64,000 bases of DNA from Candidatus Woesearchaeota archaeon. Its GTDB lineage: Archaea; Nanobdellota; Nanobdellia; Woesearchaeales; UBA10216. Under the pieces are notes generated by a model. It worked only from the letters and a program-made list of their open reading frames with translations, did no database searches and was not told where the DNA came from. How positions within the stretch are numbered: the first letter of the stretch is position 1; each line of letters begins with the position of its first letter. Shown in pieces: positions 1-64,000 of the stretch. The stretch is from positions 3,233 to 67,232 of the forward strand of contig JACPBY010000006.1 of assembly GCA_016180065.1 (NCBI GenBank). The letters are read 5' to 3'. The position numbers and the translations under genes are program-made.

Positions 1-422
1 ATGCCGCACGAAACATTTGTGTTGCAAACTACAAAAAGGTGCGGCAGTGCTGGGTGTTCAGCACAGACAATGAGAGATTTAACTGCGCCAAAAGCACGTT
101 TAGCCTTGCCGGGACAGAAGCCGGCCAGAAGGCGCAGTGCGAAGCCCTGATGGACTCTGAAAAAGCCATTTGCATGCAGCAGCTGAAAGGCAAGGTTGAC
201 CTGATGGCAAAGTTCAGAATCTACAACCTTGAAGAAAAGGCGCAGCAGCTTATGGGCAAGGGAGTTAACAGCGAGCTCGTAGCTGACTTTGTAGTGCTGA
301 TGGAACAGAAAAAGCAGGAATACAACGCTGCAAATACAATAACTGGAAAAAAAAGGATAATAAAAGAAATCCAAAGGCTGTGGCAGTCTTTTACAACAAA
401 GGCAAAGAGGCAGGCAAGGTGA
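1..422 (+). CDS. 3' part of a Cys-containing hypothetical protein (probably secreted); the frame is open to the window edge
   Basis: Frame 3 has no stop from nt 3 to the TGA at 420-422. The listed ORF 39..422 begins at an internal GTG. No domain recognised. Confidence 0.4.
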   Translation, partial: AARNICVANYKKVRQCWVFSTDNERFNCAKSTFSLAGTEAGQKAQCEALMDSEKAICMQQLKGKVDLMAKFRIYNLEEKAQQLMGKGVNSELVADFVVLMEQKKQEYNAANTITGKKRIIKEIQRLWQSFTTKAKRQAR

Positions 423-670
423 CAACAAAGAACGGGACAGCAATTGCTGTAATCGCGGCAGCTGTTATTACCCTCTTAATCATCAGTGGATGCACAAGCC
501 AGCAACCGCAAGCACCCCAAGACCTGCAGACGGCAAGCAAGCTGCAGGAAGCAGCAGCACCTTTGCCAGCGCCAACAGAGCAACAACAGCCAGTGCCGCC
601 AGCAGCCGAAGACGACCTTTACAAGGACAACCTTGGCCAGTCATTGGATGAGCTGAGCCAGCTGGAATAA
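380..670 (+). CDS. small putative lipoprotein
   Basis: A hydrophobic segment AIAVIAAAVITLLIISGC ends in a lipobox-like L-I-S-G-C, followed by a Q/P/A-rich tail. The start codon is uncertain (a GTG near 419 is possible). Confidence 0.45.
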   Translation: MAVFYNKGKEAGKVTTKNGTAIAVIAAAVITLLIISGCTSQQPQAPQDLQTASKLQEAAAPLPAPTEQQQPVPPAAEDDLYKDNLGQSLDELSQLE

Positions 671-682
671 AATTCTGCCATA

Positions 683-928
683 TCAGAACGGGTAGCCAAA
701 GCCAACAATGGCCAGGACTGCGTGCAGGAACACGGACAGCAGGAAAAAGCGCCAGTACCAGCAGTGATGCCTGTAGAATGCCATGAACCATTTCTGCCTT
801 TGGAGGAACTGAGGCCTCCAGCCAAGTATGCAGCGGCAGCTGAAAAGGACAAGAAGCATGCCAATAATGTTTGTGATGCCCAGCATGAATGCCAGCCTGG
901 CAGCAAGGAAAGGGTCTATGAGAGCCAT
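683..928 (-). CDS. small hypothetical membrane protein (about 2 TM helices)
   Basis: The 81-aa translation is strongly hydrophobic and helix-like. Overlapping ORFs in other frames look like low-complexity shadows. Confidence 0.45.
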   Translation of the reverse strand: MALIDPFLAARLAFMLGITNIIGMLLVLFSCRCILGWRPQFLQRQKWFMAFYRHHCWYWRFFLLSVFLHAVLAIVGFGYPF

Positions 929-1020
929 AAGCTATAGCTTCTGGCCAGGCAGCTTTATAAATTTAGTGGGTGAAGGGCGGCGTTAAAGTTCTCTTTGCGG
1001 CTTCAGCCACAGCCACTAGA

Positions 1021-1028
1021 TTTATATA
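1021..1028 (+). promoter_or_regulatory. TATA-like box (TTTATATA) upstream of the 1060 gene
   Basis: A/T box 32 nt upstream of the ATG at 1060. Confidence 0.3.
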
Positions 1029-1059
1029 CCGCTGCCGCTACTAGCGTTGCGAAAGAAAA

Positions 1060-1596
1060 ATGAGGCTGTCAAGGCTTTTGCCACACTCGCTAGTAAAAGA
1101 CTTCGTAAGCCTCACTTATCAGGATGCTGTAAAGAGAAGGCTTGTTACCCCGTTCATTGTTTTTATTTCATTCCTCAGCGCATTTATAGTTACGCGCTTA
1201 TTCAGCTACTCTCTCCCGTCTGTAAACTTCGTAAGCCTCCTGATAGGCAAATACCTCAGGGGGTATTATATCCACCACTTCTACTTCGGCATTGCCCTTC
1301 TTATAGCCTCGAACTGGCTCTCCATTGTGACAAACAGGCAGGGGCCAAAAAACCTTGCGGCAGTGCTCTTTGGCTTTGGGCTGGGGGGCATAGTTGATGA
1401 GATTGGGCTGCTGCTGACCTGCACCTCACCGCAACTGCTCCAATGCAACTATGGAGCAAGAATAACTCTGGACTTCTTCATAATCATTGTCGGAGCTTTC
1501 CTTGCAGTGCTGTACTTCATGCCAGTATGGAGAAGGCTTAGGAGAATTGCCTCACACACCCATGGTGCCATTTACAACAGGATAAGAAGAAACTGA
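1060..1596 (+). CDS. hypothetical integral membrane protein
   Basis: 178 aa with several hydrophobic helices (FIVFISFLSAFIV, FGIALLIASNWL, LFGFGLGGIV, FFIIIVGAFLAVLYF). No family recognised. Confidence 0.65.
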   Translation: MRLSRLLPHSLVKDFVSLTYQDAVKRRLVTPFIVFISFLSAFIVTRLFSYSLPSVNFVSLLIGKYLRGYYIHHFYFGIALLIASNWLSIVTNRQGPKNLAAVLFGFGLGGIVDEIGLLLTCTSPQLLQCNYGARITLDFFIIIVGAFLAVLYFMPVWRRLRRIASHTHGAIYNRIRRN

Positions 1597-1700
1597 GCAG
1601 GCAATCAGGCAAGCCCGCCATTATTCTTTTTGGAATAATTTTGTCACGATTGTTTATAAATTGGAATACTGGCTTTCGGAAGAAACACATATCCACGGAA

Positions 1701-1835
1701 TCAACAACCTAACCACAGCAAGCTGCGGGGTATGTAATTCGTTGGGTTCAGGAGAACCAGCAGGTTCTCCGTGCTCAGAACCGCTGCGGTTCTGACAGTT
1801 GGTTCTTCACAAATCGGGATGCGCCCATTGAAGAA
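1701..1835 (+). repeat. structured repeat family, copy 1 (full length, with the 49-nt double-hairpin module at 1749..1797)
   Basis: Near-identical to 26710..26839 and 46319..46416, and to 42949..43060 in reverse complement. Begins TCAACAACC, ends CATTGAAGAA. Confidence 0.85.
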
Positions 1836-1878
1836 ATATACGGTACGAAAAGAAAAATAACAGGAGGTGTATATAAAA

Positions 1879-3057
1879 ATGGCAAAAGTAACATATGTAA
1901 CTTCGGAATCAGTCACGGAAGGTCACCCCGACAAAATTTGCGACCAGATTTCTGATGCCATTCTGGACAGCCTCCTTGCTCAGGACCCATACTCAAGGGT
2001 TGCGGTTGAGTGCATGACAACAACAGGCTCCATAATGGTTGCAGGGGAAGTCACAACCCACGGCTTTGCAGACGTCCAGTCAATAGCAAGGAGGAAGCTG
2101 AGAGAGATAGGCTACACAGACCCCAGGTTCGGGATAGACTGCGAGGACGCAGGCGTATGGGTCTCAATCCACGGCCAGAGCCCTGACATTTCACAAGGAG
2201 TCAGCAAGGAAGGAGCCGGAGACCAGGGAATGATGTACGGCTATGCGACAACAGAGACTCCTGAACTAATGCCACTGCCCATCATGCTTGCACACAGGCT
2301 CACGAGAAGGCTTGCTGAGGTCAGGAAGACAGGACTGATAGACCACATAGGGCCTGACGGAAAGTCGCAGACAAGCGTTGAGTACCATGATGGTGTGCCG
2401 AAAAGGCTCACTGCAGTGGTCATAGCAGCGCAGCACACTGACGACATAGAGGAGGATGGCCTGAAGCAGGAAATAATTGAGAATGTCATAAAGCCAGTCT
2501 GCGGAAAATACCTTGACAGCAACACAAAGATACACATAAACGCAACAGGAAAGTTCGTTATCGGCGGCCCTGAAGGAGATACAGGGGTAACCGGCAGGAA
2601 GATTATAGTTGATACATATGGAGGCGTTGGAAGGCATGGAGGGGGGGCTTTTTCCGGAAAAGACCCCACTAAAGTTGACAGGTCAGGGGCTTACGCTGCA
2701 AGATGGGTTGCAAAGAACATAGTGGCAGCCGGATTGGCTGAAAGGTGCGAGGTCCAGCTCAGCTACTGCATAGGGATTGCAGAGCCGACATCAGTCAACG
2801 TGGACTGCTTTGGGACCAACAAGGTTGAGGAGGAGAAGATAATCGCGGCGGTGAGGAAACACTTCAAACTAACGCCAAAGTGGATAATTGACACATTGCA
2901 GCTGAGAAGGCCAATCTACCAGAAGGCGGCAGCATACGGCCATTTCGGCAGGGACGACCCTGACTTCACTTGGGAAAAGACTGACAGGGCAGAAGCACTA
3001 CGCAAGGAATGCGGACTGGCAGCTAAGCAAATGGTTGCTGCTGTTGCTGATGATTAA
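1879..3057 (+). CDS. metK: S-adenosylmethionine synthetase, bacterial/eukaryal MetK type
   Basis: Contains [59 protein letters not shown] lies upstream of the ATG at 1879. The listed ORF starts at an upstream GTG (1867). Confidence 0.95.
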
Positions 3058-3202
3058 AAAACGCTCGCAGGGTTGATAAGGGCGGGAGCAAAGCGACTGC
3101 CCTTATTGCTGAGGAAAGAGTGCGGGCTGGCCGACAGGAAAGCAGCACCTCTTGCAGGGACCGGGGACTAAAGGCATATTTAGGAATACAGATACACAAA
3201 GC

Positions 3203-3214
3203 TTTTAAATAATA
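3203..3214 (+). promoter_or_regulatory. TATA-like box (TTTTAAATAATA)
   Basis: Lies about 20 nt upstream of the ATG at 3232. Confidence 0.35.
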
Positions 3215-3231
3215 TCCACTACGCAGTAGTT

Positions 3232-3996
3232 ATGGAGAACCAACCTGTTCGTGCAGTAATTGTTGACTGCGTAAACGTGTGCCTTGAAGACGGGCAGAGA
3301 AAAGCGCTGCCAATCCTGGAGAAGCTTGTCGGGGTTAATGCTGACGCCCTGGAAGCGGCATTGGGCGGCGACCTCAGAAAGGCATACACCACCGGCAGAT
3401 TGACCTCGGAAGAGTACTGGACGGCGGCCATAGGGGACATATTAAGACGCCCGCCTATTGATGTTCTTGAAAGTGTTGCAGCCTTAAGGGGTGTAAAGAG
3501 AGAAAGCCTTACTGGCTTGGGCTGTCTTGAAGCGGTAATCAATGAGCAATACACGCCAATCAGGGAAGTGCTAGAAGTGCTCATAAAGCTGCAGAAAGCA
3601 GGCTACATGCTTGGAATGATTTCAAACACATCCACTGAGAGGGCTAATTACTGGCAAGCCCATTTCCCGGAAATCTTCAAACTGTTTGGGCCCTATAAGC
3701 TGTTCTCATCAATGCCGCCCCAGGTCAGGAAACCGGAGGGGCAAAAAGCGCTATTTGGAGTTATGGCAGCATACATGGGCTTACCGCCCAACAAGATGCT
3801 TTACGTTGATGACAAGCTGCAGAATGTTGAGGCAGCAATTGATGATGCCGGCGTTGCAAGGGGCGTTCTCCTATCAACAGGCCCGCAACTGCTGCAAAGC
3901 GAGCGAGAGGATGAGCGGGGCAACCCAGAGATTATTGTGGCTACTTACGGCACATTTGAGAAAGCGCTAAGAGACGACTGCGGGCTCAGGTTCTAG
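3232..3996 (+). CDS. HAD-superfamily hydrolase-like protein
   Basis: HAD-like motifs: VIVDCVNV (motif I, second Asp replaced), ISNTS (II), RKPE (III), YVDDKLQN (IV). Confidence 0.65.
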   Translation: MENQPVRAVIVDCVNVCLEDGQRKALPILEKLVGVNADALEAALGGDLRKAYTTGRLTSEEYWTAAIGDILRRPPIDVLESVAALRGVKRESLTGLGCLEAVINEQYTPIREVLEVLIKLQKAGYMLGMISNTSTERANYWQAHFPEIFKLFGPYKLFSSMPPQVRKPEGQKALFGVMAAYMGLPPNKMLYVDDKLQNVEAAIDDAGVARGVLLSTGPQLLQSEREDERGNPEIIVATYGTFEKALRDDCGLRF

Positions 3997-4109
3997 ACAG
4001 ACGAAGCAATATTTATAAATAGGAAAAAAACCCCTCTCCAATTCTTATTAAGGGGGTGCACAGATTAGCAGCCTGTTTTATCTGCCAATAAGGGGAATAG
4101 AAAACAACT

Positions 4110-6347
4110 ATGCCATCGACACAGGGATTATTACCGGGATTTGAAGAAACAGCACATTCCGATTCTGGTAAAGGCCCCAGTGGTTCCGGTGATGAAATGC
4201 CTGATTACGCTGGAAAAAGAAATGCTACCCTTGAAGATTTTGTAAACATAGAACATGAAAGCAGGTATGTTATAGTTGTGCTGGGCAGGAAACAGGAAGT
4301 GATGCAGCGGGTAGCCAACCAGCTACAACACCTTGCTGGAAACGGCCATTTGGCAGAAGCAATACAAGGATATAAAGCTCCCACCAAAGTTCTAGTCGCT
4401 GCAGATATTGTCCACGCCCTCCAGCTTTGGCAAGGGCACGGCTATCACCAGGTTTCAACGATTTTTGTGCATCCTGATGAAGAATCAGGGGAGCCGCTTT
4501 TAAGCATACATAACTTCAAGGACCATTATGGGGTCACCGCAATTAACAGGGAAAGGGTTCTGACAGAAGCCGGCGCTGTGGACGAGGCAGCGGTTGCCAA
4601 ACAGCTCACCACAAGCCTTGAACACCACCTTAGCGTAATTGGACAGGTAAGGAAGTCTCATGGCAGCACTGAAGATGTGCAGCCTTCCGGCCTGTTAACG
4701 CCTGAAGGGGTAAAAAAATATGACAGGGAGCTGGAACAAATAATCTCAGCACGGGCACCGCCAGCAATCAGGGATGCATGGGCTGACAGAAGGGCAGAAG
4801 AAGTCATAAATACCAAAAGAGTGCAAAGAGCCCCGCAAGCCCAAAGGCAAATGCCTTCTAGTGTGCCGACAGCAGATGAAGCTTTGAAAGCTGTAAATGC
4901 AATAACACAAGCCAGGTTTGTGCCAATACGCGAAGCAGATTACGGGAGAACGACCGGCCCAGATGACAGCCGAAGGGCAAGTCCAGAACTGGGACGGCAT
5001 CTTGAGACAATACTGGCTTGTGCAGCCCAGAGCCAACTTGCAGGAATGACTCACTTGACACATCACGCAACCAGAGGCATAATAGGGCTGTTCGCGCCAG
5101 GCATGCCTGCAAGCGACCCTGAAACAAATTTCCGTTTTGTCAAGCCTTACAAGTCAGAAGCTGAAGTCGAGGCCCTGTTCAGGGACTATAAGCGCTTAAG
5201 GGACAGGGGGCTAGTTGTCTTGCACGAGCCATTGGCATACCACCGGCTCGGGGAAACAGGGGAATTTGCGGTTGTGTCAAGTTCTGCTCTGCTTGCCATA
5301 TCCGCCAAGGTCGCTGAACAAACCAGGCTGCTCGGCGCTCAGCTGAAGCAGCCATCAATTGAAGAAGGCTATTTAGATGCCCTGATGAAAGTCGACCTTG
5401 AGTTCCTCATCAGATACAAGAGAATCGCTGAGATGCCAATTACCGAAGCAGACATGGTGCTTGCACTGCACAAGTATACGGCCACTGAAAGAACCAGCGT
5501 GCAGGATTTGCAGCTGGCAACAGGCACCAGCCTGTCAGAACTGGAAGAGCGGGCTTTCCTCTCGTCACTTGGGATTTTCGACGACTTGTCCCTGTGGAAC
5601 CCCCAGCTTTTTGGGCCTATCATGGACAACAAAACATACAATAACGGGCACAGGATGGGAACTATTGAGCCAACACCTGAACTAGTGAAGGCTGTTTTGT
5701 TTGAAGGCGCCTTGAGGAGCGATGGCTCGCTTGATGGCGCTGCAGGCCAAAGCGCGTTGGAGAGAAACATGAAACGCACGTTCAGCATTTTAGAGTACGC
5801 AGCGCGCATGGGTGTTGTTTGGGAGGACTATTTCCACACAGAAAACTCTCCTGACCTGAACATTCCCCCGCAAAAAAAGCCAGGCCATCTCCTGAGCTTT
5901 ATGCACATGCTGATGCCAGACGCCACAGAGCAGGACAGCAAAGGGATATGGCCTGCTTACTTTGCAATGGAGTTTTTCAAAACCCTGCGCAAGATGCAGC
6001 GAACAGTGCACTATGCAATTACAACCGCCAGAACCGAGGAGGATTCTATTGAAAGGGCAAGCATACACAGAACATATATGAAAGAATACCAAGCTTATCG
6101 TGCCTGGCTGATGCAAACGGCTTTTGCAGCCACAACCATGCTTACAGATCATGTTGGAGACTCTTTTGCTAAGCAGCTGACTGTGCTGGGCCAGCTATAC
6201 GCGGAAAGAAGTCCGCATTTCCCAAATCACCCAGAGACTCTCCCGCAGATTCCAAGAGCCCTGTGCGGTGCGTATTTGGCATTACAACGGCTTATAGACG
6301 AACCGCCTAAACCCAGGCTCCTGAGAAGCCTTGATATCGTACGCTAA
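4110..6347 (+). CDS. large hypothetical protein (745 aa), no recognisable domain
   Basis: Long uninterrupted ORF with ordinary globular composition. No P-loop, nuclease or signal-peptide motif seen. Confidence 0.7.
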   Translation: MPSTQGLLPGFEETAHSDSGKGPSGSGDEMPDYAGKRNATLEDFVNIEHESRYVIVVLGRKQEVMQRVANQLQHLAGNGHLAEAIQGYKAPTKVLVAADIVHALQLWQGHGYHQVSTIFVHPDEESGEPLLSIHNFKDHYGVTAINRERVLTEAGAVDEAAVAKQLTTSLEHHLSVIGQVRKSHGSTEDVQPSGLLTPEGVKKYDRELEQIISARAPPAIRDAWADRRAEEVINTKRVQRAPQAQRQMPSSVPTADEALKAVNAITQARFVPIREADYGRTTGPDDSRRASPELGRHLETILACAAQSQLAGMTHLTHHATRGIIGLFAPGMPASDPETNFRFVKPYKSEAEVEALFRDYKRLRDRGLVVLHEPLAYHRLGETGEFAVVSSSALLAISAKVAEQTRLLGAQLKQPSIEEGYLDALMKVDLEFLIRYKRIAEMPITEADMVLALHKYTATERTSVQDLQLATGTSLSELEERAFLSSLGIFDDLSLWNPQLFGPIMDNKTYNNGHRMGTIEPTPELVKAVLFEGALRSDGSLDGAAGQSALERNMKRTFSILEYAARMGVVWEDYFHTENSPDLNIPPQKKPGHLLSFMHMLMPDATEQDSKGIWPAYFAMEFFKTLRKMQRTVHYAITTARTEEDSIERASIHRTYMKEYQAYRAWLMQTAFAATTMLTDHVGDSFAKQLTVLGQLYAERSPHFPNHPETLPQIPRALCGAYLALQRLIDEPPKPRLLRSLDIVR

Positions 6348-6394
6348 ACATTCCCAGCCAACTGGGAATGTTTGGGTTTAATTACTAAGAACTG

Positions 6395-7315
6395 CTACAG
6401 GGCAAGCACCAGATACGGCCCCACAAGGCAAAAAACCCTGTTGGTAACATCAATGGAATGATGTATGAGCCAGTAATCGGCGTAAGTCAGCTTTTTCTTA
6501 AACAGGTCATGTGCGCGGTCAATTATCTTATTGCGGTCGTTCTTTAAGGCAACAACCTTTCTTGCGTCAAACTTGTAAAATATTTCGTAATAAGACCTGA
6601 CCATCCGGCTTGAGGATGCAAACAAGTCAACAACCTCCTTGTTAAGCTTGACATTGGCAGAGTTCAGATTGGCAAAATGATGGCAGATGTACTTGAACTG
6701 GTCAGCAATGTGCTCCAGTTCCTCGACTATGTAATAAATTGGGCCCAGCTTGTTAAAATTGAAGGCACTATTCTTTTTATTTAAGGCTCGCCTGCAGATG
6801 ACAGTAAAGCGGTTATTCGCTTCTTCCAAAAACGCAACGTTCTTCAGGTGCGCATAGTTTCCCTCCTTAAAAGCCGAAACCGCATCTTCAGCCATGTTAA
6901 CCAGAAGCAGGAATATTCTTCGCAAAAGCGAATCAAACTCCTCAATAACGCCGGAAACATATTTAACTATGCAATAATTCTGCCCCTGCTCAAGAACCTC
7001 AAACCCTACCGCCTCCTTCGAAATTGCTTCCTGAACTACTGCTGCCATTGCAGGCTCATTAAAAGTTACTTTCAGCTCATCAACCCCTCTTTTGTAAAGA
7101 GAACGAATAGCCCGGGGGGTCATATCTGCCAAATCGCTGATGTTGATTTCAGCCTTCTCAACTGTTGGGGCATTGTTGACATGAATTACAACCTTGTCCC
7201 CATCCTCCTGCACGTCAAGCTCGGCACCTTTTTGCACATTATGGGCCTGGGCCCACTTTCTTGGCAGGGAAATAAGCTGCGTTGAGCCGGCAATCTGAAT
7301 TACTTTTCGCTTCAT
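6395..7315 (-). CDS. AbrB/SpoVT-domain plus PhoU-like phosphate uptake regulator homolog
   Basis: The N-terminus KVIQIAGSTQLISLPRKWAQAHNVQKGAELDV is an AbrB-type swapped hairpin. The C-terminal helical repeats are typical of archaeal PhoU-like proteins. A G-rich SD-like run lies upstream. Confidence 0.8.
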   Translation of the reverse strand: MKRKVIQIAGSTQLISLPRKWAQAHNVQKGAELDVQEDGDKVVIHVNNAPTVEKAEINISDLADMTPRAIRSLYKRGVDELKVTFNEPAMAAVVQEAISKEAVGFEVLEQGQNYCIVKYVSGVIEEFDSLLRRIFLLLVNMAEDAVSAFKEGNYAHLKNVAFLEEANNRFTVICRRALNKKNSAFNFNKLGPIYYIVEELEHIADQFKYICHHFANLNSANVKLNKEVVDLFASSSRMVRSYYEIFYKFDARKVVALKNDRNKIIDRAHDLFKKKLTYADYWLIHHSIDVTNRVFCLVGPYLVLAL

Positions 7316-7518
7316 TTATAAGACACCCCCCTGATTTTGATAAAGTTTATAAAAACAGGATTTAATCTGAGAAAAGACGGGCTTATTTAAAGTTTTCTGT
7401 TTTTATGAAAAACTTATACTTTTTATAAAATATAACCAAAAGCTATATAAGAATGGCCGACTACCCGCTTACAGTTCATGTAACGGTTTGAAGGGGGCAA
7501 AGGGGGTAAAAAGGGAAA

Positions 7519-7878
7519 ATGAAATCAAGGACAGCTTTCTCCTTAAAGGATGAATGCGTGCTGTGCGGGGATGCCATAACCAATCCCATATGCTTCACAT
7601 GCTTGGAGTCTGAAGTTGAAGACTGGCTTTCCGACAGGATGCCCGGCCTCCTGACAAGGCTCAGAAGAACAGGCAAGATGTTCGCTTCCTACACTCACCA
7701 GGGAACAAGGTGCATCTTATGCGGGGACAACATGAACGTCTGCTCCCACTGCTACTGCTACGAGGTCAACAGGCTTTTTGAAAACTACCCGAGGCTTGCG
7801 GAGGAGTTTGTTGATTTCTTTAACTTCGAGCTTCGGGGCAGCACCCAGTGCGCCAGGCCGGAGATGCCCTTGCAATAA
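7519..7878 (+). CDS. Cys-rich putative zinc-binding protein
   Basis: CVLCG..CFTC and CILCG..CSHCYC motifs, 119 aa. Confidence 0.55.
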   Translation: MKSRTAFSLKDECVLCGDAITNPICFTCLESEVEDWLSDRMPGLLTRLRRTGKMFASYTHQGTRCILCGDNMNVCSHCYCYEVNRLFENYPRLAEEFVDFFNFELRGSTQCARPEMPLQ

Positions 7879-7926
7879 AAAAGAAAGAAGAGGTGGTGAA
7901 GCCAAGGGAAGGAGAGGTGATGTGAG

Positions 7927-8073
7927 ATGAAGAAGATAATATGGCACACGGGAGTAGGAGAGGACAGCCTTGAGGTGATGGCAGCAGAGGTTGGAGAGCT
8001 TGAAAATGACGAGTTGTCGGCTGGAGAAGCCGGCTTTATGCAGGGTTATGAAGATGCGGAAGAGTACGAATAG
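7927..8073 (+). CDS. possible small acidic protein (48 aa), below the ORF-track cutoff
   Basis: Reads ATG..TAG and encodes MKKIIWHTGVGEDSLEVMAAEVGELENDELSAGEAGFMQGYEDAEEYE. Overlaps the convergent ROK kinase 3' end by 28 nt. Confidence 0.2.
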   Translation: MKKIIWHTGVGEDSLEVMAAEVGELENDELSAGEAGFMQGYEDAEEYE

Positions 8074-9056
8074 CAGTTCTTAATGGCCAGTGCAGCAGCG
8101 CCAAAGACGCCAGCAGAGTCTCCAAGCCTGTTTTTCACTATTTTTACGTTTTTGGCAAGGGCAGGGTTAGCGTGTTTTTTTGCAGCCATCCCAATGTTGC
8201 GGTAAAACTCCCTGGGCAGGTTGCTGACGCCGCCGCCAAGGACAATAATGTCCGGGTTGAAGGCACTGATTATGCTGGCAAAGCCAATGCCGAATTTTTC
8301 GTACGTTTCTTTCATAACTTTCTTTGCAACCGCTTCTTTTGAATGGAATATTTTTTCAGGGCCAGGCTCTTCTATCCTGCCTCCTGCTGCCATGTAGCGC
8401 TGAGCAATATACCTGCCTGAGCACCACGACTCAAAATGCCCTTTACTGCCGCAGCCGCATTTTGGGCCGGAAGGGTCTATAGTCATATGGCCAATGTGGC
8501 CAGCCCCGCCATCACGGCCACGGTATACCCTGCCTTCAAGCACCAGCCCGCCACCAATGCCTGTGCCCACAATTACACCAACAACATTCCTGAATCCCCT
8601 GGCTGCCCCGAACATCGATTCTGCAAGGGCAAAGCAGATGCTGTCATTCTCTATAAATAAAGGAGCGGCTATCTCCCACTCCAGCAGCTGCCGCGATAAA
8701 ACATCCCTGAACCTCACACCCATCAAACAGGGAATATTTGGAACCATCTCAAGCCTGCCGCCCTTAAGAAAGCCGGCAGTGCCGATGCCAATCCCTGACA
8801 GCCGAAAACCAGCGATGCTTTCCCTGCCGTAGCCGTAAAGCGAAGCAATTACAGCTGCAATGTTACAGATAACTGCCTTTCTTCCTGCTGCCGCATCCGT
8901 GGGCATCCTGACTTTTTTAACCACTTTTGGCATGGAAGAACCGGCTGCCGCCCTGGCAAGGATGCCTTCAATCTTTGTTCCACCAATATCCAAGCCAATT
9001 ACGTAAGCAAAACGCATTAACGCATCACCACTGCTGCCGCTACGCTTTCCCTTCAC
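8046..9056 (-). CDS. ROK-family sugar kinase (glucokinase-like)
   Basis: Contains LDIGGTKIEG, VIVGTGIGGG and the ROK zinc motif GHMTIDPSGPKCGCGSKGHFESWCSG. An alternative start is MRFAYV at 9017. Confidence 0.85.
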   Translation of the reverse strand: MKGKRSGSSGDALMRFAYVIGLDIGGTKIEGILARAAAGSSMPKVVKKVRMPTDAAAGRKAVICNIAAVIASLYGYGRESIAGFRLSGIGIGTAGFLKGGRLEMVPNIPCLMGVRFRDVLSRQLLEWEIAAPLFIENDSICFALAESMFGAARGFRNVVGVIVGTGIGGGLVLEGRVYRGRDGGAGHIGHMTIDPSGPKCGCGSKGHFESWCSGRYIAQRYMAAGGRIEEPGPEKIFHSKEAVAKKVMKETYEKFGIGFASIISAFNPDIIVLGGGVSNLPREFYRNIGMAAKKHANPALAKNVKIVKNRLGDSAGVFGAAALAIKNCYSYSSASS

Positions 9057-9960
9057 TGCCTAATACTTTAATCCGGCGCATAACAACATCTTTTACTGCT
9101 TCTATTGCCGGGGAAAGCAGCTCCCTCGGATCGAAAACAGAGCGGTTTTCAGCAAGCGCCTTCCTCACAGCTGCTGTAAAGGCAATCCGCAAATCAGTGT
9201 CAACATTCACCTTACAGATTCCAAGCCTTATTGCATTTCTTATATGCGATTCTGGAACCCCCCTTGCACCGGAAAGCCTGGCTCCGTAACGGTTGGCTGC
9301 CGCGACAATCGCTTTCGGAACAGAGGAAGCGCCATGAAGCACAAGAGGCACATTAACCGCATCTGCTATTTCGGAAAGCCGCTTAAAGTCAAGCATGGGA
9401 GTGCCCTTAAACTTGTAAGCACCGTGGGATGTCCCTATGGCGACTGCCAAGGAATCTGCCCCGGTAAGCTTCACAAACCTTGCTGCTGCAGAAGGCTCAG
9501 TATATATGTGCTTTGCTGAAAAAACCGCTTCCTCCCTGCCTTTCAGCTGTCCAAGCTCAGCTTCAACGGACACGCCTTTTTTATGGGCGATTGCGACAAC
9601 CTTTTTTGTAAGAGAAACGTTGCCGCCAAAAGGAAGTGCAGAGCCATCTATCATTACAGAGGAAAACCCGAAGCTGATACACTCCCTTGCAACCTCAAAG
9701 CTCGGCCCGTGGTCAAGGTGCACGGCTACAGGCACGTGAACCTTCCTCGCAAACGCCAGCGCAAGGCCGGCAAGCTCAAAGCCGCCATATTTCAGTGCCC
9801 CAGAAGTCAGCGGCAGGAATATTGGCGCGTTAGCCTCAACAGCCGCAGAAACGACTGCTTTTGCAGTTTCCAGATTGCTTATGTTGAAGGCGCCAACAGC
9901 ATACCCGCCCTTCTGCGCCTTCTGCAAAAGCTTTTTCCCTGCGACCAACACCATGTTCAT
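9040..9960 (-). CDS. fba: class II fructose/tagatose-bisphosphate aldolase
   Basis: Contains VAVHLDHG, VMIDGS, VEAELG, AIGTSHGAYKF, LVLHGASS. Confidence 0.9.
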   Translation of the reverse strand: MNMVLVAGKKLLQKAQKGGYAVGAFNISNLETAKAVVSAAVEANAPIFLPLTSGALKYGGFELAGLALAFARKVHVPVAVHLDHGPSFEVARECISFGFSSVMIDGSALPFGGNVSLTKKVVAIAHKKGVSVEAELGQLKGREEAVFSAKHIYTEPSAAARFVKLTGADSLAVAIGTSHGAYKFKGTPMLDFKRLSEIADAVNVPLVLHGASSVPKAIVAAANRYGARLSGARGVPESHIRNAIRLGICKVNVDTDLRIAFTAAVRKALAENRSVFDPRELLSPAIEAVKDVVMRRIKVLGSEGKA

Positions 9961-10979
9961 AGCCTCCTGACAGCAAGCCTTGAGCTGTTCTTCCTCATAA
10001 AAGCGGCAAGCACAGGCTTCCTCAGGGAAAAATGCGCGCCCTTGTGAGTGAGCTTAAGCGCTGAAGCTGAAACAGCTGTTTTCAATGCCTCCTGCAGCGA
10101 GCCCGTCGCATAATACTCTGCTGCAAAAGCGCCGCTAAAAGCATCACCTGCTCCAGTAGTGTCTTTTACCTTAACCGGAACAGCAGCTATGTGAAAATAC
10201 GCCCTGCTGCGCAGCCCTGTCTTTTCCATCGCATAAGCGCCCTTAACATCATTGGTAAGGACAGCTACCCTTCCAGGCAGGAGGCCAAGGATCTCTCTCA
10301 CCTCAGACCTTCCTGTGTAAAGGCTGCCCTCTTCGTAATTCATTATGACAATGTCAAAGCTTGGCTTCAGCTCCCTAAGCCTCTGCATCCAGCTGTGCAG
10401 CATCGTGATGCTGGGCGCGAATATGACCTGCTTGCGGTATTTCTTGGCAATGGCAAGGGCTTTCCTGAACAGCCCGTAGTTTCTGGCTGAAACAAGGGAA
10501 GCAATAAAGATGTGCTTTGAAGCATTTATTGCATGCTCTGAAAGGTCAGCAGGGCCAAGCGCGCTGTTTGCTCCGCGGTAAACGAGAACGGACTTCTCGC
10601 CAGGACCTGAAAGGATGTCAAGGCCAACGCCAGTAGCCATGCCGCGGAAAACCTTCACAGATGCCGGATTAATGCCACATTTTTTCAGGTCAGCCAGGAC
10701 AATCCTCCCGAACTCATCACCCCCAACTGCTGACAGAAGGCAGACAGAAGAGCCAAGCGTCGCCATCATGATGGCAGAGTTTGAAGCACTCCCTCCGGGA
10801 TGCAGCTCAAGGCTCTCAAGCTCAGACTTGGAAGCAAAAGAAATGCAGACAAGCCTTTCAACCTGCCTGCCTGAAATGTCAATGCGCTCAACATCGTTGG
10901 TCTTGGCAACAACATCAAGGGTTGAGCTGCCAACGACGAAAAAGTCATATTTGCCGCTGCCTGCACCTTTTTTTGGCAT
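9957..10979 (-). CDS. PfkB-family carbohydrate kinase
   Basis: Ribokinase-like fold signature DTTGAGDAFSGAF near the C-terminus and GGSASNSA near the N-terminus. Shows a 4-nt overlap with fba. Confidence 0.85.
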   Translation of the reverse strand: MPKKGAGSGKYDFFVVGSSTLDVVAKTNDVERIDISGRQVERLVCISFASKSELESLELHPGGSASNSAIMMATLGSSVCLLSAVGGDEFGRIVLADLKKCGINPASVKVFRGMATGVGLDILSGPGEKSVLVYRGANSALGPADLSEHAINASKHIFIASLVSARNYGLFRKALAIAKKYRKQVIFAPSITMLHSWMQRLRELKPSFDIVIMNYEEGSLYTGRSEVREILGLLPGRVAVLTNDVKGAYAMEKTGLRSRAYFHIAAVPVKVKDTTGAGDAFSGAFAAEYYATGSLQEALKTAVSASALKLTHKGAHFSLRKPVLAAFMRKNSSRLAVRRL

Positions 10980-11001
10980 AAGGCGGAACTGGCTTGGAGA
11001 A

Positions 11002-11009
11002 TTTATAAA
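11002..11009 (-). promoter_or_regulatory. TATA box TTTATAAA, 23 nt upstream of the pfkB-family start codon
   Basis: The same box at the same 23-24 nt spacing recurs at several other genes in the window. Confidence 0.45.
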
Positions 11010-11024
11010 TGTTTCTTCACCCGC

Positions 11025-11777
11025 TCAAAACACCAGCCCACCTGTAAGAAGCAGGCCAATGCCGTAAGAAGCGGCAGCCGCAACAAGCCCGATGGCCATC
11101 ATCTCCATGCCGCTGACGAGCCAGTTTTTTTTCGTAAAAAATGTGCGGGCTGCGCCTCCTGCAAACAAGGTTGCCAACGCGATAGTGATTGCTGCGATAA
11201 CCGCTGCCTGGACACCAAGAGGCAACAGGAACGGGATAACTGGAAGAAAGCCACCAGCTATTGAAGCAAACCCTATGACCACGCCTACGGTAACCGGCTT
11301 GTCAAGCTCCTTTGGGAAGCCAAACTCCTCCGCCCTCATGATATCAAGCCAGCGCTCCTTTGAAGAAGTTATTATTTTCACAATAGAATCAAGCTCCCTG
11401 CCCTTAAAGCCCTTGGCAGAGTAAAATTCCCTGACTTCCTGCTTCTCCCATTCAGGAAACTTCTCCAAATGCTCTTTTTCCTTCCTAAGCTCCTGCTCGT
11501 AGAACTCGTTCTGGGACTTTGTTGAAAGGTAGCCGCCAAGCGTCATCGAAATGGTCTCACCAAGCAGGCCAGCCATGGCTGAAAGCAGGATGATGGACTT
11601 GTTGCCAAGAACGCTTACTCCAGCAATTATGCCAATGACCGTAACTATGCCATCCTGAATGCCAAAAACAACCTCCCTTATCAGCTTGCCTTCCTTGGAG
11701 TGCTCCTCATCACATTCAGGTTTAGGAATGGCATGGCGTTTTGCTGCCTTGGCTGTTGCTGCTACTGCTTTCTTCAT
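11025..11777 (-). CDS. VIT1/CCC1-family iron/manganese transporter
   Basis: Contains VFGIQDGIVTVIGIIAGV, a cytoplasmic helical insert (EQELRKEKEHLEKFPEWEKQEV), and C-terminal TM helices. Confidence 0.85.
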   Translation of the reverse strand: MKKAVAATAKAAKRHAIPKPECDEEHSKEGKLIREVVFGIQDGIVTVIGIIAGVSVLGNKSIILLSAMAGLLGETISMTLGGYLSTKSQNEFYEQELRKEKEHLEKFPEWEKQEVREFYSAKGFKGRELDSIVKIITSSKERWLDIMRAEEFGFPKELDKPVTVGVVIGFASIAGGFLPVIPFLLPLGVQAAVIAAITIALATLFAGGAARTFFTKKNWLVSGMEMMAIGLVAAAASYGIGLLLTGGLVF

Positions 11778-11919
11778 TTTACTACGGTGCTTTGACGGAT
11801 GATGCTTTTAAACTTTCGTGTTTTGTCAAAAACCTTTGGTTTCTGAGCGTGATCAGAAGCGTAAGCTTCTGACATTTAAACAAAAAAGTTTATATAATCT
11901 GTAACAGTTTATAGCGCCC

Positions 11920-12096
11920 ATGAGCGAAGCAGCGATACCTGAGGAGCTTGTTTCCGAAATAAAGGCTATCCGGGCTGATTTGGACTATATTAAGAAGCGC
12001 GTTGTTGATGTAGGCACAGTTCTGACGCAAGATGATACTGAATCTCTGCAGGAAGCTGAAACCGATCTCAAAGAAGGCAAGACAAAAAGGCTCTGA
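11920..12096 (+). CDS. putative antitoxin of the adjacent RelE-like toxin (58 aa, below the ORF-track cutoff)
   Basis: Reads ATG..TGA and ends 2 nt before the toxin start. The C-terminus is LQEAETDLKEGKTKRL. Confidence 0.55.
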   Translation: MSEAAIPEELVSEIKAIRADLDYIKKRVVDVGTVLTQDDTESLQEAETDLKEGKTKRL

Positions 12097-12098
12097 AA

Positions 12099-12359
12099 TT
12101 GTACGCTGTCGAACTATCACAGCGGGCGCAGAAATTCTTGGAAAAACTTGACAGGCACATAAGGGAAAGGATTGAAGAACGACTACGAAATCTTGGTTTC
12201 AACCCCGTCCCAAGTGATACAAAGTTCATTACAAGGGAGGACAAGGATAAGATATTTCGCTACAGGATTGGCGACTACAGGGCTTTGTACAAAGTCAAAG
12301 ATGCCGAGAAAATAATCCTAATGGCAAAAATAGACAAGAGGCCCAGGGCGTATGGTTAA
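12099..12359 (+). CDS. relE: RelE/ParE-family type II toxin
   Basis: 86 aa. LSQRAQKFLEKLDRHIRERIEERL..FRYRIGDYRALYKV..IILMAKIDKR is the typical RelE/StbE pattern. TTG start. Confidence 0.8.
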   Translation: MYAVELSQRAQKFLEKLDRHIRERIEERLRNLGFNPVPSDTKFITREDKDKIFRYRIGDYRALYKVKDAEKIILMAKIDKRPRAYG

Positions 12360-12495
12360 CAGGAAAAAGAGGAGAAGAGCAAAAGCATTTGTAAAAATAA
12401 GCGAAGATAAAGCAAAGTCGTGCATAGATGATGAACTGCTTATGAAGCCTGTGCGCGGGCTGGAGGATATCCGCGCTGGAAGGGTAAAGCGCTAG
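12352..12495 (+). CDS. possible second small ORF (47 aa) overlapping the relE stop (ATGGTTAA)
   Basis: Basic N-terminus NRKKRRRAK. The C-terminus GLEDIRAGRVKR resembles the antitoxin-like C-termini at 11920..12096 and 37715..37855. Confidence 0.3.
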   Translation: MVNRKKRRRAKAFVKISEDKAKSCIDDELLMKPVRGLEDIRAGRVKR

Positions 12496-12555
12496 GAAAA
12501 ACCTGCTCAAACATAAGAACTTCAAACGTGACTGCAGACTTACTGAAAATCCTTT

Positions 12556-13359
12556 TTAAAGTTTAGTTTTTGCCGCCATGTTAAGATTTGCTGCAGACTT
12601 TCGGGCAAAGAAAATCCTCCACAGCATGCAGCCCCCAATAAGTGCCATTGGAATGTTCCAGAACTGCCCCCATGTAAGCCCAAAGGCAAAGTCAGGCACG
12701 TCCTTGACGAACTCAAGGAAAAACCTGATGCTGCCATACAGGAAAACAAACACCCAGAATAGTGTGCCTTTGGGCAGCTTCCATTTCCGCTGCTGCAGCA
12801 GCTGCCACAAGACGACGAAAATAAAAAGATTCTTGATTGCCTCATAAACCTGCACAGGATGCCTGAACTGGGAAATGCTGCCAAACTTCACGCCCCACGG
12901 CAAGCTTGTAGGAGTGCCGTAAAACTCGCCGTTAATAAAATTGGCGATTCTTCCAAGAGCAAGGGCAAGGGCAACAGGGACAACAACAATGTCGGCAAGG
13001 CCATAGAAAGAAAGCTTCTTCCGCTTAGCAAACCAAACGCCAGCAAGGACAAGCCCGATAAAACCGCCATGGAAAGCCATGCCGCCATTCCAGACCGCAA
13101 TGATTTGCACAGGATTTGCAAGGTAAAAGCCCAAAAACGACAGAACATGGCCCAGCCTTGCGCCAACAACAACTGCAACAACCGCGGTTATGAGAAGCTC
13201 GTCAAAATCACGGCTGTTAAGGGGCAACTGCCGCTTCTTCGCCAAATAGCGCATTATAAAGAATGAAAGAAGGATGCCAAATGCAAAAATCAGGCCGTAA
13301 TACCTTATGGAGAAAGGCCCAAACTCAACAAGAACCGGGCTTATGTTGTGGTAAAACAT
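12556..13359 (-). CDS. lgt: prolipoprotein diacylglyceryl transferase (Lgt) homolog
   Basis: Contains FSIRYYGLIFAFGILL, HGGFIGLVLAG, GRIANFINGEFYGTPTSLPWGV, RHPVQVYEAI. The start at MFYHN (13359) is supported by a TATA box 23 nt upstream. The listed ORF extends to 13422. Confidence 0.85.
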   Translation of the reverse strand: MFYHNISPVLVEFGPFSIRYYGLIFAFGILLSFFIMRYLAKKRQLPLNSRDFDELLITAVVAVVVGARLGHVLSFLGFYLANPVQIIAVWNGGMAFHGGFIGLVLAGVWFAKRKKLSFYGLADIVVVPVALALALGRIANFINGEFYGTPTSLPWGVKFGSISQFRHPVQVYEAIKNLFIFVVLWQLLQQRKWKLPKGTLFWVFVFLYGSIRFFLEFVKDVPDFAFGLTWGQFWNIPMALIGGCMLWRIFFARKSAANLNMAAKTKL

Positions 13360-13381
13360 GCTCCTGCCGTCCCGGCCTTGC

Positions 13382-13389
13382 TTTATAAA
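13382..13389 (-). promoter_or_regulatory. TATA box TTTATAAA, 23 nt upstream of the lgt ATG
   Basis: Lies in the 62-nt gap between the dapF stop and the lgt start. Confidence 0.4.
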
Positions 13390-13421
13390 ACTTTTGCTGC
13401 AGCCAGGCAAACCGCCGTGCA

Positions 13422-14309
13422 TTACACCTGCAGCGTGCCTGAAAACACGGATGTTGCGGGCCCGGTCAGGCAGACATGGCTGTCCTTTGCCCAGTCCACA
13501 GTAAGCTCTCCGCCCTTAAGGCAAATTTTTACTTTTCTTCCAGTCAGTTCATTAAGAACACTGGCAACAACTGAAGCACAGGCGCCTGTCCCGCAGGCCA
13601 GTGTTTCCCCAACACCCCTTTCCCAGACCCGAAGCTCAATCTCACTATTGCTTATGACGTGAACGAATTCGACATTGGCCTTCTTTGGGAAAACAGGGTG
13701 GTTCTCAATTTCCTTTCCCAGCTCCTCAATGTCAAAAGCGCCAAGGTCTATATTTGCGCCATCAGTGAACACAACAGCGTGTGGATTGCCCATTGAGACC
13801 GCAGTTATCCTGATTTTCCTGTACTTAAGCTGCAATGCCTCGTTAATTGCCTTGGACTCTGCATTGCCGTTCATCGGAATCTCTTTCCTTATAAGCCCGG
13901 GGGAGCCCATGTCAACCCGGAACATGCCATTTGCGGCGACTATCCTTTTTATTCCGGATGCTGTTTCAATATTCAGTTCCCTGCTCTTGCTGTAAGCATT
14001 ATCGGTCACGAACTTTGCAATGCACCTTATGCCGTTGCCGCACATTTCAGCTTCAGAGCCGTCAGCATTAATTATCCTCATCCGGGCATCACAGCCTTTT
14101 TTCCCGGAAGGCAATGCCAGCAGCACGCCATCAGCCCCGATTCCGAAGTGCCTGTCGCACACGTTCCTTGCAAAAGACTTCAGGTCACTTATTCCTTCAA
14201 ACACCCTGCGGTTGCTGCTGTCAAAAAGGCCTATGACAACGTAATCGTTGCCAAGCCCGTGCATCTTGGAAAACTTAAGCTGAGCAGCCATTTTTAACAG
14301 TTTCCACAA
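13422..14309 (-). CDS. dapF: diaminopimelate epimerase
   Basis: Contains FSKMHGLGNDYVV, the catalytic CGNGIRC and ACGTGACA. Confidence 0.9.
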   Translation of the reverse strand: MWKLLKMAAQLKFSKMHGLGNDYVVIGLFDSSNRRVFEGISDLKSFARNVCDRHFGIGADGVLLALPSGKKGCDARMRIINADGSEAEMCGNGIRCIAKFVTDNAYSKSRELNIETASGIKRIVAANGMFRVDMGSPGLIRKEIPMNGNAESKAINEALQLKYRKIRITAVSMGNPHAVVFTDGANIDLGAFDIEELGKEIENHPVFPKKANVEFVHVISNSEIELRVWERGVGETLACGTGACASVVASVLNELTGRKVKICLKGGELTVDWAKDSHVCLTGPATSVFSGTLQV

Positions 14310-15572
14310 TCAATCCATCCCGAAGAGGACATGAGAAATGTCCTCGCGCTTCCTGATAACCCTTGCTTCCTTTCCATTTACAAGGACTTCTGCAGGCCTT
14401 GGGCGGGAGTTGTAGGTTGACGACATTGAAAAGCCATATGCGCCTGCAACCATGATTGCAAGGACATCACCCTCCCTGATTTTTGGCAGCTTCCGGCCTG
14501 CTATGCCAGACTCATCCCGTGTGAAAACGTCGCCGGACTCGCAAATGTTGCCGCAGACAGCAACAGCCTCCTCTTCAGCGCCTGAGCACTCGGCGAGCTC
14601 AATCGGATGGTAAGAGCCGTATGCCATGGGCCTTATGAGGTGGTTAAAGCCCGTGTCAACCCCAACGAATTTGTGCTTGGGCGTCTGCTTGATCGTGTTG
14701 ACCGTGCAAAGAAGCAGCCCTGACTCAGCAACAATAAAGCGCCCGGGCTCAATAACCAATGCCAATTTCTTTCCAAAGCCGCTGCAGAAGCTGCTGAATG
14801 TGCTGCTTACAGCCTCGCCGAACTGCTTCATGCCAATCGGCTTTTGGCCAGGCCTGTACGGAACTCCAATGCCCCCTCCAAAGTCTATGAACTCAAGGTC
14901 TTTCAGCCTGTCCCTGTTTTTTTCAACAATCTTCAGAAGCACTCCCATCGCTTCCAGAAACTTTGCTGTTTCAAGAATGCCCGAGCCGATATGCTCATGG
15001 ATTCCCACAAATTTCAGGCTGTGCATGGAAGCAATTTCAAACGCTTTAGGGACATCCCCCACCCATATGCCGAACTTGCTATCCGGGCCACCGGTTATGA
15101 CATGGTCATGGTGGCCTGCCCCGACATCAGGATTCACCCTTATGCATACCTTTGAGCCGGGATTCAGCCTGCCGTAGCGCTCAAGCTGAGACAAGGAATC
15201 GCAGTTCACAAGGACTTTTTTATCAATAGCAAATTTCATTTCCTCATCGGTAACGGATGTGGACGTGAACATTACCTGCTCAGGCTTGAAGCCGGCTTTC
15301 AAAGCAGCTTCTATCTCGCCCGGGGAAACTGCATCAACGCCGATATACTCACCGCCTTCCTCCCTAACCAGCTTCAGGATGCTGAGGTTCGTGTTCGCCT
15401 TTGCCGCGTAATAGACCTTCAAAGGCCTGAAAGAGATGCCCCGTGAAAGTTCCCTGACCTTCAGGCGGATTGTCTCCTCATCGTAAACGTAAAGCGGGGT
15501 TCCAAACTTTTTTGCCAGAAGCGAAGCAGGAAGCTCCCCGATAAAAAGCCTGCCTGACTTAATCGAAATCAT
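14310..15572 (-). CDS. lysA: diaminopimelate decarboxylase
   Basis: Fold-III PLP decarboxylase pattern: YYAAKAN, HEHIGSG, DFGGGIGVPY, CGNICESGD. Confidence 0.92.
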   Translation of the reverse strand: MISIKSGRLFIGELPASLLAKKFGTPLYVYDEETIRLKVRELSRGISFRPLKVYYAAKANTNLSILKLVREEGGEYIGVDAVSPGEIEAALKAGFKPEQVMFTSTSVTDEEMKFAIDKKVLVNCDSLSQLERYGRLNPGSKVCIRVNPDVGAGHHDHVITGGPDSKFGIWVGDVPKAFEIASMHSLKFVGIHEHIGSGILETAKFLEAMGVLLKIVEKNRDRLKDLEFIDFGGGIGVPYRPGQKPIGMKQFGEAVSSTFSSFCSGFGKKLALVIEPGRFIVAESGLLLCTVNTIKQTPKHKFVGVDTGFNHLIRPMAYGSYHPIELAECSGAEEEAVAVCGNICESGDVFTRDESGIAGRKLPKIREGDVLAIMVAGAYGFSMSSTYNSRPRPAEVLVNGKEARVIRKREDISHVLFGMD

Positions 15573-16753
15573 TTCAGCGCCTTCCTTATCCTTTGCATTG
15601 CCTCTTCAAGCCTTGCATCAGGAACAGTAACTGATACCCTAAAGTATCCTTCGCCGTAACTGCCATATGCTGCACCAGGGGTCACAACCACGCCAGCCTT
15701 TTCAAGCATGAGCGCTGCAAAGCTGGCTGATGTGTGGCCCTCCGGAACCCTGCACCACATGTAAAATGTTGCCCTGGGCTTTCTTACAGCGATGCCAACG
15801 CCGGTTAAGGTTTCGTAAACCAGGTCCCTTCTCTTCTGATAAATGCTGTTGAGCCGGTCAATCTCTGAATCCGGCGTTTTAAGCAAGGCGGTTATCGCAG
15901 CGCGCTGAACACCGTTGAACACGCCTGAATCAACGTTGTTCTTGACAGTGGCAATGGCTGAGATTATGTCCTCACTGCCAACAGCCATACCTATGCGCCA
16001 GCCTGTCATGTTGTAAGGCTTTGAGAGCGAATTAAGCTCCACACCCACTTCCTTGGCGCCGGGCACTTCCAAAAAGCTCAGGGGCCTGTAGCCGTCAAAG
16101 GCAATCTCGCTGTAAGGGTTGTCAGAGCAGACTATCATGCTGTTGTCCCTTGCAAAATCAACAACCTCCCTGTAAAACTCCTTTCCAGCCACGGCTGTCG
16201 TAGGGTTGTTTGGATAACTCACATACAGGATTTTCGCTTTTTTCACAACCTCCCGGGGAATCCTGCCAAGCTGCGGCAAAAAGTCATTGGCTTCAAGCAG
16301 CGGAAGGTCGTGAACAAGGCCGTTGGCAAGAAGCGTGCCTGTCCTGTAAGGGGTATAACACGGATTAGGGACAAGGGCGTAATCACCCGGGTTTACAAAC
16401 GCAAGCGAAAGATGAAGGCTGCCTTCTTTTGAGCCTATCAGCGTGAGGACTTCACTGACAGGGTCAAGCGAGACATTATGCCTTCGCTTATACCACGACG
16501 CAACAGCCTCCCTGAACTCAAGCAGCCCCTCATAGTCAGGGTACTGGTGGTTTCTGGGGTCATTCGCTGCCCTTCCCAGCTCATCAACTATGTGCTTCGG
16601 GGTTGGCATGTCAGGGTCGCCAATGCCCAGGCTTATGACATCAACACCACTCTTCTTAGCCTGCTCAACCTTCCTGCTTATCTCGGCAAAAAGATAGGGC
16701 GGAATCTGCTGAAGCCTTCCTGAACGGATGTATTTAGGCATGGCTACAACCAC
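15569..16753 (-). CDS. dapL: LL-diaminopimelate aminotransferase-type class I aminotransferase
   Basis: Contains IPPYLFAEI, SLGIGDPDMPTP, NPNNPT, SLSKPYNMTGWRIG. Sits in an operon that lacks dapD/dapE. An alternative start is MPKYI at 16741. Confidence 0.75.
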   Translation of the reverse strand: MVVAMPKYIRSGRLQQIPPYLFAEISRKVEQAKKSGVDVISLGIGDPDMPTPKHIVDELGRAANDPRNHQYPDYEGLLEFREAVASWYKRRHNVSLDPVSEVLTLIGSKEGSLHLSLAFVNPGDYALVPNPCYTPYRTGTLLANGLVHDLPLLEANDFLPQLGRIPREVVKKAKILYVSYPNNPTTAVAGKEFYREVVDFARDNSMIVCSDNPYSEIAFDGYRPLSFLEVPGAKEVGVELNSLSKPYNMTGWRIGMAVGSEDIISAIATVKNNVDSGVFNGVQRAAITALLKTPDSEIDRLNSIYQKRRDLVYETLTGVGIAVRKPRATFYMWCRVPEGHTSASFAALMLEKAGVVVTPGAAYGSYGEGYFRVSVTVPDARLEEAMQRIRKALK

Positions 16754-17372
16754 CAGTTTCTTGTTTGCCTATTGCTGCCAAGTAGTTATGTACTCGCGCT
16801 CTGAGGTAGCCCAGTTCATTCTTCCCTGCACCGCCGGTTGGTGCTGTTAGGCCTTTGGCCAGAGCCTCAACAAAAAGACAACTAATGACGGTCTGCGAAA
16901 GCACAAGCGAAGGCCTGTGTGCCTCGACAATACCGGGCCAGTCAATTTCCCGCATTCTGGGGGGTGTGAAGATTGCTGCCCTGGCCAAGCCGAGTCCATA
17001 GCGCCCAAGATAAGAAGCAATCTCGTGCATTCCCTGACTGTTATGCCCATCCATGGCTGCGCCGATACAAGCAAGAAACTCTCCGAAGCGCCCAAGCTCT
17101 GCGCTGGGCCATGCGCCTGTGCCATAACGCTGGACGCCTATAAGGGCAAGCTGAAGCTGTTCCAAGCTCATAAGTGCAGAGTGCAACGGCGGAAGAATAT
17201 CGCTAACGCCTTCAATGCCCTTGTCAACAGCCTCGGCAGCCGTGAAAATCGCAGTCTCACGCATGAGGGCAAAGCAAAAGGCAACCCTTTTTTCAAGGGC
17301 ACCAACTCCCCTATTCCCATGTCTCTCCCTCTTTTTACTTGCATCACGGTACCAAGCATGATAACCTGCCAT
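16734..17372 (-). CDS. hypothetical protein embedded in the lysine operon
   Basis: 212 aa with globular A/G/L-rich composition. Its ATG shares one nt with the asd stop (TAATG). No family recognised. Confidence 0.55.
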   Translation of the reverse strand: MAGYHAWYRDASKKRERHGNRGVGALEKRVAFCFALMRETAIFTAAEAVDKGIEGVSDILPPLHSALMSLEQLQLALIGVQRYGTGAWPSAELGRFGEFLACIGAAMDGHNSQGMHEIASYLGRYGLGLARAAIFTPPRMREIDWPGIVEAHRPSLVLSQTVISCLFVEALAKGLTAPTGGAGKNELGYLRARVHNYLAAIGKQETGGCSHA

Positions 17373-18445
17373 TAACTTATCAACCTCTTAGCCTTAAGGA
17401 GCTCTGCGTTCAGTATGCCGCCGCCGGCTGCTCCCCTTATCATGTTGTGCGAAAGGCCCACAAACCTGTAGTCAAGCACGTTGCATTCCCTCAACCTGCC
17501 GACAGTAACTGCCATCCCCTTCCCGTTATCCCGGTCATACCTTGTCTGCGGCCTGTCCGGCTCAACTTTATAAATTATCGGCTTCTCGGGAGCCATGGGC
17601 AGCTTCAGCTCCTGCGGAGCAGCCCTGAAATTGCGCCATGCCTCAATCACCTGCTCCTTATCCGGCTTTTTCTCGAACTGGACAGAAACGCATGCCATAT
17701 GGCCATCCATGACCGGAACGCGGTTGCAATGCGCAGAGATGACAGGCCCTGTTGCATGGACAATCTCCTTGCCTGAAACGCTGCCAAGAATCTTGAGCGG
17801 CTCACGTTCAGACTTTTCCTCCTCACCTTTAATAAAAGGTATGATATTGTCCTCTATGTCAATAGTGCCAAAGCTTGAATGCCCTCCCCCGCTTATCGCC
17901 TGCATTGTTGCAATAACGGCTTTCTTCACCTTAAACTTCTTGTGAAGGGCAAAGAGAGGAGTCATGTAGCACTGCAGGGAGCAGTTGGGCTTGACAGCAA
18001 TAAAGCCCTTATTCCAGTTCCTGTTTTTCTGCTGTATCCTGATAATTTCAATATGCTCGGGGTTTATTTCCGGAATCAGCATGGGAACATCTTTAGTGAA
18101 GCGGTGGGCTGAGGCGTTTGACACGACAGGAATGCCTGCTCCGGCATACTTCTCCTCGAACTGCATTGCAGCCTCCGACTCAAGCGCTGAGAAAACAAAG
18201 CTGCACGCCTTCCCTGCAGAACCGATGTCATCAACGTTATGCACAACCAAATCCCGGGCATTTTCCGGGATTGGCTGCTTTAAGTGCCATCGTCCCTCAA
18301 CAGCTTCATGGTATTTCTTTCCGGCAGAGCGCTCAGAAGCCGCAAGGTAGCCAACCTCAAACCACGGATGGCTTTCCAGAAGATGAATGTAGGTCCTCCC
18401 TACCATCCCTGTTGCTCCCAAAACCCCGACTTTGATTTTGCGCAT
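17372..18445 (-). CDS. asd: aspartate-semialdehyde dehydrogenase
   Basis: Contains KVGVLGATGMVGR, the active-site KPNCSLQC, and SAHCNRVPVMDGH. Confidence 0.92.
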   Translation of the reverse strand: MRKIKVGVLGATGMVGRTYIHLLESHPWFEVGYLAASERSAGKKYHEAVEGRWHLKQPIPENARDLVVHNVDDIGSAGKACSFVFSALESEAAMQFEEKYAGAGIPVVSNASAHRFTKDVPMLIPEINPEHIEIIRIQQKNRNWNKGFIAVKPNCSLQCYMTPLFALHKKFKVKKAVIATMQAISGGGHSSFGTIDIEDNIIPFIKGEEEKSEREPLKILGSVSGKEIVHATGPVISAHCNRVPVMDGHMACVSVQFEKKPDKEQVIEAWRNFRAAPQELKLPMAPEKPIIYKVEPDRPQTRYDRDNGKGMAVTVGRLRECNVLDYRFVGLSHNMIRGAAGGGILNAELLKAKRLIS

Positions 18446-18522
18446 TTCTTCCCCATTCCTTCATATGGCGGCGTCTATCAGCCGTATTAAAACTTATCGC
18501 ATTATTCGCATAAGGCCAATGC

Positions 18523-19275
18523 TCACCTGAAAAAATCGCTTATGAAGTCGTTCATGGTGAAAAAGCCCTTCCTGCCCTTAAGCCATTCAGCAGCCATCAC
18601 TGCCCCCAATGCAAAACCCGCCCTGCTCCTCGCAGTATGCTTAAGCTCTATTGTATCTGCCTCGCTGTCAAACGCGGCAACATGGGTGCCTGGAACCCAT
18701 CCGCCCCTGACGCTTGCGAAGTGAAGCTCCTCAGGATTTATTTTGCGGTCGAGCTTGCCATACTGCACCTGTTTCTTCCTGCTGATGTTCTTCAGCAAAA
18801 TTTCTGCAATGCTCTTTGCAGTCCCTGACGGGCTGTCAATTTTCTGGTTATGGTGAAGCTCATAGCCGAAAACGTCGTATTCCGGAACCTTATTTATCAG
18901 CCTGGCAGCTGCCTCCACAATCCTGTAAAAAACATTCACCCCAACTGAAAAGTTTGGGCTGTAAATAAAGCCTGTTCCAGCTGCCCCAACAAGCTGCTTT
19001 GCCTCTGTCATGCCGTCATACCACCCTGTTGTTCCGACAACCATGTTCTTCCTGGCAGCCGTAACCCTACGTATGTTGTCAACGACAGCAGAAGGCACTG
19101 TAAAGTCAATAACCACATCAGCATCCTTAAGGCAGCTGCTTTTGACATCAATCGCCTTGTGCGTTGCCCCGGCATCTGTGCTGTCAACAATTACGCAGAC
19201 TGCATGGCCGCGCAGCTTTGCAACCCGCTCAACCTCCTTTCCCATCTTTCCGTAACCAACAAGAGCTATTTTCAT
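18523..19275 (-). CDS. dapB: 4-hydroxy-tetrahydrodipicolinate reductase
   Basis: Contains MKIALVGYGKMG, VIDFTVPS, VVGTTGW, ELHHNQKIDSPSGTA. Confidence 0.9.
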   Translation of the reverse strand: MKIALVGYGKMGKEVERVAKLRGHAVCVIVDSTDAGATHKAIDVKSSCLKDADVVIDFTVPSAVVDNIRRVTAARKNMVVGTTGWYDGMTEAKQLVGAAGTGFIYSPNFSVGVNVFYRIVEAAARLINKVPEYDVFGYELHHNQKIDSPSGTAKSIAEILLKNISRKKQVQYGKLDRKINPEELHFASVRGGWVPGTHVAAFDSEADTIELKHTARSRAGFALGAVMAAEWLKGRKGFFTMNDFISDFFR

Positions 19276-19288
19276 TTCACTACCCTCC

Positions 19289-20188
19289 TCACTTCAAAAT
19301 GCCCATCTTCTGCAGCGCAGCCTTCAGCTTATCCATGTTGGCAGGCTGCATCTCGCACAGCGGCATCCTTAGCGGGCCAGCAGGCAGGCCTGCAAGGCCC
19401 ATTGCCGCCTTAATCGGAATAGGGTTCGTTTCTACAAATGCAGCCTTAAAAATCGGGAGCATTTCAAAATGCAGCTTCCTTGCTGCCGCGAAATCTCCCC
19501 TGGCTGCGGCTGCACACATATCGCCAACCTTCCTGGGGACGAGGTTGCTGACTACAGATATAACCCCCCTGCCTCCCATGGACATCAGCGGCAATGTCAG
19601 GTTGTCATCACCGCTCACAACACTGAACGTATTTGGGAACTGGTCCAGGACATCCATCATCTGCGCGAGGTTTCCTGAAGCCTCCTTTACAGCAATGATG
19701 TTTGGCACCTGTGCCATCCTCAGTAATGTAGCTGTCTCAATGTTAACACCAGTGCGGCCCTGAATGTTGTAGACGACAACAGGAATGCTGATGGATTCTG
19801 CAATTGCCCTGAAATGCCTGTAAAGCCCCTCCTGAGTGGGCTTGTTATAGTAAGGCGAAACAACAAGCACTGCATCTGCTCCCAATTCCTCAGCCTGCCG
19901 GGACAGCTCAACCGAATGGGCTGTTGAGTTGGTGCCTGTGCCCACAATGACCGGAACCTTTCCTTTCGCGGCAGCCACAACTGTTTTTATTATGGCGTCC
20001 CTCTCATCCCCGCTGATTGTAGGGCTCTCACCTGTGGTGCCAAGAGGCACAAGCCCTGATATGCGGTTGCCAACCTGGAACTGCACGTTCTTCTTCAGGC
20101 CTTCAACATCAAGCTCACCGCCTTGCGTGAAAGGTGTTACCATCGCGGTTATTGCACCTTCAACCCTGACATTCTTTTTCATCAGCAT
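19289..20188 (-). CDS. dapA: 4-hydroxy-tetrahydrodipicolinate synthase
   Basis: Contains ITAMVTPF, GTTGESPT, VIVGTGTNST, YYNKPTQEGL, IIAVKEASGN. Confidence 0.92.
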   Translation of the reverse strand: MLMKKNVRVEGAITAMVTPFTQGGELDVEGLKKNVQFQVGNRISGLVPLGTTGESPTISGDERDAIIKTVVAAAKGKVPVIVGTGTNSTAHSVELSRQAEELGADAVLVVSPYYNKPTQEGLYRHFRAIAESISIPVVVYNIQGRTGVNIETATLLRMAQVPNIIAVKEASGNLAQMMDVLDQFPNTFSVVSGDDNLTLPLMSMGGRGVISVVSNLVPRKVGDMCAAAARGDFAAARKLHFEMLPIFKAAFVETNPIPIKAAMGLAGLPAGPLRMPLCEMQPANMDKLKAALQKMGILK

Positions 20189-21568
20189 TCACCCCCTAAC
20201 GCTTATAGCAGCAGACTGCCGCTTAACAGGCTGCTTTACCGAAGCAAAAAACTCGCCATGCAGCGCCCTGACAGCGCCATCAACGCTCTTCTCGCTGACA
20301 ACAAGCCCCATATTGACATCATTGTGGCTTTGCGAAGTCATTTCCACGTTTATGCCGCTCTTCCCGAGGACAGAGGATATCCTCCCTCCAACCCCCGGCA
20401 TGGACTTAATGCCTTCGCCCACTATGCACAGCGAAGCCCTGTCAGCCAGGACTGTAACAGCTGCAAACTCCTTGAGCTTTTCAACAAGCCCTGAAACGTC
20501 AAACCTCTTCTCCACAGTAACAGAAACATTGACTTCTGATGTTGCAATCATGTCAACCGGAACTTTAAACTCGTCAAAAAGCCTGAACACATGATGAAGG
20601 AAGCCGTAAGCCATAAGCATCCTTGCAGAGTTGATGTTGATTACATAGACTCCTTTCTTGCAGGTTATGGCAGTAATCTCGCCCTTTTCAGTGCTGTTCT
20701 TCAGGATGAGCGTTCCAGTGCCTGAAGGGTTGAAAGTGTTAAGCACCCTTACAGGTATGTTCCCGTTCATGGCAGGCAGTATTGTCTTTGGATGCAGGAC
20801 TTTTGCCCCAAAATATGCAAGCTCGCTCGCTTCCTCAAATGAAACAATGCTGACAGTCCTTGCCTCGGGCACAATTCTCGGGTCGGCAGTCATAATGCCG
20901 TCCACATCTGTCCAAATCTGGATTTCCTCCGCTTTAAGGGCGGCCCCGTAAATCGCTGCAGTGTAATCACTCCCTCCCCTGCCCAAGGTTGTTATGTCAC
21001 CATCCTCAGTCCTGCCAATGAAGCCTGTGACAACCGGAACAACACCTGAAGGCAGCTTTGCAACAGACGAAGCGATAGCTTCGAAGGTCTTTGGCAGTAT
21101 TTCCGCGCTCCCAAAATTCTTATCCGTAACCATGCCAAGGTCGTAAGCGTTGAATGCCTCAGCCTTCAAACCTGATTTTCTGGCAAAGGCAGCAACAATC
21201 CTTGACGACATCCTCTCGCCAAAAGAAGCAACGTGGTCTGTTGTCCTCAAGGTAAGCTCGCCGACAAGCGAGATTCCAAAAAGGACATGCTCAAGCTCCG
21301 CAACCTCACCAGATATGATGCTGCTGCCAAGCCCGAGCTTTCCCGCAACTGCCATGTGCCTTGCTTCAATTTCAGAAACAATGCCCTTGACAGATGCTTT
21401 CCTGCCCAAAGCCTCCCTGGCTGCTGCGAGCAGCATGTCAGTAACGCCTGAAATAGCGGAAACAACGACAAATGGGTTCCGGCTCCTGGCAGCCCTGACC
21501 CTATCAACAACGCGCCTGATGCTCTCAGCAGTGCCGACAGATGTCCCCCCAAACTTCATCACAATCAT
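20189..21568 (-). CDS. lysC: aspartate kinase
   Basis: Contains VMKFGGTSVG, GRGGSDYTA, WTDVDGIMTADPR, and C-terminal ACT repeats. Its stop abuts the dapA start. Confidence 0.92.
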   Translation of the reverse strand: MIVMKFGGTSVGTAESIRRVVDRVRAARSRNPFVVVSAISGVTDMLLAAAREALGRKASVKGIVSEIEARHMAVAGKLGLGSSIISGEVAELEHVLFGISLVGELTLRTTDHVASFGERMSSRIVAAFARKSGLKAEAFNAYDLGMVTDKNFGSAEILPKTFEAIASSVAKLPSGVVPVVTGFIGRTEDGDITTLGRGGSDYTAAIYGAALKAEEIQIWTDVDGIMTADPRIVPEARTVSIVSFEEASELAYFGAKVLHPKTILPAMNGNIPVRVLNTFNPSGTGTLILKNSTEKGEITAITCKKGVYVININSARMLMAYGFLHHVFRLFDEFKVPVDMIATSEVNVSVTVEKRFDVSGLVEKLKEFAAVTVLADRASLCIVGEGIKSMPGVGGRISSVLGKSGINVEMTSQSHNDVNMGLVVSEKSVDGAVRALHGEFFASVKQPVKRQSAAISVRG

Positions 21569-21728
21569 TCAAAACACTTTCCCGCCACCAGCCATGCTGA
21601 AACAGCTTTTTGACTATTTAAAGCTTTATCCTGCCATGCGCAACAAAAAGCGGCAGAAGAAGCAACGGTGGCAGCTATTAAAACCTGATGTTATTAAAAT
21701 AACAAAATTTAAATATAAATGTTATTAC

Positions 21729-22406
21729 ATGCCTAATTCGATGGTAACTGCAAGCGCTGTCGTGAAGAAAATAGTGAATGAGAAGCCTTTGCTTCAGGAA
21801 GGGCTCAGGCAAGGCATAATCAGCTTTGCAGCACTTGCTGAAAGGATAAAGCCGCAGGTGGAGATGCAGCTTGGAACAAAAGTGAAGGATGCGGCTGTTG
21901 TAATGGCGCTCAGAAGGCACAGCGAAAGCCTCAGGGCAAGCGACGTCAAAAGGATAAGGTTTGCACCGCATACCCAGCTGACGCTCAAAACAAACCTTGT
22001 TTATTTCTCTGCGAAAAGGAGCGGGGAGCTGTTCAGGAAGCTTGAGGCGCTCTACAAGTCCTTCGACTATGAATCCGGCGAGACATTCAACGTCATACAC
22101 GGCAATCATGAGGTTTCGATAATTGCGAATGACAGGCACGAGAAGAAAGTTGCAGCTGCCATTGGCGAGGAGCACATATCAACCATGGGGAAGAATCTCG
22201 TATCCGTATCAATGAGCCTTGAAAAGGACTTTCTTTACACGCCGGGGGTTATTTTTGCAGCAACCAGGAAGCTCTACTGGGACAACATCAACATATTCGA
22301 GCTGGTTACGACAGCAACAGAACTCACATTCATATTCCAGAAGAAGGACGCCATGAGGGCGTATGCGTCGCTGGAGGAGCTGACCGGACGAAGTGACCCA
22401 GAATAG
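21729..22406 (+). CDS. hypothetical protein, possibly ACT-like (ligand-binding), divergent from lysC
   Basis: The real coding part of listed ORF 21150..22406 starts at the ATG at 21729 (MPNSMV). The upstream part is antisense to lysC. The ACT-like assignment is by eye only (VSIIANDRHEKKV, ELTFIFQKKDAMRAYASLEEL). Confidence 0.55.
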   Translation: MPNSMVTASAVVKKIVNEKPLLQEGLRQGIISFAALAERIKPQVEMQLGTKVKDAAVVMALRRHSESLRASDVKRIRFAPHTQLTLKTNLVYFSAKRSGELFRKLEALYKSFDYESGETFNVIHGNHEVSIIANDRHEKKVAAAIGEEHISTMGKNLVSVSMSLEKDFLYTPGVIFAATRKLYWDNINIFELVTTATELTFIFQKKDAMRAYASLEELTGRSDPE

Positions 22407-22599
22407 ATCTGATTAAATACTTGTTCTGTTTTAAGAAAACACTCAAATCAGTTGATGAGCGCAGTAGGGCTCACTCAAATTTGTGATCCTTAATGTTGAG
22501 GGCAGGTTTCCAGCCGCCGAATTACTTTATACCAAAAAATAGGTGGTTGAATACCTAAAAATAGGTAGATATTTAAATAAGCCCCGCTTTACAGCACCC

Positions 22600-23214
22600 A
22601 TGCTTACAAAAGAACAGTTAAACATCCTTTCCGTATTCAAGAAGGACATTTTTGCAAACTTGACTTTCAAGCAAATCAAAAAGGGAAGCGGGCAAAAGTC
22701 AAACAACATAGTGCAAATAGCGCTGAAGGAATTCCATAAGCAAGGCATAGTCAAAACAAAAAAAACAGGAGATGTAACCACCTACTGCCTGAACCTCAAC
22801 AATAATCTGGCTTTTTCCTACCTCAACATTGTAAACGAAGCCGAAATCAGCAAGATCGGAATGCCTAAAAGCATTCTATACGACATCAAGAGCAGGATAT
22901 TCAAATATACCGAATTCTTCATTTTAATCCTGTTTGGCAGCCATGCAAAAGGAAAGGCGACCCAAAAATCAGACTTAGATGTTGCAGTAATTGTGGAATC
23001 AGAGCAGACGAAAAAAGAAATCACCCCCTATCTGGAAACAATAAAAAGAAGGGAAGTCATTGCAATAGACTACCACATATTCGCAAGAACCGAATTTTTA
23101 GACATGCTAAAGGCAGATACGGAGAATGTTGGAAAACAGATATTTAAAAGCGGCATTGTTTATCACGGATACATCGCCTATTGCAATCTCATAAGTGAAA
23201 GAAAAAATGAATGA
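22600..23214 (+). CDS. minimal nucleotidyltransferase (MNT) with N-terminal wHTH-like region
   Basis: Contains LFGSHAKGKATQKSDLDVAVIV (the GSxxxG..SDxD motif). The ATG at 22600 (MLTKEQL) is preferred over the listed GTG at 22543. Confidence 0.8.
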   Translation: MLTKEQLNILSVFKKDIFANLTFKQIKKGSGQKSNNIVQIALKEFHKQGIVKTKKTGDVTTYCLNLNNNLAFSYLNIVNEAEISKIGMPKSILYDIKSRIFKYTEFFILILFGSHAKGKATQKSDLDVAVIVESEQTKKEITPYLETIKRREVIAIDYHIFARTEFLDMLKADTENVGKQIFKSGIVYHGYIAYCNLISERKNE

Positions 23215-23716
23215 CGAAACAGAGCTATATCTCCAAAGGGCGGAAAACGAGCTGGTTGCCGCACAATTGCTATTTGACGTTTCGAGCAACCCAACCCTCC
23301 AGAAAGAGCAGTTCAAGTTGGAAAAAGACTTTACATTTTACAGTTCTGTAATCAGCCACTCTTATTACTGCATCTTTTATTCTGCAAAAGCTATATTAAT
23401 CAGGAATGGCATAAAAACAGAAGCTCCGGAAGTTCATAGAAAAACACTCGAAGCATTTGAAACAAGCCTTGTCAGGACTGGGAAGCCCGATGTTGAATTA
23501 TTGAAGATATACCGAAAAATCATTGTCAGGGCAGAGGAGCTGCTGGGCATCTTCTCGAAAGAGAAAGGAAAGAGAGGGCAATTCACCTATCAAAAACTGC
23601 CACAAGCGAACATGGAGCCAGCCAAAGAATCGCTTGATAACGCTTCTTTCTTTTTCAAGAACATTAACCAGATAGCAAGAACGCAGCTCACTCAGAGTCG
23701 TAATCCACAAGGCTGA
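23207..23716 (+). CDS. HEPN-domain protein, partner of the MNT
   Basis: LQRAENELVAAQLLFD..SHSYYCIFYSAKAILIRNGI is typical of HEPN proteins. Its start overlaps the MNT stop (ATGAATGA). Confidence 0.8.
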   Translation: MNDETELYLQRAENELVAAQLLFDVSSNPTLQKEQFKLEKDFTFYSSVISHSYYCIFYSAKAILIRNGIKTEAPEVHRKTLEAFETSLVRTGKPDVELLKIYRKIIVRAEELLGIFSKEKGKRGQFTYQKLPQANMEPAKESLDNASFFFKNINQIARTQLTQSRNPQG

Positions 23717-24209
23717 AAACATCATAGCCTTTAAGCAGCTTCCTGCCGTTGAGGAATGACAACTCTATCAGGAAGGCAAATCCCGCAACCTTGCCGCCGA
23801 GCTTCTCAACGAGGCCAGCAGCCGCCTTACATGTACCCCCTGTCGCAATTAAGTCGTCAACAATCAGCACATTATCGCCAGGCTTGACAGCGTCCTCATG
23901 GATTTCAAAAGCATCGGTGCTGTATTCTGTCTGGAACTCCTGCCTGATCTTCTTGTAAGGCAGCTTGCCGGGCTTTCTTAACGGGACAAATGCAACGCCG
24001 AGCTCATAGGCAAGGACAGAGCCAAAAATGAAGCCGCGGCTCTCGGCAGAAGCTACGACATTAATGCCTTTGCCCTTGTAATGGCCGAGGAACTGCTGGA
24101 TGACGTACCTAAATGCAGCTGCATCTGACAGCAAAGGCGTTATGTCCCGGAACATAATGCCTTTCTTGGGAAAATCAGGGACTGTGCGGATTCTTTCCTT
24201 GAGGTTCAT
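23688..24209 (-). CDS. apt: adenine phosphoribosyltransferase
   Basis: Contains PDFPKKGIMFRDITPLL and the PRPP loop VLIVDDLIATGGT. Confidence 0.9.
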   Translation of the reverse strand: MNLKERIRTVPDFPKKGIMFRDITPLLSDAAAFRYVIQQFLGHYKGKGINVVASAESRGFIFGSVLAYELGVAFVPLRKPGKLPYKKIRQEFQTEYSTDAFEIHEDAVKPGDNVLIVDDLIATGGTCKAAAGLVEKLGGKVAGFAFLIELSFLNGRKLLKGYDVFSLVDYDSE

Positions 24210-24216
24210 TTTCTCA

Positions 24217-25008
24217 TCACACAATTGCTGTTTTTATTGCTTCCCTGCAAACGCAGCCCGTATGCTTTATTCTTGGGATGACTGCAAAAAGCAGCTTCTT
24301 CACGCTATCAGCATTCATTTTCATCGTATTGGCTACCATCTCCCACGTAACAGCCTCTTCTGACTTGCGCCAGCAGTCGTAATCCGTGTTCATGGCTACA
24401 GCTGCGTAGCAGATTCCAGCCTCCCTTGCCAGGACAACTTCGGGAACAGAGCTCATGTTTATCACATCAGCTCCCCAGCTCCTGAACAAGTGAGACTCTG
24501 CCCTTGTTGAGAACCTTGGGCCTTCTATGGTGATAAGCGTGCCTTTATCATGGTGGCTAAGCATAAGCTCCTTTGCGGTTTCTGAAAGAAGCTCCCTCAG
24601 CTTTCCGCAGAACGGCTCTGCCATTGAAATGTGGCATACCCTGTCTTTCCCGTAAAAAGTGCTTTTTCTCTTTGTTGTGCGGTCTATGAATTGGTCAACA
24701 AAGACCAAGTCACCGGGCTTTATGTTCTCCCTTAAGGAGCCGCAAGCTGTTGTCGCAACTATATGCGTGCAGCCCTGCTCCTTCAAAGCGTGGATGTTTG
24801 CCTGGAACGGGACATTTGTCGGCATTATTGAGTGCTTTTTCCCGTGCCTTGCAAGTATAACAACATCCACTCCGGCCAGTTTTCCAACTGCCAGCGGGCT
24901 TGACGGCTTTCCAAAAGGCGTATCTGCTTCTATCTCCTTTGCATTCTCCAGAATCCCGGGATCATCCAAACCGCTTCCGCCGATAATGCCAATTTTCATC
25001 AGAATCAA
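24217..25008 (-). CDS. mtnP: S-methyl-5'-thioadenosine phosphorylase
   Basis: Contains [28 protein letters not shown]. Belongs to PNP/MTAP family 2. Confidence 0.9.
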
Positions 25009-25568
25009 GCCGGACTTTTAACCTTCAGCTTCTCAACAGCAGCCTTGTCGCTTATTATTGCGCTGTTCCCGCCGGGGTCCTCAATTATTATCTTCAGCTT
25101 TTCATCCCCCCACACAGCCCTGTTGATTTTCTTAATGAGGCTCTTCGCCTTCTGGACAGCGGCCTCATCCTCTTCAGTATCCCTGACCACTTCAACTTGG
25201 TGCTTCACCCTCTGGAGAATGCCCTCGATGTTGGTGACATAGCCGTTAGAAGACTCGCCAGGGAGTATGTCAGCAACGTAAGGAATCTTGACTGTTGCCT
25301 GGCTTGACTTCACAACCCTGATTGACATGTCATCAGAGCCTGAGACCTCAATTGAGCACTTCACAGGTTCCCGCTGTTCGGCGCATTCAACATCAGCCTT
25401 ATGAAACTTGCAGCTGCTGCACGTCATCGAAAACAGAAAGACTTTTCCAAAGAAAGGAATCTCCTGCTCCCTTTCCATCAGAGCCAGGGATTTTTGGGAA
25501 CAAGCCGGGCACAGCTCGCCCATCACAACGTCAAAATCCTTTTCTTCCTGCCCGGCTGCCTTTGCCAT
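25005..25568 (-). CDS. ZPR1-type zinc-finger protein
   Basis: [29 protein letters not shown] followed by a beta-rich ZPR1 domain. The ATG at 25568 has a TTTAAATA box 24 nt upstream. The listed ORF starts at 25586. Confidence 0.8.
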
Positions 25569-25761
25569 GAAACGAAATTTCTGCAAAAGACTTTAAATAG
25601 TTTTTGGTAGAAATTTTTTTAACTACGCTGCTGCAAAAAGAAATAATGCAACTTTCCCACAGCGTATCTACTGAAAGTCAGCAGTAGCAAAGATTTAAGT
25701 AAAGCAAAAGCCCACTAAGTTGAGTGCTTTGAGGTGTGCCGTTTTAAGGAGTTGAACGGCA

Positions 25762-26031
25762 ATGGCTGGAAGAAAGGAAAGGCTTTTAAAGCAGGATTCT
25801 CCAAACAGAAGCATGGCTGAAAAAGAGGTAGCTAAGCGGCCTTCAGGCTTGTCCACCTTAACTCCGGAAGAAATGGTTGAGTACGAAGGGCAGTGTCTTG
25901 GCATCGTAAATGGCAAAGTGAAATTTGTTAGCAAAGATGCAAATACTGTCATTAAAGCACTGCTTGCCGAAAAGACGCAGGATAAAGTTTTTACGTCCAT
26001 CCCACGAAGCGACATTGCACTGGTCAAATAG
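25762..26031 (+). CDS. small hypothetical protein (DUF5678-like by eye)
   Basis: 89 aa. The pattern YEGQCLGIVNGKVKFVSKDANTVIKALL is seen upstream of archaeal retropepsin-like genes. Confidence 0.5.
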   Translation: MAGRKERLLKQDSPNRSMAEKEVAKRPSGLSTLTPEEMVEYEGQCLGIVNGKVKFVSKDANTVIKALLAEKTQDKVFTSIPRSDIALVK

Positions 26032-26033
26032 AA

Positions 26034-26530
26034 ATGCAAACGGCTTTTCCTTATCAATGGTTTCCTAAAAGCGATGTTTCAGCAGGCAGAGTTGTAATCA
26101 AAGACAACAAAACCTTAAGACCGATGCTTACAGCGACTCTAATCAATGGCAAAGCTGCCCTGCCTTTCGATGCTCTTGTTGATTCGGGTTCTGACAAAAC
26201 CATCAGTTTTGCAGAAATCGGAGCATCCTTGGGAATTGATTTTAATGATGAAACATTCAGAAAGGAGACCGAAATAAAGACGGGAATGCTGTTTGAAGAT
26301 GAGATATTTGGCTTGGGAAAAGATTCCCTTAAGGTATTTATCACACTTATTGATATAGAAATTCTGGGGTCCAAACGACCATAAGGATGTACTGGATTAA
26401 AGAAAAGTTCGCTGCCGGTGTTGATTTTGCCCTTATCCTGGGGCAGGATAGCGTATTTTCAGCATTTGACATACATTTTTCAAAAAGGCAGCACAAATTC
26501 TTCCTGAACGACCAAGCGTTTACGCCTTGA
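26034..26530 (+). pseudogene. retropepsin-like (clan AA) aspartic protease interrupted by a frameshift
   Basis: The N-part 26034..26384 carries ALVDSGSD. The C-part continues in another frame from 26387 (MYWIKEKFAAGVDFALILGQDSVFSAFDIHF) to the TGA at 26528-26530. Confidence 0.6.
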
Positions 26531-26709
26531 TGCCGAAACGCCTCATGGGTCCATGAAGCAGCCTCAAAAGTATAACCCGCCCTTGCCTGAAAGTATAGCT
26601 TTCCTCATGCCAAAGCCTTCCAAGGCAAGATTAAAATCAAAACTGCCTGCTGCCACGCCAAGACTTATTTTTCATCAAAAACTTCCTTTACTGAAAATTG
26701 AACTTTAAA

Positions 26710-26839
26710 TCAACAACCCAACCACAGCAAGCTGCGGGGTATGTAATTCGTTGGGTTCAGGAGAACCCGCAGGTTCTTCGTGCTCAGAACCGCTGCGGTT
26801 CTGACAGTTGGTTCTTCACAAATCGCGCCCATTGAAGAA
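26710..26839 (+). repeat. structured repeat family, copy 2 (49-nt module at 26758..26806)
   Basis: About 95 percent or more identical by eye to copy 1, with a 5-nt deletion in the 3' module. Confidence 0.85.
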
Positions 26840-27020
26840 ATCTTCTAACGCTAACGTCGTAACCGATGCTCTTCAATTCAGCCATAACTTTTTTTTGGTG
26901 TTCGGTCAATTCAGAGCCATTAGCCTTAACCTCAATGAAGGTCGGTTTACTCGTCAGGCCATTCATGCACATAAGGTCTGGATGCCCTCCATCAAAGCTG
27001 GAAAGGACATTTAGTCCAGT
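26784..27020 (-). pseudogene. VRR-NUC-like nuclease remnant, N-terminally truncated
   Basis: GGHPDLMCMNGL..TFIEVKANGSELTEHQKKVMAELKSIGYDV matches the D..ExK..Q VRR-NUC core. The frame opens right after a TAG at 27021-27023, with no start before the motif. The last 9 codons come from the repeat. Confidence 0.5.
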
Positions 27021-27141
27021 CTAAGAAAAGAAGATGACTATTAGGCAAACTTCTTTATCCTTCAATGCTTTAAGCAGTAGAAGTTAGCATCCACCTGACT
27101 GAATAAGTGAAGCACGGCTGCGGAGTTTCATGCAGTTCTAT

Positions 27142-29274
27142 TCATCTCACAACTGCGTCGTCTTCGGCATCAACAGAAATAATTTCCCTGGCCGTCCTCA
27201 GAGGCTTGCCGCCGTAAACAACAGCCTCATCCTTCACCTTTAGGCCAAGCTTGTAAAATTCCTCAATGTTGAGCTGCTTTTCGCCGGCAGCTTCAGCGGC
27301 ATCAGAGCCTTCTGGGAACACGGCATCGCCAGGCTCGGACTGCTGGGGAGAAACCACAACAACGCGCTTGCCGTCATCAGCAGCAAGAAGCATCCCATGG
27401 CTTTCAAAGCCGCGAAGCCTTGCATGCTTCAGGTTTGAAACAACAACAATCTTCTTGCCCAGCAGCTCATCTTTCTTATAATACGGCCTCAGGCCAGCAA
27501 CCAGCTGAATCTGCTTGTCATTGCCAACATCAACTTTCAGGACAAAAAGCTTGTCAGCGTCAGGGTGCTCTGTTATTTCTTCCACTTTTCCAACCTTTAA
27601 GGAAGCCGGGAAAGCAGTTGCAAGCCTGATTGTTTCTTCAATAGGAGCAAAGATAATTCGCGGCTGCTGAATCTTCCTGCCGGTAACGTGCCTGCCAATC
27701 TCTCCAAAACCAAGCCCGCCAGGGCACTCAAGCCCAAACAGGCGCAGCACTTTTTCAGAATATTTCGGCAGGATTGGCAGGGAAAGGAGCGCCATGTCCT
27801 TGGCAATATTGGCAGCTGCTGTGACAATCCGATGGCATCGCTTCCTGTCTGTTTTTACGAGCTGCCAGGGCTGGTTGTCCTGGAAATACCGGTTGCCAAT
27901 GCTGCTTATTTCCAAAATCCCTTTAACAGCTTCCTTGAAGTTGTAGCTGCTGTAGTGCTTAAGAACAGCCTCGTATTTTGGCTGCAGCTGCTGCAAGAAC
28001 AGCTTTTCATCAGCCCCAATGTCGCCAAGCCTTGAATCAAAGTTGTTGCTGACAAACACCATGGCGCGGTGGACAAAGTTCGCGATGTTGCTCACCAGGT
28101 CGTTGTTGACTGCAGCCTTGAAATCCTCAAAGTCAAGGTTGATGTCACTTATCGCCTTTACAAGGTGGGAAGCATAGTAAAACCTGAGAAACTCAGGCTC
28201 ATGCCCCGGAACAGCAAGGTAGTCCTTTGCCATAAGGAAATTGCCCCTGGACTTTGACATCTTCTCACCATTGATTGTCAAATGGCCGTGCACGACAAGG
28301 CCTGAAGGAAGATTAATGCCAACGCCCATCAGCATGGCAGGCCAGAAAAGCAAGTGAAAATAGATTATGTCCTTTCCTATAAAATGAATTATCCTTGCAT
28401 CCGGATTGCGCCAATAAGCTGCTGTTGCTGTCTGGCCCAGCTTTTCCCTTGAATACTTTTCTGTTGCAGCTATGTAGCCAATAGGGGCGTCAAGCCAGAC
28501 ATAGTAATACTTGTTAAGCTCGCCAGGAATCTTAAAGCCGAAGTAAGGGCCGTCCCGGGAAATGTCCCAGTCCTGCAATCCCGACTTAATCCAGCCCATC
28601 ACGAAATTTTTAACGTCCTGCTGGATATCCTGATGGGGCTCAAGCCACTGCTGAAGCCGCTGCGAAAAAGAGCTGAGCCTGAAAAAGTAATGAAGGCTCT
28701 GCTTCCTCACTGGAGCAGAGCTGCAGATTGCACAGTGCGGCTCAACAAGGTCCACGGGCTGATAAGTTGAATTGCATTTCTCGCACTGGTCGCCATACTG
28801 GCCGTCTGCACTGCATTTCGGGCATTTGCCCTTCACATAGCGGTCAGGCAAGTAGCGGCTGCAGTTGTTACAGTACGTCAGCTCAACAAGGCGCTCGTAG
28901 ATGAGCTTTTCCTCCTTCAGCTTCTCAAAAAAGAAGTCGCTGTAAAACTTGTTCTCAGGGCTGTTGGTCGAATGGTAAATGTCAAAGTCAACGAAAAAGG
29001 AAGCAAAGTCCTCCATGTGGCCAGCGTAATACTTTGCTATGAGCTGCTCCGGCGCAATCTTCTCCTTGGCTGCTGCCAGTTCTATGGGCGTGCCATGCGT
29101 ATCATCGCCGCAAACGTAAACCACGTTCTTGCCTGAAAGCCTCAGAAACCTGACAAAGATATCAGCCTGGATGTACTCAACCAAATGGCCAAGGTGGATT
29201 GGGCCGTTGGCGTAGGGCAGGCCTGCTGTAACAAGGAATCTTTCTTTTGACTTAGCATCAGCTTCCATTGCCAT
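27142..29274 (-). CDS. metG: methionyl-tRNA synthetase with C-terminal tRNA-binding (Trbp111/EMAP-like) domain
   Basis: Contains PYANGPIHLGHL, KMSKSRGN, four Cys knuckles, and a C-terminal KVGKVEEITEHPDADKLFVLKVDVG. Confidence 0.95.
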   Translation of the reverse strand: MAMEADAKSKERFLVTAGLPYANGPIHLGHLVEYIQADIFVRFLRLSGKNVVYVCGDDTHGTPIELAAAKEKIAPEQLIAKYYAGHMEDFASFFVDFDIYHSTNSPENKFYSDFFFEKLKEEKLIYERLVELTYCNNCSRYLPDRYVKGKCPKCSADGQYGDQCEKCNSTYQPVDLVEPHCAICSSAPVRKQSLHYFFRLSSFSQRLQQWLEPHQDIQQDVKNFVMGWIKSGLQDWDISRDGPYFGFKIPGELNKYYYVWLDAPIGYIAATEKYSREKLGQTATAAYWRNPDARIIHFIGKDIIYFHLLFWPAMLMGVGINLPSGLVVHGHLTINGEKMSKSRGNFLMAKDYLAVPGHEPEFLRFYYASHLVKAISDINLDFEDFKAAVNNDLVSNIANFVHRAMVFVSNNFDSRLGDIGADEKLFLQQLQPKYEAVLKHYSSYNFKEAVKGILEISSIGNRYFQDNQPWQLVKTDRKRCHRIVTAAANIAKDMALLSLPILPKYSEKVLRLFGLECPGGLGFGEIGRHVTGRKIQQPRIIFAPIEETIRLATAFPASLKVGKVEEITEHPDADKLFVLKVDVGNDKQIQLVAGLRPYYKKDELLGKKIVVVSNLKHARLRGFESHGMLLAADDGKRVVVVSPQQSEPGDAVFPEGSDAAEAAGEKQLNIEEFYKLGLKVKDEAVVYGGKPLRTAREIISVDAEDDAVVR

Positions 29275-29333
29275 ACCAGAAAAAGGAACCAGAACGGTTT
29301 AAATAGTTTGCCAAAAAAAAGCAACAATGTTTC

Positions 29334-29750
29334 TTACCCCCTCACGAGCCTGTTTTCGCCATTCTCCACAAGCTCAATTGAGTAACCGCCTCCTAAATGC
29401 CCCCCTCCCACGGTAATGTAATGCCGGCCAGTCTCCGGGTCATGCCACATTCTTGAATCAGCATCACAAGCTGTTGTTGGAATTGGAGCTCTTTGGCGCT
29501 CCTTTTCAAGAAGGGACTGCGCAACTGCAAGCATTTGTGAATAGTCTCTTACGAGATTGGTTAATCCGTTGGTTTCAGCAACTCGCCTAAGCCTAGTTAA
29601 AACATCCATAGCTGGTTCATAAAATGCCGCACCGCCAAATCTTCCCCACATCTCCTTTATATCAGGAACCCACAAAAGAGCCTGCAAACCCGCACGTTCT
29701 TCAATCGCGCCAATCACCCCAGAAGCAACTTGTTCCAAACCATCATCCAT
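29334..29750 (-). CDS. hypothetical protein
   Basis: 138 aa, globular composition, no family recognised. Confidence 0.5.
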   Translation of the reverse strand: MDDGLEQVASGVIGAIEERAGLQALLWVPDIKEMWGRFGGAAFYEPAMDVLTRLRRVAETNGLTNLVRDYSQMLAVAQSLLEKERQRAPIPTTACDADSRMWHDPETGRHYITVGGGHLGGGYSIELVENGENRLVRG

Positions 29751-29816
29751 TAGAAAAGGTAATCAGTTGCCATATATAAATTTTTGCGAGCTTGGCTTCG
29801 CATATCATTTTTCATG

Positions 29817-30254
29817 TCAGGCATCTTCATCAATGCCCTCTTCAGCCGGACCCTTGCCCTTCTTCTCCTTCATCTTCTTCGTAACGTCAATGTTTGCAGA
29901 GCACTTGCCGCACTGGAAGCGCAAGGTCGGGATTCCTTCAATGTTTCTCCTTTTGAACGGAATCTGCGATTCACCGCTGCTGCCGCAGCCAGAGCAAGTG
30001 TAGTCTGCATTTGCAGTCAACGACTCCTCATAGGCTTTTTTCTCAACAGAATTGCCGCATGCCGGGCAGACGTATTCATCTGCGCGGGTCTTGACCTTGC
30101 CCTTGCTGTCCCTCGGCTTGCCCATCATCTCCTTCCTGCACTTGAGGCAGGTCTGCTTGAAAACCCATACCTTAACAGAGCCTTTGCCACCACCAAGGGA
30201 GCGGTTCGAGAAGTAGACAATCTCGTCCATCGACTCAGGCTGCTTGAGAGGCAT
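29817..30254 (-). CDS. multi-zinc-ribbon protein
   Basis: Four CxxC pairs (CLKC, CPAC, CSGC, CGKC) and a K/E-rich tail. Confidence 0.6.
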   Translation of the reverse strand: MPLKQPESMDEIVYFSNRSLGGGKGSVKVWVFKQTCLKCRKEMMGKPRDSKGKVKTRADEYVCPACGNSVEKKAYEESLTANADYTCSGCGSSGESQIPFKRRNIEGIPTLRFQCGKCSANIDVTKKMKEKKGKGPAEEGIDEDA

Positions 30255-30531
30255 GGCAGAAAAGTCTATGAAGCGGTTATTTAAAGTTTTCTTTAGCTGC
30301 TTTGCAGCCGCCCTGCAAGCTCAGAAACAGATTCACAAAAGATTTAAACAGCAAAAACAACCTTGCCATTAGAGGTGATAGCCATGTGCAGCACATGCAG
30401 CAAGCACAAGAAGCCTAAGCAGGCTTCTTATTTTTTTATTACGACGCCTTCATGTCTAAAAAGCAAAATTATTGATTAGCCATCTGAATAAACAATTGTT
30501 AAAAAGAAGAGTTAAAAGGAAGATAGAAAAG

Positions 30532-30658
30532 TAGCCCCGCCCGGATTCGAACCAGGGTTTGCAGGGTTCTCCATGCGGATTTCTTGGTTGAGCTTCTTTG
30601 CAGCGCCAAAGAAGGTCATGCCAGAGCCTGCCGTGCTTGACCGCTACACTACGGGGCT
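30532..30658 (-). tRNA. tRNA-Gln (anticodon CUG) with a 54-nt intron at the canonical 37/38 position
   Basis: Hand-folded. Acceptor AGCCCCG/CGGGGCT, D-arm GTGT/GCAC, anticodon stem GCAGG/CCTGC, loop CTCTGG..C, T-arm CCTGG-TTCGAAT-CCGGG. A bulge-helix-bulge can be drawn (CUCU/GGAG helix, bulges GGC and AAC). Confidence 0.85.
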
Positions 30659-30713
30659 ATAAAAACAGAAGAAAAGGCGGCTGTTTAAAAAAATTACCAA
30701 TTTCCTGCCTTGC

Positions 30714-31463
30714 TTACGGCACGTTTCCTGCAAGGGCGGCCTTGGCGGTGCCGGTATAGACTGCTGCGCTGACAGCTGCCCCGAGAGGAGCTGCCACATC
30801 CGGCATCAGCTCCAGCTTTGGCAGGTAGGGAAGGCCAATTGGGGGGAGGGCAACAAGCCCGGCTGTCAGCGGAATATCAATGGCGGCGAACACCAGCAGG
30901 CCTGCTGGCACAACCTTCGCGGCAACCCCCAGCGTTTCCAAAAGCGTACTGGCAACTACCGATACTAGCCTAGCACTGCCCTTGTGCCTGATGCTGTTAA
31001 TGCCAGACAGCACCAGATACGTCCCGAACAGAACTGCTCCTGTTGTCAGCTCACCACCCATAAAGCCACCGCCGATTGCCTGAGCATAGCCATTCCCGAC
31101 AACGCTGCCTGCAGCCTCAGCCCCTTTAAATGCGCCAAAGATGGCAACAGCCTCGCCAGCAGCCAAAGAATGAGACAGGCGCTTCTTCTTATCAGCAAAG
31201 GGGTCGTGGCCAGAGGCAAAGCCGTTGCGCAAATAAGTAACCACGTCAAGAGGAACAGAAGCAGTATCGTTCACAACCCTGATGGCACCGCCGCCAATGG
31301 CTTTTGCGCTGTTCAGCGGATGCCTTGCAAGCGAATAATATAGGCTGCCGATTTGATGGGCAGTGTGCAAAGCGACCCTGCCACCACTAACCAAAACACG
31401 GCCTGCATTGCCTTGCTGCGAAGCTTCACCAACAATGACCTCAAGCCTATCGGAGCTTGCCAT
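30714..31463 (-). CDS. G/A-rich hypothetical membrane protein
   Basis: 249 aa with Gly/Ala-rich hydrophobic segments in the C-terminal half. Confidence 0.5.
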   Translation of the reverse strand: MASSDRLEVIVGEASQQGNAGRVLVSGGRVALHTAHQIGSLYYSLARHPLNSAKAIGGGAIRVVNDTASVPLDVVTYLRNGFASGHDPFADKKKRLSHSLAAGEAVAIFGAFKGAEAAGSVVGNGYAQAIGGGFMGGELTTGAVLFGTYLVLSGINSIRHKGSARLVSVVASTLLETLGVAAKVVPAGLLVFAAIDIPLTAGLVALPPIGLPYLPKLELMPDVAAPLGAAVSAAVYTGTAKAALAGNVP

Positions 31464-31542
31464 ACCATGAACGGAGTTGAGAAGGGCTTTTAAGCCTTTC
31501 GGAAATTATTTATAAATTATAGAATATATATAAATTTTTTAG

Positions 31543-32730
31543 TCATTTAGCCCTTTTTCCGCCAAACCACAGAGAGAATATGCTGACGCACTTGTGGTCC
31601 TTGGCTTTCTTGAGGAAGCCGCATCTTAGCTTTTGGCAGCTGTTGGTTTCGTAATCAAGGAACTCATCACCGCTGCAGACAACGATGACGTCTTTGCAGA
31701 CATGATTGGCAGCAGTCTGCCCTTTTTGGCAGTTGAGCTTGCTGCAGCTCTGGTTGAAGACATACTCATCTTCCGCGCATTCCAGCTTTTCACAGCCGTG
31801 CCCGGCCACAGATTCATCAAACCCGCAGCTTAGCGGCTGGCAATTCCTGCTGCTGCAAACATAACCTGAGTCGCAGTCCAAATCAGTGCAGCAATCATAG
31901 TCCATGCAGGTGTGGTTGGAAACGTACTGGCATGATGCACAGCTTATGGGAATGCAGGAGCTGTCATCGCACCGCTCATCCTGAAGACACTCACCATCCT
32001 TGCTGCAGGAAGGCCTGCTGGTGCACACGAACGAGTCGTAGAACTTGTACTTTTCTGTTTCACAGTCGTCATACCGAACGCTAAGCTTTGAAATATTAAA
32101 AGGAGCCTGCCACCTCAGCGTGTAGGTGTTCGAGCCAACCCTTCTGACCCTGCTTATGTTAATCTTCTCAAATTCAGGGCTTTTAATGTCCAGGGAATGC
32201 GTCAGCTCCCTTTTCTTGCCGCCAACAGTTGCAGTGGCATCGTATCTCAGCATGAACGGCTTTTCAAACCTGAACTCATTCTTCTTGTCGTAACGATAGC
32301 TGTAAGCGGTGTATTTTGCAATAAATGTGTCGTTGCGCTTGTAGCAGCTGTTGATGGTGAGGTTAATGAGCCTGCAGCTGAACTCAAATGCAGGGCAGGT
32401 AACGCCATAACTTTTCTTGTCAACCGTGATAGTATAAGCGCCACCCTTAACGTCAACCACAGCCATGTCCTCAGAAGTGAATTTGTAGAGGCCGTTGGCC
32501 ATCTCTCTCCACAAGCCCCCGACTGCCTTGGAAGAGCCGCCGCTCTTTTTAATTGAGACAGAGCTGCCCCTGTCATCAAGGTTTGTGATGCTGAATGCGC
32601 CCGTATCCGTGCAGTGAGCCTCCACAACAGGCTTTGCCTGTTGCGCCTGGGCTGCGGCGGAAGCAGAGAGCAGCACTGCCAGTGCCAAAGAAGCGAGCAG
32701 CAGTACCGCAACAGCAGCCTCTTTTTTCAT
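31543..32730 (-). CDS. secreted Cys-rich protein
   Basis: N-terminal signal peptide MKKEAAVAVLLLASLALAVLLSASAAAQA. The C-terminal third holds repeated C..L.C modules (CQPLSC, CEKLEC, CSKLNC, CQKLRC). Confidence 0.7.
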   Translation of the reverse strand: MKKEAAVAVLLLASLALAVLLSASAAAQAQQAKPVVEAHCTDTGAFSITNLDDRGSSVSIKKSGGSSKAVGGLWREMANGLYKFTSEDMAVVDVKGGAYTITVDKKSYGVTCPAFEFSCRLINLTINSCYKRNDTFIAKYTAYSYRYDKKNEFRFEKPFMLRYDATATVGGKKRELTHSLDIKSPEFEKINISRVRRVGSNTYTLRWQAPFNISKLSVRYDDCETEKYKFYDSFVCTSRPSCSKDGECLQDERCDDSSCIPISCASCQYVSNHTCMDYDCCTDLDCDSGYVCSSRNCQPLSCGFDESVAGHGCEKLECAEDEYVFNQSCSKLNCQKGQTAANHVCKDVIVVCSGDEFLDYETNSCQKLRCGFLKKAKDHKCVSIFSLWFGGKRAK

Positions 32731-32752
32731 AAGGAAAACCTGCAGGCCTGGG

Positions 32753-32760
32753 TTTATAAA
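32753..32760 (-). promoter_or_regulatory. TATA box TTTATAAA, 23 nt upstream of the 32730 start
   Basis: Lies in a divergent promoter region. A TTTAAATA box at 32795..32802 lies 23 nt upstream of the + strand ATG at 32825. Confidence 0.4.
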
Positions 32761-32824
32761 AATTTTGGAATTCTCCGAACGCGAAATGAAAAGGTTTAAA
32801 TACGATGCATTTTAAAATGCTGCC

Positions 32825-35596
32825 ATGGGAAAAGAGGCAAGAGGCTTTTCTTTAGCCGGAGCAGCTGCAACAGCTGTCATGTTTTGCCTATCACTCCTGC
32901 TTCTGGCATCAGCCGTTGCTGCCCAGGACGATGGAGAAGAGGAATTCTTGGTTGAGGAGGAACTTGTTCCTGAAGAGAGCGCAGGGGTAACGCCCGACAG
33001 CCCCCTCTACATTCTTGACAAGATTGTTGACAACGTGCAGCTCGCAATGGCAAAGGGGGATGACAAGACAAGGAAGGCTTTGGAAATAAAGGAGGAAAGG
33101 ATAGCAGAAGCTTCGGTAATGGTGGACAAGAAAAAGCCAGGCGCCGCCCAAAGTGCGCTTGAGCTCGCAACAAAGGCTGCAGAGCAGGCGCGGAGAGACA
33201 TCTCGCCTGAACTTGAGAAAGAAACCAACGAAAATGTAAGGCGGGCTGCAAAGCTCCTGAGCGGCCTGGAGGAAAAGCTTTCAGACACGGAATGGGAAGA
33301 AGCCAGGAAAGCGCTTGACGCCCAGCTCAGCGAGGAGGAGAGAGTCAGGGTAGCAATGCTCGTTTCAAAAAGCAGGCTGAGCTACTGCGACTCTTTGGCC
33401 AAACAGGATTTTGACCTCATGAAGGGCGATGAGCTGTGCCAGATAGAAAAAGCCCCCGACTGGCTGAGAGGCAGGGTAGAGGGCGAGTTCAGGGCAAGGG
33501 AAGACAATGCCCGGAAGCAAATAATTGACTCAGTCAGCACATGCGTAATTGACCCGAAAAAATGCGACTGCAGCCAGATACCCGTTGCCAAGCACAGCCA
33601 GGACTGCGAGGTCAAAAAGGCACTGGCAATACGGTGCGAATACGAGAACGACAACGACGCATGCGCGGAGCTTTCTTCTGAAAAAGCAGAGGATTTACTG
33701 CCGGAGTTTATCGGAGAAGAGGGGAAAGGAACTGTTTTGGAAATACTAAAGAAAAAAGAGCAGCAAATGTTTGAAAAGTTCAGGCCGCCGGAATGCGAAG
33801 CAGCTGCAACGTTTGAGGAGTGCTTCCAGGTGATGAAGGACCTTTATGGAACACCGATGCAATGCGAGGGCCTGAGCGATGAAGAGTGCATGGATTTCAT
33901 TAAACGCAACCCTCCAGGAGAGAAGCCCAACTTTCCGCCAGAATGCAATGAAGCCGGCGTGCAGGAGCCACTTAAGTGCGCAGAACTCATGTTCAGCAAG
34001 TACGGAACGCCACCACAATGCGAAGGCCTTGACACGAGGGAATGCATGAAGCTGATGAGGCAAGAGAGGCCCGACGCAATGCAAGGGGCAATGCCTCCGG
34101 AATGCCAGGAAGCAGGGGTAAAAGAGCCGAGGCAGTGCTTTGACATAATGACTGCAAAATATGGCACCCCGCCGGAATGTGAAAGCTTAAGCAGCGATGA
34201 CTGCTTTAAGGAGATGATGAAGCGGGGACCTGGTGAAGGGCAAGGCCAGCAAGGCGGGGGGCAGGAAACTCCGGAGTGCCAGGAAAAAGGCGTAAAAGGC
34301 AAGGACTGCTTCCTGTTAATGACCGAGCTTTACGGGGGACTGCCACAGGAGTGCGAAGGGCTGGGCACTGACGAATGCTTTGAGAAAATTATGAAGGGAG
34401 GCCCCGTAAAAGGAGAGCCCCCAGTAAGCTGTGTCGGATTAAGCCCTGAGGAGTGCAGGGCAAAGATGCAGGAAATGAACGGGCTTCCGCCGGAATGCGC
34501 ACATAATCCAGAGCAGTGCCAGCAAGCGTTTGAAGGCAGGGGAGTGCCCGGAGGAATACCTGCAGAATGCGCAGGCCTGGAGCCAGAGCAGTGCGAGCTT
34601 GTAATGATGCAGAAGTTTGGGCCTCCTGAATGCAGGAACGCCAGCAAAGAAGAATGCGAAGCTATAATGAAGGAGAAATACGGGGAAGGCGGCTTTGGAG
34701 GAGCACCCGGTCCTGGCAGCCCTGGCCCAGGCGGTGAAGGAGTATTCGGAGGCAGAGGAGGGGGATTTGAAAATGAGTGCGAAGGCCTGGCAAGGGAAGA
34801 GTGCGATAAGAAAATGTTTGAAAAGTTTGCTCCCCCCGAATGCAGCGGCATGGCAAAAGAAGAATGCGACAAGGCAATGCGGGAAAGATTTGAAAACAGG
34901 GGCGGACAAGGCGGAATTATGCCGCAGCCGCAAGGGATTCCTGCAGGATGCGAGGGCTTAAGCCCGGAAGAATGCAACCAAAGAGGCATGCCACAGGGGA
35001 TTCCCCCTGAATGCCAAGGGCTCGGCGAAGAAGAGTGCCGGCAGAGATTCTCTGAAAGCATAAGGCAGGGCGAGAGAATGGAAGAGAGAGAAAGGCGCGA
35101 AGCCCCGCCAGGTTTTGAAGAAAGGGGATTTGAGGGCAGGCAAGGGCCTGGGCCTCAAAGAACAGAAAGGCAGCCGCTTCCCGGGGAAGGCAGACTACAA
35201 GAATGTGAAGGACTCTCACCTGCAGACTGCGGCAGGAGAATAGAAGAAACGATGAGAGACAGGTTTGCACAACAGATGCCGCAAGGCTTCCAAGAGAGAC
35301 AAATCCCGCAAGGAGAGCAAATGAGGCAGCAACCGCCAATGGGACAGGCTGAACGCATAGAGCGCATTGGGCAACAGGAAGGTTTCCCAGACAGGCAATA
35401 CCCGCAGCAGCAATCACAGCCTTTTGAACAACGCTCATCAGAGCCGCAGATGGAAAGAGAGCAGCCACAGTCAATGCCGCCTGGCAGCGAAGGCGGGGGC
35501 GGTGGAGAAGAGCGGGGAGGAGAAGGCTCGCCATCCCCTGCTGAAGCAATAACCGGGCAGATAATCAAGGCGCTTAAATGGGTGGGCGGGAAATAG
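32825..35596 (+). CDS. large secreted repeat protein (923 aa)
   Basis: Has a signal peptide. The N-terminal helical region resembles DUF5667 by eye (SPLYILDKIVDNVQLAMA). Then about 20 Cys-pair units follow, and the tail is Q/E/R/G-rich. Confidence 0.8.
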   Translation: MGKEARGFSLAGAAATAVMFCLSLLLLASAVAAQDDGEEEFLVEEELVPEESAGVTPDSPLYILDKIVDNVQLAMAKGDDKTRKALEIKEERIAEASVMVDKKKPGAAQSALELATKAAEQARRDISPELEKETNENVRRAAKLLSGLEEKLSDTEWEEARKALDAQLSEEERVRVAMLVSKSRLSYCDSLAKQDFDLMKGDELCQIEKAPDWLRGRVEGEFRAREDNARKQIIDSVSTCVIDPKKCDCSQIPVAKHSQDCEVKKALAIRCEYENDNDACAELSSEKAEDLLPEFIGEEGKGTVLEILKKKEQQMFEKFRPPECEAAATFEECFQVMKDLYGTPMQCEGLSDEECMDFIKRNPPGEKPNFPPECNEAGVQEPLKCAELMFSKYGTPPQCEGLDTRECMKLMRQERPDAMQGAMPPECQEAGVKEPRQCFDIMTAKYGTPPECESLSSDDCFKEMMKRGPGEGQGQQGGGQETPECQEKGVKGKDCFLLMTELYGGLPQECEGLGTDECFEKIMKGGPVKGEPPVSCVGLSPEECRAKMQEMNGLPPECAHNPEQCQQAFEGRGVPGGIPAECAGLEPEQCELVMMQKFGPPECRNASKEECEAIMKEKYGEGGFGGAPGPGSPGPGGEGVFGGRGGGFENECEGLAREECDKKMFEKFAPPECSGMAKEECDKAMRERFENRGGQGGIMPQPQGIPAGCEGLSPEECNQRGMPQGIPPECQGLGEEECRQRFSESIRQGERMEERERREAPPGFEERGFEGRQGPGPQRTERQPLPGEGRLQECEGLSPADCGRRIEETMRDRFAQQMPQGFQERQIPQGEQMRQQPPMGQAERIERIGQQEGFPDRQYPQQQSQPFEQRSSEPQMEREQPQSMPPGSEGGGGGEERGGEGSPSPAEAITGQIIKALKWVGGK
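33781..35230 (+). repeat. in-frame degenerate tandem repeats encoding (P)PEC-x-GL-x2-(E)EC units
   Basis: Recurring PPECE, PPQCEGL, PQECEGLGTDEC, PAECAGLEPEQC, NECEGLAREEC, PPECSGMAKEEC, AGCEGLSPEEC, PPECQGLGEEEC, LQECEGLSPADC. Confidence 0.7.
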
Positions 35597-35632
35597 AAAT
35601 TAATTAAAAGCATCTGCTTATTCTTTCACGCT

Positions 35633-36274
35633 ATGAAGCTGTTATCAATAGGTGCGGAAGCGACAGTTTACGCCAATGATAAAATCAAGGCTGTAGTAAA
35701 GCAGCGCCAGCCGAAGGGCTACAGGGCGAAAGAGCTTGACGACAGGCTGCGGCTGTCCAGGATGCGAAGAGAAGTAAAAGTTATTGAGGCGCTTCAGCAG
35801 CTTGAAATCCCAGTTCCAAAGCTGATTGGCTCTGATGAGAAGACAGCAGCGATAACGATGCAGCTCATTGAAGGAAGGAAAGCAAGGGATGTTTTAAGCG
35901 GCGACAACTACCGTGGCATCTGCAGCGAAATCGGAAAATCAATTGGCTTAATGCACAAAAACAACATGATTCATGGAGACCTGACCACTTCCAACATGAT
36001 TATTGGAAACAACAAGAGAGTTCACTTCATAGACTTCGGGCTGAGCCTGTTCAGCAACAAGGACGAGGACAAGGCAGTTGACTTGCACCTGTTCAGGCAG
36101 GCCCTGAACAGCAGCCACAGCAGGATTGCTGAAAAATGCTTTGATGCTGCAATAGCGGCTTACAAAAAAGCCAACAGCAGTGGCTGGAAAGCAGTGCTGA
36201 ACAGGCTTGAAAGGGTAAAAGGAAGGGGAAGGAACAAGGGAAAGAACAAGCCTGACCGAGCGGAAAGCAGGTAA
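35633..36274 (+). CDS. bud32: Kae1-associated kinase Bud32 (KEOPS subunit), stand-alone
   Basis: Contains GAEATVY, HGDLTTSNMI, IDFGLS. About 210 aa with an atypical small kinase fold. An A/T box lies 24 nt upstream. Confidence 0.88.
   Translation: MKLLSIGAEATVYANDKIKAVVKQRQPKGYRAKELDDRLRLSRMRREVKVIEALQQLEIPVPKLIGSDEKTAAITMQLIEGRKARDVLSGDNYRGICSEIGKSIGLMHKNNMIHGDLTTSNMIIGNNKRVHFIDFGLSLFSNKDEDKAVDLHLFRQALNSSHSRIAEKCFDAAIAAYKKANSSGWKAVLNRLERVKGRGRNKGKNKPDRAESR
36170..36239. repeat. direct repeat A (inside the bud32 3' end)
   Basis: 69 of 70 nt identical to 37595..37664. Confidence 0.9.
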
Positions 36275-36282
36275 AGATTAAT

Positions 36283-37506
36283 CTATTCGAGAAGCCATTT
36301 CCAGACGGGCTTGATTATTATCTTTTTTCCCTCAATCGCAAATTCATCATCCTGATTATAAGTTAAAATAAGCCCGTCTTTTAAGCTAAACAGTTTTAGG
36401 GCAGTAAGCAAGCCGTTTATTTCCCTGCCCTTAGTCTCTTCATTAAAATCAGAGCAGACTTGAATTGCGGCAGTTACCCTGCCTTTTTCCTTAATCACAA
36501 AATCGCATTCATTCTTCTCCCTGAAATAAAAAATGTCCCTGAATTTCCTTCTCAAACCCAAAAAAACAGTGTTTTCAAGCATTTTCCCAACATCTTTAGA
36601 GAAAGAGGCGGAATTATTGCAGGAAAGCCCGTTGTCTACGGAATAAGCCTTTTTGGGATTTACCTGCTGCTTCTTGTATGAATAGCTAAAACGGGGCACT
36701 GTAAAGAGCAGATAAGCGTTTTCGAAGTAAGAAACATAATCAATAACACTCTGGACAGACTTAATCTCAAACATTTTCTTAATCGAATTGTATGAGAACT
36801 CCTTTCCAACATTGCTAATCAAAAAAATGGCAATTTTAGTCAGGATATTTGTGTTTTTAATGCCAAACCTTATCGCGATATCCTTCATAACAATATCTGA
36901 AAGCAATTCATGAAGAATCGAAGGATTTGCCTTTTTAAGATACTCCGGAAACCCTCCCCCGTAAAGGTATCCCTCAAAGGACTCAATTGAGGGATTTTCC
37001 TTATTCAGGTTGAGAAATTCCCTGAATGAAAATGGAAACATCTCCATCTGGAGATGCCGCCCAGTCAGCTTTGTGCCAAGCTCCCCGCTTAAAAGCGATG
37101 CGTTAGAGCCAGTTATGACAATCCTCTCTTTTTTGTCAATCAGGTACCTGATGAATTTTTCCCACTTGCCTATGTTTTGTATCTCATCAAAAAAATATGT
37201 GCCGCCTTCCCCAAAAAGCTCCTTCATTATAGCTTCAGCCTTATTAAAGTCAGAAAGCTCAAACCCATCTAAACGCGGGTCTTCCAAATTCAGGTAGTGC
37301 CAGTTTTTCTGTTTTCTTAATAACTGGTTGAGGAACGTGCTTTTCCCGCACCTTCTTACCCCTGTGATTATAAGGGCAAAAGAGTCTTCTATCCTTAGCT
37401 CCCCTTCTTTTTCCCTCGGAGTTCCAGGGTCCAGCTTAGCTAAGGACTCTTTTTGGGAAACTATAACCTCCCTCAATGTTTCCTTGGTTATCATGATGCA
37501 GGCCAT
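36283..37506 (-). CDS. AAA+ ATPase of the COG1373 / DUF4143 type
   Basis: Walker A ITGVRRCGKST, Walker B-like TYFFDEIQ, and a C-terminal DUF4143-like region ending with a restriction-endonuclease-like ECDFVI. Confidence 0.85.
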   Translation of the reverse strand: MACIMITKETLREVIVSQKESLAKLDPGTPREKEGELRIEDSFALIITGVRRCGKSTFLNQLLRKQKNWHYLNLEDPRLDGFELSDFNKAEAIMKELFGEGGTYFFDEIQNIGKWEKFIRYLIDKKERIVITGSNASLLSGELGTKLTGRHLQMEMFPFSFREFLNLNKENPSIESFEGYLYGGGFPEYLKKANPSILHELLSDIVMKDIAIRFGIKNTNILTKIAIFLISNVGKEFSYNSIKKMFEIKSVQSVIDYVSYFENAYLLFTVPRFSYSYKKQQVNPKKAYSVDNGLSCNNSASFSKDVGKMLENTVFLGLRRKFRDIFYFREKNECDFVIKEKGRVTAAIQVCSDFNEETKGREINGLLTALKLFSLKDGLILTYNQDDEFAIEGKKIIIKPVWKWLLE

Positions 37507-37527
37507 AACTTCAAAAGTATTTAAATG

Positions 37528-37566
37528 TTTCTATTGACAATAGACAATAGTTTCTATTGACAATAG
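37528..37566. promoter_or_regulatory. two copies of TTTCTATTGACAATAG (each containing the palindrome CTATTGACAATAG), 23 nt apart, just upstream of the ATPase gene
   Basis: Exact 16-nt direct repeat at 37528..37543 and 37551..37566, with an extra half-site ACAATAG between them. Begins 22 nt from the ATPase start codon. Confidence 0.45.
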
Positions 37567-37594
37567 AAAGAAGGCTGGACAGCGGCAGAACCAT

Positions 37595-37664
37595 CCAACA
37601 GCAGTGGCTGGAAAGCAGTGCTGAACAGGCTTGAAAGGGTAAAAGGAAGGTGAAGGAACAAGGG
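37595..37664. repeat. direct repeat B (copy of the bud32 3' end)
   Basis: The single G-to-T mismatch relative to copy A creates a TGA in the bud32 reading frame (..LERVKGR*). Confidence 0.9.
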
Positions 37665-37714
37665 GAAAAATCCAAAGCAGAAAATATATAAACGCCTAGG
37701 CGTAATCCTGCGTT

Positions 37715-37855
37715 ATGAAGCAAGAGACAGTCACAATCACGAAAGAGGAATATGATAAGCTTAAGAAACAATCACAAATAGACATGGACATACTGCACCA
37801 GCTCGTGAGCAGCTTTAAAGACATAAAGGAAGGAAGAGTAAGGAGAGTCAAGTGA
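37715..37855 (+). CDS. possible orphan antitoxin-like small ORF (46 aa)
   Basis: Encodes MKQETVTITKEEYDKLKKQSQIDMDILHQLVSSFKDIKEGRVRRVK. The C-terminal DIKEGR motif is shared with the ORFs flanking relE. No toxin gene lies adjacent. Confidence 0.35.
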   Translation: MKQETVTITKEEYDKLKKQSQIDMDILHQLVSSFKDIKEGRVRRVK

Positions 37856-37895
37856 TTATTTCCCGACCATATTCCTTATCTCATCCTTAAAATAA

Positions 37896-38225
37896 TCAAG
37901 CAACAGCGACCAGTTTAGCGTGCTTGGCAAAGTAATTTTCGGTCTCCTGTTCAAGCAACTTCTTGTAGACATCAATAAGGCGCACAACGGCCTCGTTTTC
38001 CTCGTTTAGCTTAAACAGCTTGGCTTTCCCTATTTCCCTGGTCGGAATGACAATTCTAAGGCCTACAAACTCTTTCCAGAGCCGGCTAAGTGTCGCCCAG
38101 CCAACATTGCTATTTCTAGCTATATCTGACATAGAATAGTCAAAACCCCTATATTTTATCAAATAGTTCAGTATCTTAACCTTAGGCGTGTACCCAAATA
38201 CCTTCACAAAGATTGTTTGTTCCAT
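37896..38225 (-). CDS. winged-helix transcriptional regulator
   Basis: KILNYLIKYRGFDYSMSDIARNSNVGWATLSRLWKEF is a typical HTH plus wing. Confidence 0.7.
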   Translation of the reverse strand: MEQTIFVKVFGYTPKVKILNYLIKYRGFDYSMSDIARNSNVGWATLSRLWKEFVGLRIVIPTREIGKAKLFKLNEENEAVVRLIDVYKKLLEQETENYFAKHAKLVAVA

Positions 38226-38230
38226 TTTTG

Positions 38231-38254
38231 TTACCTAATAGCCATTACCTAATA
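38231..38254. promoter_or_regulatory. direct repeat TTACCTAATA x2 (14-nt period) immediately upstream of the wHTH gene
   Basis: Copies at 38231..38240 and 38245..38254. Candidate operator in a 129-nt divergent intergenic region. Confidence 0.3.
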
Positions 38255-38354
38255 CCTAGCGGAGGGTAGTCAGTATTTAAACCTTTTGTTTTAATACACT
38301 GTTATATCATTTCAGAAGCAACATATTTAAGGGAGCAACATAATCAAGTAAGCT

Positions 38355-38627
38355 ATGGACGATTTGAACAGGGTAAAAAGAGCAATTCTTGATGGTCTTC
38401 TTACACCTCCACGATGGGGAGGCAAGCACACAGATGTCAGAAACCTGAAGAAAGGATTTCCAGCTCCCATTTCAGCAACAAAAGAAGGCCAAAGGCTCAT
38501 GGACGACGCCATCAAGCAGCTAATCAACAGCGGCTGGCTTCTTGCCAAGAAATCCACCGGAGAAATCCACGTATCGCTTAATCCCAGAATGAAAAAGGAA
38601 ATAATGGAGTTTGTAAACAGCCCTTAA
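38355..38627 (+). CDS. hypothetical protein (90 aa)
   Basis: Clean ORF, divergent from the wHTH gene. PPRWGGKHTDVRN motif, family not recognised. Confidence 0.5.
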   Translation: MDDLNRVKRAILDGLLTPPRWGGKHTDVRNLKKGFPAPISATKEGQRLMDDAIKQLINSGWLLAKKSTGEIHVSLNPRMKKEIMEFVNSP

Positions 38628-38644
38628 GATTATTAATAAAACTC

Positions 38645-38896
38645 TCACTCCTTCGCCTGCACAGGCCTCCTGACCGTAATCGGTATGACGCCTTTCTCAA
38701 ACTCAAGCTTTGCAATCTCCACAGGGTTATACCTGAGCTTCTTGATGCCTTCCTCGTCAAGCTTTATCTGAAAGGGAGCGCCCATTGAAATCTGGAGGGC
38801 TCTTGCTCCAATCATTCTGGCTATTTCGTACTTGGTGTATTTCTGAGCCTGTTCGCCAGCTTCTGCACCTGAACCTTTAGCAGCTTTTTCAGACAT
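38645..38896 (-). CDS. rpoK: DNA-directed RNA polymerase subunit K (Rpo6)
   Basis: TKYEIARMIGARALQISMGAP is the Rpb6/K signature. The true start is MSEKAAK at 38896. The listed 147-aa ORF overlaps rrp42. Confidence 0.85.
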   Translation of the reverse strand: MSEKAAKGSGAEAGEQAQKYTKYEIARMIGARALQISMGAPFQIKLDEEGIKKLRYNPVEIAKLEFEKGVIPITVRRPVQAKE

Positions 38897-38906
38897 GACA
38901 TTCACC

Positions 38907-39686
38907 TCACAGCTTCTTGTGGAGCTCCTTTGCCTTTGCAGCAGCAAGGTCAACCATCCTGCCGATATCATCAATTGAGAGGGGCGAGTCGCCTCCTTTC
39001 TGCATGGCACATATCTGGCCAGCTTCAGTAATGGCAACCGTAAGCCGGGCATCAGCCACTTTCTCCTCCTCAATGAGCGGGTCAACAAAGAAGTGTTCGT
39101 CCAGCTTTGTTACCGTAACAAGCACAGGAATCCTAAGCATGGGCAGCTTGTTATTTGTTGGATGCTCATAATCAACAGCCTTCCCGTTGTAAGCTGGAAA
39201 TTTAGTGCTGCGCAGGGCAGCCATAGCGGCAAGGGCAGCTGCGTCAAGCAGATTGCCAGCTGCATTGATAGTGCAGATGTCAACCATCACAGCCCACACC
39301 TTCTCGCCAGGCTCAATGCAAAGCTTCGCTGTGTCAATGGCCTTGGACTCCCTTACTCCACGGTCAACAACCCTTGCAATCTCAATAGACTCCTCACCAG
39401 GAGGCCCTGCCTCAAAATCAGGGCTTGAAAGCGGCAAAAGCTCAGCGTTAACCATCAGGTTGCCGTCAGCAGGAGTGTCGTTGTAAGGCTTTTCGACAGC
39501 CATCTTGACACCAGCTATCACCTCGGTGTCGCCAATCCTCACCCTGGCAGAACCCTCAGCGTTTTTTGTAACTCCCAACTCAATGCTTACCGGCCTGAAC
39601 TCGCCAAAAGCCCTTCCGTCATAACGCATGCCCTTGCCAAACCACTTCAGGATATTAGCCCTCAAAAGCTCGTTCATTTCGTTCAC
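38907..39686 (-). CDS. rrp42: exosome complex component Rrp42
   Basis: RNase PH-like inactive subunit: DGRAFGEFRPVSIELGV, GSARVRIGDT. Positioned after rrp41. Confidence 0.9.
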   Translation of the reverse strand: MNEMNELLRANILKWFGKGMRYDGRAFGEFRPVSIELGVTKNAEGSARVRIGDTEVIAGVKMAVEKPYNDTPADGNLMVNAELLPLSSPDFEAGPPGEESIEIARVVDRGVRESKAIDTAKLCIEPGEKVWAVMVDICTINAAGNLLDAAALAAMAALRSTKFPAYNGKAVDYEHPTNNKLPMLRIPVLVTVTKLDEHFFVDPLIEEEKVADARLTVAITEAGQICAMQKGGDSPLSIDDIGRMVDLAAAKAKELHKKL

Positions 39687-39695
39687 CGTTCATGA

Positions 39696-40439
39696 TTAAA
39701 CTGTGCTGCCGTTGCCTTTAACCGCAACCGGAACAGCAAATTTTTCCTTCAACGCCCTGCGCTGGACCTCGTAAATCTGCAGGCATGCAGCCCTTGCCAT
39801 TTCCAAAGCCTTCTTTAAGCCGTCCTTGTCAATCATGCCATCCATCTGGAGGAGCGTTACCTGGCCTGTCCGCGGAATGAACGCGACAGGAATATCAGCC
39901 ACATCACCATCCTTGTAAGACTCCTCGGCATAGCTCAGGTCAACAGCAACCATTTCACCAACCTTTCCTGCAGAAACCGAGGAAACAAGGTCCTTCATGG
40001 AAACTCCTGCATCAGCCAAGGCTATTGCTGCTGCACAAATGCCAGCGCATCGGGTGCCGGCATCTGTCTGTGGCAGCTCAATGAAAACGTCAACAACAGC
40101 GTTTGGGAAATCCTCAAGGTTAAGCACGGGAAGCAATGCCTTCTCCGTAACCATTGAAATCTCCTTTGACCTTCTTGAGCCGCCGGGCTTGACCCTCTCG
40201 CCAGCTCCGGAAAAAGGCATCATGTTATACCGGCAGCGTAAAATGCCGCGCTGGGGATCCTTAAGGAACCTTGGGAACAAATCCCTTGGGCCATAAACCG
40301 CCGCATACGCAACAGTATTCCCAATCCTGAACATCGCAGAGCCATCAGCCCTCTTAATAATGCCAGCCTTGGCAGCAACAGGCCTCAGCTCATCAGGCCT
40401 TCTCCCATCAAAACGCTTGTCATATCCCATGCAAATCAC
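39696..40439 (-). CDS. rrp41: exosome complex exonuclease Rrp41
   Basis: Contains RFDGRRPDELRPV, DGSAMFRIGNT, GGSRRSKEI, QTDAGTRCAGI. Confidence 0.92.
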   Translation of the reverse strand: MICMGYDKRFDGRRPDELRPVAAKAGIIKRADGSAMFRIGNTVAYAAVYGPRDLFPRFLKDPQRGILRCRYNMMPFSGAGERVKPGGSRRSKEISMVTEKALLPVLNLEDFPNAVVDVFIELPQTDAGTRCAGICAAAIALADAGVSMKDLVSSVSAGKVGEMVAVDLSYAEESYKDGDVADIPVAFIPRTGQVTLLQMDGMIDKDGLKKALEMARAACLQIYEVQRRALKEKFAVPVAVKGNGSTV

Positions 40440-40452
40440 CCAAAAAAACGGT

Positions 40453-41166
40453 TTATTGTCCCTGCTCAGGTTTCTTCAGCTTCCCAACTTCCTCGTCAAG
40501 GAAGGCCTTAACCCTGTCTGTCAATCCCGATATGTGGCTCTCTCCTTCAATTTTCCTTAAGGTGGTAACGGCAAGAAGCTCATTATCCGGCTCTCCCTGA
40601 AGCCAGACAACGCCGTTCTGGCCAACAATAACCTTGCAGCCAGTAGCATCCTTAATCATGCTGACCATGCTACCCTGCTTGCCTATAATCCTTGGAACTT
40701 TGTTAGGTGCAACTGCAACTATCCTGCCCTCAGAAAGCTTCCTCAGGCCAGGCCCTTTCATGGTCAGGTCAACAAGATTCTGCGAGGTTACATTGATAAT
40801 TTTGGTGACAATGTAATCCCCAAACGTGAAATACCTCGTCAAGTCCGCACCCCGCGCTATGAACTCTGCGCTTGCCTCCTTCATTGAAAGCATGGCAGTG
40901 TAAGCTGAATTGATGTCAACAACCCAGCCTGAGATTGCAACGTCAACAACCTTGCCTACAATCACATCCCCACGCTTCGGCAGGTATTTCCCTGCAAGTG
41001 GTATAATCTTTACAAGCCTTCCGTCAACAGCAAGCAGGCCAAGCTTCGAGGAAACAAGCTTCTCGCCATCCCTGTAAACGCCCTCTGTAGGCAAGAAATC
41101 CATGCCTGAAGCAACTTCCTCACCCGGAACTACAATGCTCTTATCCGCCATCAACAGTTCTCCCAT
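40453..41166 (-). CDS. rrp4: exosome RNA-binding subunit Rrp4 (S1 + KH)
   Basis: S1 segment GDVIVGKVVDVAISGWVVDI and KH segment RIIGKQGSMVSMI. Confidence 0.9.
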   Translation of the reverse strand: MGELLMADKSIVVPGEEVASGMDFLPTEGVYRDGEKLVSSKLGLLAVDGRLVKIIPLAGKYLPKRGDVIVGKVVDVAISGWVVDINSAYTAMLSMKEASAEFIARGADLTRYFTFGDYIVTKIINVTSQNLVDLTMKGPGLRKLSEGRIVAVAPNKVPRIIGKQGSMVSMIKDATGCKVIVGQNGVVWLQGEPDNELLAVTTLRKIEGESHISGLTDRVKAFLDEEVGKLKKPEQGQ

Positions 41167-41181
41167 TTCAAATCACCCTGA

Positions 41182-41916
41182 TTACTGCCTCGCCCCAACC
41201 ACCTTGCTCTCCACAGAGCCATGGCACAGCCTGTTCAGCTCTGAAAAAAGCTCCTGCTGCAAGCCAGCAGGGACCTCGACAACAGCCAGAAGGCTTCCAT
41301 CACTCTGCCATGAATCCTTTTGCAACGAGCCGAAGCCCTTGAGGATCGGATGAGCTTTTGCAGCAAACTGCGCAGGAATATGGAACTCAACCTGCCGGAC
41401 TTCAAACTTTATGGGCAGCACAGGCATAAGCTGCCTGACAATTGCCTGGACCTGGTCTTCAGAACTTGCATGCTCGTCAATCCTGACCTTGGCCTCCTCC
41501 ATCGCAGCCTCAATCCTGCTTTGGGGAATGGGAAAGCCGGTTTTCGGGTCAATGGCCATGCGGTGAATAATGTTGACTATGGCCTTCCTTTTTGCTTCCC
41601 TAAGGTTGTCCCTGTATTCTGAAGTGAGCTGAACCTCGCCTTTCAGGATAATCTGCCTGGCAACCTCAGCAGGGTCAACGGTATTGAACACGCTTTTCAT
41701 AATATGCTCGGAAGCCGCAAGGCCTTTCTTCGCATCAGCAAAAATCCTGTCGTAAACCAGCACATCATGAATGTCAGCCTTGCCCTGCGACTGCCTGAAT
41801 GCAAGGGCAGCTTCGGGGTGGACAACAACCTCAAAGCTCTCGCCGCCAGCTTTCATCCTGGCAAGGTTGAAATGCGGCTTCTCCTTCCCGAAATGCTCAG
41901 TTGTCCAGGCTACCAT
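41182..41916 (-). CDS. sdo1: ribosome maturation protein SDO1/SBDS
   Basis: ARMKAGGESFEVVVHPEAALAFRQ and the conserved position between psmA and rrp4. Confidence 0.9.
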   Translation of the reverse strand: MVAWTTEHFGKEKPHFNLARMKAGGESFEVVVHPEAALAFRQSQGKADIHDVLVYDRIFADAKKGLAASEHIMKSVFNTVDPAEVARQIILKGEVQLTSEYRDNLREAKRKAIVNIIHRMAIDPKTGFPIPQSRIEAAMEEAKVRIDEHASSEDQVQAIVRQLMPVLPIKFEVRQVEFHIPAQFAAKAHPILKGFGSLQKDSWQSDGSLLAVVEVPAGLQQELFSELNRLCHGSVESKVVGARQ

Positions 41917-41923
41917 TGTTTAA

Positions 41924-42682
41924 TTACTTCTCCTCCTTCTTCTTCGGAGCAGACTTCCTTATATCATCCATGTATCTTTCAATCTCAGCTTTCTTGAGCT
42001 TTGTAAACCTTTTATCTGCAAGGGTTATGAAAGCGCCAGCTATCCTGTCAATGTTGAAGTCCTTCTCAATCACCCTGTAAAGAGCCCTGAGCCCCAGCTT
42101 AAACGCTTCATCAAGGCTAAGGTCATCCCTATACTCCTTCCTCAAAACTTCCTCAATTTCGGGCTCGCCCTCGCCGATGACAGTTGCCCTGTACTGGAAG
42201 TAAATGCCCGTCGGGTCAGTCTCAAACAATTTGGCCCCGGAATCGTCAACGCCTGCAATCAGCAGCGAAACGCCAAACGGCCTCAAGCCCCCTGATTGCG
42301 TGCAGAACTGCTTAAGGTTCGAAATGTCCTTTACTATGCTCAGCACGTCAATCGGGGCATCATAAGTAACATGGTGCTGCTGCGCCCTCAACTGGGCCCG
42401 CTCAACCAGAACCCTTGCATCGGAAAGTATTCCGGAAGCGGTTGCGGCAACGTGGTCATCAACCTGCCAAATCTTCTCAACAGCCTCTGGAATCACAAGG
42501 CTGTCAACTATGCGCTTGTCAGCCAAGAGCGCAACGCCATCCTTGCAAACCATGCCAATGGCAGTGCTGCCCTGCCTGACGGTCTTCTTGGCATACTCAA
42601 CCTGCAACAATCTTCCGTCAGGGCTGAACATTGTAATTGCGCGGTCATAACCCATAATCTGATGAGGCATAGGCTGCTGCAT
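41924..42682 (-). CDS. psmA: proteasome subunit alpha
   Basis: GYDRAITMFSPDGRLLQVEYA. Confidence 0.95.
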   Translation of the reverse strand: MQQPMPHQIMGYDRAITMFSPDGRLLQVEYAKKTVRQGSTAIGMVCKDGVALLADKRIVDSLVIPEAVEKIWQVDDHVAATASGILSDARVLVERAQLRAQQHHVTYDAPIDVLSIVKDISNLKQFCTQSGGLRPFGVSLLIAGVDDSGAKLFETDPTGIYFQYRATVIGEGEPEIEEVLRKEYRDDLSLDEAFKLGLRALYRVIEKDFNIDRIAGAFITLADKRFTKLKKAEIERYMDDIRKSAPKKKEEK

Positions 42683-42948
42683 TCAAATCACCCCTCCAAC
42701 TCAAAATTTAAGCCGTAAATCGCTGCTGCGGCCATAGCTGTAGCTGCCATACCTGCTGCAACTGTTTTTTCTGACATCTTTCCTATCATGTGACTCATTT
42801 TTTCCGCTGGCTTAAAGCCAGTAAACGAAGAATCTAGCTCAGGTTCTTCTTATCTCACAGCAACAGAGAACAGCACGGCACTATTTAAAGGTTTCTACGT
42901 GCCGACATTGTCAAGTTAAGTGGGAATGCAGGTCGTGGTCTTGCAGAC

Positions 42949-43060
42949 TTCTTCAATGGGCGCTTACCCCGCCCCTATGGGGCGATATGATTTCCCATTG
43001 AAGAACCAACAACCCAATGAATTACATACACCCCACAGCTTGCTGTGGTTGGGTTGTTGA
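42949..43060 (-). repeat. structured repeat family, copy 3 (reverse orientation, lacks the 49-nt module, longer 3' hairpin)
   Basis: The reverse complement reads TCAACAACCCAACCACAGCAAGCTGTGGGG..CATTGGGTTGTTGGTTCTTCAATGGG..CGCCCCATAGGGGCG..CCCATTGAAGAA. Confidence 0.8.
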
Positions 43061-43170
43061 CTTTGCCAGCCTCCCTGCGGTAAGCGAAGGGAGGACTAGC
43101 AAACCGCAGCGATAGCAGCGGCACAACCGGCTTCCGGCACACAAAACTTGACTTCATCTTATGAGCCAGG

Positions 43171-45855
43171 TCAAGCCTTCCCGCCAATCCTTTCAAGGAC
43201 TTTCCGGTGCATCCTTTTCAGGAACTCCATCTTGTCTTCAATGCGCATCACGTCAGTATGGGCCTCGAGCACGATGTTAAAGGCAAAAGGGGAAGGGGTT
43301 GTTGTATTTATTTGCTTGGCCTTGATTTTCCCTTCCTCTACCAGTTTCAAGACGTTCGCGGCAGCTGGCAGGTCCATAAGGTCTTCAAGAACTTCCCGCC
43401 TTGCCTCTTTCAGGATGCAGAAGTCATTGCTTATGCGCTTGACGGCATTAAACAGTATCTGGCTTGAAACCTGCTGCCTTCCGACGTGCTTCCGGCGGCC
43501 CATGTACTCGCGCAGGATCATTAAAGCACGGGCTGCGCAGTGCCTGAACCGCCTTCTCAGGATTTCTGTCCGTTCAATTGCGGCGGCCATGACCTGTGCC
43601 ATCTTGTCTGACTTCAGCAGCTTGAGTGCTGCTAAAGGGTTGAACGGCTTCTCGCAGGCAACATAAAAACCGTTGTCGGTTATGCCCACTTCAACATCCC
43701 TGTGCTGCGTCCTGGAGATTGCAAATGCGACAGCCCTTGATATGCAGTCGTTAACCCTCCTGCCAAACAATGAATGAAAGACGGCATAATGGCGATGATT
43801 GTCAACATACTGCTCGACAAGGATTTTTTTGTCATGGGAAATCTCTGCAAAAAGAAACTGCTCCCTCAGGTAGCTGTAAATGGATTCCGAAGCATTCTTG
43901 TCCACATAAAGATAGCTGTTAATGAACTCAAGGATTTCCTCCCGGCTGCGGTTATGGTTGAACTTCTCCTCACACAGCCTCCTGAATTTGCCAATGCTCA
44001 TCGCAAGGTCAAAGCTCAGGGGCAGCATCTCGGAAAACCACGCTGGAATGGTTGGGGGCCTGTCTACCGTGCTGCTGACAGAAGCCACCATGCCTTTGGC
44101 ATAAAGAAACTGGTATTTGTCACCGCCCAGCGCGAAGACATCAGTCTTCTTCAGGCGCTCAAGGAATGCCTCGTCAATCTTGCCAACAACCTGGTCTGTG
44201 CCTGCAATCTTAACCGTCACGAACGTCTCATCAGGAATTGTGCCGATGTTAGTCATGTAGATTACCCTGCTTAACCTGCCCCGCCTTCCAATCATGCCCT
44301 CTTCTTCATCATACCAGATTTTTGCATAGATGTGCCGGTCCTCCAAAGAGATGTACTTGCCGCTGAGGTAATCAAGAACATCCTTAAATTCCTTAAAGCC
44401 AAGATTCCTGTAGCTGTAGCTGCTGCGGACAAGGCTGAATAAGTCATTAACACCAATCTTGTCTGCAATGGCTATGCCAAAAACCTGCTGGGCAAGGACA
44501 TCAAGGCAGCTTGCCGGAATATGAATGCGGTCAATATCGCGCTCAATGGCAGACTTGAGAAGCACAGCGCATTCCACAAGGTCATCCCTGTCAAGGACAA
44601 CAATCCTGCCCATTGAGGTTTCGTGCAGCCTGTGGCCGCTTCTTCCGATGCGCTGGATGGCCCTGGCAACAGATTTCGGGCTGCCCAGGAGGATGACAAG
44701 GTCAACGTAGCCGATGTCAATCCCCAACTCAAGGCTTGTGCTGCTTACCACACATTTCAGCTTTCCGGAACGCAGGGCATTTTCTATCCCATACCTGTAA
44801 GCCTTGCTCAGTGAGCCGTGATGCGCGCCTATGGTTTGCTCAGTTGTCGCATAGTTCCCTGGAAACTTTTCTTTAAGGTGATTAATCACCCGCTCTGTTG
44901 CCGACCTTGTGTTTGTGAAAATAAGTGTTGTCCTGTGGCTCTGGATAAGGCTGTCAAGAAGGCCGTACATCGCCTCGCTTATGGATGCATGGGAAGTGTC
45001 AATCAGGTCAGGCACCGGGCTCAACACCTTAAGGTCCATCTTCTTAACGAATTGGACATCACATATTTTGCAGCTGCGATACCTCCCGCTGCCGGTATCG
45101 GCAATTCCAACAAGGAATTTCGCAATTTCCTCCAAAGGAGCGATTGTCGCTGAAAGCCCGATCCTTGCCATGGCCGGAGAAAGCCGCTGCAGCCTTTCCA
45201 TGCTTAGCGAAAGGTGAACTCCCCGCTTGTTCTCCGCCAATGCGTGGACTTCATCAATAACACACCAGTCAACAGCCTTCAAGTGGTCAACAAACTTCGA
45301 GGCTGAGAGGACGATGGCAAGTGATTCAGGGGTAGTTATCAAAATGTGGGGAGGCTTTCGCAGCATCCTGGACTTCTCGGCAGGCTCTGTATCTCCAGTC
45401 CGTACGCCAACGCGAATGCCAAACTTCCTGCCGGCAAGCCTTTCCATCTCAGCAAGAGGCTCTTTCAGGTTCTTGCTTATGTCATTGTTCAAGGCTTTAA
45501 GAGGGGAAATGTAAACGCAGTAAATCCTGTCTTTAAGAATGCCCTTTTCAGAGCAGTCAACAAGCTCGTTAAGGATTGACAAAAAAGCAGTCAGCGTCTT
45601 GGTTGCACCTGTCGGAGCAGAAACAAGAATGTTGTTCCGGCTGTGAATTTCCATAACGCCAAAAAGCTGCGGCAGGCTGAACTCCCTGAAGTGCGAGAAA
45701 AACCACTGCCTGACAACAGGGTTGAGGATGTTAAGTATATCCTCCTGGGAATTTGGAATTTCCTTCCTCATAATTTCACTGCTTTCCACTGCTGCAGATG
45801 CGGCTGTAAGCATGAAAAGAAGGAAGGGAAGCGTGTTTAAATTGGTTGCTGCCAA
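43171..45855 (-). CDS. lhr: Lhr-type ATP-dependent DEAD/DEAH-box helicase
   Basis: Contains APTGATKT, IDEVH, LSATI, AHHGSLS, SSTSLELGIDIG, QRIGRSGH, and a C-terminal Lhr-associated domain. The start is uncertain (alternatives at 45813 and 45771). Confidence 0.9.
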   Translation of the reverse strand: MAATNLNTLPFLLFMLTAASAAVESSEIMRKEIPNSQEDILNILNPVVRQWFFSHFREFSLPQLFGVMEIHSRNNILVSAPTGATKTLTAFLSILNELVDCSEKGILKDRIYCVYISPLKALNNDISKNLKEPLAEMERLAGRKFGIRVGVRTGDTEPAEKSRMLRKPPHILITTPESLAIVLSASKFVDHLKAVDWCVIDEVHALAENKRGVHLSLSMERLQRLSPAMARIGLSATIAPLEEIAKFLVGIADTGSGRYRSCKICDVQFVKKMDLKVLSPVPDLIDTSHASISEAMYGLLDSLIQSHRTTLIFTNTRSATERVINHLKEKFPGNYATTEQTIGAHHGSLSKAYRYGIENALRSGKLKCVVSSTSLELGIDIGYVDLVILLGSPKSVARAIQRIGRSGHRLHETSMGRIVVLDRDDLVECAVLLKSAIERDIDRIHIPASCLDVLAQQVFGIAIADKIGVNDLFSLVRSSYSYRNLGFKEFKDVLDYLSGKYISLEDRHIYAKIWYDEEEGMIGRRGRLSRVIYMTNIGTIPDETFVTVKIAGTDQVVGKIDEAFLERLKKTDVFALGGDKYQFLYAKGMVASVSSTVDRPPTIPAWFSEMLPLSFDLAMSIGKFRRLCEEKFNHNRSREEILEFINSYLYVDKNASESIYSYLREQFLFAEISHDKKILVEQYVDNHRHYAVFHSLFGRRVNDCISRAVAFAISRTQHRDVEVGITDNGFYVACEKPFNPLAALKLLKSDKMAQVMAAAIERTEILRRRFRHCAARALMILREYMGRRKHVGRQQVSSQILFNAVKRISNDFCILKEARREVLEDLMDLPAAANVLKLVEEGKIKAKQINTTTPSPFAFNIVLEAHTDVMRIEDKMEFLKRMHRKVLERIGGKA

Positions 45856-45866
45856 AACAGGGAATG

Positions 45867-45977
45867 CGCCGGGAGCGGGACAGTCATCCTGCCCAGGCAG
45901 GATTTTGAACCCGCAGGACTGTGTGTGCAGTCACTCGCTTCTGAAGCGAGCGCGTTACCAGATTACGCTATCCCGGC
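45867..45977 (-). tRNA. tRNA-Leu (anticodon CAG) with long variable arm and an apparent 23-nt insertion in the T-loop
   Basis: Hand-folded. Acceptor GCCGGGA/TCCCGGC, D-arm GCGT/ACGC, anticodon arm CTCGC-TTCAGAA-GCGAG, variable arm GACTG-CACACA-CAGTC. The T-stem GCGGG/CCCGC encloses 30 nt (TTCAAA + ATCCTGCCTGGGCAGGATGACTG + T). Confidence 0.7.
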
Positions 45978-46197
45978 GTGCTTTCAAAACTGCCTCTGAG
46001 TATTATTATGGCTTTCTGTGATTTTTCCGTAAATCTTGCGGCAACAACGGACAATTTATGTCTTTACACGGAATTCTTTCGCGAAATCAGGAAATTTGTA
46101 AAATATTTCCGGAATTGTTGAATTATTTGCGGCATGTTTTTAGCAAAGTTTATTAAGGAGTTCACTCTAACAACACTCAGATTGTTGTGTGCAGTTT

Positions 46198-46231
46198 AGG
46201 CGTATACCGATTACGCCTTTTTCTTTTTTTC
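46198..46231 (+). terminator. hairpin AGGCGTA-TACCGAT-TACGCCT followed by a T-run (terminator-like on the + strand only)
   Basis: Seen directly. No annotated + strand gene lies upstream. Confidence 0.3.
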
Positions 46232-46318
46232 TCCGTTATTTTTTATTGCTCCAGAATATCCGAGTTATAAAGAATCCTATCAGAGGCCGTATGGACGATT
46301 ACGATGTCAATCCCGCAA

Positions 46319-46416
46319 TCAACAACCCAACCACAGCAAGCTGCGGGGTATGTAATTCGTTGGGTTCAGGAGAACCAGCAGGTTCTTCGTGCTCAGAACC
46401 GCTGCGGTTCTGACAG
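46319..46416 (+). repeat. structured repeat family, copy 4 (3'-truncated right after the 49-nt module at 46367..46415)
   Basis: Identical to copy 2 apart from about 1 nt. Overlaps the last 8 codons of the minus-strand gene 46393..47982. Confidence 0.8.
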
Positions 46417-47982
46417 CTGCCTGCGCTTCTCCTCGATAATGCGCCTGATTCTTGCTTCGACCTCTGCATCGCTGGGCTGAGAGGAGGATTGAGAAACTGC
46501 CGCTTTATCGCCGCTGCTGCCACCGCTAACACCGCTGCCAAAATTTTCTTCCCTGCTGCTTTTTACAGAACCGCCGCCTTCTTTGCTGCCTGTGCCGCCT
46601 TTCCCCCTGTTTTTCACAAAGAAGAATGCAAGCACCGCCACCATGGCAAACAAAAGCACAGGCGCAAACCTTGCCTGAACCTTTCCAGTGCCAGAGGCTG
46701 TAAGCTTGACGGCCCTGCCGGTTATGCCCACAAAGTCCGATGCCTTCTTAAGCAGCGGCCTTTCATCCTCCAGAAAAGCGTTCTCAACAGGAGAAGAGCC
46801 TGCAATTGTAGGGAAGCTGATGTTGTAGCTGCCTTCTGAAACTTTATCTGTAAGGTCTACCTCAAACGCCTCCCCGGGAGCAAGCTCAACATCATGGGCA
46901 ATAACGTAGCTCTTCCTTCCAGCCAGGGTTATGTTAAATTTCCTTGCGTAGTTCACGTTGCCGGTGTTCCTGAGAACAACGCTCCTGTTGGTAAAGCTCA
47001 CAGCCGCCTCTTCAACGCGCTCAACCACAAGCTGGCTCGCAGCGCTCAGGCCAAAGGCAAAAGAAGCCAATGCATATGTGCCGGGCTTCTGTCCTGCGGG
47101 AAACACCAGGGTGATGTTTTCACCTGTCCTGTTTGAAGCAGAGAGGACAACAGAGCCTGCCGAATCGGTAACCGAAATGTCAACAGATGATTCCATCATG
47201 TCATCCGCCTGGTCATAAACAGAAACCGCAACAGCAAAAGGCTCAGAAGGCTTGATATTCTGGCTGCTCACCGCATTAACTATCCTGGTGGGAACAGCCT
47301 CAACCTCAAACTGCGCAGAGGCTGAGCCGGAGTTGCCGTAAGAGTCATTCACGGCAAATTCCAGGCCATGCAGCCCTGATTTTATGTTTCCTGGCAGCCT
47401 TATGCTGTATGCAAAAGAATTATTATCAACAGATGCTGCGTAGGCTGTGCCGAGGAAGGCCATGGAAACAGCTGCAGGCAAAAAGTGGCTCTTGCCAACC
47501 GCACCAAAAGCTTCAACAGTTTCAGAGGGCAGGTATTTAAGCTTGCCAACCTCAACAGCAACTGACAAAAGGCGGGTGACGTTAAAAACATCCGAGGCTG
47601 CAGTTTCATTCACAGACAAGTCATAAGCTGTTGCATTGGCTGCAACAAAACATCTTCCAAGCATGATTGGGGAAATGCTCAGCCCGGGCACGTCAACCTG
47701 CTGCTTCTCACCCGCGAACAGGTTTGTCGGCAGAGTGTAGAAATCAAGCACAAAGCCTGTGCAGTAAAGCGAAAGCTTTACCAGGCCATTGAAGTCCTGA
47801 TCCCCTGAAAGCCCGTAGCTTGCAACAATCCCGTCCCCGAAATTGTATACTTCCTTGTCAGCCTTTACCGCAAGGTCTGCAGCAGCCGGAAGAGCAAGCA
47901 GGGACAGCCCCGCTACGAGAAAAGCAAACAAAACAGGGAAATGCCCCGCACCACTGCACCTTTTTTTCCCCATTTTAAGCAA
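46393..47982 (-). CDS. surface-anchored protein (signal peptide plus C-terminal TM anchor)
   Basis: N-terminal FPVLFAFLVAGLSLLALPAAA, beta-rich body, C-terminal FAPVLLFAMVAVLAFFFV, then a G/S/K-rich cytoplasmic tail. Confidence 0.7.
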   Translation of the reverse strand: MLKMGKKRCSGAGHFPVLFAFLVAGLSLLALPAAADLAVKADKEVYNFGDGIVASYGLSGDQDFNGLVKLSLYCTGFVLDFYTLPTNLFAGEKQQVDVPGLSISPIMLGRCFVAANATAYDLSVNETAASDVFNVTRLLSVAVEVGKLKYLPSETVEAFGAVGKSHFLPAAVSMAFLGTAYAASVDNNSFAYSIRLPGNIKSGLHGLEFAVNDSYGNSGSASAQFEVEAVPTRIVNAVSSQNIKPSEPFAVAVSVYDQADDMMESSVDISVTDSAGSVVLSASNRTGENITLVFPAGQKPGTYALASFAFGLSAASQLVVERVEEAAVSFTNRSVVLRNTGNVNYARKFNITLAGRKSYVIAHDVELAPGEAFEVDLTDKVSEGSYNISFPTIAGSSPVENAFLEDERPLLKKASDFVGITGRAVKLTASGTGKVQARFAPVLLFAMVAVLAFFFVKNRGKGGTGSKEGGGSVKSSREENFGSGVSGGSSGDKAAVSQSSSQPSDAEVEARIRRIIEEKRRQLSEPQRF

Positions 47983-48087
47983 ATCAGGAATGTTTGTGCA
48001 GCAGTGGCTTAAATACTTTTTTGTTTAGCAGGTGAGCAAAAGATTGCTGCTTGCCAAATTATCGTTTTAGGCAGTAGCAACTTTTGG

Positions 48088-48945
48088 TCAGCCGAACAGC
48101 ATGGGCGTGACAAACACCTCAACAATGGCTGCGAGGAAAAGCGTCCCAAGAGAGAGGGCAATGAGGTCGACAGAGTCCCACAAAACCTTTCTGAACTTAA
48201 GGCTGGCAAAGCTGTGCCTTGCAACCGCAACTGATATGATCCCCCCGGCCAAGGCTGCAATAAAATAAGCCAGTATTTCCAGGCCGCCGTGGGTAAGATA
48301 GCGAAGCAGCGCAAGTGAGTAAGATGAAAAATAGTCGGCAACCGCAGTAAGGCCCATGCTGGATGCAACCGAGCTCAAGCTATTCCTGACAAAAATTCCA
48401 ATTGCGGTGGCAACGACCGTAGCGTTCCAGGCAAGAATAAAGACCGAGCCTGCGCCGTAAAAAAAAGCGAATATAAGGACGAACAGCAGAACCTTAAAAT
48501 TGTTCAGGAAGATCTTGACAAAAGACTCCGTAGGTGCTGAAAGGCAGCCCTCAACGCCAACAGAATTAATGCACCGGATAGTTTCCTCCTGAATGGAAAA
48601 TATCTGGCTTGAAAAGCCTTGGGGCAGGAAGATGTACCAAAGCGAGAATGAGACCACAAAACCAAGGAACAGAAACATGAAATAAGACAGGGCTTTTCCG
48701 TGCTCCTTGAGGAGAGCAAGCTCGTGAGGAACAGCAATATCTTTCTTCTCCTCCCTCCTCAAGGTTCCCTGAATGAGGTAAGTGCACGCAAGCGTGGTGA
48801 GGAAAACCATGACAACGCCGACATACTGCTTGAAAATGTAAAGGCTGAGGAAAATTGCCACAGAGCTGTAAACCAAGCCAATGAAAAAAAGCTCCCAAGG
48901 CTCGCGCTCAGCCTTCTTAGGATTAATAAGCAGCTCCAAAACCAT
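48088..48945 (-). CDS. SpoIIM-like (DUF95) membrane protein
   Basis: Contains [32 protein letters not shown] and about 6 TM helices. Confidence 0.8.
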
Positions 48946-49086
48946 GACGCATACAATCCCAATGCTGTTTTAAATAACTTTCTTTTTCAGACTCTGAATG
49001 AAGCGGCCGTTGTGATGCAGCAAAGAGCCAAGATTGTTCCGAAAATCTTGCGGAAAAAGAGGGCAAAAGCTTATAAATCAGAAAGT

Positions 49087-49953
49087 ATGGAAATAGAAGT
49101 AAAGAAGAACAATAAAATGGAAATGAACAAAATTTATTGCATGGACTGCATTGAAGGCATGAGAAGATTTGTGCCGGATAAATCTGTAGATATCGTAGTA
49201 ACCTCTCCGCCTTACAACATTTGAGTAAAATATAACTCCCATGAAGATAGCATGCCTTTTGACGAATATCTTGATTGGATGGAAGAAGTAGCAAAGGAAT
49301 GTTTCAGAGTTTTGAAAGATGATGGCTCATTTTTCTTCAACATCGGAGATAAACCTTCCGATGAATTAAGGTCTTTAAGAGTAGCTGAACGAATCAACAA
49401 AATATTCAGATTACAGAATACCCTGCATTGGGTTAAATCAATAGCTGCTCCGGAAGAAGATGTTAATATTGGGCATTACAAGCCTGTCAACAGCGACAGG
49501 TTCTTAAATAATTGCCACGAATACATTTTCCACTTTACAAAGCAGGGCGATGTTGAATTAGATAAATTAAGCATTGGAGTTCCATATCAGGATAAATCAA
49601 ACATTGGAAGATGGGAAAAAGCCAAACAAGACCTCAGGGATAGAGGAAATAATTGGTTTATTCCTTATGAAACTGTGCAAAGCCAAAAAGTCCATCCTGC
49701 CATGTTCCCAACAAAATTGCCGGAAATGTGCATAAAGCTACATGGATTGCAAAAAGGAAAACTCGTTGTTTTGGACCCGTTTGCCGGTTCAGGCTCTACT
49801 GCTATTGCCGCCAAAAAATTAGGCTGCTACTATGTGTGCTTTGAGAAAGATTTGGAATATTGCAGAATAGCTGAAGGATTACTAAACGAAGCCATGAGCG
49901 AACAAGAAGCCAATAGGCTAATCAAACCTCTTTACAGCTTTGGCATATCCTGA
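49087..49953 (+). pseudogene. N4/N6 DNA methyltransferase (beta class) with an in-frame TGA at 49222..49224
   Basis: Motif [10 protein letters not shown] is followed by a stop, then the same frame continues [18 protein letters not shown]..., with motif [15 protein letters not shown] in the 49252..49953 part. Confidence 0.8.
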
Positions 49954-49977
49954 AAGGCACACATCTTCAACAGCCGC

Positions 49978-50484
49978 CTACAGCCTTTGATTTGCAATCA
50001 GGTTTAATGCTCTTTCTCTTGATATTTTAGTGGCATTACCCAATAGTTTATCATCCCACCAATTCATTACTTGCTCAACAGATATGAACCAAAAGGGAAC
50101 GTCTGGGAACGATTCAACGTCGCAAAGCACATAGCCTTTAATGCCTTCCAGTTTAACAAGAAAACCTGTTTCGTCAAAAGTTCTGCCAGAGCCGACCATG
50201 TAACTGGGGCAAAAGTAAATGCCATCGCGAGTGATGCTTCTGACTTCCTACTTGTTGCCATCTCTGTCTTTGATATCATAACCAGCACCCTCGCTTAAGG
50301 CTATAGAGCCTTTCACAACTTCATACGCCAATCTGCGTTCAAGCAAAAAAGAAACCCTGCGCCCATCCGTAAAATACAATCTCACATCAGCTTCTTTTAT
50401 CTTTAAGGCTTTGGCTATTTCTTTGACATCCCAAGTAAAACTCCCTTTGAGTGGAATTTCCGATTTTGGTTCTTTATCTGCCAC
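49978..50484 (-). pseudogene. probable restriction endonuclease partner with an in-frame TAG at 50248..50250
   Basis: ORFs 50248..50484 and 49978..50199 share one frame: ..GAGYDIKDRDGNK*EVRSITRDGIYF... Convergent with and 24 nt from the methyltransferase. A TTTATAAA box lies 23 nt upstream. The nuclease assignment is from context and a PD-(D/E)xK-like D..E pattern only. Confidence 0.5.
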
Positions 50485-50630
50485 AACTTAATCACCCATA
50501 GCTTCATTTATAAATCTTGTTTAAACTCGGCAGAACATGAGGAGCCGTCTGCCGTTTCGTATAAGTAGCGTATGACAAACCTTTTTATTTAGAAACAGTA
50601 AAAGGCTTTGAAGAAAAAGGTGCGGGCATA

Positions 50631-53600
50631 ATGAAATGGTCAAAACAGGCGCAGAAGCTGCTGGTCTTATCGCTTGTCCTGCTTGTTGCACTGGTTCTCC
50701 TTGACAGGCTGCAGCCACGATTGACCACCACTCCACTAAGCGGCTATGCCGTGTACGAGACAAGGCAGCTCACATGGGACTTTGACGATGAAAGCGACTA
50801 CACTTACGACAGCAGCCTGGTTGACATAAGCGGGGGGGAGGCAAAGCTGAAGCCCATAACTACAACCGCAGAAATATCAGACAGCCAGCAGCTAAAGCTG
50901 CCAAAGGGCAACAGCAGCGAGCTGGCAATCACAGGAATAAGCGACAGCGAATACGCAACGGCAGAGCTTAATGCCGGCGACAGCTATTACGGCGACAAAA
51001 ACTACAAAATAACTGCGATACCCGCAGGACTCCAGGGAATGCTGTGGCTCAAAACAGAGCAAGACGACCATGACAGCAAGAAAAACGTGAGCTTCACAAC
51101 AAACAAGCCAATAAAGGTGTTTGTTGGCTATGACAAAAGGAAGGAAACAGCCCCAGACTGGCTTCAAAGCTGGGCATACTGGGGAGAGGGCATAACCACA
51201 GACGATGATAAAGCAACGCCTTTCAAGCTGTATTACAAGGACTTTGCAGCAGGGAATATCCTGCTGGGCAGCAACAACAAGGCAAAGGCGATGTATGTTG
51301 TATTGCTGAACAATACGGCCTACAGCAGCAGTGCCATCTACACCTCTTCTGCCATAAGCTACGAAGGCAAGCCCAAAACCATTGCGTTTGCAGCAGAAAA
51401 TCCTGCAGGAACAACTGTAAAGCTCCAGATAAGGACAGCAGAAGCACAAGACGGGCTGGAGTCTGCACAGTGGCTGGGGCCAACATCAACAGGTGATTAC
51501 TACACTGCACCTGGCGAGCCAATTAACAGCGCGCATAGCAAGGGCGGATGGCTGCAGTACAAGGCAGTCCTAGAAACAGTTGATGCGGCAGGCACGCCCA
51601 CACTCAGCGGCGTGACAATAGCAGCTGAAAAATCAGCCTATGCAGAATCAGCAACCGTAACGACAAACAACTATAACTTCGAAAAAAGCGTAGAAGTGCA
51701 AAGCATAACAGCTGATGAGGAGCCCAACGGGCAAACCGTAAGCTACGCCTATTCAACAGACTCAGGAAGCAGCTGGACCGCGACAAGCCCTGGCGAATCA
51801 ATATCCGTGAAAACAGGCAAGCTTGCAGTAAAGGCTGTCCTTAGCTCAAACACCACCCACACTCCAGCAGTTAAAGCGATAATTGCAAGCTACAAAACAA
51901 GCGTTTGCGACGAGAACTGGCAGGCAGCCTACACCAGCTGCAGCAAAAACGACGAGAAAAGAAAATACTACCGTGATGCAAACGCCTGCGGCTCAACAGA
52001 GGATTTGCCAGCTGACAACGGCACAACAGAAGGCTGCAACTATTGCTCACCTGAATGGGCAAACGCGAACAGCAGCTGCCGCAACGATGACCGGATAGCG
52101 GTGAGCTACTTCTACACCAATGACTGCTGCAGCGAAACAGGGCTGCAAAGCGACTGCACGATACCGCAGAACACTACGGCAACTTGTGACTATTGCACTC
52201 CCCTGTGGACCGAAACAAACAGCAGCTGCGGCAAAGACGACAAAATCGCAGCGGCATACAACGACGCAAACAACTGCTATGCGGCAACAGGACTGGCGTC
52301 GGACAACAACAAGCCCAACAGCAGGGCTTACGGCTGCGACTACTGCAAGCAGTCATACAGCTGCATAAGCTACGGCGAGTGCAGCGAGGGCAACACAAAG
52401 GAATGCATTTTAGCAAATGACAGCAACAGCTGCTACGCCCAGACAGGGCTTGCAACGGACAGCTACTCCGGCGACTACAGCGAGTTCCAGGCAGGCTGCA
52501 CATACGACAATGAAATCCCAGTGGTGAACGGCGCAGCTGCAGCAATAGAAAACGGCATCCTGACAATAACTGCCAATGTGACAGACAAATCATCGACAAC
52601 TGTAACGGCAATGATTGTCAGGGACGGCATGGCTTTAATGAGCATAGCACTGGCAAACACAACAAAGGAAACGTATGCCGGCACAGCAAATGCTGCTGAA
52701 CTCAAAGGAGCATACCTGATAGCCATTGCTGCAAGGGACAGGTACAACAACACTGCAAAAGCAAGAGGAGCTGCAGGAATAACGGTTGGGGCTGACAAGT
52801 CAGCAGCAGCAGATGTTTCAGTTAATTCCACAAGGAAGGCTCTGCTGAAACTGACCAACACAACAACAGCAGAGCTTACGGGAAAGGCAGGGGAAGGTGC
52901 AGCAGGAAAGCTAATACTCGCGGAGCACCGAAAAGACCCTAAAAACAGCACAAAACCCTCACTGAAAAAAGAGCTGCGGAGATACGTTGAGATAGAGGCA
53001 GACGAAGACCTCAAATCAAACATATCCTTAGCAACATTAAGGATAAACTACAGCGAAGAGGAAACATCAGCCGCAAACGTGAGCGAGGAAAGCCTTGCAA
53101 TGTATTTCTACAACGAAACCGCAAGCTTATGGGAGGAGCTGAACTCAACAGCAAACATAGCGCAGAATTACGTTGAAGGCAACACAACACACCTGAGCCT
53201 TTTTGGAATATTTGGAAATGAGACAGTAAATCTGACAATAAACCTCACAATAAACGAGACTAATCTGACCGCCAACATTACGAACCTAACGACCAACGCC
53301 ACAATAAACCAAACAACCAACGCAACCAACACAACAGCAAACGCCACCACTAATGAAACTACCAATGCAACCGGCAGCCAGAATGCCCAGCAACAGGCAC
53401 AAGCAGAAACGGCTGCAGCAGAAGGCGGGGGAGGGGCAGGAGGCAATGCTGCAAAACCGGAAGAGAACAAGACAGGGGAAAAAGCAGAGGCCACTGCAGA
53501 AACAGCGGAAGGGGCAAGCGAGGGCTGCTCCTACGACCTAAGCGTTGGGATGGAAGGGAAGCCTTCCCTCATCAACAAGACGGAGATAAACGCAACGCTC

Positions 53601-54284
53601 ACCAACACGGGAACATGCCTGCTGCAGGGCATTGAGATAAAAACAGCACCACCTATTGACTCATACATCACAGTTGAAAATAGCAAGGTTGCAGAGCTAA
53701 AGCCCTCAGAAAGCTTCAGGTTTGCCATAAGAACAAAAACAGCCTCACCACAATACAACCAGCCTGTGCAGGGATTTGCCGTAAAGGAACAAAGGAAGAT
53801 ATCTGTGCACAATGGAAAGATACTCATCACCGGAAGAGGGGTGAAAGGAATGGGGCTTGAAACAAATGGCATGGAGGGAAGCGAGCTGCTTAAAGAGATA
53901 CAGCTGAACATAGAAGTCTACGAGCCGGAACAGAAAAGCGGCAAAAACCAGCTGGCATCGCTGCTGCTCGGCACCTTAACACTTGCAGGGCTTCTCGGAG
54001 TCGGCTACAGCATGATAAAGCGAAACCTTTTTGCTCACAGCGGTTCGCAAAAAGCTTTACCAAAAAACGAGCCACAGGAGAATCACGAAGCGCACCACGA
54101 GCACAAGCACGAACCCATAAGCCACACCCCGCTGGAAACAGAGGCAGCAGGCTTCGAGGAAAACCTCAAACTGTTCGAGGAAAAATGGAAAAAACAACAG
54201 GACGACGAACAACAGCAGAAGGAAAGCGGCGGCAGCCCTGATGCCAAGGACGAAGGCAACAGCGAAGGAAATATGAAGGATTAA
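50631..54284 (+). CDS. giant surface protein (1217 aa) with N-terminal signal/anchor and C-terminal TM plus an acidic/His tail
   Basis: N-terminal LLVLSLVLLVALVLL and C-terminal LASLLLGTLTLAGLLGVGY. Internal Cys-module repeats and an Asn-x-Thr tract. Confidence 0.8.
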   Translation: MKWSKQAQKLLVLSLVLLVALVLLDRLQPRLTTTPLSGYAVYETRQLTWDFDDESDYTYDSSLVDISGGEAKLKPITTTAEISDSQQLKLPKGNSSELAITGISDSEYATAELNAGDSYYGDKNYKITAIPAGLQGMLWLKTEQDDHDSKKNVSFTTNKPIKVFVGYDKRKETAPDWLQSWAYWGEGITTDDDKATPFKLYYKDFAAGNILLGSNNKAKAMYVVLLNNTAYSSSAIYTSSAISYEGKPKTIAFAAENPAGTTVKLQIRTAEAQDGLESAQWLGPTSTGDYYTAPGEPINSAHSKGGWLQYKAVLETVDAAGTPTLSGVTIAAEKSAYAESATVTTNNYNFEKSVEVQSITADEEPNGQTVSYAYSTDSGSSWTATSPGESISVKTGKLAVKAVLSSNTTHTPAVKAIIASYKTSVCDENWQAAYTSCSKNDEKRKYYRDANACGSTEDLPADNGTTEGCNYCSPEWANANSSCRNDDRIAVSYFYTNDCCSETGLQSDCTIPQNTTATCDYCTPLWTETNSSCGKDDKIAAAYNDANNCYAATGLASDNNKPNSRAYGCDYCKQSYSCISYGECSEGNTKECILANDSNSCYAQTGLATDSYSGDYSEFQAGCTYDNEIPVVNGAAAAIENGILTITANVTDKSSTTVTAMIVRDGMALMSIALANTTKETYAGTANAAELKGAYLIAIAARDRYNNTAKARGAAGITVGADKSAAADVSVNSTRKALLKLTNTTTAELTGKAGEGAAGKLILAEHRKDPKNSTKPSLKKELRRYVEIEADEDLKSNISLATLRINYSEEETSAANVSEESLAMYFYNETASLWEELNSTANIAQNYVEGNTTHLSLFGIFGNETVNLTINLTINETNLTANITNLTTNATINQTTNATNTTANATTNETTNATGSQNAQQQAQAETAAAEGGGGAGGNAAKPEENKTGEKAEATAETAEGASEGCSYDLSVGMEGKPSLINKTEINATLTNTGTCLLQGIEIKTAPPIDSYITVENSKVAELKPSESFRFAIRTKTASPQYNQPVQGFAVKEQRKISVHNGKILITGRGVKGMGLETNGMEGSELLKEIQLNIEVYEPEQKSGKNQLASLLLGTLTLAGLLGVGYSMIKRNLFAHSGSQKALPKNEPQENHEAHHEHKHEPISHTPLETEAAGFEENLKLFEEKWKKQQDDEQQQKESGGSPDAKDEGNSEGNMKD
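51904..52500 (+). repeat. in-frame repeats of a ~45-aa Cys module (C-[DN]-Y-C-x-P-x-W..NSSC..D-x-I..Y-x-D-x-N-C..TGL-x-SD)
   Basis: CNYCSPEWANANSSC, CDYCTPLWTETNSSC and CDYCKQSYSC, each followed by ..C(C/Y)..TGL(Q/A)(S/T)D. Confidence 0.65.
53216..53380 (+). repeat. low-complexity tract encoding stacked N-x-T sequons
   Basis: NETVNLTINLTINETNLTANITNLTTNATINQTTNATNTTANATTNETTNAT. Confidence 0.7.
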
Positions 54285-54327
54285 ATAGCCAGCAAAATGG
54301 CAACAACAAAAACAGGGTGAAAAACTG

Positions 54328-54813
54328 ATGGCAGCACTTCAAACCCAAACATTTCTCTCCTTAGGCGCAGTTGGCATCGCCATTGCATTATTCCTGATAA
54401 GCGTGCTTTACAACTCCTTAATACTATGGGTTACGACCAAGCTCCTCTTCAAACTGCCAAACGCAAGGTTCAAGACAGCGCTTATTGCAGCGCTCGCGGC
54501 AGGAGCGATAGACCTCGCTGTGGGCATAATCCTGAAGTTCATCATAGCAGCAGCCTTGGGAGCCGTATCAACCACGTTAACAGCAGGAGCCACGCTCGCG
54601 GCAGGGCTGCTTAACCTTGTGCTTGGGTGGGCGGCAATGTTCACAATCAATTCGCTCACAGCCAGAAAGCTCTACAAGCTCCAGACAGGAAAATCCTTCC
54701 TGATAGGGCTTGTGTGGACAGCGGCTGCCATAATTATAGGCGCCATAATCGGCCTAATCACAGCTGCAATAATCGTAGCAGTGGCACTGGCAACGGTAAA
54801 GCCGGTGTATTAA
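54328..54813 (+). CDS. hypothetical membrane protein (4-5 TM, A/G/I/L-rich)
   Basis: 161-aa hydrophobic translation. Confidence 0.55.
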   Translation: MAALQTQTFLSLGAVGIAIALFLISVLYNSLILWVTTKLLFKLPNARFKTALIAALAAGAIDLAVGIILKFIIAAALGAVSTTLTAGATLAAGLLNLVLGWAAMFTINSLTARKLYKLQTGKSFLIGLVWTAAAIIIGAIIGLITAAIIVAVALATVKPVY

Positions 54814-54814
54814 C

Positions 54815-55252
54815 TCACTTTCTGGCTTTCTCGAGAATTCCTTTGAGCAGCGCATTGAGGCTCTGGTCATTGACCTTGATGACCTTCCACCTGACGCCTG
54901 GAATGTCGCCGTAAGAACGCCCCTTCCTGCCGCCGATGCACTCAACCATAACCTCGTCGTGCTCGTCAATCAGCTTGGAAGCGCCATCGCCCGGGCAGAA
55001 AGCCGTCACCTGCCTGCCATTCTTGATCAATTGGACGCGAACGCACTTCCTCATAGCAGAGTTAGGCTGCTTTGCCTCAAACTGCACCTTTTCAAGAACA
55101 ATGCCCTTAGCCTGCCAGGAGCCCTCCAAAGGGTCTGACTTAACCTTCATGTTCAGCACCCTGGCAACGTAAGAATGCTTAGCCCACCTCGCCTTAGCCC
55201 TCCTCTTTGCAAGGGAGCTTCCAGCGTTCAATCCACGAGCCTTGTTTGCCAT
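54815..55252 (-). CDS. rps12: 30S ribosomal protein S12 (uS12)
   Basis: Contains [43 protein letters not shown]. Confidence 0.95.
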
Positions 55253-55374
55253 GAGAGATATGAAGCATTAAGAGGTTATTTATAAACGTTACTGCCGCAT
55301 TGGTGCTTTCAAGTTCAAACCAAGCAAACGTTTCAACGCCAGCTTAACCAAAAACTATTTAAACGCAACAGGGG

Positions 55375-55725
55375 ATGAATGGACGTTTTGCTATGAAACA
55401 GCGCAGTAAGGCCAGAACTGGTAAAAGCCCGCGCAAAGCTAAGAAAGCAGCAAAGGCATCTAGGCGAAAAGCGCTGAAAACACATATGCGTACTGCTTCC
55501 AGGGCTGGAAAGGCGAAGCCAAGGCAGCAAGTGCGGCCTGTGCAGGCTGCCACACAGCCTCATAAGGCTTCTGAGGACGTGCCAACGCTTGAGCAGGTAA
55601 CCATTACCTGTGCCAATTGCGGCAGGCCGTTCAAGCTGTTCAAGCTTAAAGGGCTCAGCCTGGAAGGCACAATCTGCCAGCGCTGTTCATTAGGGGAAAT
55701 GGAACTGCCTGAAAGCTTTGGATAA
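55375..55725 (+). CDS. basic protein with C-terminal zinc ribbon
   Basis: K/R/A-rich N-terminal half, then CANCGRPF..CQRC. Confidence 0.5.
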   Translation: MNGRFAMKQRSKARTGKSPRKAKKAAKASRRKALKTHMRTASRAGKAKPRQQVRPVQAATQPHKASEDVPTLEQVTITCANCGRPFKLFKLKGLSLEGTICQRCSLGEMELPESFG

Positions 55726-55766
55726 TTCAGCAACCAATTTATACCCCTGCATCTTCAGCAGCAGCC

Positions 55767-56492
55767 ATGGCTTTGGTTGAAATTTTGCCTGGCATAGAAA
55801 TAGCAGACTTGGCGCTTTACCTCAAGAAGGAGCGCATCCTCGTTATTGGCGATGTCCACTTGGGCTTTGAGGAGGCTATGGCAAGGCAGGGCGTTTTCCT
55901 GCCAAGGTTCCAGTTTAAAGACACAATTGACAGGTTAGGGAAAATTTTCCCGCTGCTGCAACAAAAACTGGAAGCAATAGTCATAAACGGCGACCTGAAG
56001 CATGAGTTTGCCTCAATTTCCAGCCAGGAATGGCGTGAAATCCTGAAATTCTTTGACTTCCTGCTGCGGCATTCCAAGCAGATAATCATCGTTAAAGGCA
56101 ACCACGACGTTAAGCTCTCGCCCATAGCCAGGAAGAGAAATATTGCTGTTGTGGAAAATATTGCGGCCAATGACAAGTTCATCTGCCACGGGCACATTGT
56201 TCCCGGCAGCAGCGAGTTCGAAAAGTCAAAAATCGTGATTGTCGGCAACGAGCACCCTGCCGTTTCACTGAGGGAAGGCGCAAGGTCTGAGCTTTACAAG
56301 TGCTTTCTTGTCGGCAAATGGCAGGATAAAAAAATGGTCGTCATGCCCTCTTTCAACCAGGTCACAATCGGCTCAGACATCCTCAAGGAGAAGTTTATCA
56401 GCCCATTCATGCGGCAGGACCTGGGCAGGTTTGAGGTTTTCGTGGCTGGCGACAAGGTCTACCCATTTGGCAAAGTAAGAAGCCTTGCATAA
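55767..56492 (+). CDS. calcineurin-like metallophosphoesterase (archaeal SbcD/Mre11-related small type)
   Basis: Contains VIGDVHLG, INGDLKH, VKGNHD, CHGH, GNEHP. Confidence 0.85.
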   Translation: MALVEILPGIEIADLALYLKKERILVIGDVHLGFEEAMARQGVFLPRFQFKDTIDRLGKIFPLLQQKLEAIVINGDLKHEFASISSQEWREILKFFDFLLRHSKQIIIVKGNHDVKLSPIARKRNIAVVENIAANDKFICHGHIVPGSSEFEKSKIVIVGNEHPAVSLREGARSELYKCFLVGKWQDKKMVVMPSFNQVTIGSDILKEKFISPFMRQDLGRFEVFVAGDKVYPFGKVRSLA

Positions 56493-56519
56493 ATGAATTA
56501 AATGGTTTGCATGGCAATC

Positions 56520-57086
56520 CTAAGCCATCTTCTTGAGTATGTCCGCCTTCGTTATCACGCCTTCCGGCTTGCCGTTTTCCGCAACGATGACTATTGGCGA
56601 GTGCCTCAGGAGCTCTGTTATTGCCGCGGCTGGCGTTGTTTTTGCCACAACGGGAGGGGCTTCCTCCATGATGTCTTTTGTGCGCAGCCTTTCCGGATTT
56701 TTTCCCTCGGCCAGCTGTTCTATTATCGTTGTTTCAGAAACCATCCCAACTACTGCCCCGCCCTCAACTATTGGCAGCTGTGATATGCTGTGCGCCTTCA
56801 TCTTCCTGACAACCTCTGCCACAGGCTCATTTTTGCCCGCCGAAACAATCCTGCCGGTCATGAGCTGCTGTGCCTTCAGCCCTTTTTCCCGCTCCAGCCC
56901 GTGAAGCACTTCAAGAATGCGCTTTACATGGCTGTATGTCGGGTCAACTGTTCCTGTTTCTATCTTTGCAATAAGGCTTTGGGACACTCCTGCCAGCTTT
57001 GCAAGCTGGGTTTGCGTCAGGCCGTGCTTCTTCCTCAGCAGCCTTGCTTCCTGAAGCTCCGGGCTTGCATTTGCGCCATGTATCAT
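56520..57086 (-). CDS. XRE-type HTH transcriptional regulator with a C-terminal CBS pair
   Basis: LRKKHGLTQTQLAKLAGVSQSLIAKIETG followed by two CBS-like segments. Confidence 0.85.
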   Translation of the reverse strand: MIHGANASPELQEARLLRKKHGLTQTQLAKLAGVSQSLIAKIETGTVDPTYSHVKRILEVLHGLEREKGLKAQQLMTGRIVSAGKNEPVAEVVRKMKAHSISQLPIVEGGAVVGMVSETTIIEQLAEGKNPERLRTKDIMEEAPPVVAKTTPAAAITELLRHSPIVIVAENGKPEGVITKADILKKMA

Positions 57087-57526
57087 TAGAAAAGCTCTTC
57101 TTCTCCCTTACCCACATCTTCAATGAGGTCCTGGGCTTTGCCTTCATACGCAACATTTACGGATTGCCTTCCGCAGTAGGGGCAGGAGCTGATTTCAACG
57201 TCCTTTTTTCTGGAGAACTTGAACCTGCACGCCCTGCAGTAGTAGTTTACCGTCCCGCTATCCGCAGTTGCTCTTAAGGCTGCTTCTTGGCCTTTGCTCT
57301 TGGCCATCATCTGCTCCTTCTGCAGCCTTAGCGCGCTTGGCTGCGTTGTGCCGGGCTTTATGCCGCTTCTTTCCTTATCTACGCAGTTTTGGCAGATAAG
57401 CTTCGAGCCTGCCAGGTTGTACCGCATTGCATTCATCTGCGTCCTTGTGCCGCAGTTTCCGCACGTCAGCATCCCGCTCAATGGCATGCCTTCATTGCCA
57501 TGCCTTGTATTTTTAAATTTTGTCAC
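57086..57526 (-). CDS. double zinc-ribbon protein
   Basis: CGNCG..CQNC and CRAC..CPYCG. Its stop overlaps the downstream HTH-CBS gene start. Confidence 0.6.
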   Translation of the reverse strand: MTKFKNTRHGNEGMPLSGMLTCGNCGTRTQMNAMRYNLAGSKLICQNCVDKERSGIKPGTTQPSALRLQKEQMMAKSKGQEAALRATADSGTVNYYCRACRFKFSRKKDVEISSCPYCGRQSVNVAYEGKAQDLIEDVGKGEEELF

Positions 57527-57650
57527 ACCATGGTGCTATTGGCACAGCAGATTTGCAGATGCCAGTGGTGACAATTATACTCACGGGCAAATGATGCCCC
57601 GGCATGTAGGCACCGTTGAAAGCCTCTTTCTTCAACGCAGCCTGCCGCCT

Positions 57651-58121
57651 CTATGCAACCCTGGCTTCCTTAATGGGAAAATACCGCTTAAGGATTGCCT
57701 CGTAATTCCTGAGATTCTTTCCAGCCCTGCCTATAATGTAGCCGCGGCTGCCCGGCTCAGGGTCTATCGTTACAATCCCGCCAGCAAGCCCGATGCTTCT
57801 TGCCTTTGAAGGCCGGATCAGATTTTCAACAAAGCTGTTAAGGTCATCCGAGAACTCAACTATCCTGATTTTTTTCTTCAGCACTGCCTCAAGGCGCTTC
57901 ACATTTGAGCCGGCCCGGCCTACTGCGATGCCAAACTGTGTTGCTTCAACAACAAAAACAAGCATGCCATTATTGTCAACAAAGCAGTCCTTCAGCTTTG
58001 CCCTCGTAACTGACTCGAAAAATGACATCAGCTTCATCAAAGTGCTGTCATACCTTATTCTCTGCAAATTACTTCCTGTTTCCTTTTCGCCAGAATCAGC
58101 AACAACAGCCATCTTAAGCAA
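57651..58121 (-). CDS. nusA: archaeal NusA-like termination factor (two KH domains)
   Basis: GIAVGRAGSNVKRL and YIIGRAGKNLRNY. Positioned after L30e. Confidence 0.88.
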   Translation of the reverse strand: MLKMAVVADSGEKETGSNLQRIRYDSTLMKLMSFFESVTRAKLKDCFVDNNGMLVFVVEATQFGIAVGRAGSNVKRLEAVLKKKIRIVEFSDDLNSFVENLIRPSKARSIGLAGGIVTIDPEPGSRGYIIGRAGKNLRNYEAILKRYFPIKEARVA

Positions 58122-58145
58122 CCCTCTGGCATGCAGGCCAAATGC

Positions 58146-58409
58146 CTATTTTAGAATGCCAACCACAGCTACCGGGAACGGCTTTTTGCACAGGATGCCA
58201 AGCTCATCATTGGGCACGGCAATGTCCAGAATCTCACAGCCCTGTGCTTCACAGGCCTGCATTAATCCTGCCTTAACTTTCTCCATGCAGTTTGAAGCAA
58301 CAAAAACCCTCGCAAGCTTGCCAAGCTTGAGCAGCTTTACAGTTTCGTCAGTACCCAGGACAAGCTTTCCTCCCTGAACGCTCTTCCGCAATTCTGCCAA
58401 CGCTTCCAT
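58146..58409 (-). CDS. rpl30e: 50S ribosomal protein L30e (eL30)
   Basis: LRKSVQGGKLVLGTDETVKLLKLGKLARVFVASNC. The ATG at 58409 is preferred, because the listed start at 58430 reads through the 17-nt tandem repeat. Confidence 0.85.
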   Translation of the reverse strand: MEALAELRKSVQGGKLVLGTDETVKLLKLGKLARVFVASNCMEKVKAGLMQACEAQGCEILDIAVPNDELGILCKKPFPVAVVGILK

Positions 58410-58411
58410 TA

Positions 58412-58452
58412 AAAATCCGCCTCCGAGCAAAATCCGCCTCCGAGCGGATTTT
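58412..58452. repeat. tandem duplication of AAAATCCGCCTCCGAGC; the second unit forms the hairpin AAAATCCGC-CTCCGA-GCGGATTTT
   Basis: Units at 58412..58428 and 58429..58445, followed by GGATTTT. Lies between the rpoA2 stop and the rpl30e start. Confidence 0.7.
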
Positions 58453-58509
58453 GGGTTTCTACGTTACAAACAACTGCTAACACTTGAGTAACGCTCCTTA
58501 CTGTTGCCA

Positions 58510-59673
58510 TTATTTGTTTTTGGAAATAAGCTTCGTGATTCCAGTGCCAACCGGTATTGGCTGGTTAAGCATAACGTTCTCAACAACAGACGACAGATTG
58601 TCAACCTCGCCATAAAGGCTGGCGTTGATGATGTGCTTTATGGGCGTTTCAAAGCTGGCTCGGGCAAGAACGCTTGCCTTCTCGCTGACAACACCATACC
58701 TTGTAATGCCCTTAACCTTGCCATTGGCACACATCACATCAGCCACCAGCATAAGGTGCCTTATGTCAACATTAAGGCCCTGCGTTTCAATAACCTTGTA
58801 AACCTCATCAATGATAGCCTGTCTCGCAGCCTCCACTCCAAGGGTTGACTCAATCTCAAAAACATCGTTAGTTGTTGTGCGGGTTTCATCAACAAAGGGA
58901 AGCTGCAGCACCTTCTTGATGTTTGAGCCGAAAGTCAGTATCACATACTCATCATTCTTCCTCACAGGCAGCACCTGCGTCACTCCCCTCACTCCCTTAA
59001 CATAGGCTTCCTTTGCCTTTTCCTTAAGCTTGAAAACATCACTGACGCCACTCTCCTTGGCCTTTGCCTTCATGAAAAGAGTGCTGCCTTTCACATCAAC
59101 AACTATGCTGGGCACGCTTGCCTTTAAAGCCTTGATAAGGGTAACATCACTGATTCCAAGCTCCCTCATCCTGAGCAGGTCAAGCTGCGCCTCTATCCTG
59201 CTGTCTGCAACATTGATTGAGAACTCTGTAACTATGTCCTGCAGGCAGGTCTCCTTTATCATCAAAGCAACTTTCTTAATATCCTGGCCCTCGGAGTACG
59301 GCTTTTTCAGGTAAATCTCCATCATTGGGGTTATGAGCTTCTTCCTGCCATCAAGTATCTCAATAATCCTCGGAAGGCCCATGGTGACGTTCATCTCTGA
59401 AACGCCTGCGAAATGGAACGTATCCAGCGTCATCTGGGTTCCCGGCTCACCAATGGACTCTGCAGCAACCAGGCCAACTGATTCGCCAGGCTCAACCTTC
59501 ATCTCATTATACTCTGCAACAAGCTTCTTAGCAACCAAAGCCGCCTTTGATTCTGAAAGCTTTTCAGGAAGGCTCTCTGCCATGCTCTGATATATTGATT
59601 CTGGCAGAATCCCCTGCAGCTCTTTTAAAGCATCAGATACCATTTTTTCCACGTCACCCTTCCAAAGCCTCAT
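58510..59673 (-). CDS. rpoA2: DNA-directed RNA polymerase subunit A''
   Basis: Contains [25 protein letters not shown]. Shows a 20-nt overlap with the rpoA1 stop. Confidence 0.95.
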
Positions 59674-62242
59674 TCACAGCTCGCTTCACGTTAAGCACCC
59701 CGCCCTCAGACTTTGAAACATCAAGGCTGTCCTCACCGTAAGAAAACTGCACAATCCTGCCGCCAGAATCCCTTACCGTGTTGTCATACTCAACTTTCAG
59801 GTCCTGCAAAGCATTGGCCAGCCTCCTGTAAAGGTATCCTGACTTTGGTGTCCTCAATGCAGTGTCCATTAAGGCATCCCTGCCCACTATCGACTGGAAG
59901 AAGAACTCAGCAGGCCTGAGGCCTGACTTGAAGCTGTTCTTGATAAAGCCGCGAGACTCAGCGCTCAGGTCGCCCTTCCTGAAACATGAAAGGGTGCGGC
60001 CATAATAGCCGTTCTCTATCCTTCTTCCCCTCAATGCCTGCTGGCCAACGCAGCCGGCCATCTGGGCAAGATTAAGAGGGGTTCCCCTCGCTCCGGAAAT
60101 AGCCATCACTATAGTGTGGGACGCCTCGACATTCATTGCTACAATCTTGCCTGTCTCATCCCTTGCCCTGTTAAGCACCTCAAGGATTTTCAGCTCCAAT
60201 GTTTCTTTCAATGTCCTGCCAGGCAGCGCTTCAAGCTGGCCTGAGTTGTAGTGCGAAATCAAGCCTGCGACTTCCTTCTCAGCCCTTTCAAAAACATTCT
60301 GGATCTGCAGCCTGGCTTCAGGCGGAAGGTCTGTGTCAGACACAGCAGTCGTAAACCCCCTCTTCATCAGCACAGCAACACCAAGCTTGAACACCTTGCC
60401 AAGAACATCAAGCGCAAAATGCCGGCCGTACTTCTTGTGAAGGTTCCTGAGCAGCAAGCCAGAGCCCTCACCAAGATTGTTTTTGTCCATAACCCCGCTG
60501 ACAAGCTTGCCGTCCTTAATCACTACCTCAGGCTCCTCCCTGGACTTTGACCGGCCAGCAAAGCTAAAGTCATCAGGCAAAAGCGCACTGAAGATTTCCT
60601 TGCCTGCAACAACATCCTTCTTCGGAAGCTTCGAAGAGTCTGCAATGCCTGCGGAAGCCAGAAGGTTCACAGCATCCTGCCGTGACATCGAAAATCCATT
60701 TTTGGTGAGAAGGTAATTGCCTGATATGGCGTCCTGAATGCAACCGATAACAGACAGGCCATACCTTGGGCTAATCATCTGGGTGTCAACAATCATGAGC
60801 AGCTCAGCCTCAGCCCTGGCTTCCTCTGTCTGTGGAATGTGAAGGTTCATCTCATCACCATCAAAGTCTGCATTGTACGGGAAGCAAACAGCAGGGTTAA
60901 GCCTTAGCGTCTTGAAAGGCAAAACCCTGACCTTGTGGCACATCATGCTCATCCTGTGAAGCGAGGGCTGCCTGTTAAAAACCGCAATGTCCCCATCCAT
61001 CACATGCCGCTCAACAATGTAGCCCGGCTGAAGCTCCTCAATCGAGGCCTCTATGGTTTCCTCAGTAAGCCTCTTCTTCCTGCCGTCAGGCCTGACCACA
61101 TAATTTGCGCCAGGGTAAGCTTTAGGCCCTCTCCTGACAAACTCCTTAAGGTAGTTAATGTTCCATTCAGTAACTCTTTCAGGAACAGTAAGCTTCATAG
61201 CCATAATATCAGGCATTCCAACCTCATTAAGCTCAAGCAGCGGGTCAGGGCTTATGACAGTCCTGGCAGAAAAGTTAGTCCTCTTGCCCGTAAGGTTATG
61301 CCTTATCCTGCCTTCCTTGCTCTTTATCCTCTCTGTCAATGTTTTCAGCGGCTGGCCTGACCGGTGACGGGCAGGAGGAAGCTGGGCCACTTCATTGTCA
61401 AAAAACGTGGTTATGTGATACTGCAGAAGGTCCCAAAGGTCCTCCACGATTATCTCGGGAGCGCCTGCATTGATGTTCTCAAACAGCCTCTGGTTTATCC
61501 TTACAATGTCACCAAGCTTGTGCGTAAGGTCATCCTCAGAGCGCTCACCTGTCTCAAGCGTAATTGAAGGCCTCATGGTAACAGGAGGAATTGGCAGCAC
61601 CGTAATGACTATCCACTCAGGCCTTACTGCAGCAGGGTTAAGGCCGAAAAGCTCCACATCCGCATCAGTAATCTTCTCCAGCCTGCTCCTCAGCTCAATC
61701 GGCGAGATTCTCCTTTCATCCTCAAAGAACGTTGTTGGCTTCTCAATGACTATCTTCTTCTGCTTTGCCTTGCAATGCGGGCAGCGGCTGCCGGACCTTA
61801 ATGCGTTTATGATGTCCTTGAGCTTCTTTCTCATGACATCAGAACCCTTGTCCTTTCCCAAGCGCTTTAGCCTGTCAGCATACTGCTCAATCTTTGCTGC
61901 CGGCAAAAGCACCCTTGAGCATTCCCTGCACGTGTACCTGAGCAGGGTAAGTATAACAGAAACGAAGCTGATGTGAATAACCGGCCTTGCAAGCGCGATG
62001 TAGCCAAAATGGCCTGTGCACTCCTTAAGCTTTGAGCCACAGGTCTTGCACCTCAATCCAGGGTCAATAACGCCAAGCCTGACATCCATCAGGCCACCAT
62101 CAACAGGATACCCTTCCTTGTCGTAAAGCTCAGGCGTCACAATCTTTGCAGCAGCTATCTTCCTTATGAGCTTGGGGCTGAGCACGCCAAATACCACGGT
62201 GCTCACCTTCTTGTAAACGTACGGCTCTTCAGCGTCAGGCAT
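59654..62242 (-). CDS. rpoA1: DNA-directed RNA polymerase subunit A'
   Basis: Zn motif [18 protein letters not shown] and catalytic [13 protein letters not shown]. Confidence 0.95.
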
Positions 62243-62260
62243 TTTTAGTCTTACCTCATG

Positions 62261-64000
62261 CTAGTATTTTGTCTTTAACTTGAGCTGCGGATACAGGACA
62301 AGGCTCTTGAACTCATCCAGTATGAGCTTAAATGCATATGAAATCTCAATAAAGCTTATGGCAGACTCACCGCACACCTGACAGTAGCTTCTGCGCTTGA
62401 ACTCATCATAAATGGCAACCATGCCGCAGCTCTCACAAACAGGGACAATAGTCCGGTCAGAGTCAAAACGCTCCTTGAGCAGCATTGCAGCGCCATGGGC
62501 GACAAACGTGTCCTTCTCCATCTCGCCCAGCCTCAGGCCTCCTTCCTTAGCCCTGCCTTCTGTCGGCTGCCGTGTCAGCAACTGGATTGGGCCTCTGGCA
62601 CGGGAGTGAATCTTATTGGCAACCATGTGCTTCAGCCTGAGGTAATACATGTCGCCAACAAAAATGCTCACTTCAAACTGCTCACCGGTCTCGCCATTGT
62701 AAAACGTCTCAAGGCCGTTATTCCTGAAGCCAAGGCTGAGCAGCTCTTTCCTAATCTTTTCTTCAGGCTCTGAAGCAAAAACAGTGCCGTCAACATACCT
62801 TCCAGCCAATGCACCGGTCTTACCGGCTATCAGCTCAATAAGGTGAGCCAAGGTCATTCTGGTCGGAATGCTGTGCGGGCTGAAGATAATGTCAGGCGTG
62901 ATGCCTGATGCTGTGAAAGGCATATCAGCCTCAGGGACTATGATGCCAATAACTCCCTTCTGGCCGTGCCTGGAACTGAACTTATCACCAACCTCAGGAA
63001 TCCTCTGGTCCCTAATCTTAACCTGCACAAGCTTGTTGCCCTCGCTGCTTTCAGTAATAAGAACAAAGTCGACAACTCCCTCCTCACCATGCTTCATTGC
63101 CACAGAGCTTTCCCTCCTGGTTTCGGCAGAAAGGGAGTACTGCTCCATGCTGCTCAGGAACCTTGGAGGAGACGTTTTTCCAATCACCACATCCCCCTCC
63201 TTAATTGGGGCTTCGGGGTATATGATGCCATCTTCCTCCAGGAAGCGGTAGTCCTTTTCGCTCTTGTAGCCCTTCACATCTTTGGAAGGTATGCAAATCT
63301 CATCCACCAGCCCGCCAGAGTATCTCAACTCCTCAGAAATCATAGGCCGATAATAGCTGCCCCTGCCCATGCCCCGGTCAATTGAGCCCTTGTTGATTAT
63401 TATAGCATCCTCCATATTGTAGCCCTTATAGCTCATGACAGCAACAACAAGATTCTGGCCTGAAGGGTGCTTTTCATAATCTGAGATGTCATGCAGAACA
63501 GACCTGACAACCGGGTTCTGCGGCTCATGCAGCAGGTTAACGTCCATATCCATCCTTATCATGTAGTTTGAGGCGTAAAAGCCAAGCGCCTGCTTCTGGT
63601 TCTTTGAGCCTGTATTGACTTTCTGGGCAGAGTTGAAATTAGCGTAAGGCACAAGGCCGGTCACAACACCAAACATTGCAAGAGGTGTAAGCTCAAGGTG
63701 CGTATGCTCTGAAGTCAGCTCATCCTCGAAAAAAGCAACCAGGACATTCTCCTCCTCTGCAGCGTCAACGTACTCTATTATGCCCTGCTTAACCAGGTCA
63801 GACCACTTAAGCTCATTCCTGGCAAGCTTTTCCACATGCTCAGAAGTAAGCAGAGGGCTGCCATCCCTGACAACAATAAGCGGCCTGCGCAGCCTGCCCT
63901 TAGCTGCCTCAACATGGACCTCGTTGGTTGCGGCATCGTAAAACACGTTGGCATTCTCAGACAGGCTGCCACGCCTCCTCTCCTCCCGCAGGAAGCCTGC
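62261..64000 (-). CDS. rpoB: DNA-directed RNA polymerase subunit B, C-terminal part; the frame is open to the window edge
   Basis: Contains GDKFSSRHGQKGV, LTRQPTEGRAKEGGLRLGEME, and a C-terminal Zn ribbon CESCG..CQVCG. The listed start at 63946 is an internal GTG, and upstream codons to 64000 have no stop. Confidence 0.95.
   Translation of the reverse strand, partial: AGFLREERRRGSLSENANVFYDAATNEVHVEAAKGRLRRPLIVVRDGSPLLTSEHVEKLARNELKWSDLVKQGIIEYVDAAEEENVLVAFFEDELTSEHTHLELTPLAMFGVVTGLVPYANFNSAQKVNTGSKNQKQALGFYASNYMIRMDMDVNLLHEPQNPVVRSVLHDISDYEKHPSGQNLVVAVMSYKGYNMEDAIIINKGSIDRGMGRGSYYRPMISEELRYSGGLVDEICIPSKDVKGYKSEKDYRFLEEDGIIYPEAPIKEGDVVIGKTSPPRFLSSMEQYSLSAETRRESSVAMKHGEEGVVDFVLITESSEGNKLVQVKIRDQRIPEVGDKFSSRHGQKGVIGIIVPEADMPFTASGITPDIIFSPHSIPTRMTLAHLIELIAGKTGALAGRYVDGTVFASEPEEKIRKELLSLGFRNNGLETFYNGETGEQFEVSIFVGDMYYLRLKHMVANKIHSRARGPIQLLTRQPTEGRAKEGGLRLGEMEKDTFVAHGAAMLLKERFDSDRTIVPVCESCGMVAIYDEFKRRSYCQVCGESAISFIEISYAFKLILDEFKSLVLYPQLKLKTKY

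Follow-up and report, generated by a model that had tools for sequence, protein, structure and literature searches.

A translationally coupled orphan gene behaves like replaceable cargo in the lysine operon of a groundwater DPANN archaeon

Introduction

Does a gene that is locked inside a complete biosynthetic operon belong to the pathway that the operon encodes? The question is raised by a 212-codon open reading frame, ORF212, that lies among the lysine genes of a DPANN/Woesearchaeota-like archaeon from groundwater, within the stretch of 64,000 nucleotides that was analysed here (the window). According to PMC11606122, DPANN archaea mostly lack amino-acid synthesis, so a lineage that keeps a complete and compact lysine operon is of some interest, and a gene held inside such an operon is a natural candidate for a new component of the pathway. 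An earlier note on this DNA had argued in that direction from position and coupling, proposing a function tied to lysine or diaminopimelate metabolism; the evidence presented here tempers the idea. The literature searched, including 10.1101/2024.10.14.618325 and PMC11606122, showed nothing on ORF212.

Results and Discussion

The locus and its junctions

Pfam and NCBIfam find all seven steps of the DapL-type pathway in one minus-strand string of genes, in agreement with the earlier note. The two neighbours of ORF212 score above the cut-offs of their NCBIfam models: Asd matches asd_EA (TIGR00978) with 397 bits against a cut-off of 301, and DapL matches the LL-diaminopimelate aminotransferase subfamily NF006756 with 593 bits against 507. 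The features of the locus are as follows.

18523..21568, minus strand: upstream operon block lysC, dapA, dapB (Pfam)
20189-21568, minus strand: lysC (Pfam AA_kinase and ACT)
19289-20188, minus strand: dapA (Pfam DHDPS)
18523-19275, minus strand: dapB (Pfam DapB_N/C)
17372..18445, minus strand: asd, aspartate-semialdehyde dehydrogenase of archaeal type, upstream neighbour (Pfam Semialdhyde_dh; NCBIfam asd_EA TIGR00978)
17372..17376, minus strand: junction TAATG, in which the asd stop and the ORF212 start have one base, 17372, in common
16734..17372, minus strand: ORF212, encoding a 212-aa orphan protein predicted to be all-helical (ATG ORF, homologues, coding signature, AlphaFold model)
16734..16741, minus strand: junction ATGCCTAA, an 8-nt overlap of the dapL start with the ORF212 stop (dapL N-terminus aligned with relatives)
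15569..16741, minus strand: dapL, LL-diaminopimelate aminotransferase, downstream neighbour (Pfam Aminotran_1_2; NCBIfam NF006756)
12556..15572, minus strand: downstream block lysA, dapF and then an lgt-like gene (Pfam)
14310-15572, minus strand: lysA (Pfam Orn_Arg_deC)
13422-14309, minus strand: dapF (Pfam DAP_epimerase)
12556-13422, minus strand: lgt-like gene, after dapF (Pfam)

ORF212 itself matches no Pfam and no NCBIfam family at E<=0.1 and, all seven steps being encoded elsewhere in the string, we rejected the possibility that it is a missing or alternative enzyme of the DapL pathway. An Rfam search of positions 11000-23000 gave no match at E<=1, and neither repeats nor paralogues of the ORF212 region were found in the genome.

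The ORF listing bears out both the ATG-initiated frame of 212 amino acids and the TAATG junction that had been described upstream of it. The downstream junction had been described as a gap of 6-20 nt between the ORF212 stop and the dapL start, and here the description has to be corrected to an overlap. The ORF212 stop codon TAA (16736-16734) is contained in ATGCCTAA, whose ATG at 16741 is the start of MPKYIRSGRLQQ; because the latter matches the N-termini of DapL in relatives (MxKYxRSGRLQQ), the two genes overlap by 8 nt. The ORF listing has a GTG at 16753 as a further start. The arrangement is kept across loci, with tight coupling at both the start and the stop and with a junction between asd and the ORF212 equivalent of -4 to +1 nt in all nine homologous loci. 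Conserved two-sided coupling would fit a stoichiometric partner of the enzymes encoded on either side as well as it fits cargo that is carried by the operon, and to that extent it counts against the cargo reading developed below.

A genuine coding sequence

The chance that 211 codons stay open at the composition of ORF212 is 6.7e-5, and the frame was open in only 2 of 20,000 shuffles. It is the best of the six frames by codon score (0.14), a score that falls below the 5th percentile (0.15) of the 377 long ORFs in the genome, and its GC content by codon position is atypical (0.62/0.49/0.49, compared with about 0.55/0.41/0.57). Such codon usage is another observation that counts against the reading favoured below. 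In nine of nine homologous loci the frame is open over 174-231 codons despite only 23-53% identity, conservation by codon position follows the order 2>1>3 (nucleotide identity 0.65/0.74/0.52 at positions 1/2/3), and dN/dS within the family is 0.34 for the pair G008-G007b (bootstrap 0.22-0.50) and 0.22 for G007a-G004 (bootstrap 0.11-0.39), compared with 0.04-0.11 for the flanking genes. ORF212 is a genuine protein-coding gene under relaxed purifying selection. Its dN/dS and codon-position conservation rule out non-coding DNA, homologues exist, and the translationally coupled, real gene of the earlier note stands.

These data also bear on the proposal that ORF212 is a translated spacer, or a decaying ORF without a function of its own, whose frame is open only for the passage of ribosomes from asd to dapL. 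Its low codon score, atypical GC3 and very fast sequence change would suit a spacer, as would an 11-codon mini-ORF in one relative (G009, see below) that suffices for coupling. We consider this explanation very improbable, given that dN/dS lies at 0.22-0.34 with bootstrap upper bounds of 0.50 or less, that codon positions are conserved in the order expected of a protein, and that members only about 24% identical still have common motifs and a confident common fold; nor is a spacer needed, because there are lineages in which asd abuts dapL.

Distribution of the family

A profile search detected the family in 8 of the 11 genomes of one genus, a count that is circular because the profile was built from these same sequences. 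When the single sequence was the query, there were matches in 5 of 10 genomes of the same genus and in none of 30 genomes outside it, and the profile found no member in 400 other sampled genomes of the order. Among 1.84 billion cluster representatives, six other proteins (seven with ORF212 itself) were found at E<=0.001; a word-index search returned ORF212 alone with the single protein and five proteins, itself included, with the profile. The ESM Atlas gave no usable match, and fused forms of greater length were sought without success, which is weak evidence. ORF212 qualifies as a taxonomically restricted (orphan) gene, in that sensitive searches detected no homologue outside the genus. It resembles other orphan genes of conserved operons in its fast evolution, atypical codons, simple helical fold and presence or absence within the clade, and is unlike them in being fixed at one amino-acid-biosynthesis junction and coupled on both sides.

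A survey of gene neighbourhoods, as the earlier note had proposed, found family members between asd and dapL in nine of the nine loci with DNA context and none elsewhere; this count leaves out six metagenome proteins (P0003, P0004, P0005, P0007, P0010 and P0011). The homologues are thus not scattered without a link to lysine genes, and the association is the strongest possible. A hitch-hiker might occur at other sites too, so exclusive residence in the lysine operon is a point against the cargo reading.

The same exclusive position, together with the conserved coupling at start and stop and the purifying selection on the protein, would be expected if ORF212 were an accessory of the lysine pathway: either a helical, non-catalytic protein that binds an operon enzyme, such as Asd or DapL, as a regulatory subunit, inhibitor or scaffold, or a lysine/DAP sensor that tunes flux. 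We judge this unlikely. Within the clade the proposed partners share 81-93% identity (81-92% for DapL), compared with 23-53% for ORF212, and since the sequence of ORF212 diverges roughly ten times as fast as those of Asd and DapL, a fixed subunit of such conserved enzymes is not expected. Nor was a member of the family found in any of the 400 other genomes sampled in the order, or in sister genera that have the same operon.

A predicted soluble helical bundle

The earlier note had recognised no family in ORF212, and further searches uphold this. PADLOC, whose database covers systems described up to 2023, matched 0 of 17 family members at E<=1, PHROGs contained no matching family, and a profile search of PDB sequences returned only designed coiled coils at E>=0.02. 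Foldseek searches with two AlphaFold models gave nothing in the PDB at E<=0.001, and nothing at that threshold was found among the viral folds of BFVD. The models have pLDDT values of 81.7 (ORF212) and 87.9 (second model) and an identical helix order, and the alignments behind them are shallow (17 and 15 sequences); the models are not independent, because one alignment is common to both. The predicted structure is an up-down four-helix-bundle core, preceded by a short helix at the N-terminus and followed by one or two long helices at the C-terminus.

The fold search that had been proposed for this protein was run on these models and returned only generic four-helix bundles, with best VIA-align Z scores of 8.3 (first model) and 9.2 (second model), and every structural match lies below the tool's stated noise level for helical bundles of about Z 13. 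The best matches of both models are designed bundles, copper storage proteins of bacteria (Csp) and pectin methylesterase/invertase inhibitors of plants, at 3-12% sequence identity: 8hfc_A and 6grj_G (Z 8.3) for the first model, and 9u78_B (Z 9.2), 6zif_A (Z 9.0), 6q6b_B (Z 8.8), 1xg2_B (Z 8.5) and 1rj1_A (Z 8.3) for the second. Csp are four-helix bundles in which the core is lined by many conserved cysteines. The ORF212 family has no cysteine-lined core, its members containing 1-6 cysteines of which none is conserved, and with Z scores of only 8.8-9.0 an assignment to Csp was rejected. Pectin methylesterase/invertase inhibitors combine a four-helix bundle with an N-terminal helical extension binding the target enzyme, and a likeness to such enzyme inhibitors would suit an accessory of the lysine pathway; the matches concerned (1xg2_B with 130 residues aligned at rmsd 3.9, 1rj1_A, and an inhibitor-like Foldseek match at E 0.93) are within helical-bundle noise.

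The only invariant columns of a 13-sequence alignment are L70, A133 and L166, none of them polar, and the near-invariant columns are mostly small or hydrophobic; in an alignment of 17 sequences M1 is the sole invariant column. An enzyme acting on a side reaction, as the earlier note had suggested among other roles, is unlikely because the family has no invariant polar residue and is predicted to fold as a simple bundle of helices, and an enzymatic role in general was rejected because no polar or catalytic residues are conserved across the family. Integral membrane and secreted proteins were rejected on hydropathy, the highest 19-residue Kyte-Doolittle mean being 0.96-1.65 in all 17 members, with no hydrophobic segment of about 19 residues. 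The family consists of small, genus-restricted, fast-evolving, soluble all-helical proteins of about 175-230 aa.

Loss and replacement at the asd|dapL slot

Two members of the genus lack the gene and keep the operon. In G009 an 11-codon mini-ORF remains, which combines the beginning of a G001-type gene with its final residues (GGLQVK) and still overlaps dapL by ATGA; in G003 asd and dapL are separated by 6 nt and dapL is short of about 11 N-terminal codons. In 2 of 4 runs of the source metagenomes, one contig joins dapL and asd by 440 letters, compared with 1037 in the window. Among sister genera the slot is empty in two genomes (G016, G020), holds GerE/LuxR helix-turn-helix (HTH) proteins in two (4x in G015, 2x in G023), contains a family of about 90 aa in two more (G013, with two copies, and G021) and is filled by a 175-aa ORF without a Pfam family in G022. 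Two genomes with 97% identical flanks differ by exactly 436 nt at the slot, through the presence of a GerE gene in one and its absence from the other. In sister genera, then, unrelated genes occupy the slot, and the operon survives the deletion of ORF212.

ORF212 was compared with each kind of occupant. The GerE/LuxR proteins of G015 and G023 share its position between asd and dapL and its tight spacing and are of similar size range, but they have no sequence or profile similarity to it: 0 of 17 family members match GerE (PF00196) at E<=1, hhalign gives a probability of 0.2% for a relationship with the 4xGerE protein of G015, and ORF212 is built of long helices with no match to an HTH family. 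Relationships with the 175-aa ORF of G022 (hhalign probability 0.2%) and with the family of about 90 aa (0.05%) were likewise rejected.

Since unrelated genes fill the same junction in sister genera, position alone says little about function, and since in related genomes the gene has been lost or its place is taken by unrelated genes, ORF212 is probably not a step of the lysine pathway. What survives of the earlier argument for a lysine-linked function is the real, coupled gene that is always found at asd|dapL; the link to lysine is weakened by a gene that is dispensable and fast-changing in a slot that is variable. The DNA-binding GerE/LuxR proteins of the sister genera do indicate that the slot can host regulators, and so favour a pathway accessory, whereas the deletion of ORF212 from two operons that persist, and the lack of a detected ligand-binding or HTH family, speak against one. 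It is decidedly unlikely, in our estimate, that ORF212 and its unrelated counterparts in the slot of sister genera regulate the archaeal DapL operon interchangeably, each in its own lineage, with ORF212 as a new helical Asd/DapL binder or lysine/DAP sensor that tunes flux in a genome-reduced DPANN archaeon and with fast evolution as adaptation to hosts or nutrient supply.

A mosaic pattern of divergence

Between the genomes G005 and G007b, nucleotide identity is about 90% over asd and dapL and drops to 0.35-0.55 precisely along the ORF, for which dN is 0.78 compared with a dS of 0.55 in the flanks. The ORF tree pairs G008 with G007b (SH-aLRT 97) and, unlike it, the asd tree pairs G008 with G004 (97), a mosaic pattern that could partly be chimeric assembly via the conserved flanks because the genomes were assembled from metagenomes, with several close relatives present in the same samples. 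The similarity of the ORFs does not follow the two asd lineages, a discordance that also argues against a pathway accessory.

A gene of conflict, with a role in immunity, anti-viral defence or host interaction, might behave in this way if diversifying or frequency-dependent selection maintained its variability and if it sat in a constitutively expressed operon and were exchanged as a cassette via the flanks. The excess of ORF divergence over flank synonymous divergence in some pairs, the sharp boundaries of divergence at the gene ends and the incongruent trees are in keeping with this, as are the variable presence of the gene in the genus, the co-occurrence of differing slot states in the same groundwater metagenomes and the exact GerE indel. 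We nonetheless regard it as improbable: no PADLOC or PHROGs family and no viral fold matches at E<=0.001, the surroundings of ORF212 show neither a partner gene nor repeats nor the signature of a mobile element, dN/dS is 0.2-0.35 where dS is measurable and not >1, and hydropathy shows neither a signal peptide nor a membrane segment.

Bacterial genomes have variable cargo hotspots, for defence or integration, between conserved flanking genes. The ORF212 slot is like these hotspots in its conserved flanks (asd and dapL), interchangeable unrelated genes, sharp identity boundaries and exact indels, and unlike them in lying within a housekeeping operon and containing one small gene only. The slot showed no integrase, no repeats and no known defence gene.

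We favour, with some reserve, the explanation that ORF212 encodes an accessory protein, non-enzymatic and restricted to one lineage, from a permissive slot within the DapL-type lysine operon. In this groundwater archaeon the gene would fill a place for cargo between asd and dapL, where it would be co-transcribed and translationally coupled with the operon and would ride on its expression rather than supply a step of the pathway. Its product may act by binding a protein or a small ligand, not by catalysis, and its alleles may have been exchanged between lineages by recombination through the conserved flanks.

Conclusions

ORF212 is real, yet it behaves like replaceable cargo in a permissive operon junction. 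The locus cautions against deducing a common function solely from tight placement in an operon and translational coupling. What is new is a delimited orphan family with a confident helical model, and a slot of variable content within a housekeeping operon, which four or more unrelated gene families fill and which deletion has emptied in some genomes.

ORF212 in the lysine operon

ORF212 sits between asd and dapL in an operon whose order, as annotated with Pfam and NCBIfam, is lysC-dapA-dapB-asd-ORF212-dapL-lysA-dapF, followed by an lgt-like gene; all steps of the DapL route are encoded in this string.

16734..17372, minus strand: ATG-started ORF of 212 aa (ORF212)

The ORF and its coupling to asd, in which stop and start form TAATG with one base in common, are present in the sequence as the earlier note described them, and the complete DapL-type operon that it placed around them is supported by both libraries. 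The gap of 6-20 nt that it gave between the ORF212 stop and dapL is instead an 8-nt overlap: ATGCCTAA contains the ORF212 stop codon, and the dapL product, starting MPKYIRSGRLQQ, opens at the ATG within it, a start adopted because the DapL N-termini of relatives begin in the same way.

The lgt-like gene after the operon (window 12556-13422, minus strand) encodes the prolipoprotein diacylglyceryl transferase Lgt (PF01790, E 5e-71) and at its start overlaps the end of dapF by the single base 13422. Finding an Lgt in an archaeon is unusual, and bacteria may be the source of the window copy. Elsewhere in the window are an overlapping pair of ORFs, 223 aa and 173 aa long (22543-23716, plus strand), which from reading the translations we take to resemble a nucleotidyltransferase/HEPN pair, and an 86-aa ORF (12099-12359, plus strand) that presumably resembles a RelE/ParE-type toxin, again an impression from its translation.

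ORF212 is, on the evidence of its sequence, a real protein-coding gene. The probability of an open frame at its length and composition is 6.7e-5 (2 of 20,000 shuffles were open), and its codon score of 0.14 is the highest of the six frames; that score lies under the 5th percentile of the genome's 377 long ORFs, and the distribution of GC over the three codon positions is also unusual. The frame is unbroken in all nine homologous loci (174-231 codons). In the closest pair, G008 and G007b, nucleotide identity is 0.65, 0.74 and 0.52 at codon positions 1, 2 and 3 and dN/dS is 0.34 (bootstrap 0.22-0.50). Between G007a and G004 dN/dS is 0.22 (0.11-0.39), compared with 0.04-0.11 in the flanking genes; selection on the protein is therefore purifying but relaxed. 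This coding signature argues against ORF212 being a translated spacer that itself has no function, as does the existence of lineages that have no spacer, and we regard that explanation as very improbable. The public protein record (P0001) has 176 aa starting at Met37 (window 16734-17264). It is probably too short, because the motif LERxVAxCY, conserved in family alignments, precedes Met37; both this motif near the N-terminus and the ATG at 17372 that is coupled to asd point to the 212-aa form.

An orphan, predicted helical family found in one slot

The earlier note recognised no family in ORF212, and neither Pfam nor NCBIfam yields one at E<=0.1. PADLOC and PHROGs searches of the family gave no match, the ESM Atlas gave no usable match, no library searched has an entry for it, and nothing was found in those parts of the literature that our searches reached. 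It is a new orphan family, ordinary in kind. HMMER found six further proteins among 1.84 billion cluster representatives (195-221 aa, 34-40% identical to ORF212, E 2e-19 to 3e-6), and among 40 related genomes searched in six frames there were matches in five of the ten from the same genus and in none of the 30 outside it. Very divergent ORFs occupy the slot in G002 and G010, of the same genus (hhalign probability against the family profile 75% over 121 columns, and 20%). Applied to a sample of 400 further genomes of the order, the profile matched none; within the genus it matches 8 of 11, a circular count because the same sequences built the profile. NCBI lists one member, P0008, as a hypothetical protein from a Candidatus Woesearchaeota archaeon, and longer, fused forms were not found. 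The source assembly comprises 1.06 Mb at 88% completeness, and the window DNA is present in four groundwater metagenome runs from one study.

All nine family loci with known DNA context lie between asd and dapL, six further metagenome proteins standing outside this count. The ORF starts -4 to +1 nt from the asd stop in every one; its stop overlaps the dapL start in three and precedes it by 6 to about 20 nt in six. Such exclusive residence and coupling favour the earlier note's proposal of a true lysine-pathway modulator (for example a regulatory subunit, chaperone or side-reaction enzyme), a proposal that the evolutionary evidence below makes unlikely.

The AlphaFold2 model of ORF212, built from a 17-sequence alignment (pLDDT 81.7, pTM 0.76), has predicted helices at residues 4-17, 25-51, 60-83, 90-108, 113-135, 145-175 and 188-206. 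The model of a G001-type member (185 aa, 24% identical; pLDDT 87.9, pTM 0.85) has the same helix order with the last helix absent, and the two are not independent because they share one alignment. Foldseek returned nothing from PDB or BFVD at E<=0.001. The top VIA-align rows are generic up-down four-helix bundles over residues of about 20-140; the likenesses to a designed bundle (Z 9.2), copper storage proteins (Z 9.0 and 8.8) and a pectin methylesterase inhibitor (Z 8.5) all fall under the tool's stated noise level for helical proteins. No family member has a membrane-like segment, the family alignments contain no invariant polar residue, and we read ORF212 as a predicted soluble, non-enzymatic helical protein.

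Divergence, inferred exchange and loss

Across the genus every pair of DapL proteins shares 81-92% identity, and Asd proteins share 85-93% inside one clade, 68-77% inside the other and 52-57% between them; relatives of ORF212 are 23-53% identical. Median terminal branches are 1.27 changes per site in the ORF tree, 0.07 in asd and 0.11 in dapL, a rate mismatch with Asd and DapL that counts against a pathway modulator. G005 and G007b share about 90% nucleotide identity across asd and dapL (dS 0.55), with identity of 0.35-0.55 confined exactly to the ORF (dN 0.78), a divergence that exceeds what neutral change would produce in the same time. Hyper-divergence of this kind, together with presence/absence variation, is what a conflict-type gene whose variability is maintained by selection might display, but no known defence family was matched and dN/dS is below 1, and we consider such a gene improbable.

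The ORF tree joins G008 to G007b (SH-aLRT 97), whereas the asd tree joins G008 to G004 (97) and G005 to G007b (94), and in G009 an asd of clade B occurs with what remains of an ORF type found elsewhere beside clade-A asd. We infer that ORF alleles, and also asd, have been exchanged by recombination via the conserved flanks, although some mosaics may be assembly chimeras, since the genomes were assembled from metagenomes of communities in which several close relatives occur.

This one genus has two deeply divergent lineages of asd (window 17372-18445; loci L002-L020), next to dapL of 81-92% identity. The asd of the window resembles its counterparts in a different genus (G022, 70-78%, partial matches) and a different family (G039, 61%) more than it does those of half its own genus, which suggests that recombination or transfer within the operon replaced asd. 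G007 has two asd-ORF-dapL segments on separate contigs (L007:1846-2778, minus strand, and L002) with ORF alleles 43% identical, and one of its asd genes is without about 42 internal codons; the bin may represent two strains (contamination 4%).

The ORF has also been lost. In G009 just 34 nt separate asd and dapL, encoding an 11-codon mini-ORF that retains the start of the G001-type gene, its last residues (GGLQVK) and its ATGA overlap with dapL; it is an in-frame deletion remnant. In G003 the spacing is 6 nt and dapL is about 11 codons shorter, which is another deletion, independent of the first. In the source metagenomes, contigs from many relatives span dapL (summed depth 100-2000), and the sole contig across ORF212 is the organism's own (depth 12-81). 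At 16727 a loose end continues in all four runs into a G001/G009-type junction, and one contig, in two of the four, joins dapL and asd by 440 letters as against 1037, which fits a nearly empty slot. In sister genera the same junction is empty or holds other genes.

Contents of the asd-dapL junction in sister genera
G016 and G020: empty
G015, L021:2555-3418: 287-aa protein with four tandem GerE/LuxR HTH domains (E 6.5e-36)
G023, L023:774-1211, minus strand: 145-aa protein with two GerE/LuxR HTH domains
G021, L024:2541-2825, plus strand: family of about 90 aa, one copy
G013, L015:1213-1485 and 908-1192, minus strand: family of about 90 aa, two tandem copies
G022: 175-aa ORF with no Pfam family

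The GerE gene of G023 is an exact 436-nt presence/absence indel relative to G021 (L024:2810-2824), with flanks 97% identical. The proteins of about 90 aa in G013 and G021, which belong to two other genera, are related at E 9e-10, share the motif DFRxGV..E.AL...GLTV and match no Pfam family. Profile comparisons rejected all of these slot genes as relatives of ORF212. A separate observation concerns G024 (L027), where lysC and lysA enclose a fragment of asd that contains an in-frame TAG, and dapL does not adjoin this fragment; the lysine operon appears to be decaying there.

These losses and substitutions are genomic evidence that ORF212 is dispensable and replaceable in its operon, and both the two deletions within the genus and the replaceable slot contents weigh against a pathway modulator. 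We think it rather likely that ORF212 is an accessory protein, non-enzymatic and restricted to its lineage, that occupies a permissive operon slot. It would be expressed along with the lysine operon without being a step of the pathway and would probably act by binding a putative partner. The presence of a variable slot within a housekeeping operon is a more interesting by-product of this analysis than the ORF212 family itself.

Follow-up and report, generated by a model that had tools for sequence, protein, structure and literature searches.

The window analyzed here, a stretch of 64,000 nt from a Candidatus Woesearchaeota archaeon, carries at the 3' end of bud32 a unit of 1424 nt with a single ATPase gene. 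The unit is bracketed by two copies of the end of bud32, gives this gene a tail of its own type, and is missing as a whole from an otherwise identical empty site. Its ATPase gene is much less diverged between lineages than the adjacent bud32, a close relative resides at an unrelated site, and flanking repeats are in excess throughout the ATPase family. We consider it probable that the unit is a mobile cassette that integrates into bud32 by homologous recombination. The features of the locus are the following (asterisks mark stop codons; compared loci are given by L numbers):

35633 to 36274, plus strand: bud32, encoding the KEOPS kinase Bud32 (213 aa; Pfam RIO1/Pkinase/Kdo), in its cassette-bearing form
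36171 to 36246, plus strand: repeat copy A (attL-like), of which 36171-36226 is identical to copy B and to the empty-site allele
36227 to 36274, plus strand: replacement end of bud32, encoding GRNKGKNKPDRAESR*, of which the part past RGRNKGK is the cassette-associated tail type
36283 to 37494, minus strand: cassette ATPase gene, 403 aa, an AAA+ ATPase with a C-terminal DUF4143 (PD-(D/E)XK-like) domain, PDC-S01 type (Pfam, PADLOC)
37518 to 37525, minus strand: TATA-like box TTTAAATA, about 25-30 nt upstream of the ATPase ATG, as read from the sequence
37530 to 37567, no strand assigned: two 15-bp palindromes TCTATTGACAATAGA, at 37530 and 37553, 23 nt apart, found by sequence
37568 to 37594, plus strand: cassette end of 27 nt, AAGAAGGCTGGACAGCGGCAGAACCAT, between the palindromes and copy B, delimited by cross-cassette comparison
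37595 to 37670, plus strand: repeat copy B (attR-like), a bud32 3' fragment that has been displaced and contains an in-frame TGA (37651-37653)
37671 to 37693, plus strand: decayed remainder of the native bud32 tail, with the relic ..KAENI* out of frame at 37675-37691
37715 to 37855, plus strand: 46-aa ORF outside the cassette, directly after bud32 in the empty-site allele
37896 to 38225, minus strand: 109-aa HTH-like protein, with only weak HTH/Csa3-like matches
38355 to 38627, plus strand: 90-aa protein without an assigned family, in the bud32-rpoK gap

The direct repeat was confirmed: 36171-36246 and 37595-37670 are identical at 73 of 76 positions, the first 56 nt exactly. A third copy was not found within the window, and 100 shuffles yielded 0 matches. 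The initial annotation had placed the copies at 36170-36239 and 37595-37664, with an offset of 1425 nt; the identity of 69 of 70 positions that it gave over 70 nt holds, but the offset is 1424 nt, so that copy A starts at 36171 and not at 36170. The single G-to-T difference that it reported within these 70 nt is G36227 in copy A versus T37651 in copy B, and because of this difference copy B reads ..NRLERVKGR*, whereas copy A runs on as GRGRNKGKNKPDRAESR*. Near the stop of bud32 the copies become similar again, though more weakly (GCGGAAAGCAGGTAAAG versus GCAGAAAATATATAAAC), and from 37651 onward copy B is identical to the empty-site allele. Pfam searches and inspection of the sequence bore out that only the ATPase gene and its palindrome-containing promoter lie between the copies; the stop codon of the ATPase gene is 8 nt from that of bud32. 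Across positions 36200-38600 the G+C content is 0.38-0.43, compared with 0.46-0.57 on both sides.

This low-G+C interval includes the genes of the 109-aa and 90-aa proteins, which occur together at a different locus in L006 and which we regard as older accessory genes in the same bud32-rpoK gap. Homologs of the 46-aa ORF, for which Pfam gave no significant family match, are found after copy B in L092, in L002 (83% amino acid identity), and, in L097, behind a bud32 gene encoding 198 aa. The AAAATATATAAA stretch within 37671-37693 may be a promoter of the next ORF. No Rfam family matched in 35.5-39 kb; the sole tRNA gene (45889-45978) is 8 kb away.

The cassette gene belongs to a COG1373-type family, whose profiles match over the whole protein. 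Its two Pfam matches (PF13173, AAA_14, 2e-37, 128 bits; PF13635, DUF4143, 1e-21, 78 bits) lie above the curated cut-offs, and the PADLOC model PDLC04787 (PDC-S01) matches with E = 3.5e-110, covering residues 39-407; the form on record has 403 aa. NCBIfam had no model for the protein. Across 93 aligned sequences, the Walker A (GxRRCGKST) and Walker B (FFDEIQ) motifs, both intact here, show no or almost no variation. The nuclease motif is ECDF..IQVC; its acidic residues are invariant in the same alignment, and in 91 of the 93 ATPases Q and C replace the expected (D/E)-x-K, including the canonical lysine. AlphaFold modeled the protein with an average pLDDT of 74 and with values of 84-96 in the C-terminal domain. 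A Foldseek search with this model returned weak matches only (TM 0.2-0.4), to STAND/AAA+ ATPases, MuB, ORC, and Card1/Can2; no solved structure related by sequence was found, and no solved relative points to a transposase. The window contains no second paralog that we could find, and the viral contigs scanned gave no confirmed relative. In a protein-cluster look-up, the exact ATPase and the 213-aa Bud32 were present on a single NCBI contig only, and the exact 407-aa and 403-aa ATPases as well as the 213-aa Bud32 were absent from the contig index searched.

The TATA-like box is conserved in the homologous upstream regions and, judged from the sequence, would be a promoter element of the ATPase gene; the palindrome pair is presumed to be its operator. 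The palindrome motif precedes the ATPase homologs in L009-L011, L092, L093, L098, and L100, and most homologs down to about 59% identity, with a different repeated motif in the most distant group. The adjoining 27-nt end is 67-96% identical among the window, L092, L098, L002, L010, and L100, the last of these at a non-bud32 site, and terminates at the same nucleotide (±2) in all six. The idea that this end is an older piece of bud32 was dropped, since the similarity was not above that of shuffled controls except marginally in the window. A scan with bacterial promoter and terminator models, which are uninformative for an archaeon, flagged a wobble-rich hairpin at the 27-nt end only.

An empty site with a single repeat copy, for which the initial annotation had proposed to look, is present in two contigs. 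Up to position 36226, L095 and L097 are the same as the window, and they then go on directly with 37651, at 100% identity and with exactly 1424 nt missing. Their Bud32 has 198 aa and ends with ..VKGR*, as copy B predicts. Both are short contigs from two different sequencing runs, other than that of the window, and from assemblies with k = 31, which the 56-nt repeat exceeds, so that a mis-threaded path is conceivable; the two samples cross the repeat unbroken. A third short contig, L096, matches the window at 100% and breaks off precisely where the 56-nt repeat ends, and none of the contigs in the empty-site collection encodes the exact ATPase protein. Occupied and empty states both exist in the sampled population. 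Presence and absence by themselves are also compatible with deletion between the repeats rather than insertion.

The exact 56-nt repeat lies just above a common maximum k of 55, and the empty allele occurs in the same habitat. An assembler could have threaded together two strain variants, or an empty chromosome and a free circle of 1.4 kb, if these share at least 55 nt. We give such an artefact next to no probability: in independent assemblies the ATPase gene is joined to bud32 at one end and to rpoK or other genes at the other, the repeat of L092 is specific to its own host, and in L093, L098, L009, and L010 copy B is decayed or absent and thus cannot mislead an assembler. Moreover, a free circle with a 56-nt segment identical to bud32 of this very host would imply an earlier integration.

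The effect on the target gene is seen in the tails of Bud32. Homologs of the window protein are named Kae1-associated kinase Bud32, and the gene order DUF5667-bud32-rpoK-rrp42-rrp41-rrp4 is common to the window and its relatives; in L001, L004, L005, and L006 the bud32 stop codon abuts rpoK or lies within about 25 nt of it. Tails of the cassette type, [SN]KP[DGY][QR]AE[NS]x*, are present in the window, L092, and L094, and L098 has the same DNA with an earlier stop. The cassette-free loci end with G*, S*, KAT*, MPTASSP*, or GWKGGEAENI*, and the tail type beyond RGRNKGK occurs only where the cassette adjoins. An intact native tail, GKRWKGGEAENI*, is encoded by copy B of L092, and native tails are also found in P0138, P0139, and P0158. 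The basic C-terminal tail RGRxKGK is shared by the cassette-bearing allele and all sequenced relatives, but is absent from the 198-aa empty-site allele (..VKGR*). Copy B of the window is a damaged native bud32 end, and the conserved motif RGRNKGK comes from copy A. For 56 nt to be perfectly identical next to a damaged B tail, either the cassette integrated very recently into a bud32 that had been truncated before, or gene conversion took place. As the cassette supplies a conserved Bud32 tail that the empty allele lacks, its insertion may rescue an essential tRNA-modification factor; alternatively, in this reduced DPANN genome, it may make the host dependent on the cassette for Bud32.

The cassette is not confined to this genome. 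All ATPases with at least 87% identity and enough flanking sequence are located at the 3' end of bud32, except for one pair of loci (L100/L101). The ATPase gene is arranged tail-to-tail with bud32 in L009, L010, L092, L093, and L098, and the end of bud32 is visible in L094 and L099. Between the window and L098, the ATPases are 95% identical with a dS of 0.23, versus 74% identity and a dS of 1.59 for Bud32. For the other cross-lineage pairs the dS of the ATPase is 0.34-0.65, versus values from 1.4 to saturation for the adjacent bud32. An ATPase dS of 0.23-0.65 next to a bud32 dS of at least 1.4 indicates horizontal spread to the same site. The G+C content of the ATPase gene is 0.39-0.41 in hosts of 0.47-0.54.

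These values also bear on an older history of the locus, in which the end of bud32 was duplicated around a resident ATPase gene and was then inherited vertically, with gene conversion and repeated loss by deletion. Diverged B copies, which the initial annotation had named as speaking against its own reading, do occur in L098, L002, and L010; in the sister pair L009/L010 the divergences are concordant (dS 0.81 for the ATPase gene versus 0.72 for bud32); and direct repeats permit precise deletion. However, across lineages the ATPase gene has a 3- to 7-fold lower dS than the bud32 gene next to it, the G+C content of the cassette is foreign in every host, and the excess of repeats across the family involves many targets. 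In addition, the old, decayed B copies are 72-76% identical to bud32 of the window versus 59-63% to that of their own host (about 36 nt compared in each case), and a relic-bearing copy with a new duplication occupies an unrelated site in a genome bin that also has a copy at bud32. The discordant dS values and the L100/L101 locus largely refute a segmental duplication already, and we find it hardly credible. Because the old B copies are closer to bud32 of another lineage than to that of the host, the repeat copy itself appears to travel with the cassette. In L093 and L009, copy B was not detectable despite a cassette at bud32.

The fine structure of the repeats points to the way in which the cassette is joined to its target. 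Copy B matches copy A of its own genome, including host-specific substitutions, exactly over 56 nt in the window and at 72 of 74 nt in L092. In both genomes the repeats are hybrid, with a cassette-type A tail and a native-type B tail that is intact in L092. The identity ends at about 56 nt in the window versus about 66 nt in L092, in keeping with crossovers within a homologous stretch and not with cleavage at a fixed site. Together with the replacement tail, which is homologous and in frame, this variable junction argues for homology-driven joining at bud32.

According to the explanation that we favor, the mobile cassette would consist of 1424 nt, 36227-37650 or an equivalent register within the 56-nt repeat, and would comprise one PDC-S01-type ATPase gene, its palindrome-controlled promoter, the conserved 27-nt end, and a surrogate bud32 3' end. 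The bud32-like segment of the cassette would recombine with the chromosomal bud32 3' end in a homologous (Campbell-type or gapped 'ends-in') reaction that uses recombination functions of the host and not an integrase. In the product, copy A would be the host bud32 fused in frame to the RGRNKGK-NKPDRAESR* end of the cassette, and copy B the cassette end with the displaced end of the host gene behind it; the cassette could be excised again if A and B recombine. The cassette lineage would have spread horizontally among Woesearchaeota, usually landing at bud32, and occasionally it would reach a new site, where a fresh long target duplication would arise. The evidence on integration consists of assemblies, in which no circular form was seen; that a circle is the intermediate, that recombination functions of the host are needed, and that the ATPase itself takes part are inferences.

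The initial annotation had read the locus as an attL/attR-like arrangement, that is, as an element without an integrase of its own that is integrated at the 3' end of bud32 and brings a replacement end with it. The empty site, the tail found only with the cassette, and the lower divergence of the cassette support this reading, and no integrase was detected with Pfam within about 10 kb of the locus. It is to be amended in that the behavior of the cassette is family-wide and has more in common with 'insertion with long target duplication' than with classical att recombination by an integrase. If the cassette were a classical integrative element, with the 56-76-nt repeat as its att core and a tyrosine or serine recombinase acting in trans from another locus, this would account for its recurrence at the same gene end in diverged hosts and for an attL/attR-like layout in which the 3' end is replaced, a layout known from elements that target tRNA genes or protein genes at their 3' ends. 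We nevertheless rate such an element as very unlikely. No integrase or transposase domain was found by Pfam in the ORFs of 27-49 kb, that is, in the cassette, about 9 kb upstream, and 10 kb downstream, and the called genes of seven related loci (L009-L011, L092, L093, L098, and L100) include no integrase and only an IS200-type Y1 transposase, in L092. Furthermore, the identity extends over different lengths in different genomes, the family shows a wide range of repeat lengths and targets, and the repeat in each genome is host-specific instead of element-specific.

The same ATPase cassette with other flanks, a further comparison that the initial annotation had proposed, is found at L100/L101, where it lies between two PIN genes. 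The ATPase of these loci is 95% identical to that of the window, and L101 is from the same genome bin as L092. Both retain the 27-nt end and a bud32 relic, KKIYFVDFGLSLFSSK, with a cassette-type tail. They are flanked by a new, sharp-edged repeat that matches at 31 of 32 nt and has no homology to bud32. The first arrival at such a new site, with its 32-nt repeat in L100, cannot be explained by homologous integration. Flanking direct repeats (threshold: score of at least 20) of 32-211 nt were detected in 19 of 64 testable metagenome loci of more distant ATPase homologs (about 30%), versus 0 of 73 control genes (Fisher p = 1e-7). The latter value led us to reject flanking repeats as a general feature of the genomes. 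The repeats are ends of ordinary host genes, for example PAP2, GatC, TrmB, CBS-HTH, and PMT_2. The distance from repeat to promoter is 55-362 nt, and that from stop codon to repeat is -32 to 296 nt. Conserved transposon-like termini across the family were also rejected, as the inner flanks are unrelated between subfamilies and variable in length.

The new-site copy and the family-wide repeats raise the possibility that the ATPase-nuclease inserts its own gene in a transposon-like manner, by binding to the palindromes, widely staggered breaks, and gap filling, which would leave long target duplications of variable length. The repeats at bud32 would then be target duplications, or self-insertion could be the step at new sites alongside homologous re-integration. 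The specificity of the repeats of 32-211 nt for this gene family, the sharp-edged 32-nt duplication without bud32 homology at L100/L101, and the position of one cassette end, which is to the nucleotide 27 nt from the palindromes at bud32 and non-bud32 sites alike, all favor such a process, as do the membership of the C-terminal domain in the PD-(D/E)XK superfamily (PMC3424549) and the invariant Walker motifs and acidic residues. We judge it unlikely all the same, as termini are not conserved across subfamilies, the distances on either side are variable, and the other end of the L100 unit is located inside the bud32 relic and is thus imprecise. The replacement of the canonical catalytic lysine (IQVC, 91 of 93) and the lack of an indication of a transposase from any solved relative also speak against it, as does the homology-driven joining at bud32.

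Homologous integration has a parallel in Campbell-type insertion-duplication, in which a circle with one chromosomal fragment integrates by a single crossover. As in that process, the fragment is duplicated on both sides, with a host-element hybrid on the left and an element-host hybrid on the right, and the event is reversible between the repeats. The difference is that Campbell insertion is mainly known as a laboratory tool and from plasmids and phages, whereas a natural single-gene cassette would here use it routinely, with the circle as a presumed intermediate. Integrase-type elements (phages, ICEs, archaeal integrated plasmids) share with the cassette the attL/attR layout, the duplicated gene end with a supplied replacement 3' end, the site-specific recurrence in different hosts, and the coexistence of empty and occupied alleles; a 56-nt identical core is present at both junctions, and copy A restores RGRNKGK, tail, and stop. 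They differ in that the cassette has no integrase in or near it, is a single gene in 1.4 kb, and has host-specific repeats of varying extent of identity. Free-standing homing endonuclease genes ('intronless homing') are likewise selfish single nuclease-type genes between conserved genes that spread to the same locus via their flanks, but homing does not duplicate the target, and the nuclease motif here lacks the usual lysine. An integron gene cassette was rejected because there is no attC-like imperfect inverted repeat at the 3' end of the gene, the gene has its own promoter, and no integrase is nearby. An insertion sequence or DNA transposon was rejected because there is no transposase domain, inverted repeats are missing at the cassette ends, and the duplications are long and variable.

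PDC-S01 is a single-gene phage-defense candidate in PADLOC-DB, an ATPase fused to a domain of the PD-(D/E)XK superfamily, and the family is abundant in archaea and has been transferred between domains (PMC12988326). Its role in defense is that of a candidate, with validation pending for most PDCs (PMC12988326). The type is listed as the fourth most common 'defense' candidate in prokaryotes and is scored as a defense gene because of its genomic location. If it is a mobile selfish cassette, its presence in variable regions requires no defense function. The literature that we found on PDC-S01 describes no cassette structure, flanking target duplications, or preferred insertion sites. It is conceivable, though in our view doubtful, that PDC-S01-type genes are autonomous single-gene mobile elements, whose protein binds its own palindromes, drives insertion with long duplications of variable length, and keeps a surrogate end of an essential gene. 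If true, the surrogate end would make integration harmless or, with the truncated Bud32 allele found here, beneficial; these genes would represent a class of mobile elements without transposase or integrase and would offer a mechanism for the 'long target duplication' insertions that were noted in 2000 and are still unexplained.

By analogy, the closest precedent for the bud32 cassette appears to be this 'insertion with long target duplication' of restriction-modification gene complexes (Nobusato et al., 2000, Gene 259:99, cited in PMC2853133; Furuta, Abe and Kobayashi, 2010, PMC2853133). In both cases a small, nuclease-related defense unit without transposase or integrase is flanked by direct repeats of more than 30 bp and of variable length, of which an empty-site genome has a single copy. 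Often the repeats reach into a neighboring gene at its 3' end, the insert deviates in G+C content, and flanking repeats are significantly more common than for average genes. The properties used by Furuta et al. (2010) are found here, namely repeats of more than 30 bp, a single-copy empty site, and an insert of less than 20 kb (1424 nt) without mobility genes. The cargo differs, as the cassette holds a single AAA+ ATPase/PD-(D/E)XK-like gene (PDC-S01) and no methyltransferase, and is thus not a restriction-modification unit. No archaeal case passed the screen of Furuta et al. (PMC2853133), and the cassette hosts described here are DPANN archaea. Although long target duplications around restriction-modification genes have been known since 2000, there was neither a mechanism nor an archaeal example for them. 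The window provides a testable model, with occupied and empty alleles of one population, several independent occupations, and a relic-bearing copy at a new site, and the repeat signature in about 30% of the family members makes the question of long duplications directly testable. Finally, the cassette carries a surrogate target end and returns to the same gene in diverged hosts, which points to homologous integration, a feature not described for the restriction-modification cases.

The 3' end of bud32 occurs twice in the window, once within the gene (copy A) and once as a displaced fragment (copy B). The two copies form a direct repeat with 73 of 76 positions identical, in which the first 56 nt match exactly; no third copy is present within the window, nor would chance be expected to produce one. 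The initial annotation had described the repeat as identical at 69 of 70 positions, which holds, but with a start at 36170 and an offset of 1425 nt, which do not: copy A begins at 36171 and the offset is 1424 nt. The accompanying reading that copy B terminates as ..NRLERVKGR* while copy A runs on as GRGRNKGKNKPDRAESR* is borne out, the cause being the first mismatch between the copies (G36227 versus T37651). After the exact 56 nt, copy B runs into a damaged native tail, with a TGA at 37651, a frameshift and then the relic ..KAENI*. Between the copies there is, as annotated, only an ATPase gene with its palindrome-containing promoter:

36171-36246: copy A, within bud32
36283-37494, minus strand: ATPase gene, 403 aa in the form on record, with AAA_14 and DUF4143 domains
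37595-37670: copy B, displaced bud32 3' fragment

The region 5' of the ATPase gene contains a TATA-like box; it also carries a 15-bp palindrome, TCTATTGACAATAGA, in two copies 23 nt apart. From 36.2 to 38.6 kb, the G+C content is 0.38-0.43, compared with about 0.5 in the surroundings. On the minus strand at 37574-37599, the 27-nt end of the cassette and the first bases of copy B could fold into a hairpin of 10 pairs, four of them G-T; where the window has TGGA/TCCA, the related locus L092 has TGGG/CCCA, which resembles a compensatory change.

The organism is a Woesearchaeota-type DPANN archaeon, and its gene order, DUF5667 protein-bud32-rpoK-rrp42-rrp41-rrp4, is also found in six related genomes. 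In four of these six (L001, L004, L005 and L006), the bud32 stop codon abuts that of rpoK or lies at most about 25 nt from it; therefore, region 36275-38644 of the window represents inserted material. In all relatives, Bud32 ends with ..RGRNKGK and a short tail. Thus, copy A is the source of the conserved Bud32 end and copy B is the broken end. The basic C-terminal tail of Bud32 has been reported to contact Kae1 within the KEOPS complex.

The gap between the convergent bud32 and rpoK genes is a hot spot with accessory genes that differ between relatives (L002, 6705-7831; L003, 6618-8653; L009, 2943-4811; L098, 3387-3662). Its contents include membrane proteins, a 622-aa protein and a 91-aa ORF and, in L003, two adjoining small ORFs of toxin-antitoxin size. 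The 46-aa ORF at 37715-37855 had been labeled antitoxin-like, a label that no profile match backs; it directly follows bud32 in the cassette-free allele and lies after copy B in L092 (upstream region), and in L002 (7085-7549) its homologue is convergent with a 105-aa ORF lacking a Pfam match. The divergent pair at 37896-38627, comprising a 109-aa HTH-like gene and a 90-aa unknown gene, recurs jointly at another locus (L006, 1076-1752; 49% and 70% amino acid identity) and may be a small mobile two-gene module. Upstream of bud32, and conserved there in relatives, a gene at 32825-35596 (plus strand) encodes a secreted-looking protein of 923 aa with an N-terminal DUF5667 domain and a body of many degenerate Cys-rich repeats (..PPECEGL..EEC..), which form a 56-nt repeat family at the DNA level. 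For three minus-strand ORFs (30714-31463, 249 aa; 31543-32730, 395 aa; 46393-47982, 529 aa), Pfam gave no match at E <= 0.001.

A Bud32 protein search retrieved a 198-aa protein, 100% identical to residues 1-198 and ending ..VKGR*, on contigs from three sequencing runs. Two of these contigs, L095 and L097, are 100% identical to the window through 36226 and resume seamlessly at 37651, into the 46-aa ORF; therefore, exactly 1424 nt are absent, and the single-copy empty site that the initial annotation had proposed to look for is present in both. Another contig, L096, terminates at the final base of the 56-nt repeat. The contigs stem from a k=31 assembly, in which the 56-nt repeat exceeds k, so that reads are needed to confirm the junction. 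In two samples, the assembly path through the repeat is nevertheless unbranched, which would be unexpected were the cassette present at similar coverage. The exact window ATPase was found in no contig of the collection holding the empty allele, and the window's own Bud32 and ATPase are recorded from one NCBI contig only (81,937 nt). The empty allele may be the ancestral state or a secondary deletion. A perfect 56-nt match beside a damaged native tail would result if the cassette had recently integrated into a bud32 that was already truncated, and the cassette would then restore the conserved Bud32 tail; an older insertion with repeats homogenised by gene conversion would account for the match equally well.

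There are thousands of homologues of the ATPase in DPANN archaea. Where the flanking sequence is long enough, those that are at least 87% identical are arranged tail-to-tail with bud32, namely in L009, L010, L092, L093 and L098, the sole exception being L100/L101; on the short contigs L094 and L099, the bud32 end is likewise visible. The Bud32 proteins beside these ATPases show just 56-74% identity to the window Bud32.

Synonymous divergence (dS) of the ATPase and bud32 genes between loci
Window versus L098: ATPase 0.23, bud32 1.59
L092 versus L093: ATPase 0.34, bud32 1.44
Other cross-lineage pairs: ATPase up to 0.65, bud32 1.4 to saturated
Sister pair L009 versus L010: ATPase 0.81, bud32 0.72

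The two values are concordant in the sister pair only. The discordance elsewhere indicates that the cassette, found repeatedly at bud32, has spread horizontally. The G+C content of the ATPase genes is 0.39-0.41, and that of the hosts is 0.47-0.54. At every one of these loci, the palindrome pair lies ahead of the ATPase gene and therefore belongs to it. About 0.9 kb upstream of the cassette, L092 (a 3.5-kb contig) carries an IS200/IS605-type Y1 transposase gene (155-583), which was not seen beside the other cassettes.

Three pieces travel with the ATPase, namely, the 27-nt end, the ATPase stop codon region and a cassette-type Bud32 tail. The 27-nt end, located beyond the palindromes, is 67-96% identical among cassettes and has the same terminal nucleotide. 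The tail, [SN]KP[DGY][QR]AE[NS]x*, is found in L092 and L094 as well as in the window; in L098 the tail DNA is the same but has an early stop, the tail is shortened in L010, and in L093 and the Bud32 protein P0133 the frame reads on into the antisense of the ATPase end. At cassette-free loci, Bud32 ends with G*, S*, KAT*, MPTASSP* or the common native GWKGGEAENI*. Copy B of L092 matches its own copy A at 72 of 74 positions, with L092-specific substitutions, and runs on into an intact native tail, GKRWKGGEAENI*. From this pattern of tails and substitutions in L092 and the window, it follows that copy A is host-derived on the left and cassette-derived on the right, and copy B is the reverse. Such hybrids are the product expected from recombination of a cassette-borne bud32-like segment with the chromosomal gene, and their presence at both loci agrees with the earlier proposal of an element in the 3' end of bud32 that carries a replacement end. 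Identity between the copies ends at about 56 nt in the window and about 66 nt in L092, endpoints that fit crossovers within a homologous stretch rather than fixed-site cleavage. Older, decayed B copies are present in L098, L002 and L010, with left parts that, compared over only about 36 nt each, are 72-76% identical to the window bud32 versus 59-63% to that of their own host. L002 has kept the palindromes and copy B, with other genes replacing the ATPase; no copy B was found in L093 or L009.

The ATPases of L100 and L101 are 95% identical to that of the window, and L101 was binned into the same genome as the bud32-linked L092. These cassettes are flanked by two PIN-domain genes and retain the palindromes and the 27-nt end; beside the ATPase stop, the cassette-type tail is fused to a bud32 relic, KKIYFVDFGLSLFSSK, and the whole is enclosed by new direct repeats, about 32 nt long with one mismatch, that consist of local sequence. 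Therefore, the unit left a bud32 site and entered an unrelated one. This entry made a fresh long duplication, a step that homologous integration cannot explain.

Flanking repeats were also assessed across the family, by aligning 450 nt upstream to 380 nt downstream of each metagenome ATPase homologue (56-79% identical, none adjoining bud32). A direct repeat with a score of at least 20 was present in 19 of the 64 testable loci, with lengths of 32-211 nt; one reverse-complement control reached 20 and none 25, and among 73 other genes of at least 250 aa at these loci, none scored 20 or more (Fisher p = 1e-7). The repeats are 3' or 5' ends of ordinary neighbor genes (PAP2 phosphatase, GatC, TrmB, a CBS-HTH regulator and PMT_2 glycosyltransferases), one copy being intact and the other a fragment. 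The stretch that separates the repeat from the gene varies in length and is unrelated in sequence from one subfamily to another. A relic ATPase 3' end within the upstream repeat of L015 suggests a tandem stage. A second, divergent ATPase paralogue (37-39%) lies at most 2.7 kb from the first in L066 (1320-2546) and L091 (5294-6550); thus, the family clusters or nests. The most distant subgroup (56-58%; L077, L078, L085 and L091) is without the TCTATTGNCAATAGA palindromes and has, at their position, another tandem motif, ATAGTGTTCATTACTAATG, twice; this swap suggests that the operator and the ATPase protein evolve together.

The ATPase matches the PADLOC phage-defence candidate PDC-S01 (E = 3.5e-110), a family described as joining an ATPase to a domain of the PD-(D/E)XK superfamily, as abundant in archaea and as lacking experimental validation (PMC12988326); DUF4143 has been placed in the PD-(D/E)XK nuclease superfamily (PMC3424549). 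The Walker motifs are intact. In the nuclease-type motif, ECDF..IQVC, Q and C replace the usual (D/E)-x-K, and the motif is invariant in 91 of 93 aligned sequences. No solved structure related by sequence was found, and the fold of a model (pLDDT 74) matched those of STAND and AAA+ ATPases, MuB, ORC and Card1/Can2 only weakly. Homologues with 30-44% identity occur on 242 plasmids of a plasmid collection, 171 of these from Acinetobacter, and on a few small (4-7 kb) phage-labeled contigs from human faeces.

The best-supported reading is a minimal mobile cassette in which a gene and its promoter are accompanied by a surrogate bud32 end. Such a cassette would enter bud32 by homologous recombination, could be lost again via recombination between the repeats, would spread horizontally among related archaea and would rarely reach new sites, making a new long duplication there. 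The ATPase may or may not participate in this movement. No integrase is encoded within about 10 kb of the cassette in the window, as the initial annotation held, and none is among the called genes of the related loci. An integrase element, an integron cassette and an insertion sequence were each considered and rejected, as defining features of each were looked for and not found. We found no paper on mobility or flanking duplications of DUF4143, COG1373 or PDC-S01 genes. Closest among known phenomena is the 'insertion with long target duplication' described for restriction-modification genes, in which the repeats vary and exceed 30 bp, mobility genes are absent and matching empty sites exist; its mechanism is unknown, and the published screen yielded no archaeal case (PMC2853133). 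The cassette shares the structural features of these insertions but not their cargo, and it adds to them a surrogate of the target gene and repeated use of the same site.

Follow-up and report, generated by a model that had tools for sequence, protein, structure and literature searches.

Why one copy of a short repeat should lack a compact block of 49 nt that its companion copies carry at an identical position within a helix is the question raised by this locus, and with it whether the absence records a deletion, a regulated state or a difference of descent. The window analysed is a stretch of 64,000 nt from the genome of a Candidatus Woesearchaeota archaeon (contig JACPBY010000006.1), with genes for the proteasome alpha subunit, the Lhr helicase and RNA polymerase A'', and a tRNA gene at 30532-30658 that contains a 57-nt intron. 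The closest proteins to those of the window belong to metagenome-assembled genomes (MAGs) of Woesearchaeota, at 87-89% identity.

The repeat measures 120-140 nt in the window, where a profile search with its core disclosed exactly four copies and none further; a weak additional match at 58151 lies in coding sequence and was discarded as a chance match. The 24-nt 5' part of the repeat occurs at 1702, 26711 and 46320 on the forward strand and at 43036-43059 on the reverse strand, with no occurrence expected from shuffled sequences, and the 20-nt core of the family, AACCACAGCAAGCTGYGGGG, is located at 1711-1730, 26720-26739 and 46329-46348 (+) and at 43031-43050 (-). Copy 1 (1700-1837, +) carries the module and is placed between the TATA box (1653-1660) and the start codon (1879) of metK. 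Its first helix, P1, is built from a 5' strand at 1702-1713 and a 3' strand split by the module into 1741-1748 and 1798-1801; the core hairpin H1 occupies 1714-1727, and a short second stem pairs 1803-1809 with 1829-1835. Copy 2 (26708-26842, +; module at 26758-26806) is 97% identical to copy 1 and has a second stem-loop 5 nt shorter, while copy 4 (46317-46416, +) consists of the 5' half and the module (46367-46415). Copy 3 (42946-43062, -), the one without module, has the Lhr helicase gene on one side and the proteasome-alpha gene on the other and coincides with a synteny break.

The ends of the repeat in the window, ATCAACAACCC at the 5' side and ...CCCATTGAAGAAATC at the 3' side, are not reverse complements of each other; the inverted repeats of the element are internal, each stem-loop having its own pair of arms. 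Most copies have the motif AATC(A) at either end, copy 3 has AGTC in both places, and tandem copies elsewhere (loci L076 and L079) have the same motif in common. This short direct repeat could represent either a target duplication or a target preference.

An earlier note on this DNA, made from the sequence alone, had placed a 49-nt module at one and the same site in copies 1, 2 and 4 and had found it absent from copy 3. This was confirmed by sequence matching: the 49-mer CAGGAGAACC[A/C]GCAGGTTCT[C/T]CGTGCTCAGAACCGCTGCGGTTCTGACA is present at 1749-1797, 26758-26806 and 46367-46415 with 0, 2 and 1 mismatches, respectively, against an expectation of 0 in shuffles. Its junctions, GGGTT|CAGG and GACA|GTTGG, cannot be shifted, and inspection of the sequence revealed no base shared or duplicated, as the note had also stated; the further GGTTCT that it described behind the module is indeed present at 1802-1807. 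The module folds into two hairpins, GGAGAACC-N4-GGTTCTCC (M1, 1751-1770 in copy 1) and TCAGAACCG-CTG-CGGTTCTGA (M2, 1775-1795). The DNA fold energy of the 49-mer is -17.4 kcal/mol (z = -6.0), a stability equalled by none of 200 shuffles, so that the two hairpins proposed on these arms stand, with the correction that hairpin 1 contains a G.T pair in copies 2 and 4. When the full element was folded, both hairpins branched from the first helix, which they split into 8 and 4 bp. The sequence GGTTCT recurs in M1, M2 and the host arm; a like pattern is seen in the genome PCYG01 and not in JAGVYH01, both described below.

The family was then delimited by an exact scan with the 20-nt core, taking one genome per species. 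The scan gave 91 stretches from 42 species-level assemblies with a genome GC content of 0.30 to 0.50, about 35 of them archaeal and mostly DPANN: 13 Woesearchaeota, 5 Pacearchaeota, 5 Nanoarchaeota/Nanoarchaeia and 1 Aenigmatarchaeota were among the archaeal assemblies, and the core also occurred in bins labelled, as deposited, Methanosarcinales, Methanosaeta, Methanoperedens and Thermoplasmata, and in a few bacterial bins. In one genome of about 1 Mb the number of copies is some 30 or more; in the Woesearchaeota MAG PCYG01 about 40 copies were counted at 29 loci. Many of the PCYG copies are broken by runs of N. No match to the core was detected in viral contigs, and the whole of copy 1 matched nothing among plasmids and phages. 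The core as a text string was found in no paper, and general literature searches on DPANN repeats yielded nothing specific.

All these elements follow a common grammar. The first half reads AT[C/A/G]AA, an arm, CCC-AAC, the hairpin CACAGCAAGCTGTG, GGGGTAT and the return arm; the second half comprises a second arm, a hairpin of the same type (e.g. CGCTGCAAGCAGCG), GGGGTATGAACCC, its return arm and AAT[C/A]AA. The core hairpin has a GCAAGC apex followed by GGGGTA, with one conserved core inside each stem-loop, and the minimum-energy fold consisted of two stem-loops in 20 of 20 representatives. The enclosing arms vary by lineage yet remain complementary. Those of P1 are CAACAACCC/GGGTTGTTG in the window, CAAACACCC/GGGTGTTTG in JACPBZ01 and CAAAAACCC/GGGTTTTTG in PCYG01, while the P2 arms include TTCTTCAATGGG/CCCATTGAAGAA, CCTTCATTGGG/CCCAATGAAG, CTCAAACTGGGT/ACCCAGTTTGAG and others. 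RNAalifold applied to eight representatives gave 13 pairs in P1, two of them covarying, and a second hairpin likewise with two covarying pairs. Forms with one hairpin also occur and resemble deletions between two GGGGTATG repeats, and tandem copies have one ATCAA in common.

Set against this family architecture, copy 3 acquires a different meaning. It reads ...CATTGGGTT|GTTGGTTCTTCA..., that is, it is shorter by exactly the 49 nt, with the junction between 43011 and 43010. Its helix, which the earlier note took for an unbroken one of 12 bp, is indeed continuous but has 11 pairs and a terminal C.A mismatch due to a G to A change at the first base of the 3' strand. The 5' half of copy 3 further differs from the other copies by a 2-nt insertion and two substitutions, and its second stem-loop is 35 nt longer, being of full length with the arms TTCTTCAATGGG...CCCATTGAAGAA around a second core hairpin (CGCCCCATAGGGGCG + GGGTAAGCGCCC, 42970-42984) that is missing from copies 1 and 2. 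P1 is uninterrupted in L042, L053, L073, L085, L058 and PCYG, and its 3' strand is continuous in every other lineage sharing this arm type. On these comparisons the module-free form is the norm of the family and is read as ancestral; because it is the norm, copy 3 represents a separate subfamily rather than a deletion product. As copy 3 also keeps the second core hairpin together with the other diagnostic differences, the polymorphism in the window is one between two repeat lineages. Presence or absence of the module in the window is hence a subfamily difference, not an on/off state or a recent event at one locus, and not a regulatory switch.

A homologue of the module was identified in one other genome only, at locus L090 of the Woesearchaeota assembly JACPCV01 (GC 0.49), where the 5' junction, GTTGGGTT|CA, is identical. 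The element lies 3 nt 3' of a tRNA-Leu(CAG) gene in a region not syntenic with the window, so that the form with the module has arrived at positions in two genomes that are not orthologous. Hairpin 1 of L090 is AAGGAACC-ATAA-GGTTCCTT, compared with the arm GGAGAACC in the window. Between the two sequences 16 of 16 stem pairs are kept, including 8 of 8 in hairpin 1, and the arms of hairpin 2 are unchanged; in hairpin 1 two pairs are changed on both sides and a third runs through GC, GU and AU, this compensatory evidence coming from two lineages. What follows the 3' edge of the module, at the foot of hairpin 2, differs in three ways: GTTGGTTCTTCA stands there in copies 1 and 2, GGGGTAAGGACCC in L090 and coding sequence in copy 4. 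The module has fixed edges and forms a discrete unit, whose two hairpins are maintained by paired substitutions.

Double-hairpin inserts analogous to the module were recognised in further lineages. PCYG01 has an insert of 49 nt in 6-7 of its roughly 40 copies, at a single site between GGGTTTTTG and GTGTTTGC, and in 199 kb of this genome it was never seen outside the repeat. L043 (JAGVYH01) has two inserts in one element, of about 49 nt (49 and 49-50), each directly 3' of a core hairpin and GGGGTA; the two differ from one another by one compensated pair, and both are absent from the sister element L016. Inserts of 58 nt occupy the junction of the two stem-loops in L025 and L074, and one of about 80 nt is placed 3' of GGGGTA in L059 and is missing from L054. 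Across lineages the inserts start with CA[A/G] and have G[T/C][G/A]C between their hairpins; otherwise their sequences are unrelated. The host helices were intact in the folds of every insert case examined. An insert length of 49 nt is seen in three lineages. Double-hairpin inserts are a general option of the family, conservation lying in their architecture and not in their sequence. The inserts of the other lineages are bordered on both sides by a repeated 3 nt (GTG or GTA), whereas the window module has no flanking duplication, and the inserts may therefore not share one mechanism. For an origin of the module by local inverted duplication the patterns in the window and PCYG are suggestive, that in JAGVYH is not.

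The search for solo copies of the module, which would make it an element independent of the repeat, covered the window, 101 fetched loci, viral contigs and JGI metagenomes and yielded none. In the window the 49-mer and each of its hairpins singly occur only within the three module-bearing copies; among the 101 fetched loci AGAACC-N3-6-GGTTCT is present in L090 alone; the pattern GTGCTCAGAACC-N4-5-GGTTCTGACA, which spans both module variants, had no match in viral contigs and JGI metagenomes; and a scan of metagenomes with the 5' arm of the subfamily retrieved two AT-rich one-hairpin forms and no additional module carriers. The module is copied together with its carrier repeats. The suggestion of a nested palindromic mini-element, made in the earlier note, is accordingly borne out in the fixed edges, the compensatory changes in a second genome, the use of the 3' edge as a breakpoint in three contexts and the analogous inserts, and it has to be amended in that the unit never occurs outside the repeat.

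The genomic context was compared with that of related genomes. No repeat copy was found in the syntenic loci (11-21 kb) of the nearest relatives, whose proteasome-alpha proteins are 87-88% identical, or in the metK leaders of two relatives, L100 and L101. In the relatives Lhr and the proteasome gene are kept apart by a block of genes (metallophosphoesterase, HTH-CBS and others). This block is located at 55.7-57.5 kb in the window, where copy 3 occupies the new junction of the two genes (Lhr|proteasome). A metK promoter block, TTATTCTTTT[T/A]GGAATAATT..TGTCAC..TTTATAAA, is common to the window and two relatives; in the latter it is separated from the start codon by approximately 40-90 nt, and the window has about 180 nt extra, copy 1 included. 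By these comparisons the repeat is subject to gain and loss between related genomes. Near-identical pairs of sequences differing by the presence of the element were not found, and movement was not seen directly.

The contexts of the module-bearing copies are unrelated, namely a 5' leader, a convergent intergenic region and the 3' end of a gene. The last case is that of copy 4, which ends at the 3' edge of the module or one base beyond (GACAG|CTGCC), its 3' half being wholly absent. Here the ORF 46393-47982 (-) takes its final seven codons and its stop from the module read on the reverse strand; the product of this ORF aligns with its L096 orthologue up to ...RIIEEKRRQ and then continues as LSEPQRF* from the module, the orthologue being about 30 residues longer. 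Copy 4 has, by this alignment, replaced the 3' end of a gene, with the break at the module edge. Relative to the upstream gene, copies of the family lie on the same strand in 30 cases and on the opposite one in 22, and relative to the downstream gene in 23 and 39 cases, respectively, which amounts to no strict rule and a mild preference for gene 3' ends.

The two strands of the element are not equivalent. Of 27 distinct elements, 22 fold better as the sense strand, which has 62 G.U pairs where the complement has 20 (Wilcoxon p = 0.002); many of the elements are from one genome, but 11 of 13 lineages agree. The asymmetry, with its excess of G.T/G.U pairs on the sense strand, suggests that the element is active as a single strand, be it ssDNA or RNA; it is equally compatible with an RNA function. 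A protein partner was sought around the copies. Pfam searches of 40 ORFs of the window detected no transposase, HUH protein or integrase, and a RAYT (Y1 HUH transposase) was found neither in the scanned ORFs of the window nor beside copies in 91 loci. In these 91 loci the neighbours of the copies included no recurrent protein family, and clustering of 368 ORFs at no more than 1.5 kb from a copy produced only a three-member AAA/DUF4143 group. No autonomous, cargo-bearing form was detected, the distances between the core and the 3' signature clustering at 29, 75-92 and 134-144 nt.

Taken together, the module is on balance probably a nested, self-folding double-hairpin insert that marks one subfamily of a non-autonomous palindromic repeat that is scattered between the genes of Woesearchaeota and other DPANN archaea. 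The active form would be single-stranded: ssDNA at replication or transposition, or possibly RNA. The repeat itself might be moved by a putative strand-specific, hairpin-recognising enzyme, for which the HUH type would be the most plausible class of partner, and double hairpins could be added at hairpin-adjacent sites either by this machinery or by hairpin-driven template switching, with the hairpin feet acting as preferred breakpoints.

A bolder version of this proposal, tentative and rather doubtful at present, is that repeat and inserts constitute an undescribed archaeal class of hairpin-based mobile elements, in which a conserved single-strand-specific enzyme would read the invariant core AAC + CACAGCAAGCTGTG + GGGGTA throughout the DPANN lineages and the inserts would form a second, parasitic layer, site-specific beside the cores as in L043; or else that the whole constitutes a novel family of structured RNAs whose expansion hairpins are mobile.

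The serious rival takes the repeat for a structured non-coding RNA family or for an RNA element acting in cis, with the module as an optional two-hairpin expansion at a multi-helix junction that the RNA would tolerate or put to use; this is unlikely, although several observations agree with it. There is covariation in the arms and a surplus of G.U pairs on the sense strand, the modules are always extra branches that leave the host helices undisturbed, copy 1 lies in sense orientation inside the predicted 5' leader of metK, the SAM synthetase gene, and copy 3 is oriented like both of its flanking genes. Across the family, however, there is no strict orientation bias with respect to neighbouring genes, the upstream flanks of the copies are unrelated and include no conserved promoter, and copies are truncated, fused, arranged in tandem or overlap gene ends in the manner of selfish DNA. 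At the gathering threshold Rfam, whose families include H/ACA and C/D sRNAs and small ribozymes, returned only two tRNAs from the window, and at E values up to 10 only chance-level matches with at most 17.5 bits against gathering scores of at least 42. Moreover, the core hairpin has its stable G(CUUG)C tetraloop on the antisense strand, where the G.U reading of the recurrent C variant also falls, in conflict with the overall sense-strand bias. H/ACA, C/D and K-turn readings were ruled out by inspection of the sequence.

The remaining readings are weak. The first, put forward in the earlier note, sees in the AGAACC/GGTTCT array tandem operators of a dimeric DNA-binding protein, such that the module would bring neighbouring genes under the control of that regulator. 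The array does offer four to five half-sites at a spacing of about 24 nt, and copy 1 is located between the promoter and the start codon of metK. Yet the motif is absent from the rest of the window and from 100 other loci, L090 being the one fetched locus with AGAACC-N3-6-GGTTCT; the half-site in hairpin 1 changes from GGAGAACC to AAGGAACC in L090, with compensation; the equivalent modules of other lineages have arms of unrelated sequence; and the three module-bearing copies stand in unrelated contexts. A binding array is therefore improbable, pairing having been preserved where the half-site was not.

Still less probable is that copy 3 descends from a copy with the module and simply lost it when microhomologies slipped, a polymorphism of no wider meaning and an outcome that the earlier note had itself considered. 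In its favour, GTTGGGTT and GTTGGTT form a pair of almost identical direct repeats around the site, and deletions are promoted by hairpins; but there is no microhomology at either junction, copy 3 differs at further positions and retains the second core hairpin missing in copies 1 and 2, and the module-free arrangement, far from being a one-off, is found across the family as its standard architecture. Least credible of all is an archaeal intron cut from a repeat transcript by the tRNA-splicing endonuclease, the RNA-level excision contemplated in the earlier note: presence and absence are exact and at least one tRNA gene of this organism (30532-30658) contains an intron, but on inspection the junctions cannot form the bulge-helix-bulge needed for archaeal splicing: on the upstream side the four bases that precede the final two (UGGG) do not pair with their counterparts at the end of the module (CUGA), and 3-nt bulges 4 bp apart are lacking, as they are in the L043 inserts.

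With the module seen as an insert of a palindromic repeat, comparison with known systems becomes possible. Correia elements (CREE/NEMIS) of Neisseria, BOX of Streptococcus pneumoniae and ERIC of enterobacteria are modular intergenic palindromic repeats which encode no protein of their own and are often co-transcribed with neighbouring genes. Their size classes differ by blocks, of about 50 bp in Correia, by 45-nt boxB units in BOX and by inserts of about 70 bp at fixed sites in ERIC. The archaeal repeat resembles them as a small, structured, non-coding, intergenic repeat with size classes set by an internal block. It is unrelated to them in sequence and lacks the terminal inverted repeats of Correia; its optional block consists of two hairpins under compensatory change, and its 20-nt core is identical across phylum-level groups, unlike in those bacterial families.

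REP/REPIN-RAYT systems and the IS200/IS605-derived PATEs are like the archaeal repeat in depending on hairpins read on one strand, in having no terminal inverted repeats and in a short specific end sequence, here AATCA; they also share the end sequence between tandem copies and reach a high copy number per small genome. The archaeal core AAC + CACAGCAAGCTGTG + GGGGTA differs from REP/REPIN by having no GTAG head, and no Y1/HUH gene was found in the ORFs scanned. With respect to PATE/IS608, in which subterminal hairpins at both ends lie on the same strand and insertion is next to a fixed sequence of 4-5 nt, two similar core hairpins stand here on one strand, the distances from hairpin to end are unlike those of IS608 and the same scans contained no TnpA; from both REP and PATE the element is set apart by its two nested hairpin levels. 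As regards MITEs, terminal inverted repeats are absent and no transposase-bearing relative was present among the 40 ORFs of the window or near copies in 91 loci. Integron attC sites were also considered, since ACCCAAC and GTTGGGT fit the RYYYAAC/GTTRRRY boxes; excision at G|TT would remove 56 nt and not 49, there are no cassette ORFs and no integrase, and the candidate was rejected.

For the insert itself the nearest likeness is to repetitive hairpin-forming elements of organelles, above all the double-hairpin elements (DHEs) of Allomyces mitochondrial DNA, which, in the account given in PMC2800124 (citing Paquin et al. 2000), consist of two adjacent hairpins with exact presence/absence sites, no flanking duplication and no known moving enzyme, their mobility having been deduced from insertion patterns in related genomes. 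The archaeal module in the window likewise has two hairpins, exact presence/absence and no flanking duplication. By that same account DHEs are dispersed alone in intergenic regions, introns and genes, whereas the archaeal module occurs only inside its host repeat, and the type of genome and the sequences differ. A survey of MITEs lists a 'Woesearchaea genome' among the archaea of highest MITE density, with 105 per Mb (PMC11602168); it describes neither sequence nor structure nor subfamilies, and the MITEs counted there may be of the same family. In size-class behaviour Correia, BOX and ERIC come closest, in the insert mitochondrial DHEs, and the archaeal element belongs to none of these.

The module is accordingly a real and tidy structural variant, and roles as a switch, an intron or a protein-binding array are not supported. 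DPANN archaea have very small genomes, and their mobile DNA and non-coding RNA are little characterised. Repeats of this kind disrupt MAG assemblies and are usable as lineage markers; in the window they are found where synteny breaks, where a gene is truncated and in the leader of the gene for SAM synthetase. The invariance of the core hints at a conserved partner, whether a transposase, a nuclease or an RNA-binding protein, and the optional double hairpins are natural variants for probing how such a partner recognises the repeat.

A double-hairpin insert of 49 nt was found in three lineages with unrelated sequences: in the module of the window (1749-1797), in JAGVYH01 (L043, at 6551-6599 and about 6679-6728) and in a further locus, L071 (2054-2102). 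These 49-nt inserts share a layout in which a first hairpin of about 23-25 nt is followed by a second of 24-26 nt, while the double-hairpin inserts of other lineages are 58 and about 80 nt long. In the Woesearchaeota MAG PCYG01, many repeat copies contain interrupting stretches of N, which often fall at the position of the optional insert (scaffolds L010, L017, L024, L036, L046, L068, L077 and L087). Short-read assembly evidently breaks at, or is confused by, the repeat and its variants.

Both the window and the genome of L090, the Woesearchaeota locus with a homologue of the module, have a module-bearing copy close to a tRNA-Leu(CAG) gene. In L090 the copy (1684-1810) begins 3 nt downstream of the tRNA gene (1595-1681); in the window, copy 4 (46317-46416) lies 5' of the tRNA gene (45889-45978), approximately 340 nt away, and the two are oppositely oriented. 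The genes around this pair are not syntenic between L090 and the window. Another tRNA gene of the window, at 30532-30658 on the reverse strand, contains an intervening sequence of 57 nt. It scores 48.7 bits with the Rfam tRNA model, was not detected by ARAGORN, and has A1-U72 as its first pair.

Copy 3, located between the Lhr helicase and proteasome-alpha genes, is immediately adjoined by additional hairpins (43066-43130), namely CCTCCC-TGCGGTAAGCGAA-GGGAGG and CCGCAGC-GATA-GCAGCGG. GCGGTAAGCG beside this copy is similar to GGGGTAAGCG of the element, and the adjoining stretch may be a decayed second copy of the repeat in the opposite orientation. Copy 3 also marks one junction of a rearrangement: a block comprising metallophosphoesterase, HTH-CBS and approximately 150-aa ORF genes adjoins the proteasome gene in three relatives (L092, L095 and L096), whereas in the window the same block is inverted and found approximately 13 kb from that gene (55767-57526).

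A gene for an AAA_14/DUF4143 ATPase (ORF 36283-37506, reverse strand) lies in the window between two direct repeats of 76 nt with 96% identity (36171-36246 and 37595-37670), the first of which is the 3' end of a RIO-type kinase gene (35633-36274). Because the ATPase gene is absent at the corresponding place in relatives (L096), it resembles a small site-specific insertion, one in which the end of the target gene would have been duplicated. The same kind of ATPase occurs near repeat copies in three other loci (L029, L037 and L081). Elsewhere in the window, nucleotidyltransferase and HEPN protein genes stand side by side (22600-23716) as a toxin-antitoxin-like module, and a DNA N4/N6 methyltransferase gene is present at 49252-49953.

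To the left of copy 1, the flanking sequence GAAGAAACACATATCCACGG (1679-1698) is similar to GAAGAAATATACGG (1830-1843), which comprises the 3' end of the element together with its right flank. The similarity could reflect what is left of an earlier 3' end, a degenerate duplication of some length, or a target site resembling the element end. Upstream of metK, whose leader contains copy 1, alignment revealed a block kept in three Woesearchaeota, at 1621-1660 in the window and, with approximate coordinates from the alignment, at 3880-3930 in L100 and 3930-3975 in L101. The block consists, in order, of a palindrome, TTATTCTTTT[T/A]GGAATAA, then TTTTGTCAC and a TATA-like TTTATAAA, and looks like an operator and promoter of the SAM synthetase gene.
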